From positions 1-64,000 of the forward strand of contig JAEOUE010000209.1 in the NCBI GenBank assembly GCA_016839515.1: a stretch of 64,000 nt of DNA, in the 5' to 3' direction. The stretch is from Candidatus Hodarchaeum mangrovi (GTDB lineage Archaea; Asgardarchaeota; Heimdallarchaeia; Hodarchaeales; Hodarchaeaceae). A program made the translations under genes and the position numbers. The notes under the pieces are model-generated. The model saw only the letters and a program-made list of their open reading frames with translations, ran no database searches and was not told the origin of the DNA. This document shows, in pieces, positions 1-64,000 of this stretch (positions are counted from its first letter, which is position 1; each line of letters begins with the position of its first letter).

Positions 1-1
1 C

Positions 2-772
2 AAGCAAAATATGACGTTATTTCATCTTTTAACCATGACTTCAGGCTTAGACTGGGATGAGGCTGATTATAATGATCCTCAGAACCCTCTCTATCTTATG
101 TGGGATTCTAGTAATTGGGTTCAGTTTGTTCTCAATCGATCAATGGTTGTTGAGCTTGGAACAACCTTTAGTTACAATTCAGGTGCTTCCCATGTCATGT
201 CTGCAATTCTTAGTGCTACAACAGGTATGAGTACTTTGGCTTATGCCACAAGTCGATTATTTACTCCTCTTGGGATTGATGATTATAATTGGCCTACTGA
301 TCCGCAGGGAATCCACAAAGGAGGGGAAGGGTTAGAGTTAACCCCCAGATCTCTTGCTAAATTAGGTCAGTTATATTTAGACAATGGTTCTTGGAATGGG
401 CAGCAACTTGTTCCAGAACAGTGGATTTTTGATGCAACTCATTCTACGCTTACTCCTCCTTCTAATGGTTATTATGGGTATGGGTATCAATGGTGGCTTC
501 ATCCCAAGGGAATTTTCTCTGCCTGGGGGTATGCTCACCAGCGAGTTATTGTCGTTCCTGAATATCAGGTAGTAGCAACCTTCACGGGGTATATGCCTAC
601 CATCTCAGGTGATCCTGCGGCATCATTAGTCAATGAATATGTCCTCCCTGCGATTTTCACTCATGAAGCGTATGAGGAACCAACATCAACTAATTCTACC
701 CCTTTTTTTACCTGCATACTTCCACCCTTGCTACTTATGGTTCTCCTCCAGAAAAAAATCAAAGGCACCTGA
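2..772 (+). CDS. Serine hydrolase, beta-lactamase/AmpC-like family (5' truncated by window), with C-terminal S/T linker, TM segment and basic tail
   Basis: LLTMTSGL, F-x-YNSG (YxN-type), LAKLGQLYL and YGYQWW motifs; frame open to window edge. Confidence 0.85.
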   Translation, partial: KQNMTLFHLLTMTSGLDWDEADYNDPQNPLYLMWDSSNWVQFVLNRSMVVELGTTFSYNSGASHVMSAILSATTGMSTLAYATSRLFTPLGIDDYNWPTDPQGIHKGGEGLELTPRSLAKLGQLYLDNGSWNGQQLVPEQWIFDATHSTLTPPSNGYYGYGYQWWLHPKGIFSAWGYAHQRVIVVPEYQVVATFTGYMPTISGDPAASLVNEYVLPAIFTHEAYEEPTSTNSTPFFTCILPPLLLMVLLQKKIKGT

Positions 773-912
773 CATCCTTGACTTTAGTTTAATTCGTCAG
801 ATTTTGATGCAGGATAAGAAGACGATTCTTTTAGCTCTTTACATAACCCTTTTAACAAGATTGTAGGAGGAGGGGGTTTATATTCATTTTTCCATAATAG
901 TAATGGTTAGAG

Positions 913-2316
913 GTGCAATTTTTGAATATATTTCGCTCTGCAACCAGATTTGAAAAAATAGCTTATTCTACTGCGACTTTTGGTAATGCTCTACTGGGAG
1001 CTGTGGTATCCATCTTTACCTTCTTTTATTATAAGAATGTGGTGTTTGTTAATTTGTTTACTACCGAGAATCAGCCTCTTATTGGCACGCTTATGGGTAC
1101 TGCACTAGCGATTGGATGGTGGACTCAAGCATTAATGAATCCTATAGCTGGTCATATTTCTGATAAGCTAGCTTCCAGTCGTTTTGGGAGGCGAAAGCCG
1201 TGGTTGATCTTCGGTTCTCCCATCATGGCAATTAGCTTTATTGCCATCTTCTTAGTACCCACTCCTGCCACAGATATTGTTTTTCCAATCCTCTGGTTGA
1301 CCCTTTTTATTACGATTTTTAATGCAGCCTTTGCTGCTACTGTTGTGGTGTATCTTTCTATGATTCCTGCGATTGCTCCCACTCCAGAAGAACGGACAAG
1401 TATCTCTACTTATCGAACCGCATTTTATCTGGTTGGATATATTTTAGGTGCCTTAATTGGTGCATTACTCCAGGTTGAGGAATTGGTTGTTCTTGTAGTC
1501 ATTGTATTATCTGTTTTTATGTTGGCAGGGTTTTATTTCGCTGCTTTTGGCGTAAAAGAACCGACTGAGATCCCAACATTACCAACGTATAGCATTCGTG
1601 AAGCACTTGTCATAACATTCCGCAATCGTCCTTTTATGCCGTATTTAGGATTCACTATTTTTGCTACAGCATTTCAATCTATGCTTATTGCTGCTTTGCC
1701 CGATTTTGGGGCTCATGTTATTTTCAAGGGTGATACAGAGAACATTATTGCCTCTTTTCTTCCTGGAGCCTTCGTAATTACTGCTATTATTGCTGTTGTT
1801 CCCGCAATGATCTGGATCAATCGTGTTGGCAAAAAAACTGCGACTCTCTATTCTTTAATTGCAGCGACCCTTATTACTCCATTTCTTTGTACCGTGGGTT
1901 TAATTCCTGGCTTTGAACTTCTTCAAACTTTAATAATTGTTCTCATCTTAGGTTTTCCAGCTGCTCCATTACTCATTCTTCCTGACGCTATTATCTCGGA
2001 TATTACTGACTATGATGAAATTGTGACAGGAACCCGTCGGGAAGCAATGCATTTTGCTTCTCAAGGTGTTCTAACCCGTTTTGCAGGGGGGATTTCCATT
2101 CAAATTATGGGAATTATCATTGGGCTTTTTGGTGGTAAATATGGTACTCCCTCCTATATATCTCAATTTATGTCTGGTTTGCCCGATGTTCTCGGATTAC
2201 TTCTTATCGGTCCTGTAGCTTCTTTGTTCCTGATCTTTGGTATTTTAATCTTTCGAAAGTATCCTGAGGATGAAGTATTGGAGGCTTGTGCAAAAAAAAC
2301 AGCCAAAGGGTCTTAG
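913..2316 (+). CDS. MFS transporter, GPH/MelB-like family
   Basis: ~12 hydrophobic segments; G-H-I-S-D...FGRRKPW loop; D-Y-D-E...TG-x-RRE motif. Confidence 0.9.
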   Translation: MQFLNIFRSATRFEKIAYSTATFGNALLGAVVSIFTFFYYKNVVFVNLFTTENQPLIGTLMGTALAIGWWTQALMNPIAGHISDKLASSRFGRRKPWLIFGSPIMAISFIAIFLVPTPATDIVFPILWLTLFITIFNAAFAATVVVYLSMIPAIAPTPEERTSISTYRTAFYLVGYILGALIGALLQVEELVVLVVIVLSVFMLAGFYFAAFGVKEPTEIPTLPTYSIREALVITFRNRPFMPYLGFTIFATAFQSMLIAALPDFGAHVIFKGDTENIIASFLPGAFVITAIIAVVPAMIWINRVGKKTATLYSLIAATLITPFLCTVGLIPGFELLQTLIIVLILGFPAAPLLILPDAIISDITDYDEIVTGTRREAMHFASQGVLTRFAGGISIQIMGIIIGLFGGKYGTPSYISQFMSGLPDVLGLLLIGPVASLFLIFGILIFRKYPEDEVLEACAKKTAKGS

Positions 2317-2428
2317 CTGTCTCTAATCATTTTATTTTACGCATCTTTCTTGAAATATCGTATTGCCTTTAATAATTGATGTCAGGGAGTGTAATTTTAA
2401 ATAGTAGAAATTCTGATTCTGTAGCAAT

Positions 2429-3403
2429 ATGTTACTTAATCAAACCCTTGCCAAACAATTTCTTTTTTCCCATCCTTTACATGAAATATTTCAGTTATAT
2501 TACTTACGAATGATTGAGGATCTGTCTCCTTCTTCTTCCACATTTTTGGAGGCTCAGGAGCAGTTAATCCACACGAAACGTTTTGTACCTTTTTTTGCAA
2601 GTCAGGATACTACTGGAGGATGGTTTACAAAAGGGAAGGATGAGGTTTGGACTCCTATGCATCGATCTACTCCATGGACCCTTATTAATCTAGGTTATTT
2701 CTATTTTAATGGAGTTAAAATCCCTCAAATTTCTCGTGCTGTGGATTATATTTTTTCTACACAGATTCATCCCGAGGAACGGGTCTTTCGTAGTGATCAC
2801 CCAGTTTGGGGTCATTTTATGCAGTGTGAAAATGCGATGCTTCTCCGTTCCTTATTGATCATGGGTTTTGATTCACGTTCTGATGTGAAAGATGCTTGTT
2901 TGACTCATCTTACTCATATTAATGGTCAAGAGGGTTTATGTCATTATAAAAAAGGTCCCCAGAGTTCTGATCGTTTTCAACTTCCTTGTGCTTGGGGTTT
3001 AGTCAAAGATTTACTTTTTTTCAACGAATGGCCTATTAATTGGCGTGATAATCTCTATAAAACTACCGTGCAAGCCATCCAGCATTTTCTTTTGGCACAT
3101 GATCTTGCTCATGCAGATTTTCCACGACTAAAACGTCTTACTTCTGCGAAGTGGTTTGAATTTGCGTATTTTCGTAGTTACTATGCTGATCTATTTGAAA
3201 CGGTTGAGGCATTGATACAGTCTGGCATTACTTCCCATGAACGACTTGAGCTTGCGATGATGGTTCTTGCTAATATGTGTCAGGAGGAAATTTCATGGTC
3301 CTGTGGTATTACTCCCTCTTGGCGTTTGAATTTTGAGAAAAAGGGTGTCCTTAGTCCTTGGTTAACCATTAAAGCTCTTCACATTGAAAAATATTTAAAA
3401 TAA
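2429..3403 (+). CDS. Hypothetical alpha/alpha-barrel (prenyltransferase/squalene-cyclase repeat-like) protein
   Basis: Q-x3-GGW repeat-like motifs; SPWLT-x-KAL C-terminus; 324-aa ORF. Confidence 0.5.
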   Translation: MLLNQTLAKQFLFSHPLHEIFQLYYLRMIEDLSPSSSTFLEAQEQLIHTKRFVPFFASQDTTGGWFTKGKDEVWTPMHRSTPWTLINLGYFYFNGVKIPQISRAVDYIFSTQIHPEERVFRSDHPVWGHFMQCENAMLLRSLLIMGFDSRSDVKDACLTHLTHINGQEGLCHYKKGPQSSDRFQLPCAWGLVKDLLFFNEWPINWRDNLYKTTVQAIQHFLLAHDLAHADFPRLKRLTSAKWFEFAYFRSYYADLFETVEALIQSGITSHERLELAMMVLANMCQEEISWSCGITPSWRLNFEKKGVLSPWLTIKALHIEKYLK

Positions 3404-3510
3404 TTGATAGAATTATTGGTATTAAATTGATAAATTCAATTAAAGAAAACAAAGCAATATTACTCATATTTGATTATCGTCAGTAGAAAGAGCTTTATTT
3501 GTAGTAATAG

Positions 3511-4368
3511 TTACTCTACATCTTTTTGACATTCTAAACATAAATAAATTTGTCCTCCTCCGAAGCTTATTTTTTCAATAGGTTTTTTACAATTTTTACA
3601 GGTAGTACCTTTCTTATTTGGGCCCATCATTGGTACATACTGGCCTTTTTTTCCATAAATATCTATAAAATCCATTTTACCTCCTAACCTCATCCGTTCA
3701 TTGATAAGATCTCTGATGGCATTATAAAGTGCTTCGCTTTCTTGTGATGTAAGGGAGGAGGCCTTTCGTTTTGGGTGAAGCTTTGCACGAAAGATAATGT
3801 CTTGAAATGCACTATTTGAAATTCCCACTATTATAGCATCTTTTCCTACTAAGATGGATTTTAAATTTCTATTTAGATGATTAAATTGATTTCGAAAGCC
3901 CTCGATTGAAAAAGTAGAATCAATGGGTGATAATTTGCTGGAAAAATCTCGACGAAAAAGGTATACTGACTCTAGCTCCTTATCTAGAGAAGCAAAGATA
4001 CCTCCCATACTAATAAGTCTTACAGTGAGATATGTCTGATCTGCAAATGTAAGTAATAAATGAAATTTATGCAAGTGATGTTTATTTCCTTCATAAAATC
4101 GTATTATTCCCCCATATTCAGGACCAATTATTAAGTTTACTTGATCTGTCATTTGAATTCGAATGACATTTCCTCGAGCTATTATATTAGAAATTATTTT
4201 ATTGATAAGTCTATCAAAGTCATTTAGATTTTTATTCATAAATCCAATTTTCTGCATTTTTTCATAATCTTCTAACTGATAATTTATCACTTTTTTTCCA
4301 ATAATAACTGTTTTTAACTGTTCTGCAAGGATTTGGGCTTCAGGTAATTCAATACTCATCATAATCAA
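3511..4368 (-). CDS. Fpg/Nei-family DNA glycosylase-like protein (H2TH domain + Zn finger)
   Basis: N-terminal ELPE, RG-N (RGK-like), GISN...IIFRAKLHP H2TH motif, C-terminal CxxC...CxxCQ. Confidence 0.85.
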   Translation of the reverse strand: MIMMSIELPEAQILAEQLKTVIIGKKVINYQLEDYEKMQKIGFMNKNLNDFDRLINKIISNIIARGNVIRIQMTDQVNLIIGPEYGGIIRFYEGNKHHLHKFHLLLTFADQTYLTVRLISMGGIFASLDKELESVYLFRRDFSSKLSPIDSTFSIEGFRNQFNHLNRNLKSILVGKDAIIVGISNSAFQDIIFRAKLHPKRKASSLTSQESEALYNAIRDLINERMRLGGKMDFIDIYGKKGQYVPMMGPNKKGTTCKNCKKPIEKISFGGGQIYLCLECQKDVE

Positions 4369-4516
4369 ATCCTAAGATTCATAGGTTCTCTCACCTCGTG
4401 GACCTCTTTTAAATACTACATTGTTTCTTATCTGGTAATAAGAAATACACAGTTCTTGCCTTGAATCTTGATTTATTTCCATTTTTTCTTCCGTATTAGA
4501 TAATAATGGTGGTTTT

Positions 4517-5455
4517 ATGAAATTTGGAGTGATAATTCATGGTGGTGCGTGGGATATTCCTGATAATGCGGTAACTGATCATTTAAATGGTGTTCAAAAA
4601 GCGTGTAATATTGCTAATAAATTATTAAAGAATGGAAAGTCTTCTTTAGATGCAGTTGAAGCAGCAATCTCTGTTATGGAGAATGATTCAACGTTTGATG
4701 CTGGTAAAGGCTCTTTTGTGAATCAAATTGGTGAAGTAGAAATGGATGCGATTATTGCTACTGAAGGTTACCAATTTGGAGCTGTTTGTGCTGTTCAAAA
4801 TATTTCTAATCCTATTAAATTAGCGCGTTTAGTAATGGAAAAAACTAAACAACATATTTTAGTAGGTAAAGGAGCTAATTTATTTGCAGAACAGATGGGA
4901 CTTCCTTTTGTTGCTCCAGAATCACTTCTTGTTGGTCGAGAATTAGATCGTTATTACAAAATCAAAAGAATTCCCAATTTTTCTGCAAAAAATATGTTTA
5001 GAGATTCAAGAAGAAAAATAAATGGTATGGGAACAGTTGGAGCTATCTGTCTTGATATTTTAGGAAAAATATCTATTGGGGTTTCTACCGGAGGAACTCC
5101 TCATAAACGATCAGGACGGGTAGGGGATACTCCTTTATGGGGTGCAGGGGGTTATGTAGAATCCAGTGTTGGAGCTGCTGCAACGGGGTATGGGGAAGAT
5201 ATAATCAAAGTTTTATTGACCTACAAAGCTGTTGAATATGCGAAAATAGAACCCTCTTTGAATAAAGCTGCAACTAGAGCAATTACTGAATTGAAACGTG
5301 TAAATGGTTTAGGAGGGGTTATTATGCTCAACCAGAATGATGTAGGGTTTGATTTTAATACCCCACGTATGGCTTTTGCCTATCAAATCGAGGATACTGG
5401 TCTCATCGTGGGAATTGATCCAGGGGATGCAAAGAGAGAGAGAAAAGATTACTGA
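4517..5455 (+). CDS. iaaA: Isoaspartyl peptidase/L-asparaginase (Ntn hydrolase)
   Basis: IHGGA, EMDA, GTVGA nucleophile Thr, STGG, GRVGD, TGYGE motifs. Confidence 0.92.
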   Translation: MKFGVIIHGGAWDIPDNAVTDHLNGVQKACNIANKLLKNGKSSLDAVEAAISVMENDSTFDAGKGSFVNQIGEVEMDAIIATEGYQFGAVCAVQNISNPIKLARLVMEKTKQHILVGKGANLFAEQMGLPFVAPESLLVGRELDRYYKIKRIPNFSAKNMFRDSRRKINGMGTVGAICLDILGKISIGVSTGGTPHKRSGRVGDTPLWGAGGYVESSVGAAATGYGEDIIKVLLTYKAVEYAKIEPSLNKAATRAITELKRVNGLGGVIMLNQNDVGFDFNTPRMAFAYQIEDTGLIVGIDPGDAKRERKDY

Positions 5456-5509
5456 TCGTAGTAATAGTAACAAAGTCCATTAAATCTTGAAATTTTTTAC
5501 TCGTTTGAA

Positions 5510-6283
5510 TTAAATATAATATCCTGGTCCTCGTTCGTCTTCCTCATTATTCTGCTCGAGGACTTCCCGTGCAAGATGTTCAATACGTTCGTTTTTTTGC
5601 AAAGCATCGTCGATTGTTTTATCCATTTTTTCGAGATCAAATCCAATAGAATAAAGCTCATCAATTTTTTGCAGTAGATTTTTACTTGCAATAGGATCAG
5701 TCCCAGCTAGGGTTAACTTCCCTAATAATCCATAACTTTCAAGATTTCGTTCTGCTGCCAAGGCAGAAAGAACACCAACTGCACCTGTTACTTCTCCTCC
5801 TTTTAAAAGCGAAATATCATGCTCTGTTAGCCAATCTCTTATTTTTTCAGTGTAGCCAAATCCTGCAATGTCTGGACCATCTTCATGAACTCGGAGACCA
5901 CCGAGACAGATCACTGTATGAGCTTTTTGTTCAACTAAATAATCCAGTATTGAGTTAAGAACCTGAATTATCCCAATATCATGAGGTTGAGCATCACCAG
6001 TCAAAATAATTAAATTAGGGGTGGTATCGGTTATAGCGTATATTTCAACTCGCGCTAACCGTCCTAATCCGCTTTTACTATCTATCTGGACAACGGGAGG
6101 AAAGAAAGAGCTAAAAAATCGAGCTATTTCTATTGCATGATAATTTTCGATCAGAAATGAGGCTGCAATCTTACCAATTAAACCCATACCTGGTAATCCT
6201 TGGATTACGATTACTGGTTCGGTTAATGTAACCTCGGCAAGTCTGTGTAAATAAGTAAAAGAATTTCCTTGGGATTGATTCAA
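5510..6283 (-). CDS. Proteasome assembly chaperone PAC2/PbaB family
   Basis: GLPGMGLIGKIA, GDAQP, LGG, DP-x-AS motifs; C-terminal YYI (HbYX-like). Confidence 0.88.
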   Translation of the reverse strand: MNQSQGNSFTYLHRLAEVTLTEPVIVIQGLPGMGLIGKIAASFLIENYHAIEIARFFSSFFPPVVQIDSKSGLGRLARVEIYAITDTTPNLIILTGDAQPHDIGIIQVLNSILDYLVEQKAHTVICLGGLRVHEDGPDIAGFGYTEKIRDWLTEHDISLLKGGEVTGAVGVLSALAAERNLESYGLLGKLTLAGTDPIASKNLLQKIDELYSIGFDLEKMDKTIDDALQKNERIEHLAREVLEQNNEEDERGPGYYI

Positions 6284-6417
6284 ATTATAATCCTCGATTA
6301 ATCATGGATGGGGATCAGTTTTTATGACTAGCTTTCTTTATTAATACATAAATTTGATTAAAAATCGAAATTTAGGCTAATTTTTCTCCTAGATCCACCA
6401 AATATAATAATTAAATT

Positions 6418-7389
6418 TCAGTAATCGAGGGGAGGTCCATCTCTAATTCCTTGGGAGGTTATATGGAATACTGCTTCTCTTTCAGCTAATTCAGGTGAAT
6501 CAAATATCCGTGCAATCCGTGCAGTTCCTCTAGATTTCCTTAGTAAGATTCTATGCGTTGGTCTATGTCCCCACGCAAAACCAAGAGCTGGAGACAGATT
6601 ACTTTCTCCTGTAAAAAGACTATCTGGATTTCCTAAAATTTGATTAGTAGTAACCACTGCCAATTCAAACGCTTCTGATAATCTTTGTAGGTCTTCTGCA
6701 TGAGACATTAATGTTTGTTGTCTTCGTGGTAAATTATCTTTCCCAGGGAATTCCGCTCGGAAGTGAGAAGCCATTGAATCCACGATAATCAGTCTTACTT
6801 CATTTTTTTCTATTAATTTGTCAGCTTTGGAGACAATTTGGATTTGATGGTCAGTATTATATGCACGACTTACAAATATTTTTTTCAAAAAAAGAGAAGG
6901 ATCCTTAGTAAATGGGTAAGCCATTTCTGCAACTCGTGCAGGTGAAAATGTATTTTCTGTATCAATGAAAAGAGCAGTTCCATCAAGCCCTCCTTCTTCA
7001 ACTGACAATTGAACATTTATACACAATTGAAAAGCTAATTGGGTCTTACCTGTCGAAAAAGATCCACTAAACTCTGTTAAAGCTCCTACGTGAATACCCC
7101 CACCTAGGATTTCATCTAATTGTTGTGAAGACGTTGTTAAATGAGGTTTTATTAGTCTTTGTTGAAGTAATTCAGCAGCAGTAATAGGTTCTGACATCCC
7201 TATTAATTTTCTTGCTTTTAACACGGCAGTTTCAGCAGAACGACGATTTATTTCGCAACGTCTGACTACTTCATCAGGTGGAGTCGTAGCTAATGCAATT
7301 AAGGTAGGAAACTCTTCTTTAAGGCGATTTGTAACTTCTTCAGATAACTTCAATCCTGTGAAGTCATTTTTCTCAGCCATTGCGATCAC
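6418..7389 (-). CDS. RadA/Rad51-family recombinase paralogue
   Basis: N-terminal HhH-like domain, LDEILGGG, Walker A GSFSTGKT, IDTENTF, Walker B LIIVDS, TNQ, RIARIFDSP. Confidence 0.88.
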   Translation of the reverse strand: MIAMAEKNDFTGLKLSEEVTNRLKEEFPTLIALATTPPDEVVRRCEINRRSAETAVLKARKLIGMSEPITAAELLQQRLIKPHLTTSSQQLDEILGGGIHVGALTEFSGSFSTGKTQLAFQLCINVQLSVEEGGLDGTALFIDTENTFSPARVAEMAYPFTKDPSLFLKKIFVSRAYNTDHQIQIVSKADKLIEKNEVRLIIVDSMASHFRAEFPGKDNLPRRQQTLMSHAEDLQRLSEAFELAVVTTNQILGNPDSLFTGESNLSPALGFAWGHRPTHRILLRKSRGTARIARIFDSPELAEREAVFHITSQGIRDGPPLDY

Positions 7390-7531
7390 ATGTATTTAAC
7401 AGAGAAACCTTTCAGTTACTTTTTAATAATAAGAAAGGGATTCACTCCATTTTGTATGTCTTTGGCTTTATTAGGATTGCGGATAAGAGTTTTTAGTATC
7501 ATTAGTCATCTATGATCGTATTTATTTTTTC

Positions 7532-8461
7532 TTAATCTTGGATCTTGTGCTGCAAGTAGTCAACAATAATCTTTGCAACCTTAATATCTGGATAAGTTTC
7601 TTCAAAGGCTTTCCATCCTGGGCAAGCATTCACTTCTAAGACATACAACCCTTCGGATGTGGGAAAAAGGTCTATTCCAGCAACCTCAATTCCTATTTGT
7701 TCAACTATCTTATAAATTTGTTCTTGCATATTCTCATCCAGATTATAAGGTTTACAAATCGCACCTTGAGCATAATTAGTTCTCCATTCTCCTTTAGAAG
7801 CTATTCGTTCCATTGCTCCAAGAATTTGATTTCCAACAACTAAAACTCTTATATCAGATCGTTTTTTATCATCTCTTTTTATATCAGATATTGATGGAGT
7901 TAGAAATTCTTGAATTAATACAGGACTGTGATGTTGAAGGGCTAAAGCATCAATTATTTCTTCTGCAACACGTCTATTAGGAACTAAAATAGTACCTGCA
8001 CCTTGACTAGAATCTGGAATCTTAATGACTACGGGAAATTTAAACCGCTCAATTATTCTTTCAAAAGCATACGAATTATTAATCAAAATTGTCTTTGGTA
8101 GTTTAATGTCAGGTATTTTGTACAGTGTCTGGTAACATCGAAACTTATCGCGAGTATTATACAAGGCCTCAGATGTAATAGTTGTAGGAATACCGATTAA
8201 TTCAAAATGTTTTAAATATATTAAACCAATTTCTGTTTGAGATCGTCCAACACGTGGAATAATTCCATCAATGCTTTTTAATGATTGACCCGCAAAGAGT
8301 GCATCTGATTTAAAAGGAGTTAGATTATCGATAAGGGGAGAAATATAGGGTGTGGATAAATAAATCCCAGAGCAGTCAGATCTTTTAGCGAGTTCATCTA
8401 ATAAAGCTGCTGTTGGAAAAAACTCGCGATTCTTGCTCATAATCCCTATCATATATTTCAT
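7532..8461 (-). CDS. RimK-family ATP-grasp amino-acid ligase
   Basis: DKF, PKT, QEF, DIRVLVVG, WRTN, GIDL, EVNACPG motifs. Confidence 0.9.
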   Translation of the reverse strand: MKYMIGIMSKNREFFPTAALLDELAKRSDCSGIYLSTPYISPLIDNLTPFKSDALFAGQSLKSIDGIIPRVGRSQTEIGLIYLKHFELIGIPTTITSEALYNTRDKFRCYQTLYKIPDIKLPKTILINNSYAFERIIERFKFPVVIKIPDSSQGAGTILVPNRRVAEEIIDALALQHHSPVLIQEFLTPSISDIKRDDKKRSDIRVLVVGNQILGAMERIASKGEWRTNYAQGAICKPYNLDENMQEQIYKIVEQIGIEVAGIDLFPTSEGLYVLEVNACPGWKAFEETYPDIKVAKIIVDYLQHKIQD

Positions 8462-8645
8462 TTGGTTTATCCAACCAGTTTTATCCCAATATTCAATTGA
8501 GAGAATCTAGGAATTTAGGTATTTTAATTTAGTCTCCATAGATAAAGTAAAGTAATTTGATCATCGAATCTTTATTTTCGCCGATCAATAACAAAAAAGG
8601 CTCTTTAAAGCATTAATTTTTCAGTAAAAGGTTCTAAAGAGTGAA

Positions 8646-8849
8646 TTACCGGGTTGGACTTGAAAATATTAAAATGTCGTCAATTAGTTCTACATGAGTT
8701 ATCAGCATTCGTCGACAGCAATATCGTGTTAAATTAAAGGAATCAAGAAGTTCTTTCGCTGTTTTTCCTTCCTTTAAACCTTCTAAGAAGGCATCATACA
8801 AATGAGCGATAACTTTTCCGCAAGTATAACAGCGAATTGGAATCATCAT
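8646..8849 (-). CDS. rpoN: RNA polymerase subunit N (Rpo10/RPB10)
   Basis: MIPIRCYTCGK...RYCCRRML signature. Confidence 0.97.
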   Translation of the reverse strand: MMIPIRCYTCGKVIAHLYDAFLEGLKEGKTAKELLDSFNLTRYCCRRMLITHVELIDDILIFSSPTR

Positions 8850-8867
8850 TGGCTTTTTTCCACCTCT

Positions 8868-9551
8868 TTAATAAGGATCAGATGCAGATAGTGGTCTTCG
8901 TCCTCGAGGAGCTCTAAATTGTTCCACGCGTAATTGGGCATCTCTTTCAGGGGTTAGTTCTCCTCTTTCTCTAAGAACTTCTTTAGTAAGGAGCCAAAAG
9001 ACCATTGCTAATGAATTTCGTCCTTTATTATTACAGGGTATAGCGACATCAACATAACGGGTTACATTATCGGTATCTACGAGTGATACAACAGGAATAC
9101 CAACTCTTGAGGCTTCTTTGAGAGCTTGTCTATCAAAATGAGGGTCTGTAATAACTACACTTGTTGGTTCCAAAAAGTCGTACCGACCTTGGATATTTGG
9201 ATTGGTAAAAATTCCAGGTATAAATCTTCCTGTTATTGCATAAGCTCCAGTTAATTTAGCAAACATTTCAACAGGATATACACCATATGCTCGTACACTG
9301 CATACCGCAATTCGTGACATCGTCTGTCGACCCAAAAATTTTGCAGCGGTACGAATTCGCTCATCTGTTTTATGAACATCTAATACGTATAATCCATCGC
9401 TCCGAGTTCGATATATTGCCCAATCCATACTCTTCATACCTGAAGAAGTACCAATATGGACTCCAGCCTTTAAATAGTCCTCTAGGGGTGCTAATAGATC
9501 CCCTTCAGCCTCAGGGTTCATCATTTGTCTGAAATTCCTCGGGATTCTCAA
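8868..9551 (-). CDS. rps2: 30S ribosomal protein uS2
   Basis: YLKAGVHIG, GRFIPGIFTN, DTDN, IPCNNKG; TTG start. Confidence 0.97.
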   Translation of the reverse strand: MRIPRNFRQMMNPEAEGDLLAPLEDYLKAGVHIGTSSGMKSMDWAIYRTRSDGLYVLDVHKTDERIRTAAKFLGRQTMSRIAVCSVRAYGVYPVEMFAKLTGAYAITGRFIPGIFTNPNIQGRYDFLEPTSVVITDPHFDRQALKEASRVGIPVVSLVDTDNVTRYVDVAIPCNNKGRNSLAMVFWLLTKEVLRERGELTPERDAQLRVEQFRAPRGRRPLSASDPY

Positions 9552-9646
9552 AGTTAATGTCTTTTAACGTCTATGAAAGGCTTCATTGAATGGGTTAAGA
9601 AGTTTTGTTGTGATTCCTTACATTGTAATTTAAAAGATTCCCTCGA

Positions 9647-10453
9647 CTAATTGAAATGAAATTCAATAGTTTTTTTCTCAGAATCAGCCCAAGACGCTCT
9701 TTTTGTTTCTACTAATAGTTTCATGATATTTTTAATGTCAGTTCCAGGTAAGGTCGACCAGCTTTGCTTCATTTGGATAATATCATATGCAGTGACCATT
9801 TCATACCCATTCTTGAATGCAAACTCAAATAAATCGTCACAGTACGTTATTAGAGTCTTCCAATATATTCGTAACCGTGTTTTTTGCTCATCCCACCATT
9901 TTGCTTTGTTTATTTCTACTAAATAATCTGAAATAAGGATCAATTGAGGAATAGATAATTTCTTCTTTGTAAGTGTATTATAAAAAGGATAAACTAAGCT
10001 AATCTCTTGTAAATCAATAATATGAAGATTCAGGATCCGTGCAAAATCTAAAATAAACTCACCCCAAGTGATTAACCACTGCTTTTTGTGTTCAATGTCA
10101 TCTGGAACCATCCAACGCCAAGGTTTATTTACCCATTGTGGTATAATCGGTTTAATTCTTGGGTCGATTTTACCAGGTTCCAATATAGGCTTTTGCAAAG
10201 TTTCGGTACTGATATCGTTCAATATAGACTCTTGAGAGGAAATTTCAGTATCAATTGTTTGATTAGATGGAGGAATTACTCTTTCTGATGAAAATGAGCT
10301 AAGATCTATTTTCTCTGTTTCAGGTTTTTCGGTTAAAGATTCATTTAATTGATTCATAACACTTTCTAAAACTTCAAAGGGTTCATTTTCTTTCTTTTTA
10401 ACATCTGATTTCTCGCGTTTTCGTTGCATCTCAGCCATATACATCCAGCTCAC
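9647..10453 (-). CDS. ESCRT-II subunit Vps25/EAP20 with long N-terminal extension
   Basis: W-x-x-FIL, PF-x-N, KAKW-W-D, IYWKT tandem winged-helix pattern of Vps25; lies in ESCRT operon. Confidence 0.8.
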   Translation of the reverse strand: MSWMYMAEMQRKREKSDVKKKENEPFEVLESVMNQLNESLTEKPETEKIDLSSFSSERVIPPSNQTIDTEISSQESILNDISTETLQKPILEPGKIDPRIKPIIPQWVNKPWRWMVPDDIEHKKQWLITWGEFILDFARILNLHIIDLQEISLVYPFYNTLTKKKLSIPQLILISDYLVEINKAKWWDEQKTRLRIYWKTLITYCDDLFEFAFKNGYEMVTAYDIIQMKQSWSTLPGTDIKNIMKLLVETKRASWADSEKKTIEFHFN

Positions 10454-10477
10454 TGAACATGTACAGATTTTTGTACC

Positions 10478-11638
10478 TTATCCTCCGAATTTTTCTTTCC
10501 ACTTTTCATATTCAACAAGCTCTTCAGGAGAAACAGATGGTTTAATATGAACCATAGATTGTGTGAAATCATCAATATTAGGTTTTCTGGGCTGAATTGA
10601 ATGGTCTTTTAACGCCCCATCAGCATCAAGCTCACGAATAGGATGCATTAATGCTTCACGACAGAGAAGTGCAATGTCTGCAGCAGTATATCCAGCTGTA
10701 TAATCAGATAATTGACCAAAATCCACATTAGAATCTAAAGCAACACCACGAGTGTGAATCTTAAACATAACCTCCCGTGCAGACTGATTAGGCAATCCTA
10801 TATAAACTCTTCGTTCAAATCGACGCCTCATTGCTGCATCAATATCCCAAGGAGTATTTGTTGCTCCAATTGTAACAACTAATTCATCTCCAGTTCCAAA
10901 TCCTTCAACTGCCTGAAGTAGCTGTGTTTTTACCCGACGCATGGCATCATGCTCGGAAGCACCCCCTCTTCTTCCAGCTAAGGCATCAATTTCATCAAAA
11001 AATATAATCGAGGGAGCTTCTTCTTCTGCACGGTCATAAAGCTCTTCAACTAACTTTTCAGATTCACCTAACCACTTACTGATCAAATTTGCAGCACTAA
11101 CAGAAAAAAATGTAGAGTCCACCTCAGAGGCAACAGCTTTACACAGATAAGTTTTTCCACAGCCAGGAGGACCAAATAATAATATTCCTTTCCATGGTTT
11201 ACGTGCTCCTTTAAATAAGTCAGGGCGACTCATAGGAAGAATAACTGCCTCTCTCAAGGCTCTTTTAGCTTCTATCATTCCCGCAACGTCCTCCCACTTC
11301 ACATTTGGCTTTTCTCTGACAATTACATCCGATATTGCACCTGTAATTTCATCCTCAGGCCCTGAAGATGCTGAAGAAGAAGGTGTTCCTTTTCCTTTAC
11401 TTTTCCCTTCCGAGGGTTCAATTATTCCTCTAATTTCTTTAACTCGTATAATATAAGACATTGCACGTTCGTAATATAACTTCTTCATATTTGGATCTTC
11501 TGTAAAATCTCGTAATTTATGCAGCTGCTCTGCAGCAGCTATATAGTATCGAATCGATTGATGAGATTGCCCACTTTGATCTAATTTATAGGCGATATTT
11601 GCGTTTTTTTTGGCTGCCTCAAACAATGGACTAGACAT
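10478..11638 (-). CDS. vps4: Vps4 AAA+ ATPase with N-terminal MIT domain
   Basis: MIT helices; EKPNVKWEDVAG, GPPGCGKT, SKWLGESEK, DEID, RRRFERR, W-x-EKFG end. Confidence 0.96.
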   Translation of the reverse strand: MSSPLFEAAKKNANIAYKLDQSGQSHQSIRYYIAAAEQLHKLRDFTEDPNMKKLYYERAMSYIIRVKEIRGIIEPSEGKSKGKGTPSSSASSGPEDEITGAISDVIVREKPNVKWEDVAGMIEAKRALREAVILPMSRPDLFKGARKPWKGILLFGPPGCGKTYLCKAVASEVDSTFFSVSAANLISKWLGESEKLVEELYDRAEEEAPSIIFFDEIDALAGRRGGASEHDAMRRVKTQLLQAVEGFGTGDELVVTIGATNTPWDIDAAMRRRFERRVYIGLPNQSAREVMFKIHTRGVALDSNVDFGQLSDYTAGYTAADIALLCREALMHPIRELDADGALKDHSIQPRKPNIDDFTQSMVHIKPSVSPEELVEYEKWKEKFGG

Positions 11639-11680
11639 AATGTATTCTCCTTAGATTAATCAAATTAGAAAATGAAGGAA

Positions 11681-12292
11681 TTAATCTTTCTTAATTTTTT
11701 CTAGTTCTTTTTGTAGCTCTTGAGAACGAATATCTGGCGTTGGAAGCCCAAAATCTGCTGTAGCTACTTTTGAGGCACTAATTTCACCAATTATTTTTTC
11801 CACCATTTCATCTTCTTCAACATCAGAGGTCATCATTTCAAATCCCTCATCCATTGCATCAGTAGCAATATCAATTCTTTCGGTTTCTATCTCCATTTGT
11901 TGAAGAACTCCCTCTAATTGGGGGATTTTCAGCTGAGTATTCATTTGATGAAGTGCTCTTACTAATCCTCTCAAGTCTTTTCCAATTGCTTGAGTTGCTG
12001 CTGCTTGTTCGAGTTTAAATTTAATAGCTTTTACCCGGCTAGCCATCTGTTGGCATCCTCGGGCCATGGTACGATTTTTGGCTACATCTTTGGCTAATAA
12101 ACGGGCGGTAGTCATATCTCCATCTTCGACAGCTTTTTCTACTTCCTTCAACATCTGTCTTTCTTCTTTAATCAGCTTATTTCGTTGGCGTGTCATTCTT
12201 TTTTCAACCATTCGAAGACGAACTATCCACTTGCGTGTGTTTGTAGAACGATCTCCACCTCTAAGCCAGTTCCCGAATTTATCAAATACCAT
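11681..12292 (-). CDS. ESCRT-III, Vps2/Vps24/Vps46 class
   Basis: Basic N-terminal helices, ARLLAKDVAK, acidic C-half, terminal MIM1-like ELQKELEKIK. Confidence 0.92.
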   Translation of the reverse strand: MVFDKFGNWLRGGDRSTNTRKWIVRLRMVEKRMTRQRNKLIKEERQMLKEVEKAVEDGDMTTARLLAKDVAKNRTMARGCQQMASRVKAIKFKLEQAAATQAIGKDLRGLVRALHQMNTQLKIPQLEGVLQQMEIETERIDIATDAMDEGFEMMTSDVEEDEMVEKIIGEISASKVATADFGLPTPDIRSQELQKELEKIKKD

Positions 12293-12294
12293 TA

Positions 12295-12966
12295 TTAAGA
12301 CCTCAATCCTTCTTCAATTTGTTTTCGCATTTCTTCCAATTTTTTCTTATCAGCTTCTTTGGTTGCAGAACTTTGAGTGCCTGTAGAGGAACTAATTGGA
12401 GAAGACACTGCTGGTTCTTTTTTTTCCTTAATAAATGATTCAGAAGCAATTTCAGCTTCTAATTCAGCCATTTGTTGAGAAATACGGTCTTCAGCTTCTA
12501 CATCCATCCCAATTTCGGTAATAGAGGTATCTGTAAGTGCTTCATCCATATCTGAAACCATTTCGATTGAATCCTCTAATGCCATCATAACTTCCTCTGT
12601 TCGTTCTGGAGAAGCTGCAGCGATATTAGCATCTATGGATGTTTGAGCATCAGATAGGGTCTGAGTAAGGGTTACATTATCTGCTGAAATATCTAGTGTA
12701 TCTATCGTTCGTTGAAGATTTGAAATTTTATTATAGCTGCTTGTTACTTGTGTTAAATATAATTCACGTCTTTTTAACGCTTGTTGAGCACCTTGTTTAT
12801 TACCGCCCCTAAGTAGTGTTCGTGCAAGGTCATGTTGCTCATCTGCTTGGCGCTGATAATTTTTTATCTTAACTTCCATTTGATTAATCGTTCGTTTAAG
12901 CTTTGCCTTAGTTTCGGTTGAGCTTGAAGGTTTTTTTCCAGTTAAGAATCCTTTAATTCTTTTCAA
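12295..12966 (-). CDS. ESCRT-III, Snf7/Vps20/Vps32/Vps60 class
   Basis: GNKQGAQQALKRRELY Snf7 motif; basic-then-acidic helical architecture. Confidence 0.92.
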   Translation of the reverse strand: MKRIKGFLTGKKPSSSTETKAKLKRTINQMEVKIKNYQRQADEQHDLARTLLRGGNKQGAQQALKRRELYLTQVTSSYNKISNLQRTIDTLDISADNVTLTQTLSDAQTSIDANIAAASPERTEEVMMALEDSIEMVSDMDEALTDTSITEIGMDVEAEDRISQQMAELEAEIASESFIKEKKEPAVSSPISSSTGTQSSATKEADKKKLEEMRKQIEEGLRS

Positions 12967-13181
12967 AGAAGTATCATCTCTTCTAATTGTTATTATATAT
13001 AAGTCCTTAAAATATATTATATAAGTTCATGTCACTTTCAGGTAGGCTTCTTATTAAGACTTCCTATAAGTACTATATAACTCCCTTCTACAGATATGGT
13101 ATATCCAAATTATGATTTTCCTCTTAATGATAATAGTAAAGACCTGTGTCCAATGATAATAATTAACATTAACGTATCAGA

Positions 13182-13916
13182 TCAAATTGCAGGGAACGAA
13201 ATGGTTAATCCATCAAGGGAATCGGATTTAATTGCAATACGCTGCTTTATTAGAGAATCTAACGCATTATTAACCCTTTCTATAGTCCATGAGGTTTTTC
13301 TCAACAATTCAGATAATCCAATCTCACCATTATATTGAGCTGCGAGTTCTAATATCACTTGGTGATCATCAGATAGTTTTGGATCCAAAAATTCAACAAT
13401 TTTTATTCCAGCTAGTTTTTTAATTGCATGTATCATTCCATTTTCTTCAAGCATCTTCAGGGCAGAATTCATATCATTTATTGAGATTGTAATCCCTTTA
13501 CTTTCATCATTAAGTCGTGTAAGCAATTCAGAAACGCTTAATAATCCTCCAGTTTGAAGCCTTGTGTTTTTCCCAATTTCTATAATTCTTAGGCTTAAAT
13601 AATTCAGATAATCATCTTTTCCCTTTAATTTATCTATTATCCCTGGTTTTTTCCCTACCTCATAGATTCCAAGAGCTTGTGGAAGACCTAACTCCTCTCG
13701 AATTATCATTAGACGTTGAGCCAATTGTGGATTTTTCTTGAAATCTCCTTCATAGGTTTTTTCCAATTTTTGAAGCTCATCATGAAGCTGATGGACTTTT
13801 TGACTTAATTCTTCAAGGGATTTAAGCGCAAGTTTTGTACCTTTTCTTTTCAATTCAGCTTCTTGTGTGATTTTCTCTTCAATTCTTCGTAATCCCATTG
13901 GTTTAGCATTCCTCAT
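13182..13916 (-). CDS. ESCRT-II subunit Vps22/Vps36 (EAP30 domain)
   Basis: MGLRRI start, I-x-x-NP...LG, GGLLSVSEL, IS-x-ND, LSDDH-x-x-ILEL, W-x-x-ER motifs. Confidence 0.92.
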   Translation of the reverse strand: MRNAKPMGLRRIEEKITQEAELKRKGTKLALKSLEELSQKVHQLHDELQKLEKTYEGDFKKNPQLAQRLMIIREELGLPQALGIYEVGKKPGIIDKLKGKDDYLNYLSLRIIEIGKNTRLQTGGLLSVSELLTRLNDESKGITISINDMNSALKMLEENGMIHAIKKLAGIKIVEFLDPKLSDDHQVILELAAQYNGEIGLSELLRKTSWTIERVNNALDSLIKQRIAIKSDSLDGLTISFPAI

Positions 13917-14275
13917 TTTTTTTGATAGAGGTCACTCGTTAGAAATCTATGTTAAGATCTTTATATTTCTTTACAATTCGGTACAAAAAAAAGAGCCTTT
14001 ATAGGAAATTTTCCTGAATAGGGGTTATAATTGATCATTCTAATTTAATTAACTATCCTTTTCTCCTGATTAATACGAAGTACTTCATTTTTGTGTTTTT
14101 CGTTGAAATAATCAGTTTTTCTTTAAATTTACTACAAGATCATTTATTTTAAGTCTTTAATTTATATATAATCAACTTTTACAAAAAATTATAGGGATAA
14201 TACACAACATATTATGCTAAGATTTTCTTTCCTTATAAAGACAGTTTTCAGTTAAATGTTTAGGTTTGGATCAGA

Positions 14276-15622
14276 ATGGTACTTGATCTTAGTTTCAGCT
14301 CAGCTCCTATTTATTGTTCATTCTGTGGTACCATGATAATTGATTCAAACTCTAAAAAATGTTTGGAATGCGAAGCTTCCTTCTGTGCTAAATGTAGTGC
14401 TAATCTTCAGATAAATGGTTCTGCTCTTCAATGTCCATGTGGATCAAATAATATTGAAGATTATGGATCAAATAATAGCAATACAGCCCAATCTCTAGAA
14501 CACGTTTTTGAACTTAAACGTTCGCTTAAACAAATGGCATATAGACCAGTGGTGGCCCTTAAAAGAACAGGTCAGTTAGAATTACGCCTCCGATCTCTTC
14601 GAAAACAGTTCTTAATCCCACGTCATCATTTAGACAAGATTTTCTTAGAGACAAAAAAAATTGAAAATTTCATTTTGGAGGAGTTTTTCTCTTATTCAGA
14701 AAAATTACATCGTATATATCGTTCTGTTCTTGGATTCGATTCAGGATTCTCCGATCTTCGAAATATTTCAATGCAATTCACTCTTTTTGAAAAGCAAATT
14801 ACAAGTTTTGACCAAACCGTCCAAACCAAACTCGATCCTATTCAAGATTTAATTCACGAACTTGAAACTATATGTAATTCGTTTGAAGACATGGCAAAAA
14901 AATTATCGAGTTGTTTTGATATATTCTTCCTAGTTCCAGGAGAACTAGGGATTGGATACTTTTCAGATATTGATCTTAAGAAAAATAGAAGCCGTAAGAA
15001 AACAATTGACCTTGCTATTACTACTGATCGTATTGTGATGCTTCAAAATAAACGTTATAAAGTGTTTAGTAATAAAGCAATTATTTTTGATGAATTTCCT
15101 CCTGAAGATTTAATTGATGTGCAAAAATCGAATTCAGGATTCTTTAAACGAGATGAATTGTCAATAACGACAATCCAGCAGGATTACATACTTCGGGCTG
15201 AGTCTACTATCTTATTACGTATCTTTGATTCACTTCAAGTAAGTTATTATGGACGACCAAGTGAGTTATATATATATGAACCTTTTCGGGACTGGTCTTC
15301 AGAAAATTATCAAGAAAAAATATTAAATGCTTTAAATTTTCAGATAGATTCCAGTAGAGATGCAAAAATTCATTCTGAAACACCAAACCAACATGATAAA
15401 GATCCAGAATTCGTGATTGGTGTTTTGCAAGATAGACTTCGTGATCTAAGAATTCGAAAACTAGCAAATGAAAAAGCTTTGCAGGAGTTGAAAGAAGGAA
15501 GAAAAAAAGTCCATAGTCGCGAATATTTCGATCTCGTAAGACAATTTGAGCTGGAATTAGCAAAATTGAATGAGGAGATTACAGAATTACTAATCAGAAC
15601 AGGAAAAACAAATATTTTATAG
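14276..15622 (+). CDS. ESCRT-locus protein: 8-Cys FYVE-like Zn finger, helical region, PH/GLUE-like domain, C-terminal steadiness-box-like hairpin
   Basis: Cys 14/17/29/32/37/40/53/55; LVPGE...LAITTDRIV PH-like strands; aa 390-435 align by eye with the Vps23 SB hairpin. Confidence 0.6.
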   Translation: MVLDLSFSSAPIYCSFCGTMIIDSNSKKCLECEASFCAKCSANLQINGSALQCPCGSNNIEDYGSNNSNTAQSLEHVFELKRSLKQMAYRPVVALKRTGQLELRLRSLRKQFLIPRHHLDKIFLETKKIENFILEEFFSYSEKLHRIYRSVLGFDSGFSDLRNISMQFTLFEKQITSFDQTVQTKLDPIQDLIHELETICNSFEDMAKKLSSCFDIFFLVPGELGIGYFSDIDLKKNRSRKKTIDLAITTDRIVMLQNKRYKVFSNKAIIFDEFPPEDLIDVQKSNSGFFKRDELSITTIQQDYILRAESTILLRIFDSLQVSYYGRPSELYIYEPFRDWSSENYQEKILNALNFQIDSSRDAKIHSETPNQHDKDPEFVIGVLQDRLRDLRIRKLANEKALQELKEGRKKVHSREYFDLVRQFELELAKLNEEITELLIRTGKTNIL

Positions 15623-15625
15623 ACT

Positions 15626-16255
15626 TTATAGATTGGTTAATTCCCGTCTGAAATTTGATAACCAACGGGACGCCTGTAATTCAAGTTTTTTAAGCTCATC
15701 AGTCTTTAATAATTGACCTGGTTTTTGGCGATCCATCCAACCAATCCATTGACTTATATCTTGAGTTACCCAATGATCTTTTCCATATATTTTAAGATTA
15801 GTTAATATAGATGCTAATTCATCTAAATATGGTAATATTCGATCTACTGTTGCAATTGCCTCTAAATGTAGTAAATCTAGGAGTTCGATTGTATTGGCCA
15901 CAAAATCAGCAGCAATTGCTGGCAATCTTTTTATTTGGCTATAATCGATTTGATTCAACGGATTATCAGCATCACCTTCAGTTCTTCGTACTTTTTCTAA
16001 ACCGAAAGGAAATTTGGACTCCATTGCCTCTTTTTTGATGAAATCATCCAAATTGAAATGGTATTGGTCTAGTGCTGCCCGAGTTTCAACAATACTGGAT
16101 AAAAGGTTTTTGAATTGCTTATGATAGATATTTGGATCAATTTCACCTTTCTCAAATGTTCGTGAAAGAAGATCAAGTGTACCAATATCAGCATAAAGTC
16201 TAGCTTCTAGTTCCCATCGTTTCTTTAAATTCGGTGGAAAGGTCATTTGTGTCAT
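15626..16255 (-). CDS. ESCRT-I subunit Vps28
   Basis: LYA-x-I-x-TLD-x-L-x-R-x-F-x-x-G-x-I...Y hairpin; FV-x-x-x-IELLD-x-L four-helix CTD. Confidence 0.9.
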   Translation of the reverse strand: MTQMTFPPNLKKRWELEARLYADIGTLDLLSRTFEKGEIDPNIYHKQFKNLLSSIVETRAALDQYHFNLDDFIKKEAMESKFPFGLEKVRRTEGDADNPLNQIDYSQIKRLPAIAADFVANTIELLDLLHLEAIATVDRILPYLDELASILTNLKIYGKDHWVTQDISQWIGWMDRQKPGQLLKTDELKKLELQASRWLSNFRRELTNL

Positions 16256-16256
16256 C

Positions 16257-16991
16257 TTATCCTATATAATCAAGTTCTTTTCGGATTAAGTATAAGTCTT
16301 TGGAATATTTTTTATACAGACGGGAATATTCAAAAATTGATATTTCTCCAGCTGCATAACGATCCTCAAGAGAGGCTAATAATTCAGAAATTGCTATACG
16401 TTCTGATTCTAAATCGTCCTTGGTTGATCTTTGGGGTCGTTTTTCCTCGCCTAAACTTTCAGTTTGAACCATCTGTCGTGCGCGCAATCTCGCTAGCTCT
16501 TCTTCTTTTTCCTGTAGAGTTTGGTTTAAATTGATGAGTTCTTTGCGTAACGAATCGGTCTCTGCATTAACTGTAGGTTCGATATAACGAGGAGGTGACT
16601 CTGTGATTTTGATTACAGTATCCCGTACGGATCTAGCAGTTTCACCACGTGGAGCAGGTGGAACACGGGACATTAGATTTTTCAATGCTATTATAACTTG
16701 ATATAAATGAAATTCCGCCCGCCAATTTTCTAAGATTCGTAATTGAACAAATCCATCCTCATCGATATTTGGATGATCCATCCAACCCACTGCTGTGACA
16801 ACAGGAGGAACATTAGGAAAATATTCAGGTAGAAATATCTCAAAGGTGAACATATTTCGACCACGACTCGTTGTATATGTCAAAGTGCCTTGCCATTTGG
16901 CAAGAGAATCCTCAACAGGATTGAAACCTGATGCAGCAGTGTTGGAATAAACTAATTGTGCTTCACGCGCGAGTATAAAGTCTCTATCCAT
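16257..16991 (-). CDS. ESCRT-I subunit Vps23/TSG101 (UEV, coiled coil, steadiness box)
   Basis: E2 fold (FP-x-x-PP, HPNID) lacking the catalytic Cys; coiled coil; SB motif GEIS-x-x-EY. Confidence 0.92.
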   Translation of the reverse strand: MDRDFILAREAQLVYSNTAASGFNPVEDSLAKWQGTLTYTTSRGRNMFTFEIFLPEYFPNVPPVVTAVGWMDHPNIDEDGFVQLRILENWRAEFHLYQVIIALKNLMSRVPPAPRGETARSVRDTVIKITESPPRYIEPTVNAETDSLRKELINLNQTLQEKEEELARLRARQMVQTESLGEEKRPQRSTKDDLESERIAISELLASLEDRYAAGEISIFEYSRLYKKYSKDLYLIRKELDYIG

Positions 16992-17216
16992 TTTTTTAAC
17001 TCCTAACCTCGGTTTTATTTACAATACCAATCTGAGGAGGTTTTTTTCGAGTATTTTAAACGATTCAGATCATGTATATTTAATTTAATGAACCTTAAAA
17101 AAGACTCACAATAAGGAATGGGAATATTCCTAATTATCCTTTGTTAAGGATTTATTACCTCACAGGTTTCTTAATACATGAAATATTTAATTTTTTTTCT
17201 TCAATGAATATTTAAT

Positions 17217-18458
17217 TTAATTTTTCTTTTTTAAAGGATTTGCTAGGAAATTTAATAATTCTTGTCCTAAAAGTTCAAATGCATATTCGATATTTAACCC
17301 TGTCTTTGCACTTGTTGGGAGATAATAGATTTTAAATCCTCGATATTGCTTTGAAATTTGTGATAAACGACCAACAAAAATTCTTGCTTTTTCTTCAGAG
17401 ACACAATGAATTGTACCATCGCAAAGATCAGTTTTATTTCCAAGAATCACAAGTGGGACAGGACCACGTCCATTACTCTTCCAGAGCTCATTCATCCATA
17501 AAACAATATTCTGAAAACTATCAGGTCTGGTAACATCAAATACGGCAAGTGCTCCAATTGCTGTAGTATAATAAGCCATACGAACTCCATCAAACCGTGG
17601 TTGCCCTGCTAAATCCCAGATTACGTATTTAATTCTTTTCCCACCAGCATAAATCAAAGATGATTTTTTTACTGCCAAATCGGCCCCAATAGTCATTTGA
17701 TAATCATGTCGAAAGCCTTCTCCAAGATAATGTCTACGAATGGATGTTTTCCCAACAGCACCATCACCAATTAATATTATTTTTAGAGTGTGCTCTTCTT
17801 GGACAAAATTGGCTTTTGCAGACTCTATTAACTGCTCTAATGCTCTACTTAATTCCTTATTAATTGAAGGTATTTGCTCTGGATAAAGCTTCAAGACTTC
17901 AACAATCTGGAAAGCTAAAGGAGCTGCTTTATCACGTGGTACAAATTTAGAGGTTATGATTGAAATAATAAAATCTTGAATGATGAAGAAATGTATCGTT
18001 TGATTTTCAAGGGAAAGTTCCTCAAGCATTTTACCTAATTTGTGATGAACATAATTATTAATTGCATTTAAGATAAAACCAGTAGTTTCTTTATAATCGT
18101 TGCTAACCTCAGAGGGAAATTCAAATAAACATTTGCCATTCTGTTTGTAGCAGGAAATGAAATGAATTTCTTCTACTTTTTCTGGTTTTTCTAACCCAAA
18201 TTTGCGAAATTCCTCTATTTCTTTTTTACTAGCCATTTCCCCCTCTGAATAAACAGTTTGCAATAAATTTAAATAATCGCTACGTCCTGACAATGCTTCT
18301 TCCAAATCAACTTGAATTTTTAACTGAAACTCTTCCATTTCACTGGCAATTGATTCGTCTAAAACTCGGTCTTCTAGAGATTGTTTCTTTTTTCTTTGTA
18401 AAGTATTAAAGGACGAGAGTTTTTCTTTCATTGACCGAATTCTCCGGAGTTTTTTCAA
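17217..18458 (-). CDS. Rab-like small GTPase fused to N-terminal helical and longin-like domains
   Basis: G1 GDGAVGKT, G2 TIGAD, G3 WDLAGQ-x-RF, G4 NKTD, G5 TSAK; longin-like IHFISCY-x-x-NG-x-CLF. Confidence 0.85.
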   Translation of the reverse strand: MKKLRRIRSMKEKLSSFNTLQRKKKQSLEDRVLDESIASEMEEFQLKIQVDLEEALSGRSDYLNLLQTVYSEGEMASKKEIEEFRKFGLEKPEKVEEIHFISCYKQNGKCLFEFPSEVSNDYKETTGFILNAINNYVHHKLGKMLEELSLENQTIHFFIIQDFIISIITSKFVPRDKAAPLAFQIVEVLKLYPEQIPSINKELSRALEQLIESAKANFVQEEHTLKIILIGDGAVGKTSIRRHYLGEGFRHDYQMTIGADLAVKKSSLIYAGGKRIKYVIWDLAGQPRFDGVRMAYYTTAIGALAVFDVTRPDSFQNIVLWMNELWKSNGRGPVPLVILGNKTDLCDGTIHCVSEEKARIFVGRLSQISKQYRGFKIYYLPTSAKTGLNIEYAFELLGQELLNFLANPLKKKN

Positions 18459-18613
18459 GCGAATTCTATTTTTAATTTAAGAAATGCACTTAAGCTCTTT
18501 AAGCGTTTGTTAATCAAGAATTCACTTCTCTCTTAAAATCTTACAGTTCAATTAATCAATATTGATATGACCAAGATTTATTCCACAATATATTCCAAAT
18601 TAAGTGTTAAACT

Positions 18614-19681
18614 TTATTTACCTTTTAAAAAAACTGACTCAATTTTTGTAAACAACCAAGGGATAATTAGAGCTAAAGTAAAAGCTAAAATGAAATAAGA
18701 GCAATAGTCTACTAAAGTACTCACCCAAGGTACTATACTTTGAGAATTTTCAAATAATCCAGAAACCTTATCCGTAAAAAAGTAAAGTAATACAACTGAA
18801 GTGAATCCTATAATTATTCGTATGAGTAAACTTACTGGTTGCCTTCCATAGATTTTAAAATTAATATATTGGTCTTCAAAAACCTTTCCAACTATAATTC
18901 CACCAAAGATACCAGGGTACACTCCTAAATCACTGTTGTTCCAAAGATCTGTAACGAGTGCACTTCCAAATAGAAAAGTAGTTAAATAAACAACTCCAAA
19001 TCCTAGAATAACTAAGATTATACTACTTAAAAAGCCCAAAAATATCTTTACTTTGTCTGATTTTTGTGTATAATAACTTCCATATCGCTTATCAATTTGA
19101 ACATACAATAAAGCTACCAGAATACCAACGACAACTCCAATAATTATATCACTAGGCCAATGTACACCTAAATAGCTTCTACTGAGAGGTATGGATATTA
19201 ATAATACTAATCCTAAAACTAGAATTGAAAAATTCCTATATTTCTGGAAAACAAATCCCCATAAGGTTCCTTGAGTTTGAGAATGTCCAGAAGGAAATGA
19301 ATATCCACTAGCACTCCACGTAGTTTCTCGTAATATTTGTGTAGTAACCTTAAATTTCTCATCATATATATAAGGACGAGGATTATGAAAAAATATCTTC
19401 AATATTGAGTTTAAACAAGCTGATAACGTAATTAGATAAATTATTTTTAACATATATTCCTTATTATAAGTATAATAGAGTAGTACCATTACTATAAGAA
19501 TTGGTAGTGTATTTCCAAATGTGGTTACAACTCCAAAGTAAAAATCTATAATATCATTAGAAAAGCTTTGAATAAATTCGAGTATTTGTTCACCAAATAA
19601 ACCAAGGATTAGATCAGACAATTTATCACAGCCTTTTATTGCTTTGACACTGAAAATTCTTTCAAAACGCTCAATTACCAT
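18614..19681 (-). CDS. PAP2-family membrane lipid phosphatase
   Basis: K-x6-RP, FPSGH, SR-x-YLGVHWPSD motifs; multiple TMs. Confidence 0.92.
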   Translation of the reverse strand: MVIERFERIFSVKAIKGCDKLSDLILGLFGEQILEFIQSFSNDIIDFYFGVVTTFGNTLPILIVMVLLYYTYNKEYMLKIIYLITLSACLNSILKIFFHNPRPYIYDEKFKVTTQILRETTWSASGYSFPSGHSQTQGTLWGFVFQKYRNFSILVLGLVLLISIPLSRSYLGVHWPSDIIIGVVVGILVALLYVQIDKRYGSYYTQKSDKVKIFLGFLSSIILVILGFGVVYLTTFLFGSALVTDLWNNSDLGVYPGIFGGIIVGKVFEDQYINFKIYGRQPVSLLIRIIIGFTSVVLLYFFTDKVSGLFENSQSIVPWVSTLVDYCSYFILAFTLALIIPWLFTKIESVFLKGK

Positions 19682-19907
19682 TTTTTTAAGCTTTTTCTTA
19701 GATAAAGTTGGGGTATCTTTTGGTTAATTTCCTAAAAGCTTGAACTTGATAATTTTAATTTTATCCTGTTTTTTTCAATTTCACACAGCTTTTAAATAAC
19801 ACAGTTCTTAACAAATGTAATATTGATCTTATATTTTTAACTCAAAAATTATTGCTATTAACCATTCAAATGCTGTCTAAGATTTATTTACAGGTGAAGA
19901 TTTCCCA

Positions 19908-20654
19908 ATGTCAGAATCTGAATCATTAGTTTGCCCTAATTGTAGTGAACGAAGTCCTGCAGGATATATTCTTTGTCCTTATTGTGGATTCGATTTGACT
20001 AAGATTGTTAAAGCCGCCCAACGAGTCCGAATAACTTTTAAAGAAAGCTTTTCTCGTATTTGGAGAGGATTTTTTGACCCTCGTCAAAGTAAAGGACTAT
20101 TCAATGAGGTTGGGGCTAATCCTGACAGAAGAGGGGCAATTTTAACTTTAATACTGGTATCAATGGCTTATGCGAGTCGAATTGGAGTTTATGCTATTAA
20201 AGTCTCAAGCACCACCTGGCATGATTTTCATTTCTGGTATGCTTTATTTTTTCCATTTGTTGTCTGGCCTGCCTTCTTTTTATTAGCTCTTTTTGCTTGG
20301 TTTATCCTTAGTACTGCTATATGGCTTCTGGCAAAAACTTTAGGGGGAAAAGCAGGATATCGGGAAACAATGAGCGTTGTTGGCTACTCAGTAAGTCCAC
20401 TTATTTCTGGATCACTCATCATCAGTCTTATTATTGTTCTTATCGGACCACCAATCAGTAGTATAACCTCAATAACTTCAGATCAATTCATACTTTTCGA
20501 ATTTTTATATCTCCCATTCATTGCTTTGGCTGCTTACCATTGTGGAAACGGATTAAGGGCATCCCATCTTCTAAGCGAGCCATATTCCTACTCAATTAGT
20601 GGTTTAATGGCATTATTATTTATTATCTTCTATCTACTCCCCTTGATACTGTAA
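19908..20654 (+). CDS. Zinc-ribbon + Yip1-domain membrane protein
   Basis: CPNC...CPYCG ribbon; ~5 TMs with LGGK-x-x-Y-x-x-x-x-SVVGYS-x-x-P Yip1 motif. Confidence 0.8.
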   Translation: MSESESLVCPNCSERSPAGYILCPYCGFDLTKIVKAAQRVRITFKESFSRIWRGFFDPRQSKGLFNEVGANPDRRGAILTLILVSMAYASRIGVYAIKVSSTTWHDFHFWYALFFPFVVWPAFFLLALFAWFILSTAIWLLAKTLGGKAGYRETMSVVGYSVSPLISGSLIISLIIVLIGPPISSITSITSDQFILFEFLYLPFIALAAYHCGNGLRASHLLSEPYSYSISGLMALLFIIFYLLPLIL

Positions 20655-20708
20655 AACATTCGTCGACTTAGAATTTGAAAGTGAATATTCAATCAATTGA
20701 TGAAATAA

Positions 20709-21704
20709 TTAATTCAGATATATTTTAAATTTTAATGGCATTGGGATTGAAGGATCAATCACCCGAAATATTTCTCCGTTATGAAATTCAGTTCCCATTA
20801 GTGCATCTGTTATAACCATATGTTGGGTTTCGTACAGGATTTTTATTTCAAGCCCAAGATTAAAAGAATATCTTAATTGTTCAATAAAATCAGAAAATCT
20901 TTGATCTTTAGAAGAATAAACTGGTATAATGTCTAAATGATAGGTATCGGAGCATACAAAACATGTTTTTCTCCTTTTGAGTGGTACAGATGTGAATTGA
21001 CCAGATTCTCCGTCCCAAAATAAGAAATTATTCATTGTTGGGATGCCATTGATAATTTTTAAGGCCTCTTGTGCCATTAATCCTCCAATGACTAACGAGA
21101 CACTGGATACAGATGGGATAAATTTTTTTTCTTCAACCACCTCCCGAATTTCCTTTCTTCCCTCACCAAAAGGTGTACAAGCTTTTTGTAGCTCCTGTTC
21201 TGGGATTAAAGATTGACATTCTAAACACGGGGTATGATAAGGAATGACAACTTGGATATTACCGAGGAATCCATACATTCCTCCAGATATCAAAGGAATT
21301 TTTGCTTTCACTGTGAACGCATTTAACCATCTACGAACTTTAAATGTATCTAATCCTTCAACTATAACATTAGATGTTGTTAAAAGATCATGAGGTACTT
21401 TTTCAATTGCATTTTTTATTACTTCAATCTCAATAGAAGGATTTATGGCTCTCAGTGCTTTAGCGGCAACATTTACCTTCGGTTTTCCAACATCATCCTC
21501 ATAATAGAAAAGTTGCCGATTAAGGTTACTTACTTCAATTGTGTCAAAATCTATCAAAATTAATTTTCCTACTCCAGCCATTGCAAGTGAAGCAGCAACA
21601 ACTGTTCCTAGAGCTCCAAGACCAACAATAGTAACTGTACTTTCTTTTATTCTTGTTTGGTCCCAATTTTCAATCAATAATTGACGTGCATAGCGATCAG
21701 TCAT
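20709..21704 (-). CDS. Ubiquitin-activating enzyme E1 (ThiF/MoeB fold, catalytic Cys, C-terminal UFD-like domain)
   Basis: RYARQ, GLGALG, D-x-IEVSNLNRQ, PCLEC, CTPFG catalytic Cys, CFVC; adjacent to ubiquitin. Confidence 0.9.
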   Translation of the reverse strand: MTDRYARQLLIENWDQTRIKESTVTIVGLGALGTVVAASLAMAGVGKLILIDFDTIEVSNLNRQLFYYEDDVGKPKVNVAAKALRAINPSIEIEVIKNAIEKVPHDLLTTSNVIVEGLDTFKVRRWLNAFTVKAKIPLISGGMYGFLGNIQVVIPYHTPCLECQSLIPEQELQKACTPFGEGRKEIREVVEEKKFIPSVSSVSLVIGGLMAQEALKIINGIPTMNNFLFWDGESGQFTSVPLKRRKTCFVCSDTYHLDIIPVYSSKDQRFSDFIEQLRYSFNLGLEIKILYETQHMVITDALMGTEFHNGEIFRVIDPSIPMPLKFKIYLN

Positions 21705-21748
21705 ATATTAGGCCCGCGGATGCACGTCTTTCTCTGAATCTTAAATTT

Positions 21749-21997
21749 CTACCTTTTCCCACCAGTGGTTCGTGTAATCATGTACAGCTTATCATGTTCT
21801 TGAATCCCAGCTGTCTTTAAAGTTTCGCTCTCATCAAGTTGTTTTCCTTGAAAGACTAGAATAACGGTTCCTGGAGGGATTCTATTTTCACTAGCAACTC
21901 TTCTTTTAATTGCTGCTATAGAATCAGTCATTTCACATTCAAGAGGTATTTCTCTACCGCCAATTGCCTGAACAATAGTGATTTGCATGTTCTTCAC
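21749..21997 (-). CDS. Eukaryote-type ubiquitin precursor (GG followed by KR)
   Basis: MQI-x-I, IPP, LVFQGKQLDE, TL-x-x-x-GI and R-x-x-GG match the ubiquitin fold. Confidence 0.93.
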   Translation of the reverse strand: MKNMQITIVQAIGGREIPLECEMTDSIAAIKRRVASENRIPPGTVILVFQGKQLDESETLKTAGIQEHDKLYMITRTTGGKR

Positions 21998-22125
21998 TCA
22001 AATATTCGCATTGTAAAAGATTTGTGAGTTACACTTCATCTCTGCCTTTTAAAATATATGGAATGGGGTACACAAATTATATACTAAATAACTCTATCGA
22101 ATTTTTTCTAATCGAAAGGATAGAT

Positions 22126-22914
22126 TTAATCATCTTCTGGTTCAATAAAACTGATTCCATCATTTGTAATTTCATAGCGTAGAGTTTTAGTCGTGTGATT
22201 AGTACCACGCATCTTAGTGATTCGAAGGATTCGCATCATTTCCCCACGAACAGAAAGCATATCAAGATGAAAAATAGAATCGGCAATATACTCTTCTCCA
22301 AACAAGGTATGATCAGAGGTACTTGATAATTCTGATATTGCTATTGTAGTAACGTTTAAGGCAGCAATATTTGCCAAAAATCCAGTTGCTAATTTTCTTA
22401 AAAAACCATAGTCATTTCCATAATCATAAAATCTAAATGCAGCTAGGGGATCTATTACTATTCGTTCAATTTTCTTTTCCTCTACTTTTTGGGATATTAA
22501 ATAAAAAATTTTATGTAAGAAAGTAGGTAATGATGTCTCATCATAGGGAACCCCTTCTACATCCAACATCAATTCAGTATCCTCACTATACGAAAGACTA
22601 TCAGGATCCCATAATTCCCATCCAGATGGCGTAAAGTCAAGCATGATTACTTTTTCAGGTTCTGCAAAATAATTGTGATCGAAAAAAGAAAAAGAACTTG
22701 CATCTCGTCGTATAGCCCATGGTGGTTCTTGCATTGCTACTAATAATCCATTTTCATTTCGACGAGCTCCATCAAAGAGAAAATGTAATCCAAAAATTGT
22801 CTTACCTGCTCCTGCAGGTCCTATTAGCAAATTAGTAGTTCCTTTGATAAAACCACCTTGAGTATAAGCATCAATAAATGGTATTCCTGTTGTTACGCGC
22901 ACACGTTCAAACAA
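22126..22914 (-). CDS. KaiC/RAD55-family RecA-fold ATPase
   Basis: TGIP-x-D, GPAGAGKT, RIVID, EYIAD, KMRGT-x-H motifs. Confidence 0.9.
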   Translation of the reverse strand: MFERVRVTTGIPFIDAYTQGGFIKGTTNLLIGPAGAGKTIFGLHFLFDGARRNENGLLVAMQEPPWAIRRDASSFSFFDHNYFAEPEKVIMLDFTPSGWELWDPDSLSYSEDTELMLDVEGVPYDETSLPTFLHKIFYLISQKVEEKKIERIVIDPLAAFRFYDYGNDYGFLRKLATGFLANIAALNVTTIAISELSSTSDHTLFGEEYIADSIFHLDMLSVRGEMMRILRITKMRGTNHTTKTLRYEITNDGISFIEPEDD

Positions 22915-23082
22915 TGAATCTCACTCTCAAAAATCAGAATATTTTATCTCTAAGTGAAACCTACGGTGAAATATTATTCATTACCCATTCAGAATATTAA
23001 TCTCATATAAAAGGTAATTTGTATGGTATTATAATCTTCTATCTATTTTTTTAATTATTATCATATACTATAGAAATCAAAA

Positions 23083-23646
23083 TCACTTTTGATAGTTAAT
23101 ATTCTGCTTACTAGCTTCTAGCTGTTCAATAAAGTACCGAAATGCTGATTCCAAATTTTCACCACTTCTTATTCCACCAGGATCAGCTGCTACTGTTCCA
23201 AAAATAAAGTAGTTTCTCTTTTGAAGTTTTTGAAGTAAAAAATGCCTTTTAAAAAAGTCTGGATATAGAGCATTTGGTAAATCTTGCTTATTAGCTATAA
23301 TAAGAATCGGTATATTTTCAGAAATAAGTTCCAACGCATCTTGTAGCCATTGTTCATCATATTTAAAATCACGACGGGAACTGTCAATAACAAAGACCAA
23401 TCCATCTGCGTTTTTGACAAATCTTTCATGATAACGCATATCTAGGAATTTCCTCTGACCCCCAACATCAATTAAACTGATAACTGATCCATCTAAAACA
23501 ACATGACTAATTCCGAAAGCAATTGTAGGCCTGATGTTGCTAGGTGGAGGATAACCATGCTCAAGATAAAATGCGATGGAAGATTTACCTACACCACTAG
23601 TTCCTAATAAAACAACTGAATAAATTGTTTTAGATGGTAATTCCAT
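23083..23646 (-). CDS. Arf/Arl-like small GTPase
   Basis: GTSGVGKS, PT-x-x-F, DVGGQ, VFVIDSS, ANKQD motifs. Confidence 0.88.
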   Translation of the reverse strand: MELPSKTIYSVVLLGTSGVGKSSIAFYLEHGYPPPSNIRPTIAFGISHVVLDGSVISLIDVGGQRKFLDMRYHERFVKNADGLVFVIDSSRRDFKYDEQWLQDALELISENIPILIIANKQDLPNALYPDFFKRHFLLQKLQKRNYFIFGTVAADPGGIRSGENLESAFRYFIEQLEASKQNINYQK

Positions 23647-23879
23647 ATATATATTATCCTGTCTGTTGCCTTTTTCAAGAAAGAAGCAAAAAAATCTAGA
23701 TTTTAGAGACGAAACATTAAGTCAAAGATTTATACGTTTTAATCAGGTTTTTAAGTTTAAAAAACTGACTAAATATTTTTGTACCGATAAATCACAAAAA
23801 AAGCTTTTTTAGGTATACTTCTAACTTCATTTCACAAGATTTATGAGTTTGTATTAGAAAAAATAATATGTGAATTTTA

Positions 23880-24272
23880 ATGCCTGATGATACTCGAGAA
23901 ATCGAGATTGAATCTCTGAAAACTCCAAAAGGTGATGTTCCAACAATAAAAGGATTGGAAACAGCGTTGAATGCAACTTATAATGATTTCAACAGTATAA
24001 ATACTTCGTTATCACAAATTAATAAATCTATTACAAGTATTTTTGAAAAATTGGAATTCTATAATACTCAAATGAAAGAATTAAGTGAATCAATTACAAA
24101 ATTAGTTGTTTATTTAGCAAAATTGGAAGCATCTATTGATAATACCCAAGATCTAACTCAAAAGCACTTATTCATAGAAAAAACTGATTTAATAGCTTTA
24201 AAAAATGATTTAGCTGGAATACTAGAACAATTACAACATGAGGTGTTCAGAAAATCCATTCAAGAAAAATAA
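23880..24272 (+). CDS. Coiled-coil hypothetical protein
   Basis: 130-aa ORF with heptad periodicity. Confidence 0.65.
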   Translation: MPDDTREIEIESLKTPKGDVPTIKGLETALNATYNDFNSINTSLSQINKSITSIFEKLEFYNTQMKELSESITKLVVYLAKLEASIDNTQDLTQKHLFIEKTDLIALKNDLAGILEQLQHEVFRKSIQEK

Positions 24273-24571
24273 TTATAAAAAAACGCACAATTGAAAAAGC
24301 ACCTTCAAAAAAAACTATTTTTTTACCAAAATCAGGATTTTTAAATTCTTTAAATAATGATATAAAATTAAAATCTAGGACTATTGGAGACTGGAATCCC
24401 TTTTCTCAACCTCAACAATGTATGATTTGTTGGAAGCCTGTTGAAGTTGAAGGAAAAGATATACGGAATCATATGCAATGTAGGCATTGCCATCGAATAG
24501 CTCACAGAGATCATCTCCTTCAATGGCTTGAAAAAAAAGATTATTGTCCTGTCTGCAAAGGAAAATTGTGA
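24254..24571 (+). CDS. Small RING-finger E3 ligase, absent from ORF track; start uncertain (non-canonical)
   Basis: Manual translation: ...QQCMICWKPVEVEGKDIRNHMQCRHCHRIAHRDHLLQWLEKKDYCPVCKGKL*; frame open from 24242; stop 24569-24571. Confidence 0.85.
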   Translation: MHSRKIIIKKRTIEKAPSKKTIFLPKSGFLNSLNNDIKLKSRTIGDWNPFSQPQQCMICWKPVEVEGKDIRNHMQCRHCHRIAHRDHLLQWLEKKDYCPVCKGKL

Positions 24572-24573
24572 GA

Positions 24574-25023
24574 ATGAACGTTAATCTACCTGGACTTATT
24601 AAAGAAATCATTTCAGATATTGAAAATCTCTTGAATAAAATGAATTTTGATCGAGGCCTAGTAAAACCAGTTAAAATTAGAAGATCACATAATAATATTA
24701 TTGTAACATGGAATATATTCCCTTCTTCAACTCATATTGGCATATATACAAATCTTCAAGAAATAATTTCAAAAAATTTGTTTAATATCAATGGAGAAAT
24801 TTTATCATACAATATTACGGAGGGTTTAATTACTGATCATACTCATCATACCTTTAATGAATTTTTGATCCATCAAGGATCTAATTGGGATATCTATCTC
24901 TATGATCCTGAAATTTTTATATATATACGGTTGATTATTGAGTCGAATATAAAAACGGTGGATAAAAAATGGATTTCGCTTGATATTGACGTCATTGAGA
25001 AATCAGCTTGGTTTTTAGAATAA
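24574..25023 (+). CDS. Hypothetical protein (likely ATG at 24574, just after the RING stop)
   Basis: Long ORF; ATG 2 nt after RING TGA. Confidence 0.6.
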   Translation: MNVNLPGLIKEIISDIENLLNKMNFDRGLVKPVKIRRSHNNIIVTWNIFPSSTHIGIYTNLQEIISKNLFNINGEILSYNITEGLITDHTHHTFNEFLIHQGSNWDIYLYDPEIFIYIRLIIESNIKTVDKKWISLDIDVIEKSAWFLE

Positions 25024-25034
25024 TTTTTTCTGAA

Positions 25035-25982
25035 TTATATGATCTTCCATCTTAGTGAATGAGATTCATATTCAACTAAACCTTCATTTTCTAACTCTCT
25101 GAGAAAAGCTGTGGCAGTTGTTTCTTCAACCCCTAATTCATCAAAAGGTGTGTTCCAGTCAATACCGAGAATCTTACAAAATTCCTCCGCTATATAACGA
25201 ATTTTTGCCTCCCCAACACTTAACAAGACATCATAAATAGTATCTTTTGTGTGTTTATGCTCAAAAGTCAGATTATGGACGTATAAGTCAAATGGTTTTG
25301 GTACAGGACTTTGGTGAGTTGGACAAATATTCTCTGTTTTGATTTTACTCAATAGGTCCAAGACTTTGGCTCGTTTCATAGAGCTTCCTGTATTATCGAT
25401 GAAAAAAGCAGAGTAATTTTCTGGATAAATGTTTCCTTCATCTCCGATGAATGTACATTCTCCCCTGTAAGCTTGAATAATTATGGAATCGGCAGAATGT
25501 CCACCAGTATGTTGTAATATTAATTCCTCCCCACCAAGATCAAGGGTTTCACTTTTATTAAAAGTATATACTAATTCCTCCTTTACTTTACCAATTTTGG
25601 ATAAGAGAGAAGACTTCATTGCTAAATTAAATTTTGAAACAAAAGGAAATTGCTTCTCTAAAATGAACTTTTGGCCCTCTTTCAAAGCTTCTAATCCTAA
25701 TTCATGAACCCAAACTTGTGGTTTTATTTCAGCAAAAGCATTCATACCAGCCCAATGATCAGGATGAGTATGAGTTAAAATTAGATATGAAATTTCTCCC
25801 GGATCCCGACCTGCTTTCTTAATGTACTTGATGATCTCCTTTCCAATCGAATGTGAAGGAATATCGATAACTGCGATCTTTTCATCACCTAATATTAAAT
25901 AACTAGAGAATAATTCGCCTTTTTTTCCTTTGTCACCAATTACTTGATATATTCCTGATACCCATTCAATAAATTCTACCAT
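25035..25982 (-). CDS. Metallo-beta-lactamase-fold hydrolase with C-terminal winged helix
   Basis: THTHPDH, GGHS, GD, P-x-H motifs. Confidence 0.9.
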   Translation of the reverse strand: MVEFIEWVSGIYQVIGDKGKKGELFSSYLILGDEKIAVIDIPSHSIGKEIIKYIKKAGRDPGEISYLILTHTHPDHWAGMNAFAEIKPQVWVHELGLEALKEGQKFILEKQFPFVSKFNLAMKSSLLSKIGKVKEELVYTFNKSETLDLGGEELILQHTGGHSADSIIIQAYRGECTFIGDEGNIYPENYSAFFIDNTGSSMKRAKVLDLLSKIKTENICPTHQSPVPKPFDLYVHNLTFEHKHTKDTIYDVLLSVGEAKIRYIAEEFCKILGIDWNTPFDELGVEETTATAFLRELENEGLVEYESHSLRWKII

Positions 25983-26494
25983 TGAATCTCACCACAGATT
26001 TTATTTATTTAGATCCATTCAATAAATTTGATTATTAAGTTTTTGCGATTGGGGAGAAAAAATGTCGAATAAATGATAGATTTTACAATTATTTCTTCTA
26101 AACGTTTCTTGAAGGTCAAAAAAAATGATTTAAAGTCTCTATTATCATAGACAATTTTAAAATAGTATAAAATCAAATATCTGAATAAAATTTTTTATTT
26201 AAAAATAAATAAAATAAAAGTTTAGATTTAATTATAGCTTGAAATTGATTATTTCAAGAACATTCATAAAATTCTCTCGTTTTCTGAAGAACCTACTCAT
26301 CTTTTTCCTTTAAATTCTTTTTAATCCATAAAAGTAACTACATAAAGAATTTAAAATAGGAATCTTTTAATAAAACATCTTACTATTTAGCTTTTTAGGA
26401 CGCTTCAATTCAAATCATTACCTATTTCTAATTATATGATTATATAAAGATTTAATTACCTAAAAAAAATTAATTCAAAGGATGAGTAAGGATT

Positions 26495-27511
26495 ATGAAT
26501 ATTGATGAAATAGTTGATAAGAAATATATACCAGTTATTGATCCTACTGCTCCTGATTCCCCAGCAGAGAAGGGAGCTAATGCATTTCTTGCTGAGTATG
26601 GAGGAATTGTTGAGGAAGTCGCTCTAGTCTGTAAAAAGGAGGATGGATTAGTCACATATCGCTCAGGTGCTGCACCAAGTGATCGTCATTATGAAAATTT
26701 CTTTACAGACTTCACAGAACTAGCAAATGATCTTGGAATGCGAACACATGCAATTTCCTATGCTTTTGGAGATTCTTATCTAGGACAAGATCCAAATTAT
26801 TCAATAGGAAAATCAGATGGAACACGAATACATGATTATATCGATCCTGCAGTAGAAGGTTATTGGAAACACATGATTTATATCGCACGAGAAGTAGCTC
26901 GTCAACCTATCCAAAGTTTAATTTTCCAAGAGTTCCTATATCCAAGACAAGAATATTCATTTACTCGAAGATCCATTCGTAAATTTTCAGAAATCTCAGG
27001 AGTATCGCTTGATACAACTTACATTGATATCCAAAGAGATCCACAAATACAAAGAATGTTTGAGGAATGGAGATCAGAATTAATTACAACTGCTTTTCGT
27101 GAAACTCTTGAAATGGCACGTTCAGAACGTCCAGAACTTGATGTTGGCATGATTATTCCTGTAGATCCAGAAACAGATTGGAGTGAGGGATTCTACAGGC
27201 ATTTTGGGATCAATCTTGATAAGATAATTGAAATTAGTGGGTATATAATCTATCATTTAATGCCTTATTCGCCAATGTATCCTGAACCCAATACCCCAGG
27301 ATGGGATTCTTTAATTCGTGCCATTAGAAGCTCGAGATTGTACGAGGAAAGCGGATATAAAAAAGCTTTATTCATATGGGGTTTGTCAAATGAAGAAGAT
27401 GTTGAATGGATTGATAATCTTAAACGTGAAGTGAGGGCAGAAAGAATTTTTGCCCGTCTAGAGCATCCACCGAAATACACTGTTAAACGAGAAATTCACC
27501 GCGGGGTATAA
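26495..27511 (+). CDS. TIM-barrel glycoside-hydrolase-like protein (GHL10/DUF4015-like)
   Basis: K-x-x-DG-x-V-x-Y, IDP...YW, F-x-YP, EWR-x-x-x-IT pattern. Confidence 0.55.
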   Translation: MNIDEIVDKKYIPVIDPTAPDSPAEKGANAFLAEYGGIVEEVALVCKKEDGLVTYRSGAAPSDRHYENFFTDFTELANDLGMRTHAISYAFGDSYLGQDPNYSIGKSDGTRIHDYIDPAVEGYWKHMIYIAREVARQPIQSLIFQEFLYPRQEYSFTRRSIRKFSEISGVSLDTTYIDIQRDPQIQRMFEEWRSELITTAFRETLEMARSERPELDVGMIIPVDPETDWSEGFYRHFGINLDKIIEISGYIIYHLMPYSPMYPEPNTPGWDSLIRAIRSSRLYEESGYKKALFIWGLSNEEDVEWIDNLKREVRAERIFARLEHPPKYTVKREIHRGV

Positions 27512-27532
27512 AAGCATAAAATACCAGAAATT

Positions 27533-28003
27533 CTAATGCTCTTGGCTCCAATGAGCATATTGTTTTACATACTCAACAGCTTGTTTTTTAAAACTAATTG
27601 GATCTCTTTTCCACATTCTTGCAGCGGCACCGTTCAAGGGATCATCTGGATTTGGGGCATTTAATAGAAAGCGTATTGTTTCTATTACTTGAACTAGACT
27701 ATATGCAGGACTCCATTCTTTCCCAAGGATACCAACACAAACTTTCTCTTTGAATATATTTACGTGCCATATGGGTGTTTTAAAACGAATATGGGGTGGT
27801 TCATATGGATAACGGCGTGGTATCTTAATTTCGATTAAAAAAACTCCTCCTTCATATAGTCCAGATCCTAAGATTTCTCCACGCCAATGGGTTAAATCAT
27901 TATTCACTGTTCGGAAGGTAGGTTGTTCTCTTGTTAGTTCTTGGGCCTCAATAGCTAAACGGTCAAGCCATTCTTCTTCAGTAAGCATTTTTAAAATCGT
28001 CAT
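27533..28003 (-). CDS. Ubiquitin-conjugating enzyme E2
   Basis: YEGG-x-F, YP-x-x-PP, WH-x-NI...VC-x-x-IL-x-x-x-WSPA with active Cys, PNPDDPLN. Confidence 0.95.
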   Translation of the reverse strand: MTILKMLTEEEWLDRLAIEAQELTREQPTFRTVNNDLTHWRGEILGSGLYEGGVFLIEIKIPRRYPYEPPHIRFKTPIWHVNIFKEKVCVGILGKEWSPAYSLVQVIETIRFLLNAPNPDDPLNGAAARMWKRDPISFKKQAVEYVKQYAHWSQEH

Positions 28004-28233
28004 CCTGCATCTATGACTGTTAAGACTATAGTAAATAGCCTATTTTGCCTCAAAAGCTTATTTAATACACTCATTATGGTATTATATACACATTTCTAAT
28101 TGAATTTTAAAAATGGCTTTTAAAGCAAATTCTGATATTTACTTCTGATTAAAAGAAATCCTTTTCAATATATCTTTAGGCAAAGATTTCATATTTGTAT
28201 AGGTTATTTCAATTAAAATGAGGAATAAAGAAA

Positions 28234-28533
28234 ATGTCTGAGGCATATATAGATATAGTTGAACGATTTATTCAATTGCAGGAAATTATGAAAGAAGATG
28301 ATAAACGGTTCAAAAAAGATCTGAAAAGAACCGCCCGAATAGCATCTCTTCTAGCCTATGCAAGCATATATTCAAGATTTGATCTTGAAAAACAATATAA
28401 AGTATATAAAGCAATGATTCAAACCATGTCAGAAAAAATGGAAGACTTTAAGACCCTTGGAGATCTAGTATTAGATATTGCTGCTACTTTGATCCTTGCA
28501 TCTGAAGGAAACAAATACATTCGGGAAAAATAA
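28234..28533 (+). CDS. Small helical hypothetical protein
   Basis: 99-aa ORF with ATG and upstream GAGG. Confidence 0.6.
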   Translation: MSEAYIDIVERFIQLQEIMKEDDKRFKKDLKRTARIASLLAYASIYSRFDLEKQYKVYKAMIQTMSEKMEDFKTLGDLVLDIAATLILASEGNKYIREK

Positions 28534-28638
28534 TAGCTGTATTTGGAGATTGAAATGGTTTTTGTATTTTAATTAACTCAAGGGTATAAAAAATAAAGAA
28601 AGAAAAAAGTCACTATTATTAAATGTCTTCCTTTCTTC

Positions 28639-28800
28639 TTAATGCCAATTCCATAAGTCTTTTGGATCAATCTTAGGTTCAATTCCATACTTTTGTTCTA
28701 ATGGGTGAATTTGATCCATTTTTTTTATATCCACTTTTCCTGATGAAGAAATATCAGGTTTACCCTGTACTCCTTTAGGAGTTTGTATTCTACCAGCCAT
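28639..28800 (-). CDS. Small hypothetical protein (MAGRIQTPKG...)
   Basis: ATG at 28800 preceded by purine-rich SD-like tract; non-overlapping. Confidence 0.5.
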   Translation of the reverse strand: MAGRIQTPKGVQGKPDISSSGKVDIKKMDQIHPLEQKYGIEPKIDPKDLWNWH

Positions 28801-29094
28801 TCTTCTTACCTTTTCTCCATAAAAGTGCAATCCACTAGTTGGATTACGAAATAAATAATGGTTTAATTAATTGATAAAGGCATTTCATACCTCTGTATTG
28901 CGCTTATTACTTTTTTAATTGATTTAGTAAAAATTTTTCAAAGAAAATTCATAGCTTAAATGAAAGAAATCTCCCTTTAAAATAGGGTGTATTAAATTCT
29001 TATACGAATAAAGAATATAAAATAGCCTTAAAATAGAGTATAAAATTTATGAGTCCAGTTCTACATATTGCAGATGAAATAAATAAGAATTACT

Positions 29095-29814
29095 GTGAGA
29101 AATTTGTTCCAAATATTGAAAAAAAAGATTTTCATATTTTTATTGAAAAAGATATTTCTCTCTCAACCACTGTTAAAGCTGGATTCTGAGCAAGAACTTT
29201 TGTTCGAACATATCTTTCAAAATAATCTAAGTCAGGAAAATATTCCTAGTCTTATAACTGAAATTCCATTTCCCAAATTTAAATTTCTTTATTTCATCCT
29301 AAAAACGAAAAAAGTGTTATTACATGGATCAAACCAAAAAAATTTGAAAATTCTCATACCTCAAAAGCAAACAGATTACAAAGGAGATGCTGTAAATGCT
29401 GTTTTTGCATCAGGAGACGCCATATGGCCTATATTTTTTGCGATTTTAGATCAAAAGATATATAAAGGCGGTATTCGCAATGCATGTATAAAAATTCAGC
29501 ACAATCAGCAAAAAGAGAGTCATTACTACTTTTTTTCATTAGAGAAAGCTGGTCTTCTACAAAAACCTTGGACTGATGGGATGATATATGTAGTTTCGAA
29601 AGAATCTTTTAACCCAACGAGTACAGGTATCGTTAGGTTTGATGAATGGATGAGTAATGATCCAATTAAAATTTTAATGGCTCTCCATGTTCAACCAAAT
29701 GATTTCCCTTTTTTAAATAATATTTCTGGACATCAAAAAGGAGAATCAATGATAAAGTCTTGGTTATTTTATAAATGGAGATTAAGTAAGCTCAAAAATA
29801 ACAAAGAAAAATAA
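29095..29814 (+). CDS. Hypothetical protein
   Basis: 239-aa ORF with LLHGS and VFA...FFAI conserved-looking blocks. Confidence 0.6.
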   Translation: MRNLFQILKKKIFIFLLKKIFLSQPLLKLDSEQELLFEHIFQNNLSQENIPSLITEIPFPKFKFLYFILKTKKVLLHGSNQKNLKILIPQKQTDYKGDAVNAVFASGDAIWPIFFAILDQKIYKGGIRNACIKIQHNQQKESHYYFFSLEKAGLLQKPWTDGMIYVVSKESFNPTSTGIVRFDEWMSNDPIKILMALHVQPNDFPFLNNISGHQKGESMIKSWLFYKWRLSKLKNNKEK

Positions 29815-29816
29815 AC

Positions 29817-30863
29817 TCACCATTTTATCTTAAATAAAATCTCTCGTTCTTCTGGCGTTTTAGCAAATATACCAATATTTCCAAGTCGAAGATTAATCAA
29901 TCCTTCCCCCTTCATGACGAAATAGCTTTTCAACATCTCTTTAAAGTTAGGAGAACGATGTTTATTTAGTTGATAACTAGGAAAGAAAGCTAACAAGGTT
30001 GTAGGGATTTTAGGGTCTATTTCACTAATTAGTTTGGCAATCTGTTTGTGTTGATCAGATTCTACAATATCGGGTATATAAAGTGTTAAAACCTCAACAA
30101 TGAATTCTAAATCCTTCATAAGATCGAGAGAGCCTAAAACAGTTGTATTAGAAGGAACTCCACAAAGTTTCTGATAAGCTTGTTTGTTAAAAGCTTTAAT
30201 ATCCAGCCAAAACGCATCGATACCTCCTTCCTTAAGAACAAGAAGATTTTTACGAGTTAAAGCATAACCATTTGTTTCTAATAATACCCAAAGGCGATTC
30301 TGTGAAGATTGTTTAATTTTCGTTGCAGTTTGAGCATAGAAAGCAGGATGACAAGAGATATCTCCTCCAGTAAACGCAATAATATTTCTAGCAGGACCAA
30401 ATCCTTGAGGTGAAAGAGCTATCTGTGATTTTCTCAGTTTCTGGGGACAATACTTTGATCTAACTCCAAATAAAACACATGACCCACAATGATGGCATAG
30501 ATCTTCAGCATGATACATAGTTGCGCGATCGAAAGGTTCAAAGACTGTTACTTCCTGTAAATATTGAACACTTATTTTTGCTAACATATCGGAGCTATAC
30601 CATATGCCATTGACATGTTTAGTAAAATCGGAGCTATGGCATTTCAAACAATTATGATTACACCCACTTTGATATATCGAAAAATAATCTTCAGGACGGG
30701 AAAGATGCATAGATTTAATTAAACGGGAATAAAGTCCTTTAGAAGAATCTTTTGATCTTTTCAAAGTTACTTGACATGCTGGTAGATATTTTCCCAAGGG
30801 AGTACAGGTCAAGCATGCTCCCTGTGATACATTTTGAGATTCTAGTAGACAGTTTATAGACAC
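29817..30863 (-). CDS. Radical SAM protein (PFL-activating-like)
   Basis: CNHNCLKCH (CxxxCxxC), FTGGD, ETNG, DIKA. Confidence 0.9.
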   Translation of the reverse strand: MSINCLLESQNVSQGACLTCTPLGKYLPACQVTLKRSKDSSKGLYSRLIKSMHLSRPEDYFSIYQSGCNHNCLKCHSSDFTKHVNGIWYSSDMLAKISVQYLQEVTVFEPFDRATMYHAEDLCHHCGSCVLFGVRSKYCPQKLRKSQIALSPQGFGPARNIIAFTGGDISCHPAFYAQTATKIKQSSQNRLWVLLETNGYALTRKNLLVLKEGGIDAFWLDIKAFNKQAYQKLCGVPSNTTVLGSLDLMKDLEFIVEVLTLYIPDIVESDQHKQIAKLISEIDPKIPTTLLAFFPSYQLNKHRSPNFKEMLKSYFVMKGEGLINLRLGNIGIFAKTPEEREILFKIKW

Positions 30864-30946
30864 AATACTACTAAAACAACATTTGATATTTAAATATTTA
30901 AGTAAAATGAAAATAAAAGCAAATAAAAATTATGCTTTGTAGGAAA

Positions 30947-31405
30947 TTATTTTTTTCTCTTGCTTTTATTTAATATCTTCATCAATCCAGCCGGAAACAA
31001 TGGAGTTTCAGGGTTGGTAAAAAAGAATGAAATGGATTTCCAGACTATCTTAAAATTTCCCCACCCATCATTTTTTTCAAATCCAGTTATTTCATTTTTA
31101 GTATAAATATGAATATTGTGAAATTTTCCATCAAATGCAAAATCAATCTCATGTCCTTTCACTCCATGGTACCTAAAGATGTTTTCTAGGATTCCCAAAT
31201 GTTTGATTTAATAAATAGGTTCATAAATTTCTTCAAGTATCTCTCTTTTTAAAGCTGCTTCCGCAGATTCACCAAATTTTATTTCCCCTCCCAGAGGACG
31301 ATAGAAAATAAGGTTTCTAATATCATCTTTAACTTCAGCGACGAGAATTTGTCTATTATGTTAGGAAATATAAATTACATTAGGATAAATAGATTGTTTA
31401 ATCAT
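30947..31405 (-). pseudogene. NUDIX hydrolase pseudogene with two in-frame TAA stops
   Basis: ATG 31405; GGEIKFGESAEAALKREILEE Nudix box; TAA at 31361-31363 and 31208-31210 in the frame of the 83-aa ORF. Confidence 0.85.
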
Positions 31406-31519
31406 GGTTGTTTTAGAAAAAATTTCTCTTTGAAAAAATATTTTATGTTGTTGCTTTAGGTAAAAGTTTACATAGCTGAAGAACTTATTTTTAATAAGAA
31501 TGAAGAAGTAGATAATATG

Positions 31520-31962
31520 TTAGGAGGGGGGAGGGAGGGAATCCTGCAGTTTTAGAAAAGAATTTCCTGTTCTGCAGAATTCCATATTTTTTATTTCTTT
31601 TTTCGCCCTCTCGGCGCATTATGATGTCTTGTACAAATACTTGACATCATTTTAAGCTTATCATTCTTGTCTTAATATAGTTTTTTGCTTTTCAATTCGA
31701 AAAAGTCGTTTTGTTTTTCCTTTTCTAATTTTTTTTTTGGTATCTTCTACTTCTTCTGTGGCTTTTCTCATCTATCTTCATTATTTTTTCATAATCTGGT
31801 TCCTCTTTACCAATCTTTTTCGAAATTTTTTTATATGTTCAATTTACGAGTGTTTTTTGAGGCGAATTTCAGTGTGGGATTACCAAATGCTTCCTTTATG
31901 AATATCCCTCCTTATTACCACGATCTATTGTACTGCGATCTCGCCTGTCATTGGTGTCTTTA
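31520..31962 (-). ncRNA. Candidate large structured non-coding RNA (unknown family; strand inferred)
   Basis: At least five stems plus long-range complementarity in a region without a credible ORF; TTATAA at 31986-31991. Confidence 0.45.
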
Positions 31963-32047
31963 GCTTTGTTTACTTTTATTTCTAATTATAATCTTTTATT
32001 GTGTTTAAGGTGGTTAACCTCAATAATCTGTCATAATACCATAGGAT

Positions 32048-34147
32048 GTGACAAAATTGGAAAGCTTTTATGGAAAGAAATTTGTAGTATGTTCTGCTTG
32101 GCCATATGTTAATGCAGTTCCTCATCTTGGGACAGTTCTTCATTTATTGGGTGCTGATATCTATGTTCGGTACCTTACTCTTCGTGGTGCAGATGTAATA
32201 TCTGCAACAGGATCTGATTGTCATGGAACCCCTATTTCTGTTGCTGCACTAAATGAAGGAGTTTCACCTCAAGAATTAGTAGAGAAAAATCATGAAAAAA
32301 TTGTATCACTACTGGAGAAATGGAATATTAATCTTAATTATAGCAAGACTGCTAACCCTTTTCATTATAAGTGGGTACAAGATTTTTATCACCGAAGTTA
32401 TGAGAATGGTTATATTTTTTCAGAGGAAATTGAACAGCTTTATTGTGAGTATGACGAACAATTTCTTCCAGATCGTTTTGTTGAGGGAAAATGTCCTTAT
32501 TGTGGAACTGCGGGAGCAAGAGGGGATCAATGTGACGCACCAAACTGTGGTAAGCCTCTAAATCCCATTGAGCTACTTGATCCACTGTGTAAAATTTGTG
32601 GAAAATCTCCAAAAGTTAAACCTACTACTCAATGGTATTATGATTTCTCTCAATTTCAAGAGATTCTAGAAAAGTACATTCGTCAAAATCATCAACTTCC
32701 TGAAAATGCTAGACGATTCTCAGAAAATATTCTTGAGGAAGGAATAAAACCACGAACTTTAACTCGTGATCTATCTTGGGGAATTCCTGCAGATAAAGCT
32801 ATTCCTGGAGCTGAAGGAAAGTCTATTTATGTTTGGTTAGAAGCTGTTCTAGGGTATGTTTCAGCTTCAGCTGAATTAGGAGTTAATAAATATAATGATC
32901 CAGATTTTTGGAAGAAATACTGGTTAGATCAATCAACACGAACTATATTTTTTATTGGAAAGGACAATATTTTCTTTCATACACTTCTATTTCCTGCCTT
33001 ACTTTTAGGCGTAAAAGATAGTTATGGAGCTCCCTTTGTTCTTCCTTATAATGTTAGTACAACTGAATTCTTACTTTTCGATGAACAAAAATTTAGTAAA
33101 TCATTAGGAATTGGCATCTGGATTGATGATGCTGCTGAATTATTACCTACTGATTATTGGCGTTATTATTTAGCTGCTACACGACCAGAAATACGCGATT
33201 CGACCTTTTTATGGGAGGATTTTGAACAAAGGATAAATAGTGATCTAAATGATGTTCTGGGAAACTATATTCATCGTGTACTTGTATTACTACACAAGTA
33301 CTTTGAAGGGAAAATTCCAGAGTGTCATCGATTAGATAAGGATGATCGTGATTTTGTTGAAGTAATTAACGCGATTCCTGATACTGTTGCAGAATATTTT
33401 GACCAATTTGAATTCAGAAAAGCTGTTAATGCTATTATTGAGTTTACAAGAGCAGCTAATGGGTATCTTAGTTTGAAAGAACCTTGGAAAACTATTGAAA
33501 CTGATAAAACCTCTGTTGAAACGACTCTTTCACTCTGTACCCAATCACTTCGATCTTTGGCGATTCTATTGGCTCCTATTCTTCCAAGTATTTGTACAAC
33601 TTTATGGTCTATTCTGAATCAAGAAGGAGAAGTTCACAATCAACTATTAGAGAACGCAGGGAAATTAATTCTTCAACCTGGTACAACAGTAAAAGAATCC
33701 GAACCTCTATTTTTTAAAATAGAAATACTAGAACTTCAAAATAAACTTAAAAAGCTTAGAGAGGAGAAATTAAAAATGAAATCTAATAAAACAATTAAAT
33801 CTACAACCAAAAAATCAGACTTAATCCCTTTAGAGGATTTTCAAAAAATAGATATTCGAATCGGAACAATCATAGCTGTTGAAAAAATTCCTAAAGCAGA
33901 TAAACTGTTAAAACTCCAAATTAATCTCGGTTCGGAGGTTGGAAATCGTCAAATAGTGGCTGGTATCGCTACGTTCCGAGAGCCTAAGAAATTAATTGGA
34001 CAACGAATTGTAGTGATTATTAATTTGGAACCTGCAACAATTAGAGGGGTTCAATCTGAAGGTATGTTACTTGCTGCGGTTGATGGAAAAAAACTAGGGC
34101 TTCTTGTTCCAGACATTGAAGTTTCCAATGGAACTCGAATTAGCTAA
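32048..34147 (+). CDS. metG: Methionyl-tRNA synthetase with C-terminal tRNA-binding OB domain
   Basis: PYVN...HLG, Zn knuckles, YVW, KFSKS, SEGMLL. Confidence 0.97.
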   Translation: MTKLESFYGKKFVVCSAWPYVNAVPHLGTVLHLLGADIYVRYLTLRGADVISATGSDCHGTPISVAALNEGVSPQELVEKNHEKIVSLLEKWNINLNYSKTANPFHYKWVQDFYHRSYENGYIFSEEIEQLYCEYDEQFLPDRFVEGKCPYCGTAGARGDQCDAPNCGKPLNPIELLDPLCKICGKSPKVKPTTQWYYDFSQFQEILEKYIRQNHQLPENARRFSENILEEGIKPRTLTRDLSWGIPADKAIPGAEGKSIYVWLEAVLGYVSASAELGVNKYNDPDFWKKYWLDQSTRTIFFIGKDNIFFHTLLFPALLLGVKDSYGAPFVLPYNVSTTEFLLFDEQKFSKSLGIGIWIDDAAELLPTDYWRYYLAATRPEIRDSTFLWEDFEQRINSDLNDVLGNYIHRVLVLLHKYFEGKIPECHRLDKDDRDFVEVINAIPDTVAEYFDQFEFRKAVNAIIEFTRAANGYLSLKEPWKTIETDKTSVETTLSLCTQSLRSLAILLAPILPSICTTLWSILNQEGEVHNQLLENAGKLILQPGTTVKESEPLFFKIEILELQNKLKKLREEKLKMKSNKTIKSTTKKSDLIPLEDFQKIDIRIGTIIAVEKIPKADKLLKLQINLGSEVGNRQIVAGIATFREPKKLIGQRIVVIINLEPATIRGVQSEGMLLAAVDGKKLGLLVPDIEVSNGTRIS

Positions 34148-34207
34148 ATTTTTTAACTGCCCAAACCTCCATTTTTCCACTCACTTTCAAAATGCTGGAT
34201 TGATTGT

Positions 34208-35335
34208 ATGATAGATTGGGATTTAAGAATTTTTGATTCATCAACAAAATCCAATATTGTTAATCAATTTCAATTAACAGAGCAAGTTATGGAGATCGCA
34301 GGACAACATGGACATGCAACAATACTAAAAGATATGTATGGAGGAGAATGGTTACTAAAAATTTTTTCGAACATAATTGATTTCGAATTAAAAGAAATTC
34401 AAGATCTTGAAGTTGATATTGAAGAATCTCCTAAAGTTAATCAAGAGAGAATGCATCTTTGGCGTATTTTAAATGAATTAACTGCATCGCGTCTAGCTCA
34501 ACAACTTCGTCTTAATGTTCCTAAAGTTATCATCATTACCTCTCAGGTGATATCAGACTTTAATCTTTCCCCTCAAACTTCTCTCCCTTTAGAAGATGTG
34601 GTTATTTTTGATGATGAAGGAGCTCCTGAAACTGCAGACGAGTATTATCAATATTCAGAACGTGATCCTTATTCACTTGAAACTTCTTCGCGATTTGAGC
34701 AAATTTTAAGCGAAAAATCTAACGATAAGGTTTCTTCAAGCCCACTAGCACTTCTTATCGAAAAAATTCCAGAAAGCGTTAATTTAGACCAGTACATTGA
34801 TTCCGTTGCAACAGGTATTGATGTAGCATTCGAAGAAATTCAAAGACTAAATGATGGGTATTATTTATTACCATTTGATATTTGGTTAAATGATCCAGAT
34901 CGGAATGTAGGAAATTATCTTGTTAGAATTAATGATCAAAAGAAGGCAACACAAATATGGGGGATCGATTATGAAATGTGGGCCTTGGGATCTGATATTT
35001 GGATGGAAGAAGATGAAATTACAAAAGGAAGGAGTTATCTAACAGCAATTATTCACAATAATACTGATATTTTCGATCCACGCATAAACAAAACTATATT
35101 TAGGATTAGGAAACTTTCAGATGAAGAAATTCACTGGATGGCACGAGCACCTCAATTACTTTGTAAATATTTTGAATATCATATTTTTAAAAAGAATTTA
35201 CTCCCTGACGAACGAATTCACCTGAAACAGGTTGAAATCAATTTAGAGGACTTTTTAATTGAATCACGACCTAGATCAGACAAATTAAGTAATATTTTAA
35301 TCAAGCAAATCGGTTTACCCAGAGATTTTTCGTAA
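34208..35335 (+). CDS. HipA-like / PI3K-PI4K-superfamily atypical kinase
   Basis: WLLK, NELTAS-x-LA-x-x-L-x-L-x-VP, FDIWLNDPDRNVGN catalytic loop, GIDYE. Confidence 0.8.
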   Translation: MIDWDLRIFDSSTKSNIVNQFQLTEQVMEIAGQHGHATILKDMYGGEWLLKIFSNIIDFELKEIQDLEVDIEESPKVNQERMHLWRILNELTASRLAQQLRLNVPKVIIITSQVISDFNLSPQTSLPLEDVVIFDDEGAPETADEYYQYSERDPYSLETSSRFEQILSEKSNDKVSSSPLALLIEKIPESVNLDQYIDSVATGIDVAFEEIQRLNDGYYLLPFDIWLNDPDRNVGNYLVRINDQKKATQIWGIDYEMWALGSDIWMEEDEITKGRSYLTAIIHNNTDIFDPRINKTIFRIRKLSDEEIHWMARAPQLLCKYFEYHIFKKNLLPDERIHLKQVEINLEDFLIESRPRSDKLSNILIKQIGLPRDFS

Positions 35336-35485
35336 TAATAACTAAAATTCTTCTTATTTTTAATTTTTAACAATCTCCTGCATTTTATTCCATAATAGCT
35401 CTAATAATTTATTGGAATTATGCCTAGTTCATACTTCACTTTGAAAAATTAACAATTAAGGGGCTAGATTGTTATCTAAATTCTT

Positions 35486-36187
35486 TTAATATTTCTTTTT
35501 ATCCTCAGATGTACCTCTCACGATAGCTAAAGATGCTGATGCTCCGATTCTTGTAGCACCCGCTTTAATCATTTCTTCAGCATCTTTGCGTGTTCGTATT
35601 CCTCCTGCAGCTTTAACACCCATCTCGAATCCAACCGTTTTACGCATTAATACTATATCCTCAATTAAAGCACCAGCTGTACTAAACCCAGTAGAAGTTT
35701 TAATAAAATCTGCCCCAGCTGACTTGGCAAGTAAGCTACCCATTATAATCTGATCTTTGGTTAACAAAGCTGTTTCAAGGATCACTTTGACAATAACTTT
35801 ACCTTTGGCTGCATTTACCACTGCTTCAATGTCTTTTTCAACGAGATAATCGTTACCTGATTTAAGGGCTCCAATATTTATTACCATATCTACCTCTTGT
35901 GCACCATTTGCAATTGCGTTTCGTGTCTCAAAAGCTTTTACTTTAGATGTGGTTGCTCCTAAGGGAAAACCTATTACAGTACAGACCTTAACTTCTGACC
36001 CTTTCAGAATTTCTGCGGCAAGTACAACGTTCGTAGGGTTTATACATACTGATGCAAACCCAAAATTCTTTGCTTCTTCACAGAGCTTCTTAATTTCTTC
36101 TTCTGTTGCATCTGCTTTTAAATTTGTATGATCAATATATTTTACTATCACTTTATCATCCATAGTTTTCAACCTTTTAATCATCAA
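35486..36187 (-). CDS. deoC: Deoxyribose-phosphate aldolase
   Basis: IDHT-x-[34 protein letters not shown]. Confidence 0.97.
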
Positions 36188-36373
36188 ATGTTTCTTAATC
36201 TGATTGCTTTAGTATTAGTTTGAATGATTTTGAATTAATATTGTAGGTTCTACTGAAAATTATTATTCTGGAGTTAGCTATGATTTTAAAGTGGCATATT
36301 TTTGAGGTTTTATCATTTTATGTAATTCAAATTTGTGTTGTAATATGCAAGATGTTAATGGAGAAATCACTAT

Positions 36374-37339
36374 ATGATCAGGGGATTCTCAAAATTAATT
36401 GGATATAATTGTCTTAATTGTCATTATAAGTGCTGTGCAAGTGAGTACGACTTACCATTATTTCAGGATGAGAAGAACAATATTTGCGAGAAATATTCAT
36501 ATCTTTTACCATATTTTCAAAGTAAAAATTCACAATTTTTCCTTAAACGTGGTGATGGATGTCCATTTCTGACACTAGAAGGTAAATGTATCCTTCACCA
36601 TACATCTTATAAACCCCTCACTTGCCAAACCTATCCATTAATATTTTGCAGGATAGATCAAAAAAATCTTTTGGTCTGGATTAACCCATGTCGAGGTAAT
36701 TCGTTTGATTGGGTGGCAGACCAAAAATACCACATTAAGAATAAAGATATTGAGGATTTAATTGCAAAGATCAGTAATAGATATAATAATTATTGGGGTG
36801 AAGAGATTGATTATAATAATCCTTTTCAAAAAATAAAGAGAGAGAGGATAGATCAAGAAATAGAATTTCAAAGACAAATGAAACCTCAAATCCTTATGAA
36901 TTCACTCGAATTAACCTCAAAAACATTTAAGGATCGAAATATAGATTTTCTTATTGAAAATTTTAATTCAGAGTTGAACAACGAAAAAGAGGTTTATTCA
37001 TATCAAATTCTAGAATCTGTTTTTGAATGGTTATGCTGGAGTCCAATTGGATTACAGCTTTCATTTTTAAATTCAAAATTTATTTTTTCTTTAGCTTCTC
37101 TCTATCTTTATTTGATAGGTTTTGTTGAATTAAATAAAAGTACAAATCTTTCTTATGATTCACGTTTAGCTCAAAATTATGGATCATTATTAGCTCGTTC
37201 GATTCTTCCAGAATTTTGGGGTCATTTTTATTCTCATTCAACAGATGAAAAACTTAAAAGATTATTTAAACTAATTTCGGCAATTCTTAGTGGAGATGCA
37301 TCTCAAGAAAAGCTCAATCAAGGAAAACTTGAAAAATAG
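36374..37339 (+). CDS. YkgJ-family (CxxCxxxCC) Zn/Fe-chelating protein
   Basis: CLNCHYKCC, CPFL, C-x-LH, KP-x-x-C-x-x-YP. Confidence 0.8.
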   Translation: MIRGFSKLIGYNCLNCHYKCCASEYDLPLFQDEKNNICEKYSYLLPYFQSKNSQFFLKRGDGCPFLTLEGKCILHHTSYKPLTCQTYPLIFCRIDQKNLLVWINPCRGNSFDWVADQKYHIKNKDIEDLIAKISNRYNNYWGEEIDYNNPFQKIKRERIDQEIEFQRQMKPQILMNSLELTSKTFKDRNIDFLIENFNSELNNEKEVYSYQILESVFEWLCWSPIGLQLSFLNSKFIFSLASLYLYLIGFVELNKSTNLSYDSRLAQNYGSLLARSILPEFWGHFYSHSTDEKLKRLFKLISAILSGDASQEKLNQGKLEK

Positions 37340-37450
37340 TTTATAAGACTAATTTTTTGAAAAATATTCTATCTATTTGGATAAAGAAAACTTTTGAACT
37401 TGTATTTAAATCGTACTATAGAAGTTTATTAATGTAAAGGAAGATTTTAA

Positions 37451-37633
37451 ATGGCTGGAAGTCACGGTTCTCTTACCAAAGCGGGTAAAGTTCGAAATCA
37501 AACCCCTAAAGTCGAAGCTAGAACCCGTAAAGGGCTTATCCCAAGTCAACGGAATAAGAAAAATTATATCAAACGAATTGAAAGGGAAATACCTGTTGGG
37601 CAACCCGAATTTCGAAGAGATTCAGGTATGTAA
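37451..37633 (+). CDS. rps30e: Ribosomal protein eS30
   Basis: HGSLTKAGKVRNQTPKV signature. Confidence 0.96.
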   Translation: MAGSHGSLTKAGKVRNQTPKVEARTRKGLIPSQRNKKNYIKRIEREIPVGQPEFRRDSGM

Positions 37634-37649
37634 TTATTTTTTCCTTTTT

Positions 37650-37952
37650 TCATAAATCCCTTTTAACCCTTAATCCACAACGTTCGCAATAGCGGGACTC
37701 CATAACTAATCCATATCCACATTTAGAACAATATCGAATAGATGATTGTTTTTTCTTTTTTTCCTGGGTTTCAAATTCAGCCCATGCAGATTTATATGGA
37801 TTAACTCCTTTTTTATCTGCGAATTCAAACCAGAATGATTTTTTACTAGATTTTTTACCTTCAGAAGGAGTTTTTGATCTCGCTAACTTTTGCACCTCAC
37901 GGTTAATCTTTCGTGTATAATTTGAGTAACCTAACTTAAAAAAGATTATCAT
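37650..37952 (-). CDS. Small basic zinc-ribbon protein (true start probably downstream of ORF start)
   Basis: C-terminal CSKCG...CERCG. Confidence 0.65.
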   Translation of the reverse strand: MIIFFKLGYSNYTRKINREVQKLARSKTPSEGKKSSKKSFWFEFADKKGVNPYKSAWAEFETQEKKKKQSSIRYCSKCGYGLVMESRYCERCGLRVKRDL

Positions 37953-38106
37953 GGAAGAACTTGTATTTATTCATGAATATTATTAAATTTCATCCTCAAA
38001 TAATCCAGGAATAATAAGAATGATTTTCATCACTATGAAAGATAATTTTTGAACTTAATCCTTGATGCTAAAGAATTGATATAAACAATTTATGTTAAAA
38101 TTTAGA

Positions 38107-38205
38107 TAGCGGCTGGAGGATTTGAACCGTCCGATCTCGGGGTCTCTCACGTTTTGATAGGCACGTTATGAGCCCCGCGGGATAACCTAGCTACCCTAAG
38201 CCGCT
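38107..38205 (-). tRNA. Initiator tRNA-Met(CAT) with 23-nt intron at 37/38 (38144-38166)
   Basis: A1-U72, GGG/CCC anticodon stem, CAT anticodon, TTCAAAT T-loop, canonical BHB (CUCA/UGAG helix). Confidence 0.95.
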
Positions 38206-38303
38206 TTTTGATTAAAAATTGCATATTCAGCCAAGATAATCGCTAAGAGTCTAGTTGAACATAACACTTGTTTTCTTTTTTAAGGATTGATATAATGTAA
38301 ATT

Positions 38304-38660
38304 TCAATCAAAGAAGAATGCTTTATATTCTGCATCCTGCTGTAACAATTCAGTGACTTGAAGTCCCAAAGGAGTTAATTGCCATCCTTTCTCACCTCTT
38401 TCGACTAATCCCATCTCTAAAAGGGATCTACTATATTTTCCTGTTCTAATATGACTTCTTACGGTGTCCAATCCAACACCAATAATTTTACTTAATCTCT
38501 TATAACCCACTGAATCACGGTATAGTTCAATTAATATTCGTTTCTTTGTTCGTCCTAATCGATCTTTTATCTGTTGTGGATCTTGTGATATTTCATCATC
38601 AAAATCCTCTGACTGATCTAAATCATTTTCATTTAAGTTTGAGGGTTTTTTCTCATTCAT
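38304..38660 (-). CDS. Winged-helix DNA-binding protein with acidic N-terminus
   Basis: LSKIIGV-x-x-DTVRSHI HTH; GLV...W-x-LT-x-x-G wing. Confidence 0.8.
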   Translation of the reverse strand: MNEKKPSNLNENDLDQSEDFDDEISQDPQQIKDRLGRTKKRILIELYRDSVGYKRLSKIIGVGLDTVRSHIRTGKYSRSLLEMGLVERGEKGWQLTPLGLQVTELLQQDAEYKAFFFD

Positions 38661-38696
38661 CTTCCAATCCCTAGATTGAATTCCTCTTACTTAAAG

Positions 38697-38999
38697 CTAA
38701 CGTCTTATTAACTCGACACGTTTAGATCTGGGACGACTCCGTGACCATTTTTTCCCACATTCTCCACAAGTTAACCGAAGATCTACTTTCTTAGTTGTTT
38801 TTGTTGTCATATTTCTTGAGGCTATAGGTCTTCTAGAATAACGTCCATGATTACCTATTCTTGATGTCCATCGTTCTGCTCTTCGACTACCCTGATTCAT
38901 TCCTCCTCCACGTTGTTTTGCTTTTTCTATTTTAACATTATGAGGGGTATGTTTGTTACAGTTTCGGCAAAAAGTACGCATTTTGGCTGGTATTTTCAT
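38697..38999 (-). CDS. rpl44e: Ribosomal protein eL42 (L44e)
   Basis: RTFC-x-x-C-x-KHT-x-H, K-x-TKK-x-x-LRL-x-C-x-x-C. Confidence 0.95.
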   Translation of the reverse strand: MKIPAKMRTFCRNCNKHTPHNVKIEKAKQRGGGMNQGSRRAERWTSRIGNHGRYSRRPIASRNMTTKTTKKVDLRLTCGECGKKWSRSRPRSKRVELIRR

Positions 39000-39216
39000 T
39001 TAAGAAATACTCCTTAGGAAATATAGTAATTCTATCTTTATTTTTCCGATAGACGTCAATATGTTCAATTTTTACTTTATGTTAAAAGTTAAGTGATTAC
39101 TTCATTAGGAAATTTCTTATTTATCTAATACGAATAGTATAACTGTCGATTGGAAAATAAGAATCTTCCATGTTACAGATAAAATTGTTCAGAAAAATCC
39201 TTCCATGTGATGATAT

Positions 39217-40323
39217 TTGCCTATTAATCCGAAATACAAACGTTTAATCGAAATCGGTTCCCTCTTAGTTATAGCAGCAGCAATGGCCCTTGGAATCTCT
39301 ATAGGTTTGAATATTTATCTTGCTGGATCTAGTAACCCACAAGTTGCAGTTACTACAGGGAGTATGTTGCCAGTTTATAATGGCTTTCAGAATGATGATT
39401 ATAGCCCAATTATTCCATTTCGTGGTGATATTTTATTAATTAGAAAAGTTGATCCTGAAAATATTAATGTAGGAGATGTTATCGTCTTTCATCGATCTAA
39501 TAATACAAATGATATCCCTGTTGTTCATAGAATTATTGATAAATGGGAAGTGAACGGAGAATATGTTTATAAAACGAATGGAGACAATAATATCAGATCC
39601 GATAGCTGGATTGTTTATGAATCTAATATAAAGGGTGTTGTGGTTTTCAGAATTCCTCACATTGGTTGGTTTTTAATTCTAATACAGTCAACTGCGGGTC
39701 GAATAATAATTCTTGCACTTGCTATTATTATACTTTTTACAGGAGACGACACAAGTAATGAAACCTCTCAAAAAATCAATAAAAACAGAAGTAAAAATGA
39801 TTTATCTAGTATCTCCAAGATTAATCTACGAGTTTTGTTTCAGCGTAAATATATTTACATCGTTACTGTTATAATAATTCTTTTTTCCTTTTTGAGCTCA
39901 AATTTTATATCTGCAATTATTTCAAAACCCTCAGTTAGTCTATACAGTACTAGTGATACCTCAAGATTAAATAATCTTTTATATTCCACTCAAGAAAGTC
40001 CTATTACAATATCTACTAATGATTATTGGACGCAATGGGATAATACTACTGTATATTTTTTTCCAATACAAATTAAAGTAACTTCTCATGGATTTTTGAA
40101 TAATATACACTATTTTCACATAAAAATCCAAGATATACCTGGTTATTATCAATGGACAATTGTTTATGATTTTATTGGGACCAAAGTATTAGAGGGAGGA
40201 ATTGTTGGATATTTTAACACTACAGGATCTCAACAAGTGTCAGTTATTCTAACAATAAAATCACGAGGGATTTTGGCTTCTTCCATACAATTTTTCTCAT
40301 TTCCTTTAATCCTGTCAATTTAG
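39217..40323 (+). CDS. sec11: Signal peptidase I (Sec11 type) with extra C-terminal TM and beta-rich domain
   Basis: GSM-x-P, GD, VHR, T-x-GDNN Ser-His-Asp motifs; ~190-aa C-terminal extension. Confidence 0.88.
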   Translation: MPINPKYKRLIEIGSLLVIAAAMALGISIGLNIYLAGSSNPQVAVTTGSMLPVYNGFQNDDYSPIIPFRGDILLIRKVDPENINVGDVIVFHRSNNTNDIPVVHRIIDKWEVNGEYVYKTNGDNNIRSDSWIVYESNIKGVVVFRIPHIGWFLILIQSTAGRIIILALAIIILFTGDDTSNETSQKINKNRSKNDLSSISKINLRVLFQRKYIYIVTVIIILFSFLSSNFISAIISKPSVSLYSTSDTSRLNNLLYSTQESPITISTNDYWTQWDNTTVYFFPIQIKVTSHGFLNNIHYFHIKIQDIPGYYQWTIVYDFIGTKVLEGGIVGYFNTTGSQQVSVILTIKSRGILASSIQFFSFPLILSI

Positions 40324-40333
40324 TGATTAATAA

Positions 40334-41089
40334 ATGGTAAATATTTGTTATTTAGTTGGAACAGCTGGATCAGGAAAAACTACTCTTACTTCATCATTGA
40401 TGAGGTTCTTGATTACAAAAGGTGCAACTGTTACTTCAGTAAATCTTGACCCTGCAGTTCAGCATATACCTTATCAAGCAGATATTGACATTCGAGAATA
40501 TATTGATTATGAGCGTCTTGTAGATGAATATCAATTAGGCCCAAATGGAGCAATGATTGCAGCTGCTGATCTGGTTGTAGATTATATTACTGAAATAAAA
40601 GAGGACATTATCGATTTAGGAGAAAGCTCTGATCTCGTTCTTGTAGATACACCAGGTCAAATGGAGCTTTTTGCATATCGTCTTTCAGGTGTAAAATTAA
40701 CACAAAGTTTTCCCACAGATTCCACGCTTCTAGCCTTTCTTTTTGATTCTGCACTTGTCTCAAATATCTCAGGATTTCTTTCTATTAATCTTTTGGCAAC
40801 TTCTGTTCAATTAAGACTGAATATCCCAATTATTCATATTATGACAAAATGTGACTTATTAAAAGAATCAGAAATTGAAAGAATTTTAAACTGGCGAGAA
40901 GATCCTTTTGAGGATATAGAAGAGCTCTATGGATTGACACGTGAATTTGCACTTCGAACAGGTCAAATGATTGAAGATATGGGGGAAATCCCTCTTCTTC
41001 CAGTAAGCGCATTGACTGGTGATGGTCTTGAATTACTTGCTGCTCAATTGAGTCGAAATTTTGTTTCAGGAGAAGATTGGTTAACCTAA
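40334..41089 (+). CDS. GPN-loop GTPase
   Basis: GTAGSGKT, NLDPA, LGPNG, DTPGQ-x-E. Confidence 0.95.
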   Translation: MVNICYLVGTAGSGKTTLTSSLMRFLITKGATVTSVNLDPAVQHIPYQADIDIREYIDYERLVDEYQLGPNGAMIAAADLVVDYITEIKEDIIDLGESSDLVLVDTPGQMELFAYRLSGVKLTQSFPTDSTLLAFLFDSALVSNISGFLSINLLATSVQLRLNIPIIHIMTKCDLLKESEIERILNWREDPFEDIEELYGLTREFALRTGQMIEDMGEIPLLPVSALTGDGLELLAAQLSRNFVSGEDWLT

Positions 41090-41096
41090 GTTATGG

Positions 41097-41489
41097 TCAG
41101 CCACCAATAATCATCCAAATTAATGAGCAAAGCACAATAAATAATATAACATATGTAAAAGTACCAGAAAATAATAACCTTTTAAGATCAATATCTTCCT
41201 GTGATATCTTGAGATAAAACCTAACGAATCCTAAGCACGCAGCAAGTCCCGAGATTAAGAATACAATCCATAAGTCTGGTGGAATACTAAATATTACGAA
41301 TCCTAATCCTGTAAGAGACCCAGATGCAATCCCGAATACTACTTTAGAATAATATAATTTAGTATTTGGAGTAAGGATCTTTTCAATTCGGTTGCTTAAT
41401 TGAGAGGATTCTTCAATTTCAGTATCAACCTGATCTCTTTTTATTCGTCGTATTTTCCTCTGGCTAATATCTCTTCTTTCCTTGCTCAT
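41097..41489 (-). CDS. EMC6/Rab5-interacting-like 3-TM protein
   Basis: Three TMs; G-x-x-x-G helix; terminal G-x-FTY-x-x-LF-x-x-x-x-x-L pattern. Confidence 0.6.
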   Translation of the reverse strand: MSKERRDISQRKIRRIKRDQVDTEIEESSQLSNRIEKILTPNTKLYYSKVVFGIASGSLTGLGFVIFSIPPDLWIVFLISGLAACLGFVRFYLKISQEDIDLKRLLFSGTFTYVILFIVLCSLIWMIIGG

Positions 41490-41687
41490 CTTTTATTCAC
41501 AACGATTTTTAGTACGGTATTCAAAAATTCTTCCCATTAATCAAATTTTTAAGTTTTAATAATAACCCTTTTGCGGAATTCATCAAGGCGATAATATAAA
41601 AATTATTTATCTGCAATATAAAATATCAATCAGATATAAAGAGAAATTAATTAGAGACGCTTTAGAATAAAAAATTGAGCTGATTTA

Positions 41688-42299
41688 ATGAGTTATTCTG
41701 GAGAGTATTTAGTAAAGCTTGCAAGAATAGCAATAGAGACCATTTTAAAAAGTAACAAAGAAACCGTCATTCCAGTTCCAACTGACGCTCCTGAAGATCT
41801 CTTTGATCAATCAGGTGTATTTGTTACTCTTCATAAAATTAAAAATTCCATGCAACATGATCTTCGTGGTTGCATTGGAAGGATAGAGAGCCCAAACAGC
41901 ACTCTTATTCAATCCACTATTAAAAGCGCAATTGATGCAGCTATTAACGATCCTCGATTTCCTGTTGTAACTATGGATGAAATGGGTCAAATAACTATTG
42001 AGGTAACAATTCTTACAGTCCCCGAACTAATCAAAGTTACCAATTCAGATGAATACAAAAATCACATTATAATTGGTAAGCATGGTTTAATTGCCCAGAG
42101 GTCATTATACCAACGCGGTTTATTATTACCACAAGTACCTGTAGAACAAAAATGGGATCTTCTACAATATTTAAATCATGTTTGTTTAAAAGCGGGACTT
42201 CCATCTCATTCTTGGAGGGACATGAAGACCAAAATATATCGGTTTCAAGGATTTATATTTGGTGAAATGTCTCCTAATGGTCCTATTATCATGAAATAA
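41688..42299 (+). CDS. AMMECR1 (AmmeMemoRadiSam protein A)
   Basis: GVFVTL, LRGCIG, DPRF, GLLLPQV, KAGL. Confidence 0.95.
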   Translation: MSYSGEYLVKLARIAIETILKSNKETVIPVPTDAPEDLFDQSGVFVTLHKIKNSMQHDLRGCIGRIESPNSTLIQSTIKSAIDAAINDPRFPVVTMDEMGQITIEVTILTVPELIKVTNSDEYKNHIIIGKHGLIAQRSLYQRGLLLPQVPVEQKWDLLQYLNHVCLKAGLPSHSWRDMKTKIYRFQGFIFGEMSPNGPIIMK

Positions 42300-42313
42300 T
42301 TGGAGTTTAACCA

Positions 42314-43414
42314 TTATTGCTCTAGATAGGAATTGATGTTTATTTCGTACGGTTTATCGTTCGATTTTATTATCTCGATCTTATTCTTGTAGGTACAACA
42401 AGGTAAAGCATCAATTTCTTGAAATAGAGATTTATCTCCAAAATAATGCATTTGAATTGGTCGAATCACGGAAACCTCAAGATTTTTCTCTAAAAAAGTT
42501 AGTGCCTTAAGATTCATTATTTCATTCTTACAATTAAAGCATGTTGGAGATATAATTGTCATAAGGTTTTCTCTGTGCGCAATTTTTTCAGCATATTTTT
42601 CGCAAAAAAATTGACATAGTAAGCAAAGTTCAAATTCTGATTGATTTTCACTTAAGAACTTGGAAATATCTATAAGATATGGATTAGGAAAATATTCTTT
42701 CATAATTAAATGCATATAATCTATATAATTCTCTTTATCAGTTTTGAAGAATAATGGAATGACTTCAACTCCTCGTTTCTTCATCAACCAAGCGGCAAAA
42801 AGTGAACTCGTGTTTGGTCTAATAATTGCCAAAGATTTACCTTGAGATTTGGTAGGAATTCCATCAATTCCTATAATTCGCTTTGTATAATATAATACAA
42901 AATCACCACGAATATCCAAATAAATTTTATAATCAGGATTAGCTAGATCTACTTTAAGGTTAGGGATGTTCGTTTTAATCAATGCTCCTAATTTAGAAGC
43001 AATTTCGAGTGAATTATATGGATGGTTACCTTCCCTATTTACACGTACTGCAAAACTCCCTTCTGCATCAATAATCTCTTTAGAAAATGTTAACCCAAAG
43101 TTTAGGAGGTCCTTTTCATTTGAAGATCCTACAAAAGCGATACTTAAAGAAGAAATTCCGCTGATAGTTTTACTGATCGACTCCGCATATTCATTGATGT
43201 AGGAATCATCATCTAATTCCAATATCAATCGATCTCGATATTCAAAAATCTTAAATCCTTGATTGATACTACTATATTCTTTCAGGGTCTTTTTAAGGTT
43301 TGAAATCATTCGTTTGCGCGTTCGACGACTTTTTATCCCTAATTCTCCCCCTGGACGTATTAAAATTACTTGTTTACTCACTAGAGAAGCTAGACCATTC
43401 ATAGCAAGTGTCAT
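42314..43414 (-). CDS. ThiI-like THUMP-domain protein with degenerate PP-loop
   Basis: GELGIKS-x-x-x-R, FAVR, VDL-x-NPD, G-x-x-G-x-P, AAWLMKKRG; SGGIDS replaced by RPNTSS. Confidence 0.8.
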   Translation of the reverse strand: MTLAMNGLASLVSKQVILIRPGGELGIKSRRTRKRMISNLKKTLKEYSSINQGFKIFEYRDRLILELDDDSYINEYAESISKTISGISSLSIAFVGSSNEKDLLNFGLTFSKEIIDAEGSFAVRVNREGNHPYNSLEIASKLGALIKTNIPNLKVDLANPDYKIYLDIRGDFVLYYTKRIIGIDGIPTKSQGKSLAIIRPNTSSLFAAWLMKKRGVEVIPLFFKTDKENYIDYMHLIMKEYFPNPYLIDISKFLSENQSEFELCLLCQFFCEKYAEKIAHRENLMTIISPTCFNCKNEIMNLKALTFLEKNLEVSVIRPIQMHYFGDKSLFQEIDALPCCTYKNKIEIIKSNDKPYEININSYLEQ

Positions 43415-43748
43415 TCCTGAATTCTTTTCTTGATTTATAATTAAATAATTATTAGTTAATATTGGATTTAAGCGATTTTGACATCTAGTATCTTATATTC
43501 ATTATTTTACTTGGTTAGCTTGTAGGGATAAATAATATTTATTTCACAAATTTAGAACAAATCTTAGTAGCTTTTGAATGTCTTGAGAAGCTTTGTGAAT
43601 AGTAATCATTCAAGTCTTACTTACAAGTATTCAATATCAACCGATTTACTGTTTAAATTGAAAGTAATTGTCCGATTCACTACTGAAACTACTAATCAGG
43701 TAAATTTAAGGATGGAAGCTATAAATTTTTAACAATAAGAGATGAAAA

Positions 43749-43824
43749 TAACGAGCGTGTCAGAGTAACTATAATAATTCATTGAAGAACTCATCCTTGT
43801 CAGGTTTCATCATAACGCCCGTTA
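43749..43824 (-). ncRNA. Dual-guide box C/D sRNA predicted to target 23S rRNA H69 and H71
   Basis: 10-bp terminal stem (one G-U); C box ATGATGA 43807-43813; D' ATGA 43791-43794; D CTGA 43760-43763; guides complementary to CCUUGUCAGGU and AGUAACUAUAA. Confidence 0.88.
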
Positions 43825-43856
43825 TACTATTACTACTAAAAAATTCATTATATCTT

Positions 43857-44273
43857 TTAGGAATCTTCTTCTTCCTCTAATTCCTTTGATGTTTGAATTA
43901 TTTTTGCAACATCAAACCGCTGTTCAAATTTTCTCCAAATTGCATCATGTAATTCTTCATTAATGTTCTTTAAAACCTTCTCAACAACTTTTTTAGCTTT
44001 TTCACGATCAATAGGAAGTTCAGTGAACCCCCACATTGATGCTGGTGCTGCATCAGGATTTTTTTCAATTAGGTAAACAATTCCTTCTTGCTGTTGGAAT
44101 GAAATGTATTTTGGTTGAACAAGAGGACAATCAGTTAATGTATGAACACCAGTAACTGTAAATAAATGATTGCATCTAATTTTGTTTCCACTGGAGGAGG
44201 ATTTAAATGCACAATGACCTTTATCTAAATAATTCCAAGAAGTGGTTAGATTTGAATCTTTCATGGTTTTCAT
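43857..44273 (-). CDS. Mak16/eL28-family protein (ORF-track 5' extension overlaps the tRNA and is spurious)
   Basis: W...HCAFK...C...VTG-x-H...CPL...Y...G-x-x-YL-x-x-K...W...L pattern of eukaryotic Mak16; acidic tail. Confidence 0.8.
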   Translation of the reverse strand: MKTMKDSNLTTSWNYLDKGHCAFKSSSSGNKIRCNHLFTVTGVHTLTDCPLVQPKYISFQQQEGIVYLIEKNPDAAPASMWGFTELPIDREKAKKVVEKVLKNINEELHDAIWRKFEQRFDVAKIIQTSKELEEEEDS

Positions 44274-44301
44274 CTCTTTTTTCCTATATTCAAGACTAAT
44301 A

Positions 44302-44403
44302 AGCCGCTGGGGGGACTTGAACCCCCGACCAACAGATCTCAAGGATATAAGAGAATATTAATATCTTACAAGTCTGTCGCTCTACCAACTAAGCCACAGC
44401 GGC
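44302..44403 (-). tRNA. tRNA-Thr(TGT) with 29-nt intron at 37/38 (44338-44366)
   Basis: GCCGCTG/CAGCGGC acceptor, U73, ACAGA/TCTGT anticodon stem, GGGGG-TTCAAGT-CCCCC T arm. Confidence 0.95.
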
Positions 44404-44667
44404 AATAAATCTTATATATCTCAACTGAAAACTTTTATAAATTTATTTCGACCTCTGAATATGTACAAAGAACCTTTTACATGATTTTAATTTGTCCTTT
44501 AGACTCAAAATAATAGAACATTGGTCTATTAGACAAAAAAGCATGTTTTGCTTCTAATATTCCCGATTTTAGATGAATTTAAATTTGTTTCATTCAATTT
44601 GATTAATTATTTATCATCCTTAAAGATGGGAATTATTCGATTTTGATTCAATATCATTATCTATTAC

Positions 44668-45096
44668 TCAACGAAGCTCTAATATGCGTTTATTTCGGAT
44701 ATAAAGGGTTTTAATCTGTTTATTTCTAGCCATCTTCTTCAAACGATTATCATTAGTGGCAATAATCCCATTTTCTTTTTCAGAATTGAATAATAAAATG
44801 AAATCAACGTTTCGATGCTTGAAAGGAGATGAACGTATTATACAATACTTTTCTACAAAATCCAAGGCTAATTTTGCTTCAATTTTTGTTTTTGGATTCC
44901 CAGTTTCGTAAAGCTTCTGAATTTCTTGAAAAATTGGCTCTAATACTATTAATTGTCTTGATCTAGGAATAACTCTATCTAATTCAGATGATATATTAAA
45001 ATTTGTAAACTGTCCTAATGCCATTAAGAAATTAGTATCAAGAAATATAGGAAGGAAATTTTCTCCATTTGAGGAATTTATTAATTCATCCGTAAT
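44668..45096 (-). CDS. PIN-domain nuclease, Fcf1/Utp24-like; start must lie upstream of the ORF-track ATG
   Basis: In-frame IFLDTNFL upstream of the ATG at 45024; VD and IATND motifs; follows eIF2-gamma as is typical in archaea. Confidence 0.85.
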   Translation of the reverse strand: MTDELINSSNGENFLPIFLDTNFLMALGQFTNFNISSELDRVIPRSRQLIVLEPIFQEIQKLYETGNPKTKIEAKLALDFVEKYCIIRSSPFKHRNVDFILLFNSEKENGIIATNDNRLKKMARNKQIKTLYIRNKRILELR

Positions 45097-46415
45097 TCCT
45101 TGCCTCCATTAATTAATCCCCAACCGATTAATCGCCATCGTCTATCTATCATTCGACTTATGGCAATTCTTGTGCCTAAATCCGAGCAAACTGGTATACG
45201 CAGTTCGATATGTACACCTTTTTTAGATGACTTTATGACTTTCCCAACCGTTTTTGCCGTTCCTACACTTAACATTAAATTTTCATTAGGTTCTATGTTT
45301 TGAACTATGGACTGTGTCTCGCTTCCTACTACACGCTCCATTAATGTTGCATTAAATTCGAGTGTATCCCATATTGGAGGAAGCTGATCTGGATATCCTA
45401 CCACTTGTCCAACCAAGGTATCACTCTTAGTTAGAGCTGGATCTAAAAGTGTTCCAAGTCCAATTAATCCTCCAGGTAGTGCTGTTTCTAATTCTCCAAA
45501 TCCACTCCTTAAGCTGGTAATTTTCGTTTTAATTAATTGCCATTTGTTTCCCCTTCGATACCCAGGACGAATCTCAACCTCATCATTAACAGAAAATTTA
45601 CCTTGGATTATACTTCCTCCGACAACACCACCTTTCAATCCACTTGGAGCTTGACCAGGTTTATTTATATCAAAAGAGCGTGCTACAAGCATCTGAGGTG
45701 CTAATGATCCATCTCGCTTAGGAGTAGGAATTTTCTCTTGGATGTTTTGAATTAGTAGATCAATATTTGATTTATGGATCGCACTAATCGGAATGATTGG
45801 ACTTTCTTTGGCAGAGGTATTTGAAATAAATGTCTTAAGATCTTTATAATTTATTAGAGCATCTTTTTCAGAAACAAGTTCAATCTTGTTCTGACAGACT
45901 ATTACATTTTCCATTCCAATGATGTCCATTGCAGCTAGATGTTCTCGGGTTTGAGGCATTGGAACCCTTTCATTTGCAGCAACTACAAGAAGAGCCCCAT
46001 CCATGATGCTTGCTCCCGATAACATGGTTGCCATTAGAACTTCATGGCCTGGTGCATCAACAAAAGCTACTCTTCGTAATAAAATTGTTTCTTTGCCACA
46101 TACTGGACAAATCTTTGCTGTTGAATACTTTTGCGGACTTTCACAATTTGGACATTCTCGAAATTCACACTCAGCGTAACCAAGGCGAATTGAAATTCCA
46201 CGACGAATTTCTTCACTGTGAGTATCGGGGAACTTTCCTGTTAAAGCTTGAGTCAGTGTTGATTTTCCATGATCAACATGTCCTATCATACCTATAGAAA
46301 CTTCTGCTTGATTAACAACAAGTTTTTCCGAATCTTTTTCAGCTTTATCAGCACTAATGGATTCAGTTGTAGCTGTTTTCTTCTTAGCTGTTGATCGCTT
46401 TTTTCTAGCTGGCAT
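45081..46415 (-). CDS. eif2g: Translation initiation factor 2 gamma subunit
   Basis: GHVDHGKST, RGISIRLGY, Zn knuckle, DAPGHE, QNKIE, WRLIG. Confidence 0.97.
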   Translation of the reverse strand: MPARKKRSTAKKKTATTESISADKAEKDSEKLVVNQAEVSIGMIGHVDHGKSTLTQALTGKFPDTHSEEIRRGISIRLGYAECEFRECPNCESPQKYSTAKICPVCGKETILLRRVAFVDAPGHEVLMATMLSGASIMDGALLVVAANERVPMPQTREHLAAMDIIGMENVIVCQNKIELVSEKDALINYKDLKTFISNTSAKESPIIPISAIHKSNIDLLIQNIQEKIPTPKRDGSLAPQMLVARSFDINKPGQAPSGLKGGVVGGSIIQGKFSVNDEVEIRPGYRRGNKWQLIKTKITSLRSGFGELETALPGGLIGLGTLLDPALTKSDTLVGQVVGYPDQLPPIWDTLEFNATLMERVVGSETQSIVQNIEPNENLMLSVGTAKTVGKVIKSSKKGVHIELRIPVCSDLGTRIAISRMIDRRWRLIGWGLINGGKELRMN

Positions 46416-46434
46416 AAGAAACCTCAAATATAAG

Positions 46435-46815
46435 TTAAAGCAACTCTTCAATAGCTTTTGCTTTACTTGTCTTTTCTTCTATTTTTAGGTTGATTTGATA
46501 GATATCTTCTGAAATCAGGCTACCACGAACTCGTTTTCGTCTTCTTCTTCCTTTACGTTTGGGTTTATATCCAACTGCTCTATGGCCTATCAAAATTCGT
46601 TTCGGGGATCCACCTTCCACCCCCGAAGCCATTGGAAATCCAGATTGATCGGAACCTCCTGTAATTTTCAGTTTATAGCCGTCAAATCCAATTAAACTTC
46701 CATCAATTTCATCACCGATCTTTTTACCAATTAGGTGACGAGTCATACTATCTGCATCAATTTCTTTCTTATAGCTTTGTTTGCTATCGGCTAAATTCAA
46801 TTGAAAACGAACCAT
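46435..46815 (-). CDS. rps6e: Ribosomal protein eS6
   Basis: LKITGGSD-x-SGFPM, RKRVRG, QIN-x-K. Confidence 0.96.
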   Translation of the reverse strand: MVRFQLNLADSKQSYKKEIDADSMTRHLIGKKIGDEIDGSLIGFDGYKLKITGGSDQSGFPMASGVEGGSPKRILIGHRAVGYKPKRKGRRRRKRVRGSLISEDIYQINLKIEEKTSKAKAIEELL

Positions 46816-47042
46816 TTTTTCATCACTTGTAGATTGAACAGATTAATAAGCGTAAATAAACCTAGTTATTTATTTCACATTTGTTAATAAGTTCTAAACG
46901 TTATAGAGGAATTTAAGTTAACGATTCTTAATAGTTATTATACTTTTGATTAGGGCTTCTCCTTATCTACAAAAATGTTAGATTTGTTCTACTATGTGAT
47001 TTATGATGGAATCTGTAAGTATAATATTTGTGAAAAATATTA

Positions 47043-48845
47043 CTAGACAGCCCAATATTTATTAACGGTACGTTTCTTTATTTCGATTAATTCAGTCAAA
47101 GCATCCATTTCAGTCCCTGAAATCATTTTTTCTGCAATCATTCTTCTCACATCAGGTTCAGGAACATCAACCCAAAGTTCATCCCCTTCTTTTATTTGAC
47201 GTCCAGCAGTAGGCCCTTTTATACTCATTGCAACTTGATCGCCTACTTTAGCTTCTTGTATATTTATTCCTTTGTCTTGTATCTGTAGTATAAGTCCAAT
47301 TCTCTTGTTCTCCCTATTTATTAGGTACATTTGTGGTGTAAGTAATCCTGAAGCGATTTCCACTCCTATAATGCAAGGATTAGATTGATGAAACACATAT
47401 GGAAGAACTTTTATCTTAGCAGGGCGTTTAAGATCTTTCAACGCTTCTTTTTGTAACCGTTCTTGAATAGATAATCTGAAATTATCATATTCTTCTCCTA
47501 AACGATAAATAATATCATCTTGAATTACAGGAATATGGATTCGTTTTGCTTCTTCACTTGCATCTTGTAAAAGTTTGATACGAAATCCAAGAATAATTCC
47601 ATAAGCCTCATTTTTTTCTTTTGATAATGAAGCCTGATAAACATCTTTTTTGCTAATGTCACCTACTGAAGCAAATCTAATTTGGATATTAGAATCTTTT
47701 AAAAAATTGACAAGAGCTTCTAGTGATCCTAAGGTATCAGCTTTTACAATAACACCTGCTTTATCGGTTTCTATCAATATGCTAGCTAGTTCATCTTTGA
47801 TATGCTGAATCGCTTCCTCTTCAGTATTTTCATCTACAACATAAAGAGATGACCCTGCAATTGCTTCATCTATATTAGGTGCGACAATTTTGACACCAAT
47901 AGCAGCTACTGCTTGATCAACATGAGTAAATCTATTTCTTGGGTCTCGAATTTCATCTAACTCTTTAGGAAGAAGAATGGCTCTAATATAGGTGGAAATG
48001 GGGCCATTTGCTCCAGCAATCACAATTTTAGAGTTTTGATGAATTATGCCATCAAAAAGTATTACATCTAAAGTTGTTCCAAGACCTATTTCTTTCTTAA
48101 CCTCTAAAACAACTCCTTTTCCTTTTGTAAGATGTAATTGAAGTTGTTGTTTTAAATATTGTTCAGTTAGAGTAGAAAGTACTAAAAAAAGTTCAGGAAT
48201 GCCTTCACCAGTTATTGCTGATGTAGGAATCACTGCTATATGTTTTGCAAATGATTTTATCTTGTCGAATCTCTCAGCTTGGAGTTTAAAATGACTCAAT
48301 TCCCCCATAATATCATATATCACATTTTGTAATGCTTCTTGGGCCATTGATGATTGTTTAGAGATAGATCGCGAAAGAAGTTCATTAGGATAACTTTTCC
48401 AGCCAGATAAGCGGTCAATTTTATTTGCAGCTATTACAAAAGGGACTTTTTGCTTTACGAGGATACGGAGTGACTCTACTGTTTGAGGTTGTATTCCTCT
48501 TCTTACATCAATAACTAAAATAGCAAAATTAGCTACACTTGCTCCTCTTTGCCTTAAATTCATAAATGAAGAATGACCAGGAGTATCAATTATCAAAATT
48601 CCAGGGATTTGTAATTTCTTTTGACTCTTACTTATAAGGGTACTACATAATGAATATACAGTTTCAATTGGAAAAAAACTAGCTCCTATATGTTGTGTTA
48701 TTCCTCCTGACTCTCGTGATTGAACAGCTGTTCCTCGAACTTTATCAAGTAAACTAGTTTTTCCTGAATCTACATGACCTAATATGACAGTTATTGGACT
48801 CCTCATATGAACATTCTTTACCTCTTCATCTGTCATTAATTTCAC
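47043..48845 (-). CDS. infB: Translation initiation factor aIF5B/IF2
   Basis: RSPI, GHVDSGKT, GGITQHIGA, DTPGH, NKID, KADTLGSLEA. Confidence 0.97.
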   Translation of the reverse strand: MKLMTDEEVKNVHMRSPITVILGHVDSGKTSLLDKVRGTAVQSRESGGITQHIGASFFPIETVYSLCSTLISKSQKKLQIPGILIIDTPGHSSFMNLRQRGASVANFAILVIDVRRGIQPQTVESLRILVKQKVPFVIAANKIDRLSGWKSYPNELLSRSISKQSSMAQEALQNVIYDIMGELSHFKLQAERFDKIKSFAKHIAVIPTSAITGEGIPELFLVLSTLTEQYLKQQLQLHLTKGKGVVLEVKKEIGLGTTLDVILFDGIIHQNSKIVIAGANGPISTYIRAILLPKELDEIRDPRNRFTHVDQAVAAIGVKIVAPNIDEAIAGSSLYVVDENTEEEAIQHIKDELASILIETDKAGVIVKADTLGSLEALVNFLKDSNIQIRFASVGDISKKDVYQASLSKEKNEAYGIILGFRIKLLQDASEEAKRIHIPVIQDDIIYRLGEEYDNFRLSIQERLQKEALKDLKRPAKIKVLPYVFHQSNPCIIGVEIASGLLTPQMYLINRENKRIGLILQIQDKGINIQEAKVGDQVAMSIKGPTAGRQIKEGDELWVDVPEPDVRRMIAEKMISGTEMDALTELIEIKKRTVNKYWAV

Positions 48846-49141
48846 CAGCCTATCAAAATATATTATTCTTGATTTTCTTTTAATTTAATACAATTAAAAG
48901 TTATTAACAAACTAAGTACCAAAATCCATGAAAAACATGACATTTATAATTTAGAAATGAGTAATCTTTCCAGATTAATCTGTTATAAGTAATTTATCCC
49001 TAATTTTATGGAAATTAGATTTTATTGAATTACCTTCCTCTTTATTCAATGAAAGAGAAAAAAAAAATATATCATCCATAAATGATATTTTTAAAGGAAA
49101 ATTATCAATACTTTAAGGCATAAAAGGAGATTCATTTTTTA

Positions 49142-49555
49142 TTGAGACGTGATAATTCTCATTACTTTGTTTATCCCGAATATTTTGACCAATCTCTCAC
49201 TCGTAAAGAAGGAAGACGTCTTCCGCTTTCATTGGCAATCGAAAATCCTACTCTTATTGAAATAAAACTCGCTGCAGAAAAGATGGATTATAAATATGAA
49301 TTAAAAAAAGATTCAGCTTATCCAAGACAATGGTGGAATCCTAAGGGCTTAATTTTGATCGAAAATAAGGAACCAAAACAACAACTCCTTATTAACATAG
49401 GAAAGACAGTTAAAAATATCATCCGACCTGCTTTAGAGAAACAGAAAAAGGAAATTATAAAAGAAGCGAAAAAACCAAAAATTAGACCTCATGTAATAAC
49501 AAAACCCAAATCAGGTCACGAATCTACGGAATTTAGGCCAAAACGACGCCGGTAA
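49142..49555 (+). CDS. srp19: Signal recognition particle protein SRP19
   Basis: YP-x-YFD-x-x-L-x-R-x-EGRR, YPR-x-WW-x-x-x-G. Confidence 0.93.
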   Translation: MRRDNSHYFVYPEYFDQSLTRKEGRRLPLSLAIENPTLIEIKLAAEKMDYKYELKKDSAYPRQWWNPKGLILIENKEPKQQLLINIGKTVKNIIRPALEKQKKEIIKEAKKPKIRPHVITKPKSGHESTEFRPKRRR

Positions 49556-49579
49556 TCCTATTAATTATACTCAAATAGA

Positions 49580-50230
49580 GTGAGACAGAACGTGAGAAAA
49601 AAAAGGGATATTTTCACAAAGAAAGCGAAAAAAGAGGGATATCGAAGTCGTGCAGTCTATAAACTCCAGGCATTGGATACAAAATTTAAAATATTTTCTA
49701 AGAATCAGATAATTATCGATTTATGTGGAGCTCCTGGAGGATTTTCTCAAGTTGCTCGTGATAGAACCAATGGTTGCGCATCTATTTTTCTTGTTGATCT
49801 AGCTCGTGTAAAACCTTTTCCTGGAATTACGGGAATTATAAAAGGTGACATTACTAAATTCTCCACAATTCAAGAATTACAATCTCAAGTATCTAATTTT
49901 AATCCAGAAATAAAGGAGATTGTTGTCCTAGCTGATTGTTCACCCGATGTTTCAGGGAGCTGGGAAATTGATCATGCACGTCAAATTTGGTTAACAGAGG
50001 TAGCTTTAGGTATATCGAATTATTTCTGTGCAAAGAAATTTGTTACAAAAATTTTCCAAGGAGAATTGTCAAAGAGTCTTTTAGACAAAATTAAATTATT
50101 TTTTGAAAATGTTTCAATCTATAAACCACCAACTTCCCGTAAACAAAGTGCAGAAACATACATTGTAGCTGTACGAGGTAAGAAAATACTTAAGGAACTA
50201 TACCAGATTGAATTTCTTGTCAAAGAATAA
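49580..50230 (+). CDS. rlmE: RlmE/FtsJ 23S rRNA 2'-O-methyltransferase
   Basis: GYRSRA-x-YKL, DL-x-x-APGG-x-SQ, K-x-FQG, KP-x-x-SR-x-x-S-x-E-x-Y. Confidence 0.92.
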   Translation: MRQNVRKKRDIFTKKAKKEGYRSRAVYKLQALDTKFKIFSKNQIIIDLCGAPGGFSQVARDRTNGCASIFLVDLARVKPFPGITGIIKGDITKFSTIQELQSQVSNFNPEIKEIVVLADCSPDVSGSWEIDHARQIWLTEVALGISNYFCAKKFVTKIFQGELSKSLLDKIKLFFENVSIYKPPTSRKQSAETYIVAVRGKKILKELYQIEFLVKE

Positions 50231-50239
50231 ACTCTTAAA

Positions 50240-51430
50240 TTGGGAAATCAAATGGAACTTATTCACATTGAAGAGGGGAGAAGAGAATATTTAGTTCCAG
50301 TCTCATCGATAAAAGGTAATGCTCCAAACAAGTCAGATGAAGTATTTTTTAATTCTTATCAGGAAATAAATCGCGATATATCTATTTTAATGCTTCGTGC
50401 ATACCAAATTATTCACGCTGTTGATTCTATAAAAATTTGTGAACCTTTATGTGGAATAGGAGTTCGTAGTTGTCGATACAATCAAGAAATCCTAAACTCA
50501 AATCTATTTAGTAATGATTTAAATCCCAAAGCACTGGCTATATTTCAGCAAAATATCTCCCTATTACCTCAAAAATCCCGAAAATCAATTCAGTTATTTA
50601 ATATGGAGGCAAATCAATTCCTTCAGCACTTAAATCAAGAAAGAGAGATTTTTGATTATATAGACATTGACCCATATGGAAGTCCTATTCCTTTTGTTCA
50701 AAATGCTATTAAAATATTAAATTTCAAGGGTTTAATTGCTTTAACTGCAACTGATCTAGCTAATTTAGCTGGAGTTTATCCTAAAGCACTATATGCAAAA
50801 TATGGATTAAGTCATTTTGACATCCGAATAGGAAATATTCACGAAATTGCTGCCAGAGCTCTCATTGCAGGAATTCAACGTATAGCATTAATTCACAATC
50901 AAACATTAATACCAATCTTAACCTTCTACCATAGACATTTTATTCGTGTCTTTTTTGTTCGATATAGAGGAGTTAAAAAGATTATATCGGAAACTGGATT
51001 TATTATACAATGCAAAAAATGTCACACAATCTATTCTTCAACCATCGGAAAAATCAATACCTGTTCAAGTTGTAACTCCACAGATAGTTATAGTATAGGC
51101 CCAATTTATCTTGGATTACTCCACGATGCAAATTATATTACTAAAATTTTAAATGATCCACATCTATCAAACTTAGGAACTAATTATCTCTTAAAAAAAC
51201 TGATTAAACGAATTGAAGAAGAAATTCAAATTCCAGTTCCTTGGTCATTCCATATACCTAATATTGCGGATCAAATTAATTCACGATTGCCACCTATTAC
51301 TCAAATAATGAATTTATTAAAAAATAAAGGTTTTAGATGTAGTAGAACTCATTTTTCTGGATCTTCAATTAAAACTACAGCACCTTTATCGGAGATTATC
51401 ACTATATTAAAGGACTATAATTACAAATAA
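50240..51430 (+). CDS. trm1: tRNA (guanine26-N2)-dimethyltransferase
   Basis: VFFN, NRD-x-S, G-x-R-x-x-R, DIDPYGSP, TATD, SRTHF. Confidence 0.93.
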   Translation: MGNQMELIHIEEGRREYLVPVSSIKGNAPNKSDEVFFNSYQEINRDISILMLRAYQIIHAVDSIKICEPLCGIGVRSCRYNQEILNSNLFSNDLNPKALAIFQQNISLLPQKSRKSIQLFNMEANQFLQHLNQEREIFDYIDIDPYGSPIPFVQNAIKILNFKGLIALTATDLANLAGVYPKALYAKYGLSHFDIRIGNIHEIAARALIAGIQRIALIHNQTLIPILTFYHRHFIRVFFVRYRGVKKIISETGFIIQCKKCHTIYSSTIGKINTCSSCNSTDSYSIGPIYLGLLHDANYITKILNDPHLSNLGTNYLLKKLIKRIEEEIQIPVPWSFHIPNIADQINSRLPPITQIMNLLKNKGFRCSRTHFSGSSIKTTAPLSEIITILKDYNYK

Positions 51431-51462
51431 ATACTAAAAATATTTTAAAGTAAAATTTAATA

Positions 51463-51569
51463 TAGGGATGGCGGGATTTGAACCCACGATCGCCTGATCC
51501 CAAATCAGGAATCATTTAGTCCTTGAACTTTACAAAAATTCAAGTAAAACCAAGCTAGACTACATCCCT
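51463..51569 (-). tRNA. tRNA-Pro(TGG) with ~30-nt intron in the D-loop (approx. 51516-51545)
   Basis: AGGGATG/CATCCCT acceptor, CCTGA-TTTGGGA-TCAGG anticodon arm, GTGGG-TTCAAAT-CCCGC T arm; hairpin insertion in D-loop. Confidence 0.9.
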
Positions 51570-51659
51570 TATGTTTGATGGTGTTATTATTTACAAAAAA
51601 ATGTTTCTATTTTGTTAAATAACCTTTTTTAATGAATACATTTCTCTGTAAACTTCAAG

Positions 51660-53822
51660 TTAAGTTTTTTGTAGTTCCATCAACAATTCATTAGTGAGAA
51701 CCTTTGGATCGGGTATATTTATTCGATTCACAAATAATTCTTGTTGATTCATAGTTTCCCCTAGATATTCTTGAGTTTGGATTTGAACCCGTCCTTGAAT
51801 TAAAACTGTTTTTCCTTCTACTTCTTTCTGGACAGCTTCAAAGATTTGATCTTCCGATGATCCTTTTTCTAATAATACTTTAAGACTTTTATTTGACATT
51901 CCTGTAATTATCTCAGCAGATATTCCAAAAAATGTGACCCGAATTGTCCCAGTACCATCGTCAAGTATTCCTGTTAGCCTCATACGTAATTGTGTTTCAG
52001 TCTTTCCATGTTGAGGGCAGTACCAACCATCGGATTTGTTTTCAGCTTTCTTCCAACATTCCCCACATGAGTAATAATACGGAGTAGTTTGAAAAACACG
52101 TACCATTTTCCCTATAACTTCTATTAAAGTTCCATCCTCTGATTCAGATAGTTCTGATAATTGCTTTTTAATATAATTAAATTCTCCTATAACCGATTTT
52201 TTAATTTCAGAGTCTTTATCTCCTTGATTACCGAGTTCTATGTTACGAAGTGAAACAGGTATTCTTGAAGAAGATCGAATATGACTGAGGTGTGTTAAAT
52301 GTAATTCAATTCCCTCATTTTGTTCTCTTACTCTTCCAAAGAAAATTTTAACATATTTCAAATCTTTTTCTCTAATATTTTCTAATTTTTCTACATTTTC
52401 ATCCCACGCAACAATACGAAGCTCATCACTAGTATCTTGAATCGTCATTGATGCTACTTTACCTGTGGATCCATCAGTACGATTGAATTCCCTTATCTCA
52501 CTTATTTCTAAAACAACTCCTTGAACAGCTACTAGATTAAATTGGGATGTTAAATCTTGAATATCTATAAGAGGAGGTTCATCACCTATTGTGGAAGTAT
52601 CTAATTGATTAAATTCAGTAAAATTAGTTGTATGGACTTCTAGGTTCTGATATCGGGAAATAATGACCTTTAAACCTTTAATTTCAATTGGACCATCATC
52701 AAGCGAATCAAAAGATACAATCTTATCTCCCCAAATCACTAAAGGGATTATTCCTGTTTCATCAAATATTAAAGCTCTTTTTAATGTGCCTTGGGTTCCA
52801 TCTGCTCGTTTAAATTCCTTTTCTTCTTCAACTGGCCCTTTTCGAGAAACTAATGTAACTAATTCATCTCTATCACTTAATTCTTTTATTTTTTTTATCA
52901 CAGGAGTTTGATAACTAAGATCTTCTTGTATTATTCTTTTCTCTTCAATTTCAGGTAAAACTTCATGTCCTTCTTTAGTTATAGATGTTGTTCTAGTAGC
53001 ATGAAGCTCAGGATTACCATCTCTATTGATACTTACTCTTGCTCCTTGAATAAGTACCTTATCTCCCCTTAAAAAATCAAATGGTGTTTCTGATCGACTA
53101 TCCCAGAAAGCCATTCTTATGAGCTTTGCTTTTCCTTTCAAAGTTACATTTGTCACTGATCCTTGAGTATTATCTTTTCTATTAAAAACTCTTCGTGTTC
53201 CAATTTTAACAACTATTCCTCGTGTATCTATTTCCTCCATTTCATTATCTAATTTATCTAGTTCTACAATTTCATCCTCTGGGTCTGGAAATTTTGAGTT
53301 GTCAATTTCTGTATCAATTTCGAGTAATCCACGATCCCCTAAATGCACCTCTAACTGTCCATTCCTTCCCATTCTTGTATAAGCTTGTTTAATAGTAATA
53401 ATAGTTCCACGTTCTACTCTTTTATCTGTAATGTAACGAGACATATTCCCCCACAACAGAACTTTAATTCTATCAGTCCCATCATGTAACATGATTGGTG
53501 TAAATATTCCTTTATTTCCCTCACGTTGAAATTCAAATGGATTATAAACCCGAAATACTACCCCTGTTATATTAATTCCAGTTAGACCTGCATCCATACT
53601 CTTTAATTTTTTTATTGTTAAGGATGGGGCTTTTTTTAGTTCAGGTTTTTTTAAGGGTACACCCAAATCTTTAGCTAAGATATGAATTGCTGCTATATCA
53701 TTTACAAAGAGTAATTCCTTCTTTTTCTCCTCAATCATTTTTATAATATCTGCACGAGACAAATTTGTTTGCTGAATTACCCTTTGAATTAAGTCCTCAA
53801 CATTACTCATTTTCAACACCAT
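51660..53822 (-). CDS. Replication protein A large subunit (multiple OB folds + Zn finger)
   Basis: Repeated F-x-R-x-DG-x-x-G and D-x-TG-x-I-x-x-x-x-W OB motifs; C-x-x-C...C-x-x-H finger; DDGTG. Confidence 0.92.
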   Translation of the reverse strand: MVLKMSNVEDLIQRVIQQTNLSRADIIKMIEEKKKELLFVNDIAAIHILAKDLGVPLKKPELKKAPSLTIKKLKSMDAGLTGINITGVVFRVYNPFEFQREGNKGIFTPIMLHDGTDRIKVLLWGNMSRYITDKRVERGTIITIKQAYTRMGRNGQLEVHLGDRGLLEIDTEIDNSKFPDPEDEIVELDKLDNEMEEIDTRGIVVKIGTRRVFNRKDNTQGSVTNVTLKGKAKLIRMAFWDSRSETPFDFLRGDKVLIQGARVSINRDGNPELHATRTTSITKEGHEVLPEIEEKRIIQEDLSYQTPVIKKIKELSDRDELVTLVSRKGPVEEEKEFKRADGTQGTLKRALIFDETGIIPLVIWGDKIVSFDSLDDGPIEIKGLKVIISRYQNLEVHTTNFTEFNQLDTSTIGDEPPLIDIQDLTSQFNLVAVQGVVLEISEIREFNRTDGSTGKVASMTIQDTSDELRIVAWDENVEKLENIREKDLKYVKIFFGRVREQNEGIELHLTHLSHIRSSSRIPVSLRNIELGNQGDKDSEIKKSVIGEFNYIKKQLSELSESEDGTLIEVIGKMVRVFQTTPYYYSCGECWKKAENKSDGWYCPQHGKTETQLRMRLTGILDDGTGTIRVTFFGISAEIITGMSNKSLKVLLEKGSSEDQIFEAVQKEVEGKTVLIQGRVQIQTQEYLGETMNQQELFVNRINIPDPKVLTNELLMELQKT

Positions 53823-53956
53823 GTGATCTAAACATAATCGATATTTTGCTTTTTCAAAGTTTCTGGATTATAATTCATTTTAAGAAATTATTAGAATATT
53901 GTCCATTTACTTTATATAATCATAATTTTAATTTTATCACTATAACTAAAAAATTT

Positions 53957-54553
53957 TTAGTCCCATTGTTGGTATTTCTTCCCTAAAATATCTATAACAC
54001 TTTTTTTAATGTCTTTCTTTAACAAGGAACACCCTTGTTTTGTTTTCAAAGAAATTTCATACAACCTCGTTTCTGGAAGATGATATTTTTCCATAATGAT
54101 TAAATTTTCATTTTGTTGTTGTTCAGAAACTTTGTCAGCCTTATTAAAAACAATAAAAGGAGAAGTTCTTGTCACTTCAGCTAAAAAAGTAATCATTTCA
54201 ATATCGATTGGGATTATTCCCTTCTTTTCTAGACTTTCAACCATCTTATAAAATGTAGAGCTATCGATAATATGAACTGGAAAAAGTATTTTCCCTGGAG
54301 GTTTTTCTAAAAATAGAATAATGTCATCTTTTATTTGATTTTCCTCTTTCTTAGATCTTTTCATTATTCTACCAAAACCAGGGAAATCTACTAAGTGAAG
54401 ATTCCTTACCAATGGAATAGGAGAAATTCTGACCGTAGTTCCTGCATATTTCCCAATAGATTGCTTTGAATGACTTAAATAATTGATTAATGAGCTTTTA
54501 CCCGAATTAGGCCTGCCTGTTATTGTAATAAAGTAATTATTTTTCATAATCAT
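53957..54553 (-). CDS. engB: EngB/YihA-family GTPase
   Basis: GRPNSGKSS, G-x-T, DFPGFG, NKAD, IS motifs. Confidence 0.88.
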   Translation of the reverse strand: MIMKNNYFITITGRPNSGKSSLINYLSHSKQSIGKYAGTTVRISPIPLVRNLHLVDFPGFGRIMKRSKKEENQIKDDIILFLEKPPGKILFPVHIIDSSTFYKMVESLEKKGIIPIDIEMITFLAEVTRTSPFIVFNKADKVSEQQQNENLIIMEKYHLPETRLYEISLKTKQGCSLLKKDIKKSVIDILGKKYQQWD

Positions 54554-55185
54554 ACAGCAAAACACAATGTAAGCAAGAAACCTGTTACAAGGGGTACAGT
54601 TACATTATCATTAAGAATACCTTTAGAGATTAGCTCAGTTAAAGCAGCAATAATAGAGACTCCTAAAATAATTACAATCACTTGAAAATCATGAATATTT
54701 TCTTTAATCCTAAAGATCTTAAACCAAGGATACGGATCTGGATTAAAAGAAACTAAAAAGAAAACTAGGACTCCACTAAGAAAAGCGAATACAATAAAGG
54801 TAAGAAAGCCTTCAAAACTTCTATTATTTAATCTTGTGAATCGATGTCGACCATATCGTGATCCTATTACATTTGCTAAACCGTCACCAAATGCCATCAT
54901 TGCAAAAACTGTTGCTGCAACACGAAGATCAAGAAAAATAAAAGAAATTAATGCCATTATAACATAGAGTAATGGGCCTTTTAGAAAACCTGCTTTTTTT
55001 TCATCCTCTCTGGATGCCATGGAGTCAAATGCGACTTTCCACACTTTGGGACGAGCTAAAATCAAGACGAAAAATAGGGCAGCTAATATCACCAGGATAG
55101 CAAGTACTCTAGGAAATACTACCATAGCAATTGTCCAAAATCCCATTGAAATATGTACAATTTTTCTTTTAGTCTCTTGATCCAT
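54550..55185 (-). CDS. Dolichol/phytol-kinase-like CTP-dependent polyprenol kinase
   Basis: RK-x-VH, GDG-x-A-x-x-x-G-x-x-x-G, SFEG, DN-x-x-VP motifs. Confidence 0.85.
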   Translation of the reverse strand: MDQETKRKIVHISMGFWTIAMVVFPRVLAILVILAALFFVLILARPKVWKVAFDSMASREDEKKAGFLKGPLLYVIMALISFIFLDLRVAATVFAMMAFGDGLANVIGSRYGRHRFTRLNNRSFEGFLTFIVFAFLSGVLVFFLVSFNPDPYPWFKIFRIKENIHDFQVIVIILGVSIIAALTELISKGILNDNVTVPLVTGFLLTLCFAV

Positions 55186-55222
55186 TATTTTTACCCAATT
55201 AATTTCGGAATCTTTTAGATGA

Positions 55223-55474
55223 CTAATTATTGCCCTCAGCTGCTTCAAGAAGCTCGTCCAACCAATCTCCGAACACATCGACTTTTTCTTCTATAGGACG
55301 AATCGGGCGTGTAGCTTGAGCACTACATTTGCCGCATTGAATTACCGCAATCCGAATTTTACGATCTATATCGATATGTATCGAGTTCGCCCCCCCACAT
55401 ATTGGGCAATCAAATACTGTAGGTAATGTTGGGATTGGTCTTGTTCTTACAATTCTTTTTCTTTTTCTTCCCAC
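55223..55474 (-). CDS. elf1: Transcription elongation factor Elf1
   Basis: MGRKRK, F-x-CP-x-C, C-x-x-C, VDV-x-x-x-W-x-D. Confidence 0.93.
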   Translation of the reverse strand: MGRKRKRIVRTRPIPTLPTVFDCPICGGANSIHIDIDRKIRIAVIQCGKCSAQATRPIRPIEEKVDVFGDWLDELLEAAEGNN

Positions 55475-55486
55475 AATGCATTCCTT

Positions 55487-56644
55487 CTATTTCTTTCCTC
55501 TTGGACTCTTTCTTTGCATCTGTTGGAATCTTCTTTTCCGTTTGGAAACTTTTTCTGCTCCTGTTAATTCCGGAGATTCTTTTTCTTCAATTATGGGAGT
55601 TTTTGATAATACTTGTTCAACTTTTATAATTTTCGTTTTTCTTCCAGAACCTATAGTATAAAAAATAGATCCAAAGGCTGTTAAAAGAATGGCTGCCCCA
55701 AATAATACCACAATTGCTAATATTACTTGTTCTGTTAAGATCAAAGGTAGTTCTGCTTCAACAGTGACTTCAGCTAGCCATGAAAAAATATTTTTCCAAA
55801 GTAAGGAGTTATCAGCTGACTGATACCATGTTTTTTCAAGTGAAGTGTCATTTAAATCACTAAACATAATACTGGATCCACCAAGTAGTATATGTGCTCC
55901 ATAATCTGACTCACCTGAAGTACCAAAAATAACTATATTTGAAGCGTATGAATGAATTTCATCAAATACTGTCTTAGCATAGGCTTGGGAAGGAGCTCTA
56001 ATGATATTTTCTCTTGAATTTCTTAAAGAACATGTATAAGTTATTATAGAAGATATATTATTGTTATTTTCATATAATATCTCATGATCAGAGCTATTTA
56101 TACTTATAACAAGAAAATTACGCTTACCAGCGTTAACAAATTCATTTTCTACTACATCAGGTCTTTTAAACGAAGTTAAATCTTCAGTTCGTGTCCAGAA
56201 TCGACTCACTGTTTCTAACTCTGGATCACTTAGGACATCGTTAAATAAATCTCCACGACCATTGAGAGTGGAATTTTCTTCAACTAAGGGATTAGAGAGA
56301 AATAGGAGGGATTTCCCTCGTTTTAAAAATTCACTTATGTAATATCGTTCTGTAGACGTGAAAGACAATCCAGGATTTGTTGAGACAAATATGTCCACTC
56401 CATCAAATGTTGTTTTATTTATCCTCTGTGAGTTAAATATTACGTGTACATCTGATGAATTAATATCACTAATAGCAGTTCTATAATAACTCCGATTAAA
56501 AAACTGTTTATGAGCTTCATCAAATAATACTATTATTTCGCGTTCTTCAATCGAGTTATTAGCTGATACATTAATTATTGCACTGCCAATAAACATAAGA
56601 AATAAGAAGATATAAAAAACAATATATTTAATTTTAGTAGACAT
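55487..56644 (-). CDS. Type I membrane protein with GIFT/DUF4350-like (Wbp1/OST48-related) extracellular domain
   Basis: Signal peptide, VLFDEAH, F-x-x-x-G-x-SLL, GSS-x-MFSD, DN-x-x-L-x-x-N-x-x-x-WL, C-terminal TM and basic tail. Confidence 0.65.
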   Translation of the reverse strand: MSTKIKYIVFYIFLFLMFIGSAIINVSANNSIEEREIIVLFDEAHKQFFNRSYYRTAISDINSSDVHVIFNSQRINKTTFDGVDIFVSTNPGLSFTSTERYYISEFLKRGKSLLFLSNPLVEENSTLNGRGDLFNDVLSDPELETVSRFWTRTEDLTSFKRPDVVENEFVNAGKRNFLVISINSSDHEILYENNNNISSIITYTCSLRNSRENIIRAPSQAYAKTVFDEIHSYASNIVIFGTSGESDYGAHILLGGSSIMFSDLNDTSLEKTWYQSADNSLLWKNIFSWLAEVTVEAELPLILTEQVILAIVVLFGAAILLTAFGSIFYTIGSGRKTKIIKVEQVLSKTPIIEEKESPELTGAEKVSKRKRRFQQMQRKSPRGKK

Positions 56645-56893
56645 TGAGCGATCCTCGATTTTTCTAACTAGTGATTTAGTCGAGTTAATTAATTAAATTA
56701 CTGAATTTTCAAAAAAGAGGGAAACAATGATAATCTTTTTTGTCTTTTCTTCTTAGAAATTCTCTCTCTAATTAACCAATAATAACTAAAAATCAGAATA
56801 AAATCGTTAGCATAAGAGTTATAACGATTCAAAGATTAAATTAAAACCTTTAAAATCTTTATAATCTGATATAAAATTAGTGGAGAATTAATA

Positions 56894-57340
56894 ATGGTTA
56901 CTGCACAAATGGTTCCTAGTAAGCTCCTTATTGAGGCTATTTCAGAGGAAATTAAAGAAAAAAATGAAATTTTTACCCCTCCTAAATGGGCAGACTATGT
57001 TAAATTAAGTGTTACTAAAGATAATGCCCCAGAACAACGAAAAGATTGGTGGTATGTTCGTGTAGCTTCAATACTTAGAAAAATCTACATGAAAGGGCCT
57101 ATAGGGATCATTCATCTAAGAAAGATGTATGGTGGTCGTAAAAACCGTGGAAGCAAACCTGAGAAGACGTTTGGTGGTTCAGGTGCTATTATACGACACG
57201 CTATCCATCAGCTAGAGAAAGCAGGATATGTTACACTTGTAGCGGGAGAAGGAAGAATTGTGACTCCAGAAGGAAGAAGTTTTGTAGATGCAATTGCATT
57301 TAAAATAAAAGAAGATTTTCCTGAACTTGCAATATACTAG
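56894..57340 (+). CDS. rps19e: Ribosomal protein eS19
   Basis: PP-x-WA-x-x-VK, WWY-x-R-x-ASILRK, YGG, GR-x-x-T-x-x-G. Confidence 0.97.
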   Translation: MVTAQMVPSKLLIEAISEEIKEKNEIFTPPKWADYVKLSVTKDNAPEQRKDWWYVRVASILRKIYMKGPIGIIHLRKMYGGRKNRGSKPEKTFGGSGAIIRHAIHQLEKAGYVTLVAGEGRIVTPEGRSFVDAIAFKIKEDFPELAIY

Positions 57341-57504
57341 GTGATTTTTATTTCCTAGTTTTCTATAGGAATTGAAAAATGAGCAAAAACCTTTTTATTA
57401 TAAAAACCAAAAATCAAATGATTGTAGATTTAAACTTATAAGATTTTATAATCCTAAAGTTTTAGGAAGTATAATGGGATATCATTTATGGAGAGTTTAT
57501 CCAA

Positions 57505-57846
57505 TTGGCTGAAGAAGACCCAGAACTTGCTGAACTCAGAAAAAAAAGAGCTGCACAACTCCAAGGAGATCAAATTGCTCAAGCGCAGCAAGAAGAACAA
57601 CAACGCCAGATCGAACAACAACGTCAACTTATATTAAAAGGTATATTGACAAATGAAGCCCGAGAAAGGCTTGCGAATATTAAATTGGCAAAACCCGAAT
57701 ATGCAACAACATTAGAAAATCAATTGATTCAATTGGCCTCAACTAGAAGAATTTCAGAAAAAATCACTGATGCTCAATTGAAGAATCTGTTAAAACAGCT
57801 TATACAAACACAGCGAGAAAGTACTATCACATTTAAACGACGTTAA
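57505..57846 (+). CDS. PDCD5/MTH1615-like DNA-binding protein
   Basis: EL-x-x-LR-x-x-R, LT-x-EARERL, ITD-x-x-LK-x-LL, F-x-RR. Confidence 0.93.
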   Translation: MAEEDPELAELRKKRAAQLQGDQIAQAQQEEQQRQIEQQRQLILKGILTNEARERLANIKLAKPEYATTLENQLIQLASTRRISEKITDAQLKNLLKQLIQTQRESTITFKRR

Positions 57847-57848
57847 AT

Positions 57849-58307
57849 TTGGTGAATAGCGTGAATACCACTGTTCAATTTTCTTGGATTCGTTTGGAAG
57901 GATTAGGTTTAATAATTGCATCTCTAGGAATTTCTTTCTTTATCCAAATACCACTTGTATATTTTTCATTAGTTAATCTTAATTATGATCCAGTTACCAA
58001 TTTTTTTGCGCTTACGGGTACAGTTATTGGTGTGAGTATAATCCTAACATCATTAGCCTGTTCTATTGCTGAAGATTGGGATACAAATGTTATACCTTCA
58101 TATAAAAGAGTTACAACTACTTCAATAATTCTTACAATACTTTATTTCATTGGCTATTTTGTCTTTTTTATGCTTCAACCTTTTTTTCCATTAGAATTTC
58201 AAGGACTTGATCCTCAACAACAATTTCTAACTGCAACGACTTTAGGTCTTTCGCTTATTGCACTCTTTACTCTTGTTATTTATAAAGGAAAGAACTTCTT
58301 CAGATAG
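57849..58307 (+). CDS. Hypothetical 4-TM membrane protein
   Basis: Four hydrophobic segments; operon spacing. Confidence 0.65.
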   Translation: MVNSVNTTVQFSWIRLEGLGLIIASLGISFFIQIPLVYFSLVNLNYDPVTNFFALTGTVIGVSIILTSLACSIAEDWDTNVIPSYKRVTTTSIILTILYFIGYFVFFMLQPFFPLEFQGLDPQQQFLTATTLGLSLIALFTLVIYKGKNFFR

Positions 58308-58333
58308 GATTAATATTGATTTAGGGGAAAAAG

Positions 58334-59113
58334 ATGGATGAACCCATCAATAAGTTCCGTATAAATTCTTCTTTATGCCCCTATGTTTTTAAATTTGATG
58401 TTGTTAGTTCAACAAATTTAATTGCAAAAGCATTTTTAAATTATGAAAAACCAGGGTTTATTATTTTAGCTAATACTCAAACAACTGGTTTAGGTCAATA
58501 TGGTAGACGCTGGGAATCGCCTCGTAATGGATTATGGTTTACTTCAGTATTTCAACCTACTATTAATCATGAATTTATTGGGATTTTTCCAATTTTGACT
58601 TCTATAGCTGTTGAAAATACATTGAAATCTCTTGGTTTAGATTTATTTTTAAAATGGCCAAATGATATATTGATTAACAAGACTTTTAAAAAAATTGGGG
58701 GGATTCTTGTTGAAAGTAGCCTTACACAGAATATAATTAATTATATCTTGCTTGGAATTGGTATTAATGCTAATAATCATATAGATCAGTTTTCATCTGC
58801 CTTGAGAGATGGTATTTCATCAATCTTAGAGGAATTGAAGCGAGAAGTTAATGTTCTTGATTTATTAAGAGAAATTATGTACAAAATTGAATTTTATATT
58901 GATCTATTACAAGTTAAAGGGGTTGATCCAATCCTTGAGAACTGGAAAAAATCAAACAATATTCTTGGAAAACAAGTTTCTGCTCATATAGCTAATCAAG
59001 AAATAATAGGCGAGGCATTGGATATTACAAGACATGGAGAATTAGTACTTAAGACCTCAAATTCAAAGAAAGTAAAAATCTCAACTGGAAGCATCTCTAT
59101 TATTTCCTTATAA
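58334..59113 (+). CDS. birA: Biotin-protein ligase
   Basis: STN, QT-x-G-x-G-x-x-GR-x-W-x-S, KWPND, K-x-GGIL-x-E, GIGIN. Confidence 0.95.
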   Translation: MDEPINKFRINSSLCPYVFKFDVVSSTNLIAKAFLNYEKPGFIILANTQTTGLGQYGRRWESPRNGLWFTSVFQPTINHEFIGIFPILTSIAVENTLKSLGLDLFLKWPNDILINKTFKKIGGILVESSLTQNIINYILLGIGINANNHIDQFSSALRDGISSILEELKREVNVLDLLREIMYKIEFYIDLLQVKGVDPILENWKKSNNILGKQVSAHIANQEIIGEALDITRHGELVLKTSNSKKVKISTGSISIISL

Positions 59114-59150
59114 TTAAATTATACTTAAATAAAGGATTATATATATTTTA

Positions 59151-59729
59151 GTGATTAAGTTGTGGACTTATAACATTGAAAAAGGTTCAAATACCAAGCT
59201 ACGAGGATTAATTTCAGAGGAATTCGTCCGTTATACCCTTCTGACAAATTTTCCTATTCTTGTTATCAGACCAACCAAAGCCATAAAAATCCTAGATGAT
59301 AATGCAATTTCAGGGGAATTCGTCCAATTTTTAAAGGATTATGAACAAACAATGGACTTTTTTGGTATTGGACCTATTCCTAAAGAAAATCAGACCTATA
59401 TTTCTTTAAATGAGATTATTATCAACTATTTTCATAAATTAAGAGGATTAAATCGGTTTTTTCACCATGCGAAATGGATCGAGGAACTAGATGGCTTTAT
59501 TATCGAAGTGAAGTCTAGAACATCAGCTAATGCTTTGTCACCATTCAACTACTCTCTATCAGATAAACAAAAACAGATGGTAAATTATGGTAAAAAATTG
59601 GGATTAAAAGTAATTTTGGGAGGAGTAACTTTTGAACGGAACTGGAAACTCTCTTTAATGTTTACGAATGAAATTGGAAAGATAATTGGAAATGATTATT
59701 TTTTAAAAGTCAATAGTGATAGTTCGTGA
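59151..59729 (+). CDS. PD-(D/E)XK nuclease-fold protein
   Basis: G-x-x-SE helix, DF, EVKS, LS-x-x-Q motifs. Confidence 0.6.
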   Translation: MIKLWTYNIEKGSNTKLRGLISEEFVRYTLLTNFPILVIRPTKAIKILDDNAISGEFVQFLKDYEQTMDFFGIGPIPKENQTYISLNEIIINYFHKLRGLNRFFHHAKWIEELDGFIIEVKSRTSANALSPFNYSLSDKQKQMVNYGKKLGLKVILGGVTFERNWKLSLMFTNEIGKIIGNDYFLKVNSDSS

Positions 59730-60908
59730 ATTAGTTACTACTTCTGGCCCTTTAGATGTTATTATAACATCATTTTCCAAACGGAACCCTCCAACATCCT
59801 GTTCATATATTCCTGGTTCGATTGTGAGAACCATCCCTTTTTCGATATATATTTCTTTCCAGCTTGCTAATAATGCTTCATGTACAGGCTTTTTACGTAT
59901 TCCTGGTGAATCATGAACAGTTAAACCAATTCCATGACCTAATGCATGAGGCATTGAAAAACCAGCTTGTTCAATGATATTATCAGCAATGTCAGCTACT
60001 TCATGAAGATATGTTAATTCTTTTAATGCGTCAATTGCGCTATAATGTGCTTCTTCAACAGCTTCACTAATTATTTTCATTTTATCTGTTTTCGTACCCA
60101 TAATAAAAGGTATAGTTACATCGGATCTTAACCAATCTCCTTCTACTCCAAAATCGATAAGAGCAAGGCCCTTCCGGTATAGGGGGAGTTCAGGATGGGC
60201 ACGAGGATAAGTATGAATTTGCCATGACCTAGCACTACTAGCAACAAGGGTTTCAAAGCCCACTCCCATTGCTCCTAATTCTCTCATACGACTTTCGACA
60301 AAAACTGCTAAGTCAATTTCCCTAAATGAACTTCTATCCCATTTGATCATCAAATTATTTTCTATCTCATCAACTAATTGATTACTTATATGAAAGGATT
60401 TTTGAAACTTAGAGATTTCATCAGGAGATTTTGTAGCTCTTAATTCATCGAGTTTATTATCAATATTCATAGGATCATAAATTATCTCTGATTCAGTTAT
60501 TTGATCAACAATCGTTTTTAGAAAATAGTAAGGGATTGATCTAAGAACTCCAATCTTTGCCTTAGAGCTAACAATGCTTTTAATGATCTCAGCAGAAGCT
60601 GCAATCACACTACCGTTATATTCTGATACATCAACAATCTGATCAACCTCTGCATATTTTTGAGCAAGTTGGAAGTCCCATGGTACCAAAATTGTTTGAC
60701 GATTTTTGATATCGACAAATAAACTGGCATCTTCTGGATGTCCAGTTAAATATCTCATATTTACTTCACGATGATCTTCTGAATCAGTTATAACCAGAAC
60801 ATCTATTCCAAGTGCTTCCATAGCATCGTAAAGAGTATCTATTTTATCGTTAGTAACAAACCTAGGCAATTTTAATAGACTCTCCAATAAAATAAATTTA
60901 AACCTCAA
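59703..60908 (-). CDS. Xaa-Pro aminopeptidase/prolidase (M24)
   Basis: YLTG, R-x-x-KS-x-x-EI, ID-x-G, SD-x-T, HALGHGIGL-x-VHD, TIEPG, R-x-E-x-D. Confidence 0.93.
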   Translation of the reverse strand: MRFKFILLESLLKLPRFVTNDKIDTLYDAMEALGIDVLVITDSEDHREVNMRYLTGHPEDASLFVDIKNRQTILVPWDFQLAQKYAEVDQIVDVSEYNGSVIAASAEIIKSIVSSKAKIGVLRSIPYYFLKTIVDQITESEIIYDPMNIDNKLDELRATKSPDEISKFQKSFHISNQLVDEIENNLMIKWDRSSFREIDLAVFVESRMRELGAMGVGFETLVASSARSWQIHTYPRAHPELPLYRKGLALIDFGVEGDWLRSDVTIPFIMGTKTDKMKIISEAVEEAHYSAIDALKELTYLHEVADIADNIIEQAGFSMPHALGHGIGLTVHDSPGIRKKPVHEALLASWKEIYIEKGMVLTIEPGIYEQDVGGFRLENDVIITSKGPEVVTNSRTITIDF

Positions 60909-60923
60909 ACATCCAACTTTGGT

Positions 60924-61604
60924 TTAAATGGTTTCTAGAAGAGTAGCAATTTCATCCATTATAAAATCACTAATTTTCTGAGAGGTTTCTTTTGAACTAG
61001 GTAAGACATAAAACCGTCTTAAATCAAGTGGTGGTCCAAATTTAGCTATTAAAGTTATACGCTTAGGCCCTCCTCCAAACGTGAATGATTTTCCTACTGG
61101 CATGGCTATATTTGTATTTTTAAGTGCACAAGGAATAACCAAGGCTTTAGTTGCGTGAGCTATCCATCCAGCACCAAGTTTTCCTTTTTGAAGTCTTCCA
61201 TTTTTTGATCTAGCTCCTTCAGGAAAATAAGAAATTGATCCACCATTTTTTATAATTAATATATGATATTTTATAACATCATGGCTCTTGGATCCTTTGA
61301 AGATTGGAATTGTATTCATACCTGCTAATATTGGTTTAAAAAAGGGTAATTTCCAGAGTTTAGCATCAGCAGGATAGAAAAAAGGTTTGTAAAAACGTGG
61401 AAAAGCTGCTAACCCAACAAAAAAAGCATCAATGTGGGATAGGTGATTGGTCATGATTATTAGACCATTATTATTTCTACCTTTTGCTGGAACATTCTCT
61501 CTCCCAATAATTCTAATTTTATAGAATACATAAAAGAAGAATAATAAGATTGGTACTGCATAAATGTGCAAAAAATACTTTGTTTTTATTTTAGCAGTCA
61601 TCAC
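60924..61604 (-). CDS. PlsC-family lysophospholipid acyltransferase
   Basis: NHLSHID (H-x4-D), FPEG-x-RS, K-x-G, IP motifs. Confidence 0.92.
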   Translation of the reverse strand: MMTAKIKTKYFLHIYAVPILLFFFYVFYKIRIIGRENVPAKGRNNNGLIIMTNHLSHIDAFFVGLAAFPRFYKPFFYPADAKLWKLPFFKPILAGMNTIPIFKGSKSHDVIKYHILIIKNGGSISYFPEGARSKNGRLQKGKLGAGWIAHATKALVIPCALKNTNIAMPVGKSFTFGGGPKRITLIAKFGPPLDLRRFYVLPSSKETSQKISDFIMDEIATLLETI

Positions 61605-61693
61605 TACTCAACCCTATTATTCTTGAATGTCCATATCTTAAAAAATTGAGATATTTCTTCATTAAATTCCCACACGAATAATGTTATTATCAA

Positions 61694-61963
61694 TTAGTCG
61701 ATTTTTATTTTATGCCACTCCTTTTGAGCTTTCTTAGATGAAGGTTGAGTAGATTGAGCATTAGAAATCCTTTGATCAATTTGGTCTAGTTTTTTCAGAT
61801 TTCTTGCGGTCATTTGAGATATTTTTTGATTTATTAACATCAATTCGGTCGAATTTGGTCTATATTTTTTTAGAATGTTCTGAATTTCTTTTAGAATTAT
61901 ATTTACTTTATCCTTATCAGCTGGCATTGGGCTTTCCAACGTGCTGAGCAATTTAAAAGCCAC
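61694..61963 (-). CDS. Small hypothetical protein
   Basis: 89-aa non-overlapping ORF. Confidence 0.5.
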   Translation of the reverse strand: MAFKLLSTLESPMPADKDKVNIILKEIQNILKKYRPNSTELMLINQKISQMTARNLKKLDQIDQRISNAQSTQPSSKKAQKEWHKIKID

Positions 61964-62170
61964 TTGATATTTATTTTGTCACTTGAATTCAACTCAAGGA
62001 AAGGTTGATAATTTCTCTATTAAACGCCCTGTCATAGTAGTACAATGATATGGGTGTTCATGGAACAGAGATACCATCCGATGATAGATAAAAAATAAAC
62101 GAGAATAAACATTAAACCATGATAATAGGATGATACTTCTAAATTTTATTCTATATTTAAGGTGTTAAGA

Positions 62171-64000
62171 ATGCACAAATTTACTATTGAAGAAGCTTCA
62201 AAACTCTTGTACAATCAAGATTTCGTTCGAAATCTTGGGGTTATCGCCCACATTGACCATGGTAAAAGTACTCTTACTGATTCATTACTTGCTGCATCTG
62301 GCTTGCTAGCAGAAAAAATTGCTGGTGAAGCTCGTGCAACAGATACTCGTGAAGATGAACAAGAACGGGGTATTACTATTAAAACTACAGGAATTTCCCT
62401 TGTTCATGACTTCAATAATCAAACTTATCTCATTAATTTACAGGATACACCTGGTCATGTTGATTTCTCTGGTGAGGTGACTTCAGCGTTACGTGTAGTT
62501 GATGGAGCACTTGTAGTTGTTGATGCAGTTGAAGGTGTAATGGTTCAAACAGAGGTAGTAACACAGCAAGCACTAGCTGAGCGTGTTCGACCAGTTTTAA
62601 TAATTAACAAAGTTGATCGTTTAATAACTGAAATGAGAATGAACCCTGAAGATGCCTATGAACAATTCAAGAAAATAATAAATGAATTTAATATACTAAT
62701 AGACACTTATGCTCCTCCTGAATTTAAGAAAGAATGGCGTGTCGACCCCCGTCAAGGTACTGTAGCTTTTGGGTCTGCAATCCATCGATTTGGGTTAACA
62801 ATCCCAGCTCTAGCAGAAATCTGGCATGAGAAGACTGGACAACCTATAGATAAGCTTATAGCAAATCTTTGGGCTAAAAATAATTTTGTAAATGGGGTTT
62901 TGAAACCAACTTATGAGATTTATGAAAAAGCGGAAACAGGTGACATTGAATCGCTTAAGAAGGTCGCTGCACAACTTGATTTACGATTAGATGACACTGT
63001 CTGGCTTGAACCTCCCAAACGTGTGGCAAAATCTCTTTTGGAAAAATGGCTACCTGTAGAAAAAGCAGTTCTTGATATGGTTATTCAATTTTGCCCTTCT
63101 CCGAAAAAAGCTCAACTTTATCGATTTAAAAGTTTCTGGAATGGAGACAAAGAATCAAAAGTAGGAAAATCCTTAAACGAATGTGATAAGGATGGTCCTG
63201 TTATGATTTCCCTTTCAAAGATGATCCCAGGGAAAGCTAAACGAATCATTGCAATGGGCAGAATTTTTTCAGGGACAATAACAGCAGGACAGAAAATTGT
63301 TGTATTACTTCCGGGGTATCATCCTGGTGCAAAAGAAAGAATGTTTATTACAAATGTTCAACAAGTTTCAATGCTTATGGGAGCTAAGACGGAAAAAGTT
63401 GAAGCTATCCCAGCAGGAAACATTGTAGCTCTACAAGGACTTCGTGGAGCTACTGCAAGTACTACTGTTGCAGCTGATGAAAACACAATTCCCTTTAAAG
63501 CCCTATCATATGCTGTTGAACCTGTTGTTACGGTAGCAATTGAGGTTAAAAATCCAAGCGAACTTCCAAAGCTTGCTGAAGGACTTCAACTTATGGAATT
63601 AGTAGATCCTTCTCTTAAAACGAAAATTAATGAGGAAACAGGTGAATTTCTTCTATCAGGAACAGGTGAACTTCATTTAGAAATTGCTGTCAAAGATTTA
63701 CAAGATTTACAACATATAGAAGTTTCGCAAAGTGATCCAATCGTTGTATTTAGAGAATCCGTCAATTCTGTATCCTACCAACAAGCATTAGCCAAGTCAC
63801 CCAATAAGCATAACCGACTTTGGGTCCGGGCAGCTCCTCTTGAACCTGTTATAATAAAATTAATTGATAAAGGACAAATTGATCAATATACTGATCGAAA
63901 AGAAATGGGCCAGATTCTTAGAGAACAAGCAGGTTGGGATTCAAAAGAAGGAAGAAAGATTTGGGGAATGGGACCTGAAGAGGATTCTCCTAATATTTAT
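62171..64000 (+). CDS. fusA: Elongation factor 2, eukaryote-like (3' truncated; absent from ORF track)
   Basis: Manual translation MHKFTIEEASKLLYNQDFVRNLGVIAHIDHGKSTLTDS...TDTREDEQERGITIK...DTPGHVDF...NKVD...AKSPNKHNRL. Confidence 0.95.
   Translation, partial: MHKFTIEEASKLLYNQDFVRNLGVIAHIDHGKSTLTDSLLAASGLLAEKIAGEARATDTREDEQERGITIKTTGISLVHDFNNQTYLINLQDTPGHVDFSGEVTSALRVVDGALVVVDAVEGVMVQTEVVTQQALAERVRPVLIINKVDRLITEMRMNPEDAYEQFKKIINEFNILIDTYAPPEFKKEWRVDPRQGTVAFGSAIHRFGLTIPALAEIWHEKTGQPIDKLIANLWAKNNFVNGVLKPTYEIYEKAETGDIESLKKVAAQLDLRLDDTVWLEPPKRVAKSLLEKWLPVEKAVLDMVIQFCPSPKKAQLYRFKSFWNGDKESKVGKSLNECDKDGPVMISLSKMIPGKAKRIIAMGRIFSGTITAGQKIVVLLPGYHPGAKERMFITNVQQVSMLMGAKTEKVEAIPAGNIVALQGLRGATASTTVAADENTIPFKALSYAVEPVVTVAIEVKNPSELPKLAEGLQLMELVDPSLKTKINEETGEFLLSGTGELHLEIAVKDLQDLQHIEVSQSDPIVVFRESVNSVSYQQALAKSPNKHNRLWVRAAPLEPVIIKLIDKGQIDQYTDRKEMGQILREQAGWDSKEGRKIWGMGPEEDSPNIY

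Follow-up and report, generated by a model that had tools for sequence, protein, structure and literature searches.

The target gene of this analysis lies in the window, the whole stretch of 64,000 nucleotides from Candidatus Hodarchaeum mangrovi that was analysed, and its product is a Hodarchaeales member of the Asgard-specific family Znr_CC_PH_SB (cog.011556). This assignment was judged from the published description of the family. With slightly more than even confidence we consider the protein best explained, as a whole, as a membrane/cargo-side adaptor of archaeal ESCRT-I which would place its C-terminal hairpin where eukaryotes use Vps37. Two parts of this reading are supported on their own: sequence comparison supports homology of the C-terminal hairpin to the steadiness box (SB) of Vps23, and modelling supports a PH fold for the middle domain.

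The family itself is already in print. Makarova et al. 2024 (mBio, PMC10936438) call Znr_CC_PH_SB a 'likely ESCRT-I component' and expect its PH domain to associate with the membrane, and in the preprint 10.1101/2023.07.25.550441 cog.011556 appears as a 'Steadiness/Vps23 box' asCOG. The family has the same domain order as the target, i.e. Zn ribbons, a coiled-coil/helical region, a PH domain and a steadiness box, and it is likewise restricted to Asgards, found in an ESCRT neighbourhood and proposed as a likely part of ESCRT-I. The target shows each of the structural features, namely zinc ribbons (two sites), helical region, PH domain, C-terminal SB and ESCRT neighbourhood. A difference exists in the first of them: the paper speaks of three Zn ribbons, whereas the target and its Hodarchaeales relatives contain 8 Cys (two sites) with C-x-C as the last pair. 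Makarova et al. 2024 published this architecture together with the inference drawn from it, so that the finding is right without being new, and the high novelty suggested by an earlier, sequence-only reading of this DNA is not supported.

Table 1. Features of the target protein and of the surrounding ESCRT locus. Positions refer to the window, residue numbers to the encoded proteins.
Feature	Position	Strand	Description and basis
Target gene	14276..15622	+	448 aa plus stop; belongs to the Asgard family with Zn finger, helical bundle, PH domain and steadiness box (ORF and homologues)
8-Cys zinc finger, aa 14-55	14315..14440	+	C4C4 spacing; Cys conserved in orthologues
Long antiparallel helical bundle, aa 66-212	14471..14911	+	strongly conserved basic motifs, invariant P91; AF2
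PH-fold domain (predicted), aa 219-323	14930..15244	+	seven strands and C-terminal helix; basic beta1-beta2 loop; conserved P-G-E and I-T-T-D-R
Conserved post-PH segment, aa 324-356	15245..15343	+	invariant R-D-W-S-S-E-x-Y-Q-E; helix 343-352
Variable low-confidence linker, aa 357-377	15344..15406	+	pLDDT <50 at 358-376; variable columns
C-terminal helical hairpin, aa 378-442	15407..15601	+	Vps23-type SB homologue by sequence comparison; helices 378-407 and 414-442
Conserved C-terminal tail G-K-T-N-I/L-L	15602..15619	+	G443, K444 and N446 invariant in 28 sequences
Divergent intergenic region, target/Vps22	13917..14275	.	359 nt; presumably both promoters
Vps22 (EAP30)	13182..13916	-	divergent neighbour; Pfam EAP30 E 4.5e-22
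Vps28	15626..16255	-	convergent neighbour; Pfam VPS28 8.6e-12
UEV-Vps23, C-terminal steadiness box aa 192-241	16257..16991	-	Pfam UQ_con and UEV; SB alignment
Ras/Rab-like GTPase, 215-aa N-terminal extension	17217..18458	-	Pfam Ras E 2.1e-35
Vps25, Vps4 and two ESCRT-III genes (remaining cluster)	9647..12966	-	ORF list
Vps25	9647-10453	-	Pfam ESCRT-II 3.6e-13

The coordinates of the features are given in Table 1. The target is part of a Hodarchaeales-type ubiquitin-ESCRT cluster, in which the genes for Vps25, Vps4, two ESCRT-III proteins, Vps22, the target, Vps28, UEV-Vps23, the GTPase, Yip1, E1 and ubiquitin are all located within 13 kb. ORF coordinates and Pfam matches confirmed the position that had been read from the letters, between a divergent Vps22 gene and a convergent Vps28 gene, the latter separated by a gap of 3 nt (15623-15625). 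The N-terminal extension of the GTPase is without any Pfam match. The EAP30 protein had been described as devoid of a GLUE domain, and this is correct: the Vps22 of the window has 244 aa, the EAP30 match spans residues 8-226, and a search of the whole genome (91% complete) with the Pfam GLUE model PF11605 gave no match at E<=10.

Homologues of the target were found in 52 cases at E<=0.001. The gene is single-copy in its own genome and has a match in 20 of the 21 other genomes of the genus. Gene neighbourhoods were counted by tblastn with the ESCRT genes of the window, and distant ESCRT neighbours were checked with Pfam. Within the genus, Vps28 adjoins the homologue at 20 of 20 loci, Vps23 is present at 19 of 20 and Vps22 adjoins at 17 of 20. 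Among 20 loci from seven other Asgard families, 15 carry ESCRT genes within 8 kb, usually with Snf7 directly adjacent, and at five the homologue is not beside ESCRT genes. The sequence-only reading had named homologues unlinked to ESCRT loci as an outcome that would speak against it; what was found is linkage at every locus of the genus and at three quarters of the distant ones.

For the analysis of the hairpin an HMM was derived from the C-termini of 18 distant relatives, without Hodarchaeales rows, and compared with the genome's complete set of 8803 ORFs of 50 aa or more and with 8803 reversed decoys. This HMM recovered the target (3.1e-9) and Vps23 (1.1e-5), the next ORF following at 0.15 and the best reversed decoy at 0.031, and the matched region of Vps23 (aa 192-241) is its steadiness box. 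A mixed hairpin HMM again had Vps23 as its best non-self match among the 8803 ORFs (3.6e-4), with a margin of only about tenfold over the best reversed decoy (0.0039). Direct comparison of the target hairpin with the Vps23 SB by hhalign resulted in P 0.0025, BLASTP aligned the Vps23 of the window with the C-terminus of a distant family member at E 3e-5, and for three of 43 members of the family a Vps23-SB HMM gave E<0.001 (best 6e-8). The alignment of residues 390-435 with the steadiness box of the neighbouring Vps23, as first proposed by eye, is borne out in the same register by the hhalign value and by the rank of Vps23 in the HMM search. Two narrower profiles define how this link has to be read. 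Because an HMM of Hodarchaeales hairpins only did not reach Vps23 in the genome (best non-self match 0.11), the connection between the target and Vps23 is transitive via the distant members; a genus-level Vps23-SB HMM did not find the target of the window in the genome either (best non-self match 0.29). The same hairpin showed no similarity to the N-terminus of Vps28 with hhalign (P 0.7), a Pfam search with the isolated hairpin returned nothing relevant, and the target was not matched by Pfam Vps23_core. An ORF with matches to both Mod_r and Vps23_core (G000:C296 566-1378) was also considered as an SB protein and was rejected as a membrane-anchored acidic coiled-coil ORF.

The eukaryotic subunit with which the hairpin invites comparison is Vps37 (Mod_r, PF07200), the third subunit of the ESCRT-I headpiece. 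At its N-terminus Vps37 carries a basic helix that binds membranes. Like the target, it ends in a hairpin related to the Vps23 SB; the target gene lies beside those for Vps23 and Vps28, and the remainder of the target protein is a candidate for membrane binding, as in Vps37. The two proteins differ in that the hairpin of the target lacks a stalk helix able to join a Vps23 coiled coil and is preceded, in the model, by a disordered linker, and in that Vps37 has neither the Zn finger nor the PH domain of the target. No Mod_r match was obtained for the target: the eight weak PF07200 matches of the genome (E<=10) all lie outside the target and stay under the cut-off, and Mod_r was not among the best 25 of 82 Pfam families listed for 34 members of the family. 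According to Hatano et al. 2022 (PMC9192718), Asgards are without Vps37, and yeast two-hybrid assays detected interactions of free-standing SB proteins from Loki- and Thorarchaeota with Vps28 and Vps22. These proteins resemble the target as non-Vps23, non-Vps28 proteins with an SB hairpin in an ESCRT neighbourhood, but they consist of the hairpin alone and have none of the other domains of the target (Zn finger, helical bundle and PH domain). A third subunit is not required for a three-hairpin headpiece, because the same paper reports an Odinarchaeal Vps23 dimer together with one Vps28 (Hatano et al. 2022, PMC9192718). Prediction of a complex of Vps23 (aa 140-244), Vps28 (aa 1-125) and the target (aa 340-448), using separate alignments and no controls, gave a score of 0.00 in two runs and is evidence neither way.

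In the AF2 model of the full-length protein (pLDDT 80.1) the Zn region is followed by a helical bundle, then by a module of seven strands and one helix, by a disordered linker and finally by a helical hairpin. The predicted strands comprise residues 225-235, 242-249, 253-261, 265-274, 279-287, 292-299 and 303-307 and are followed by a helix at 310-323. Using this model, Foldseek retrieved PH-containing chains from the PDB with E 2.8e-6 to about 2e-4 and probability 1.0, with DH-PH tandems at 2.8e-6 and GRK2, Brag2 and a Lam6 PH-like domain at about 1e-4. The motifs that had drawn attention to this region, LVPGE from residue 219, KKNRSRKK and ITTDRIV, are all present in the translation. A middle domain other than a PH fold had been named as an argument against the first interpretation, and the seven strands with helix and the PH-containing Foldseek matches point to a PH fold. 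The more specific assignment of aa 219-322 to a GLUE/GRAM-type PH domain is supported for the fold but not for GLUE: PF11605 has no match, and no Vps36 GLUE chain occurs among the 50 best Foldseek matches listed. A search of a protein atlas with aa 216-356 had a best score of 0.87, with bPH_3, GRAM and DUF956 at 0.85; these are mere leads and not evidence. W340 in the segment behind the PH domain is nearly invariant in the wide family alignment. Only 18 of 43 members carry a net charge of +2 or more in the beta1-beta2 loop, so that lipid binding via this loop is not a family-wide certainty.

A PH fold and zinc fingers within one ESCRT protein are also known from Vps36 of ESCRT-II, with its GLUE domain and NZF fingers. 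In Vps36 the fingers are inserted into the PH domain, whereas the finger of the target is N-terminal; the target has an SB, which Vps36 lacks, and is without winged-helix domains and without a PF11605 match. As the genome encodes neither a GLUE domain nor an equivalent of Vps36, the function of Vps36/GLUE may come from the target. The target could accordingly be a functional analogue of Vps36 which supplies PH and zinc-finger functions in trans, with the hairpin bound to the N-terminal helical region of Vps22 or bridging Vps28 and Vps22, and would then be a part of ESCRT-II or a link to it. This we consider unlikely. The target and Vps22 have the divergent promoter region in common, and most other lineages hold the gene in a Snf7-Vps4-Vps25-Vps22 block, directly beside Snf7. 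The genome has no full Vps36, and its second EAP30-like protein starts with a coiled-coil N-terminus and not with a PH domain. A Lokiarchaeal SB protein is reported to interact with Vps22 (Hatano et al. 2022, PMC9192718), and according to Makarova et al. 2024 (PMC10936438) Asgard Vps22 has an SB-like part. The data that argue against this reading are those of the hairpin HMMs, which match Vps23 and not Vps22 among the forward sequences of the genome, together with the absence of winged-helix domains from the target model and the GLUE searches described above.

The neighbourhood data can also be read in terms of small GTPases. The PH and helical module would in this case read a GTP-bound Ras/Arf-like GTPase on the membrane and the hairpin would recruit ESCRT-I, which makes the target an ESCRT-0-like effector or adaptor. 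In the window the Ras-like GTPase gene is located 1.6 kb downstream of the target, and an Arf-like GTPase gene occupies 23083-23646. In one other family, represented by the loci L031, L032 and L048, the homologue is flanked by genes for Arf-like and Ras-like GTPases at distances of 144-292 nt, and ESCRT genes were not found there; at L041 a Roadblock-Ras gene is situated 1.3 kb upstream. Altogether, a GTPase gene occurs within about 1.6 kb in three of eight Asgard families, which by chance is expected in a few per cent of cases per locus (an estimate based on 47 Ras-family genes per 4.0 Mb). On the other hand, Asgard genomes are rich in small GTPases, as these 47 genes illustrate, L031, L032 and L048 belong to a single family and do not count as independent cases, and at the 15 of 20 distant loci with ESCRT neighbours no GTPase was detected. 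We regard a role as GTPase effector as quite improbable. A rather small probability is also what we give to its farther-reaching form, a primordial GTPase-coupled ESCRT recruiter whose PH domain and bundle would recognise a membrane-bound Ras/Arf-like GTPase, perhaps together with an archaeal phospholipid, while the Vps23-type hairpin would nucleate ESCRT-I. If this were true, it would be the archaeal counterpart of ESCRT-0 or of Rab-effector logic and would predate eukaryotes, and the homologues between GTPase genes outside the ESCRT cluster would be a trace of GTPase coupling.

The N-terminal finger was read from the translation as C14-x2-C17-x11-C29-x2-C32-x4-C37-x2-C40-x12-C53-x-C55. This agrees with the pattern Cx2C-x11-Cx2C-x4-Cx2C-x12-CxC given before, and the RRHHCR motif is indeed absent, S-K-K standing ahead of C29. 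We take the spacing of these eight Cys to be that of a FYVE/B-box cross-brace, and a basic PI3P-binding motif preceding the third Cys to be a feature of FYVE domains. No such basic motif is found in the window protein (S-K-K-C-L-E-C) or in the family consensus, which has a single K. Compared with the FYVE domain of the ESCRT-0 protein Vps27/Hrs (PF01363), the target thus shares eight Cys and the central Cx2C-x4-Cx2C but lacks the basic motif, and no family member exceeds the Pfam cut-off: 17 of 34 members match Pfam FYVE at E<=1 with a best E of 0.0032, and the window protein itself has no FYVE row at E<=1. With FYVE_2 the isolated finger scored 13.8 bits against a cut-off of 27.2, and B-box, RING and C1 models scored about equal to FYVE or better. 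All Pfam and PDB matches of the finger are below threshold (ANCHR-like B-box, IBR, FYVE_2, RING, C1, MID1 B-box1). Searching the PDB with the family profile, the best finger matches were MID1 B-box1 (E 0.008), RNF31 and BRE1 RING, with weak FYVE matches to WDFY3, EEA1 and Vps27 (E 0.39-7); a search of solved structures with the single sequence yielded Zn-finger matches alone (E>=0.64), and neither search found a match for the PH domain or the hairpin. Of the former description as FYVE-like, the cross-brace spacing can be kept, and specific FYVE membership is not supported by the profiles. Distant members of the family contain 12-14 Cys, i.e. an extra ribbon.

The matches to B-box1, IBR and RING could indicate a component of the ubiquitin system, in which the finger would either act as an E3 of the RING/B-box-like type or bind ubiquitin, while the hairpin would bring the target to Vps23. 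The genes for ubiquitin, at 21749-21997, and for the E1-like ThiF protein are located 5-6 kb away, and according to a 2023 preprint the Vps23 SB is ubiquitinated by an Asgard RING E3. We judge this very unlikely: every finger match lies under the curated cut-off, FYVE and C1 score equally, conservation within the family is highest in the helical bundle and the PH domain and not in the finger, and the finger is missing in some members (P0060 and P0067 start downstream of it, although these may be partial gene calls).

The possibility that bundle and PH domain act on the neighbouring GTPase as a guanine-nucleotide exchange factor of the DH-PH type was suggested by the top Foldseek matches of the full-length model, DH-PH tandems such as those of Dbs, Trio, FARP2, collybistin and Vav1 (E 2.8e-6 to 1e-4, 300-370 aligned columns), and was rejected as close to refuted, since these matches have a TM of 0.2-0.35 and an rmsd of about 20 A, the helical domain modelled alone (AF2, pLDDT 90.8) forms three long helices and not a DH fold and has no PDB match at E<=0.001 among 829 listed at E<=10, and RhoGEF is neither in the best 25 of 82 Pfam families listed for 34 members nor in the window protein at E<=1. 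The top matches of this isolated domain were de novo helical bundles, and the DH domain of Tiam1 appeared at rank 48 (E 0.54, TMq 0.26).

We return to the reading of the target as membrane/cargo-side adaptor of archaeal ESCRT-I. Judged from its domains and its gene linkage, the protein probably tethers the ESCRT-I complex to membranes. In the mechanism that we propose, the hairpin (aa 378-442) would dock onto the hairpins of Vps23 and Vps28 and so take the place of Vps37 in the ESCRT-I headpiece. Some 20 residues of flexible linker would connect it to a rigid module of PH domain and long basic helical bundle, which may bind the membrane, and the N-terminal two-zinc finger may bind a further partner, e.g. 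ubiquitin, the C-terminal domain of Vps28 or a lipid head group. The original proposal that a single protein may combine a Vps37 hairpin with ESCRT-0/GLUE-like targeting is supported in part, by the finger spacing, the PH fold, the SB hairpin and the linkage, whereas the FYVE, GLUE and Mod_r profiles give it no support.

The published idea about Znr_CC_PH_SB was obtained by sequence analysis alone, and the value of the present work is corroboration. It adds genome-wide statistics that relate the hairpin to Vps23, tests the PH domain at the level of the fold, counts linkage across Asgard families and excludes a DH-PH reading. Among the Asgard orders, Hodarchaeales has been proposed as the closest to eukaryotes, and the window contains a compact and complete ubiquitin-ESCRT cluster of this order, which is a convenient set for reconstitution. 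In Asgards, which are without Vps37, Vps36/GLUE and ESCRT-0, the family of the target is the one candidate for a protein that unites a headpiece hairpin with membrane- or partner-binding domains.

The target ORF lies in a cluster of ESCRT genes, listed in the table. ORF coordinates and Pfam assignments bore out the placement given in the sequence-only reading: the gene is divergent from Vps22, with a spacer of 359 nt, and convergent with Vps28, with a gap of 3 nt. A block of trafficking and ubiquitin genes (18614-23646) continues the cluster. The Ras-like GTPase adjoining Vps23 carries an N-terminal extension of 215 aa (window 17814-18458, aa 1-215), for which no Pfam match was found at E<=0.01.

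Genes at the target locus and the basis of their assignment
Feature	Position	Strand	Basis
Vps25 (ESCRT-II family)	9647-10453	-	Pfam
Vps4	10478-11638		translation and use as tblastn query
Two ESCRT-III genes	11681-12966		translations and use as tblastn queries
Vps22/EAP30	13182-13916	-	Pfam, E 4.5e-22
Target	14276-15622	+	ORF, 448 aa
Vps28	15626-16255	-	Pfam, E 8.6e-12
Vps23 (UQ_con/UEV protein with helical C-terminal part)	16257-16991	-	Pfam
Ras-family GTPase	17217-18458	-	Pfam, E 2.1e-35
PAP2 lipid phosphatase	18614-19681		
Zn-ribbon-Yip1 protein	19908-20654		
E1-like ThiF protein	20709-21704		
Ubiquitin	21749-21997		
KaiC-like ATPase	22126-22914		
Arf-like GTPase	23083-23646		

The AlphaFold2 model of the target, based on a 34-row alignment (mean pLDDT 80.1, pTM 0.60), starts with a small zinc-finger region (aa 13-63). 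Helices 66-88, 90-108, 117-151 and 161-212 pack into a long bundle, and seven strands (225-307) with a capping helix (310-323) adopt PH topology. A helix at 343-352 inside a conserved segment and a low-confidence linker (358-376) lead to a C-terminal helical hairpin (378-407 and 414-442). The start of the bundle (aa 66-125, window 14471-14650) is the most conserved stretch, with many invariant basic residues and a proline, P91, that is invariant family-wide; this conservation exceeds the needs of a generic coiled coil.

The stretch from residue 390 (DLRIRK...) was found as described in the sequence-only reading, which had proposed a headpiece hairpin of the Vps37 kind. Homology to the steadiness box of Vps23 held up, Vps37 membership did not. 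Alignment of the family hairpin with that of Vps23 using hhalign gave P 0.0025 in the proposed register, and the accepted Vps23-Vps28 pair gave P 0.0064 in the same test. HMM searches covered all 8803 ORFs of >=50 aa in the host's own genome, with reversed ORFs as decoys. Using the C-termini of 43 family members, the best non-self match was Vps23 (aa 192-241, E 3.6e-4; next ORF 0.28), a modest margin because the best decoy reached 0.0039. A clearer result was obtained with an HMM of 18 distant members only, containing zero Hodarchaeales rows, which found the target at 3.1e-9 and Vps23 at 1.1e-5, followed by the next ORF at 0.15 and Vps28 at 0.19 (best decoy 0.031). The reverse test with a Vps23-hairpin HMM matched 3 of the 43 members at E<0.001 (best 6e-8), and BLASTP of the window Vps23 against the C-terminus of one distant member revealed a 50-residue match with 34% identity (E 3e-5, 26-sequence set). 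An HMM restricted to Hodarchaeales did not reach Vps23 among the host ORFs; the homology is thus transitive, and the hairpin of this clade has diverged. Mod_r/Vps37 (PF07200) produced eight weak matches in the genome search, none on the target, and Vps23_core (PF09454) weakly touched Vps28 and Vps23, not the target. The C-terminal tail G-K-T-N-(I/L)-L (window 15602-15619), with G, K and N invariant in 28 Hodarchaeales-type sequences, also occurs in two more distant members, P0053 and P0060.

An all-against-all search of 1.84 billion representatives identified 10 proteins at E<=0.001, and searches of 90% clusters found 52 and 59. Judged by the source names of its close homologues, the host belongs to Hodarchaeales within Heimdallarchaeia. 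When 400 Asgard genomes were searched with a profile, 67 gave matches, some of the weakest of which cover the zinc region only and may be unrelated; within the genus, 20 of 21 other genomes were positive. The linkage to ESCRT loci on which the sequence-only reading depended is conserved. Vps28 is adjacent in 20/20 same-genus loci, Vps23 in 19/20 and Vps22 in 17/20, the misses being contig ends or neighbours outside the 1.5-kb flanks, and in seven other families ESCRT genes lie <=8 kb from the homologue in 15/20 loci. At these distant ESCRT-linked loci a Snf7 gene, Pfam-confirmed in L036, usually directly abuts the homologue. Lipid-related flanking genes of the UbiA or myo-inositol-1-phosphate synthase type were seen in two other Asgard families: in L037 (11005-12806) genes for a metallophosphoesterase and myo-inositol-1-phosphate synthase adjoin the homologue, and in L036 (7363-9068), L044 and L049 it is flanked by a calcineurin-like metallophosphoesterase gene and a UbiA prenyltransferase. 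Such neighbours may hint at a link with lipid head-group metabolism.

The middle domain, with its LVPGE, KKNRSRKK and ITTDRIV motifs from residue 219 present as described, had been called PH/GLUE-like. Foldseek confirmed the PH fold: the target model had 80 PDB matches at E<=0.001, and the 50 listed were PH-containing chains, led by DH-PH tandems (E 2.8e-6) and followed at about 1e-4 by GRK2, Brag2 Sec7-PH, dynamin and the PH-like (GRAM-type) domain of Lam6. GLUE membership was not sustained, as no Vps36 GLUE chain was among those 50 and Pfam GLUE (PF11605) had no match across the whole genome at E<=10. The missing GLUE domain, the presumed promoter region common to target and Vps22, and the Snf7/Vps4/Vps25/Vps22 neighbourhood of homologues in other lineages all favour the main rival explanation, in which the target would act on Vps22 and ESCRT-II much as Vps36 does; we consider this unlikely.

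In three loci of one family (L031, L032, L048) the homologue lies between GTPase genes of the Arf-like and Ras-like kinds, at distances of 144-292 nt. In L041 a Roadblock-Ras gene, a fusion, and a winged-helix gene lie upstream of the distant homologue. That the target is a GTPase effector seems improbable.

The finger has the cysteine pattern given in the sequence-only reading. In FYVE fingers a basic motif precedes the third cysteine; as already remarked there, it is absent from this position in the target. The spacing itself is of the FYVE/B-box type. Among 34 family members Pfam gave below-threshold FYVE matches in 17 (best E 0.0032), ANCHR-like B-box matches in 15 and C1_2 matches in 13. 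The family profile matched MID1 B-box1 best among PDB sequences (E 0.008), then RNF31 and the BRE1 RING, with FYVE domains at E 0.39-7. These searches support no more specific name, and FYVE identity is therefore not demonstrable. A RING/B-box-like ubiquitin role is very improbable. Distant members (480-555 aa) have 12-14 cysteines and thus one ribbon more than the Hodarchaeales form with 8.

Since DH-PH tandems led the Foldseek list and a GTPase gene is nearby, the helical domain was modelled alone (AlphaFold2, pLDDT 90.8, three long helices). It had 0 PDB matches at E<=0.001; the best were de novo bundles, Smac and IncA, and the first DH match, Tiam1, ranked 48 (E 0.54, TMq 0.26). The DH-PH matches thus reflect a PH domain after generic long helices, and a GEF function is close to excluded.

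Elsewhere in the host genome, contig C138 (~23.1-25.4 kb; L052 985-3248) carries a second ESCRT-II-like locus of three genes. Its products are an EAP30-like protein of 333 aa (E 7.5e-9) whose N-terminus is a coiled coil, an SPFH/Band 7 protein with a C-terminus that resembles, by eye, a steadiness-box or SHOCT-like hairpin (G-x-L-S-x-E-x-Y), and a protein of 118 aa that combines a PCI-like region with a zinc finger of the RING/B-box-like type. In its 4.0 Mb the genome has 47 Ras-family matches (E<=1e-5), several of them paired or clustered (e.g. contigs C34, C208, C138 and C70).

The central idea, a putative ESCRT-I component with a membrane-side PH domain, was already published in 2024, on the basis of sequence analysis. 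Makarova et al. (2024, PMC10936438) describe Znr_CC_PH_SB (asCOG cog.011556) as an Asgard-specific family of zinc ribbons, coiled coil, PH domain and steadiness box, absent in eukaryotes, 'likely ancestral in Asgardarchaeota' and 'a likely ESCRT-I component', with a PH domain 'expected to be membrane associated'. A 2023 preprint (10.1101/2023.07.25.550441) lists it among the steadiness/Vps23-box asCOGs and notes that the Hodarchaeial cluster contains Yip1 and Rab-like genes. According to Hatano et al. (2022, PMC9192718), Asgards are without Vps37 and Vps36, odinarchaeal ESCRT-I consists of a Vps23 dimer and one Vps28, and yeast two-hybrid assays detect interactions of free-standing steadiness-box proteins with Vps28 and Vps22. 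Full-text searches turned up no experimental work on the family.

Taken together, the analysis shows the architecture at the fold level, and it shows that the hairpin is homologous to the Vps23 steadiness box and that linkage to ESCRT genes is conserved. The observation and the domain order of the sequence-only reading were right, and its FYVE, GLUE and Vps37 labels are resemblances rather than memberships. With slightly better than even confidence we propose that the target hairpin would join the Vps23/Vps28 headpiece at the Vps37 position, while the flexible linker would tether the PH domain and basic helical bundle as a membrane-binding module and the finger would bind some other partner.

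Follow-up and report, generated by a model that had tools for sequence, protein, structure and literature searches.

A predicted dual-guide box C/D sRNA for helices 69 and 71 of the 23S rRNA in a Hodarchaeales archaeon

Described guides to helices 69 and 71

Helices 68, 69 and 71 of the large subunit rRNA are hotspots of archaeal methylation according to two studies (Dennis et al. 2015, PMC4644070; Breuer et al. 2021, PMC7994747), which also state that archaeal dual guides usually target nearby sites; the second gives distances of less than 100 nt. Archaeal dual guides in general, such as the Pyrococcus sR RNAs, the Pyrobaculum families and sR8 of Methanocaldococcus jannaschii, carry 12-nt guides, a kink-turn and a kink-loop, and the stem end of sR8 comprises 8 bp (PMC5062973). 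The closest described system to the RNA reported here is sR91 of the hyperthermophilic crenarchaeon Ignicoccus hospitalis, which was identified by RNA-seq and is listed with 69 nt. The listing in PMC4644070 gives 23S A2179 as the target of its D guide and G2211 as that of its D' guide in the numbering of that paper, and since its text equates A2178 with E. coli A1912, A2179 and G2211 correspond to A1913 and G1945. The last bases of its D guide, before CTGA, are AGTTACG and those of its D' guide, before CCGA, GGCAAGC, both guides being matched to the rRNA variants of the organism itself.

Several other RNAs listed in PMC4644070 touch these sites. Two further D' guides are given for G2211, one in Thermoproteus tenax sR30 and one in an sR54 that, judging from its column, belongs to Pyrobaculum calidifontis. 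The D target of Sulfolobus acidocaldarius sR113 is printed as 'A21779', probably A2179, so that this RNA would have the D guide alone in common, its D' guide being listed without a predicted target. Ignicoccus sR109 and Sulfolobus sR125 were considered and rejected as counterparts, their listed targets A2204 and G2172 being neighbouring and not the same sites. In yeast 25S rRNA, the table of Sloan et al. 2016 (PMC5699541) assigns Am2256 to snR63 and Gm2288 to snR75, two separate snoRNAs. No catalogue of Asgard C/D sRNAs was found in a literature search that was not exhaustive, nor was a measured archaeal methylation at the A1913 and G1945 sites found in the literature searched, in which the RiboMeth-seq site list of PMC7758197 is referred to publication elsewhere.

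The RNA described in the current study resembles sR91 in architecture, predicted target pair, guide order and register, as far as the listing in PMC4644070 allows a comparison, and has no demonstrable homology with it outside the boxes and guides; the targets of sR91 are likewise predictions. Compared with archaeal dual guides in general, the copies of the Hodarchaeales genus have a longer terminal stem, which is their most variable part, and more degenerate C' and D' boxes.

The locus and its parts

The window, that is, the whole stretch of DNA that was analysed, comprises 64,000 nucleotides of Candidatus Hodarchaeum mangrovi. The source assembly (348 contigs, 4.0 Mb, 33% G+C) is estimated to be 91% complete with 6% contamination. 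The minus-strand sequence from 43824 to 43749 reads exactly as the first-pass annotation had given it, and its interpretation as a box C/D RNA with two guides was borne out, with boxes in order, 12-nt guides and a 10-bp stem. Read along the minus strand, the elements follow one another as stem arm, a T, box C, guide, D' box, linker, C' box, guide, box D, a C and stem arm. The features of the locus are the following:

43749 to 43824, minus strand: whole box C/D sRNA gene, 76 nt, delimited by its terminal stem
43815 to 43824, minus strand: 5' arm of the terminal stem, TAACGGGCGT, pairing with 43749 to 43758
43807 to 43813, minus strand: box C, ATGATGA (RUGAUGA), with TGATGA invariant in 22 of 22 aligned copies
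43795 to 43806, minus strand: D' guide of 12 nt, AACCTGACAAGG, predicted to select the G within CCUUGUC of H71, G1945 in E. coli
43791 to 43794, minus strand: D' box, ATGA, a degenerate CUGA; [A/T]TGA in 20 of 22 genus copies
43783 to 43790, minus strand: linker between D' and C', 8 nt, GTTCTTCA
43776 to 43782, minus strand: C' box, ATGAATT, degenerate, with ATGA invariant
43764 to 43775, minus strand: D guide of 12 nt, ATTATAGTTACT, predicted to select the second A within GUAAC of the H69 loop, A1913 in E. coli
43760 to 43763, minus strand: box D, CTGA, invariant in 22 of 22 copies
43749 to 43758, minus strand: 3' arm of the terminal stem, ACGCTCGTTA, pairing with the 5' arm
43745 to 43748, minus strand: oligo-T run directly 3' of the stem, a possible archaeal termination signal
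43847 to 43853, minus strand: TATA-like A/T-rich heptamer ATATAAT, a candidate promoter, with its centre about 26 nt 5' of the stem
43857 to 44342, minus strand: L28e/Mak16-type gene upstream of the sRNA (PF01778, 43 bits against a cut-off of 33.2)
42314 to 43414, minus strand: THUMP/ThiI-type gene downstream of the sRNA (PF02926, PF22025, PF02568)

The 10 bp of the terminal stem include one G-U pair, and the minimum free energy fold retains the whole stem at -17.4 kcal/mol (z = -1.99), a stability equalled by 10 of 200 shuffled sequences. Both spacers, from C to D' and from C' to D, measure 12 nt and do so in all 22 genus copies. The D' box (ATGA) and the C' box (ATGAATT) are correctly placed, and both deviate from the consensus. 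The covariance model built for this RNA, R1, scores 94.3 bits at 43747 to 43826 of the window contig (C153 of the source assembly, G000). At gathering thresholds, Rfam reported only a tRNA in the whole window, and none of the listed open reading frames of at least 40 amino acids overlaps the sRNA.

The sRNA lies inside a 442-base gap between two minus-strand genes and begins 33 nt beyond the point where the L28e/Mak16-type reading frame stops. The minus-strand order is eIF2-gamma, a PIN-domain protein, a tRNA, the L28e/Mak16-type gene, the sRNA and the THUMP/ThiI-type gene. The L28e/Mak16-type gene is found upstream and the THUMP/ThiI-type gene downstream in 21 of 21 genus loci, the latter also in one genome of family f2 (G023), so that the trio is preserved throughout the genus; it is not preserved in the homologues of the group labelled f4 (see below). 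With the TTG start as listed, the L28e/Mak16-type gene overlaps the tRNA, and its true start probably lies further downstream. For this tRNA the two programs differ: ARAGORN reported none between 42000 and 46000, and Rfam does call one.

The protein machinery of a C/D particle is encoded in the source assembly, in which genes for fibrillarin (PF01269, 259.6 bits) and Nop5 (PF01798, 225.3 bits) are adjacent on contig C195, and two L7Ae-family genes were detected (PF01248, 93.9 and 55.6 bits). As to transcription, a T-run stands just 3' of the 3' arm in most genus copies, and no clear counterpart of the ATATAAT heptamer was seen across them; the sRNA may be released by processing of the upstream gene's transcript instead of having its own promoter. 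No RNA sequencing run was listed as containing the locus, and two metatranscriptome runs, searched as contigs and belonging to a study whose DNA run contains the locus, gave no coverage, which is uninformative either way.

Pairing with rRNA, conservation and covariation

A search of all contigs of the source assembly for archaeal 23S or 16S rRNA found none, which extends to the entire assembly the earlier remark on the absence of the rRNA from the window. One large subunit piece, on contig C310, was set aside as a contaminant, being a bacterial 23S 3' fragment with a 5S gene. The organism's own 23S rRNA being absent, the proposed pairing of guides and target is based on three congeners, G005, G016 and G001 (contig C38), whose 23S sequences are identical across the region shown. 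Another full-length archaeal 23S rRNA of G001 (L029, on contig C57), which differs in H69 and H71, was excluded from the genus comparison; we take it as foreign, since a genus-type 23S rRNA is also present in G001 on contig C38.

The D guide forms 11 contiguous pairs with AGTAACTATAA in H69 of the congeners' 23S rRNA, and the D' guide 11 contiguous pairs with CCTTGTCAGGT in H71. In each duplex the sole mismatch is the guide base adjoining the C or C' box. The next-best complementary runs in the 23S or 16S rRNA of the genus measure 7 and 6, and a run of 11 was reached by 3 of 2000 shuffled versions of the D' guide and by 0 of 2000 of the D guide. The 23S rRNA of the genus aligns without gaps to E. 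coli K-12 rrlH, where position 1913 is the second A in GTAAC and position 1945 the G in CCTTGTC, so the fifth-base (N+5) rule predicts A1913 and G1945, 32 nt apart, as the methylated bases. The first-pass annotation had named H69 and H71 as targets about 30 nt apart, with this E. coli numbering and an expected complementarity of 9-10 nt; the congeners' rRNA agrees with it on each of these points, with 11 bp per guide. The H71 segment within the D' duplex contains AGG in place of the GGG of E. coli and differs in other archaeal lineages too, so that the match is lineage-specific.

Conservation within the genus is concentrated on the RNA. A blastn search with a 181-base query around the sRNA gave one match per genome in 21 of the 21 other genus genomes, and these matches are confined to the sRNA itself, the intergenic spacer being otherwise not conserved. 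The alignment of the 22 copies is invariant at TGATGA, at positions 2 to 11 of the D' guide, at positions 1 to 11 of the D guide and at CTGA, and TTATAGTTACT within the D guide is unchanged in every copy. Variable positions are the first of the D' guide and the twelfth of the D guide, which are expected to be unpaired, and the stem arms. In 20 of the 22 copies, D' retains its UGA and C' its ATGA, the GA dinucleotides of both boxes thus being kept. The two other genomes, G001 and G016, have GAAA at the place of the D' box and have lost the box there while retaining the guide. The linker is mostly GCnnnGC across the genus, which gives a 2-bp closing stem that is paired in 98% of cases, and the window copy retains the outer G-C pair alone.

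The terminal stem varies in sequence and keeps its pairing. In an alignment of 25 sequences, 24 of them distinct, two of which come from family f2 and one of which is Loki-type, each of the 10 pairs has changed on both sides, and 74% of the stem cells are paired, compared with 35-43% when the partner strand is slid. The observed covariation score was matched by 0 of 500 shuffles. The alignment was fitted to a covariance model and is thus biased toward the structure; the controls with a slid partner argue against the apparent covariation of the stem being an artefact. The earlier description of a long, snoRNA-like stem can consequently be kept as regards its length, to which the covariation may be added, while the term 'snoRNA-like' adds little, considering the 8-bp stem of M. 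jannaschii sR8 (PMC5062973).

The homologue search in Asgard genomes foreseen in the first-pass annotation was productive. Besides Loki-type metagenome-assembled genomes (MAGs) and Baldrarchaeum, which are treated in the next section, copies were found within the class, where R1 was searched over 83 genomes with the following result:

f1 (own genus): matches in 21 of 21 other genomes, as with blastn
f2 (same order): matches in 2 of 2 genomes
f3: matches in 2 of 31 genomes
f4: matches in 9 of 12 genomes
f5: matches in 0 of 12 genomes
f6: matches in 0 of 1 genome
f7: matches in 0 of 3 genomes

The f2 and f4 matches are, as judged on inspection, real homologues with an unchanged order of boxes and guides. 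The two f3 matches (G024 and G064) are without proper boxes or guides and were judged false. A second, weak R1 match was observed on contig C12 of G021. In the f4 copies, D' and C' are separated by a hairpin of about 30 nt, the end stem measures 6 bp, and the D' spacer is one base shorter, so that a strict N+5 rule would lead to the neighbouring U.

Guides and rRNA could be compared directly in the genomes that have both the sRNA and the 23S region. For the D' arm, the guide ACCTGACAAG stands opposite CTTGTCAGGT of H71 in f1, ATCTGACAAG opposite CTTGTCAGAT in G082 and G031, and ATCCGACAAG opposite CTTGTCGGAT in G033. Six of the seven genome pairs are perfect over 10 bp, the exception being G037 with one distal C.A mismatch. 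For the D arm, TTATAGTTAC stands opposite GTAACTATAA of H69 in f1 and TCATAGTTAC opposite GTAACTATGA in f4, and all seven genome pairs match. No other argument for a reading of both arms against the rRNA is as strong as this covariation between guides and rRNA.

Distribution, function and descent

A pattern derived from this RNA, applied to a collection with one genome per species, retrieved 19 stretches, all from MAGs titled Heimdallarchaeota, Hodarchaeota, Hermodarchaeota, Promethearchaeota or uncultured archaeon. A pattern that required both guides in the register of the window RNA retrieved 48 stretches from the one-genome-per-species collection, distributed as follows:

Hodarchaeales genus: 19 stretches
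Loki-type MAGs: 3 stretches, two of them contigs of one MAG
Baldrarchaeum: 1 stretch
Desulfurococcales, Ignisphaera, Sulfolobales and other Thermoproteota-type records: 24 stretches, two of them labelled Nitrososphaerota
Myxobacterial: 1 stretch, attributed to chance

The full architecture is present in 27 of the 28 stretches inspected, and 47 of the 48 have both guides on one RNA in the same register. A gammaproteobacterial match and the myxobacterial one lie in unrelated sequence and were taken as chance. A scan of the phylum with a strict pattern found 22 of 400 genomes; the pattern omits f4, in which D' lies one base earlier, and is too strict for this figure to serve as an estimate of the spread of the family.

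The homologues outside the Hodarchaeales genus, in Desulfurococcales, Ignisphaera, Sulfolobales (with Acidianus and Stygiolobus), Baldrarchaeum and the Loki-type MAGs, are unannotated and have the same sites, register and guide order as the window RNA, with the layout TGATGA, a guide ending GRCAAGN, D', C', a guide ending AGTTACN and CTGA. The core from box to box has a median of 52 nt in these other lineages and 54 nt in the Hodarchaeales genus. The predicted end duplex differs more: its median is 11 pairs and -12.9 kcal/mol in the Hodarchaeales genus, and a measurement by the same procedure elsewhere gives 7 pairs and a weaker -5.8 kcal/mol. The distribution of the 48 stretches supports that the H69/H71 dual-guide family is old and widespread in TACK and Asgard archaea, and the window RNA is, by its boxes and guides, the Hodarchaeales member of that family. 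The earlier proposal of an Asgard dual guide therefore holds for the Hodarchaeales and fails as an Asgard speciality, given Ignicoccus sR91 with the same predicted targets and the 24 Thermoproteota-type records; as a single locus, the RNA is ordinary.

Considering this evidence, we interpret the stretch as the gene of a Hodarchaeales box C/D sRNA with two guides and with predicted methylations at the equivalents of A1913 and G1945, a reading to which we assign a probability of roughly 0.8. Its transcription, its assembly into a particle and both methylations are inferred, the mechanism from what is established for archaeal C/D sRNPs. L7Ae would bind the kink-turn formed by boxes C and D beside the 10-bp stem, and also the kink-loop of the degenerate C' and D' boxes, and a Nop5 dimer with two fibrillarins would complete the particle. 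Each 12-nt guide would then form about 10 bp with nascent 23S rRNA, and fibrillarin would methylate the 2'-OH of the rRNA base that faces the fifth guide nucleotide upstream of D or D'. By this rule, Am at the A1913 equivalent in the H69 loop would come from the D guide, and Gm at the equivalent of G1945, which lies in H71 and 32 nt further downstream, from the D' guide. Both sites lie in the subunit-interface region, and their simultaneous binding may aid the folding of this region.

The predicted methylation in H71 is less secure than that in H69, in view of the degenerate C' and D' boxes, the loss of D' in G001 and G016, the register shift in f4 and the mismatch in G037. These observations bear on a narrower function, in which only the D guide methylates, at A1913 of H69, and the D' arm pairs with H71 as an accessory or chaperone contact during folding. 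Chaperone or bridging roles of dual guides have been proposed (PMC7994747), and the non-consensus C' and D' boxes, the retention of the guide in the 2 of 22 genus copies that lost D', and the one-base offset of D' in f4 would all fit such a role. The same arm nevertheless keeps the UGA of D' and the ATGA of C' in 20 of 22 copies as well as the 12-nt spacing, its homologues in other lineages have good D' boxes (e.g., CTGA) in the same register, and its covariation with the target is as tight as would be expected of a methylation guide. We therefore regard methylation by the D guide alone as unlikely, though it is the least improbable of the readings that depart from a dual methylation guide.

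Two further readings dispense with a guide function in trans. The position of the RNA, 33 nt past a stop codon in an arrangement found in 21 of 21 genus loci, together with the lack of clear conservation of a promoter of its own, could suggest a cis-acting element in the 3'-UTR of the L28e/Mak16-type mRNA, for instance a regulatory kink-turn bound by L7Ae, whose binding to archaeal mRNAs has been reported (PMC5539422). The homologues in f4, in the Loki-type MAGs and in Thermoproteota stand in other gene contexts, however, and an element of the mRNA leaves unexplained the two rRNA complementarities of 10-11 nt and their covariation with the rRNA, which makes this origin very improbable. Chance resemblance or a decaying pseudogene deserves mention for a genome of 33% G+C, in which words such as ATGA and CTGA are common and contig C10 contains a single further exact 12-mer complement of the D guide. 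It is contradicted by conservation in 21 of 21 genomes between unconserved flanks, by the stem covariation and the shuffle controls, and by homologues across two archaeal phyla, so that we consider it refuted as far as sequence evidence goes, with a negligible residual chance. The preferred reading remains that of a dual guide for H69 and H71.

Hodarchaeales are an Asgard group often placed nearest to eukaryotes. We take yeast Am2256 and Gm2288 to be probable equivalents of E. coli A1913 and G1945, and the human counterparts are SNORD46 for snR63 and SNORD15 for snR75. The first-pass annotation had equated the two predicted sites with Am2256 (snR63) and Gm2288 (snR75), two snoRNAs; the table of PMC5699541 lists the same assignments, and the constant yeast-E. 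coli offset of 343 fits the H69 pair A2252-U2264 given there. By this numbering offset, snR63 and snR75 share with the Hodarchaeales RNA the same two bases, besides the family of fibrillarin/Nop1 particles, and differ from it in being two RNAs in place of one.

At a permissive Rfam threshold, all matches to C/D snoRNAs stayed below gathering, the best being plant snoR24 (20.2 bits against 38). SNORD46 matched at 12.7 bits against a gathering threshold of 40 (E 2.6), over the D guide and box D alone, and no match to SNORD15 or snR75 was listed at E values up to 10. A partial match to SNORD46 is expected of RNAs aimed at the same sequence and is no evidence of descent; about 10 nt constrained by a shared target cannot demonstrate common descent with snR63 and snR75 when sequences are compared. 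It is tempting, though in our estimation doubtful, to see in the H69/H71 guide one ancient gene that already existed before Thermoproteota and Asgard archaea diverged, passed to the archaeal ancestor of eukaryotes and was there divided into the snR63/SNORD46 and snR75/SNORD15 lines. If this were true, it would belong to a very small set of guide RNAs whose line can be followed from archaea to eukaryotes, and the Hodarchaeales form, with its long stem and its place behind an L28e/Mak16-type ribosome gene, would be its closest living archaeal version.

The novelty of the finding is modest, the target pair being already listed for Ignicoccus and helices 68-71 being a known hotspot. The current study adds a well-supported, unannotated guide RNA to the Hodarchaeales and points to one two-armed guide, for the H69 loop and H71, that is kept across Thermoproteota and several Asgard classes and whose guides track the rRNA changes of each lineage. 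With the same two bases methylated in yeast by means of two snoRNAs, it also offers a concrete case in which the descent of snoRNAs from archaea may be set against their renewed origin from the need to methylate a site.

Surroundings of the sRNA gene

The box C/D sRNA (window 43749-43824, minus strand) is accompanied by two features on the same strand:

Window 43857-44342, minus strand: L28e-type gene directly upstream of the sRNA (Ribosomal_L28e, PF01778, 43 bits)
Window 44302-44403, minus strand: tRNA of 102 nt (Rfam, 62.6 bits)

The adjacency of the L28e-type gene and the sRNA is conserved in all of the genus loci (21/21). The PF01778 domain corresponds to the eukaryote-type L28e/Mak16 fold, and the protein encoded in the window carries an acidic C-terminal tail. 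The TTG start listed for this ORF (44342) falls inside the tRNA, and this start is probably wrong. While the tRNA was matched by Rfam, it was not reported by ARAGORN at 44302-44403. DNA contigs of other organisms stack on positions 44301-44330 and 44363-44403 and leave the gap between them uncovered; this pattern of coverage is consistent with a putative intron of approximately 32 nt in the tRNA.

In family f4 of the same class, the sRNA homologues (L089-L095, L126 and L129) have in common a motif of the form GGAAAnATTTTTGA, which precedes the RNA by some 25-40 nt and may be a BRE/TATA promoter. Upstream of the sRNA in the window's genus, we detected no motif as clear as that in the f4 homologues.

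Probably foreign rRNA contigs and partial rRNA copies

Two rRNA-bearing contigs appear foreign to their bins:

G000 (the window's own assembly), contig C310 (L001), 1-859 and 995-1109: bacterial 23S 3' fragment and 5S gene
G001 (another genome of the genus), L029, C57:307-3242: full-length archaeal 23S (2781 bits)

The 23S fragment on C310 scored 841 bits against the bacterial model, and the estimated contamination of the G000 bin is 6%; this contig is most likely a contaminant in an archaeal bin. The H69 and H71 sequences of L029 are unlike the genus type, and a genus-type 23S is also present in G001, on contig C38, so that C57 is probably a foreign contig.

Besides, many genomes of the genus contain stand-alone copies of the 23S 3' end of about 300 nt (model positions 2721-2973), some genomes having two, with no other rRNA found within 10 kb:

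G010:C12:515019-515329 (L023)
G007:C8 (L024, L025)
Further loci: L032-L035, L039, L043

No such copy was found in G000. They may represent pseudo-copies or a 3' domain encoded on its own, or may have another explanation.

Insertion between H69 and H71

In relatives from families f4 and f7, the 23S is interrupted by an insertion of approximately 850-1000 bases, which lies around E. coli 1923-1925 and separates H69 from H71:

Family f4: L127 (G037:C98) and L128 (G031:C99)
Family f7: L133 (G067:C293), also G068 and G069

This insertion is absent from the 23S of the window's genus. It is probably an rRNA intron, and the two sRNA guides pair on opposite sides of it, one with exon 1 and the other with exon 2.
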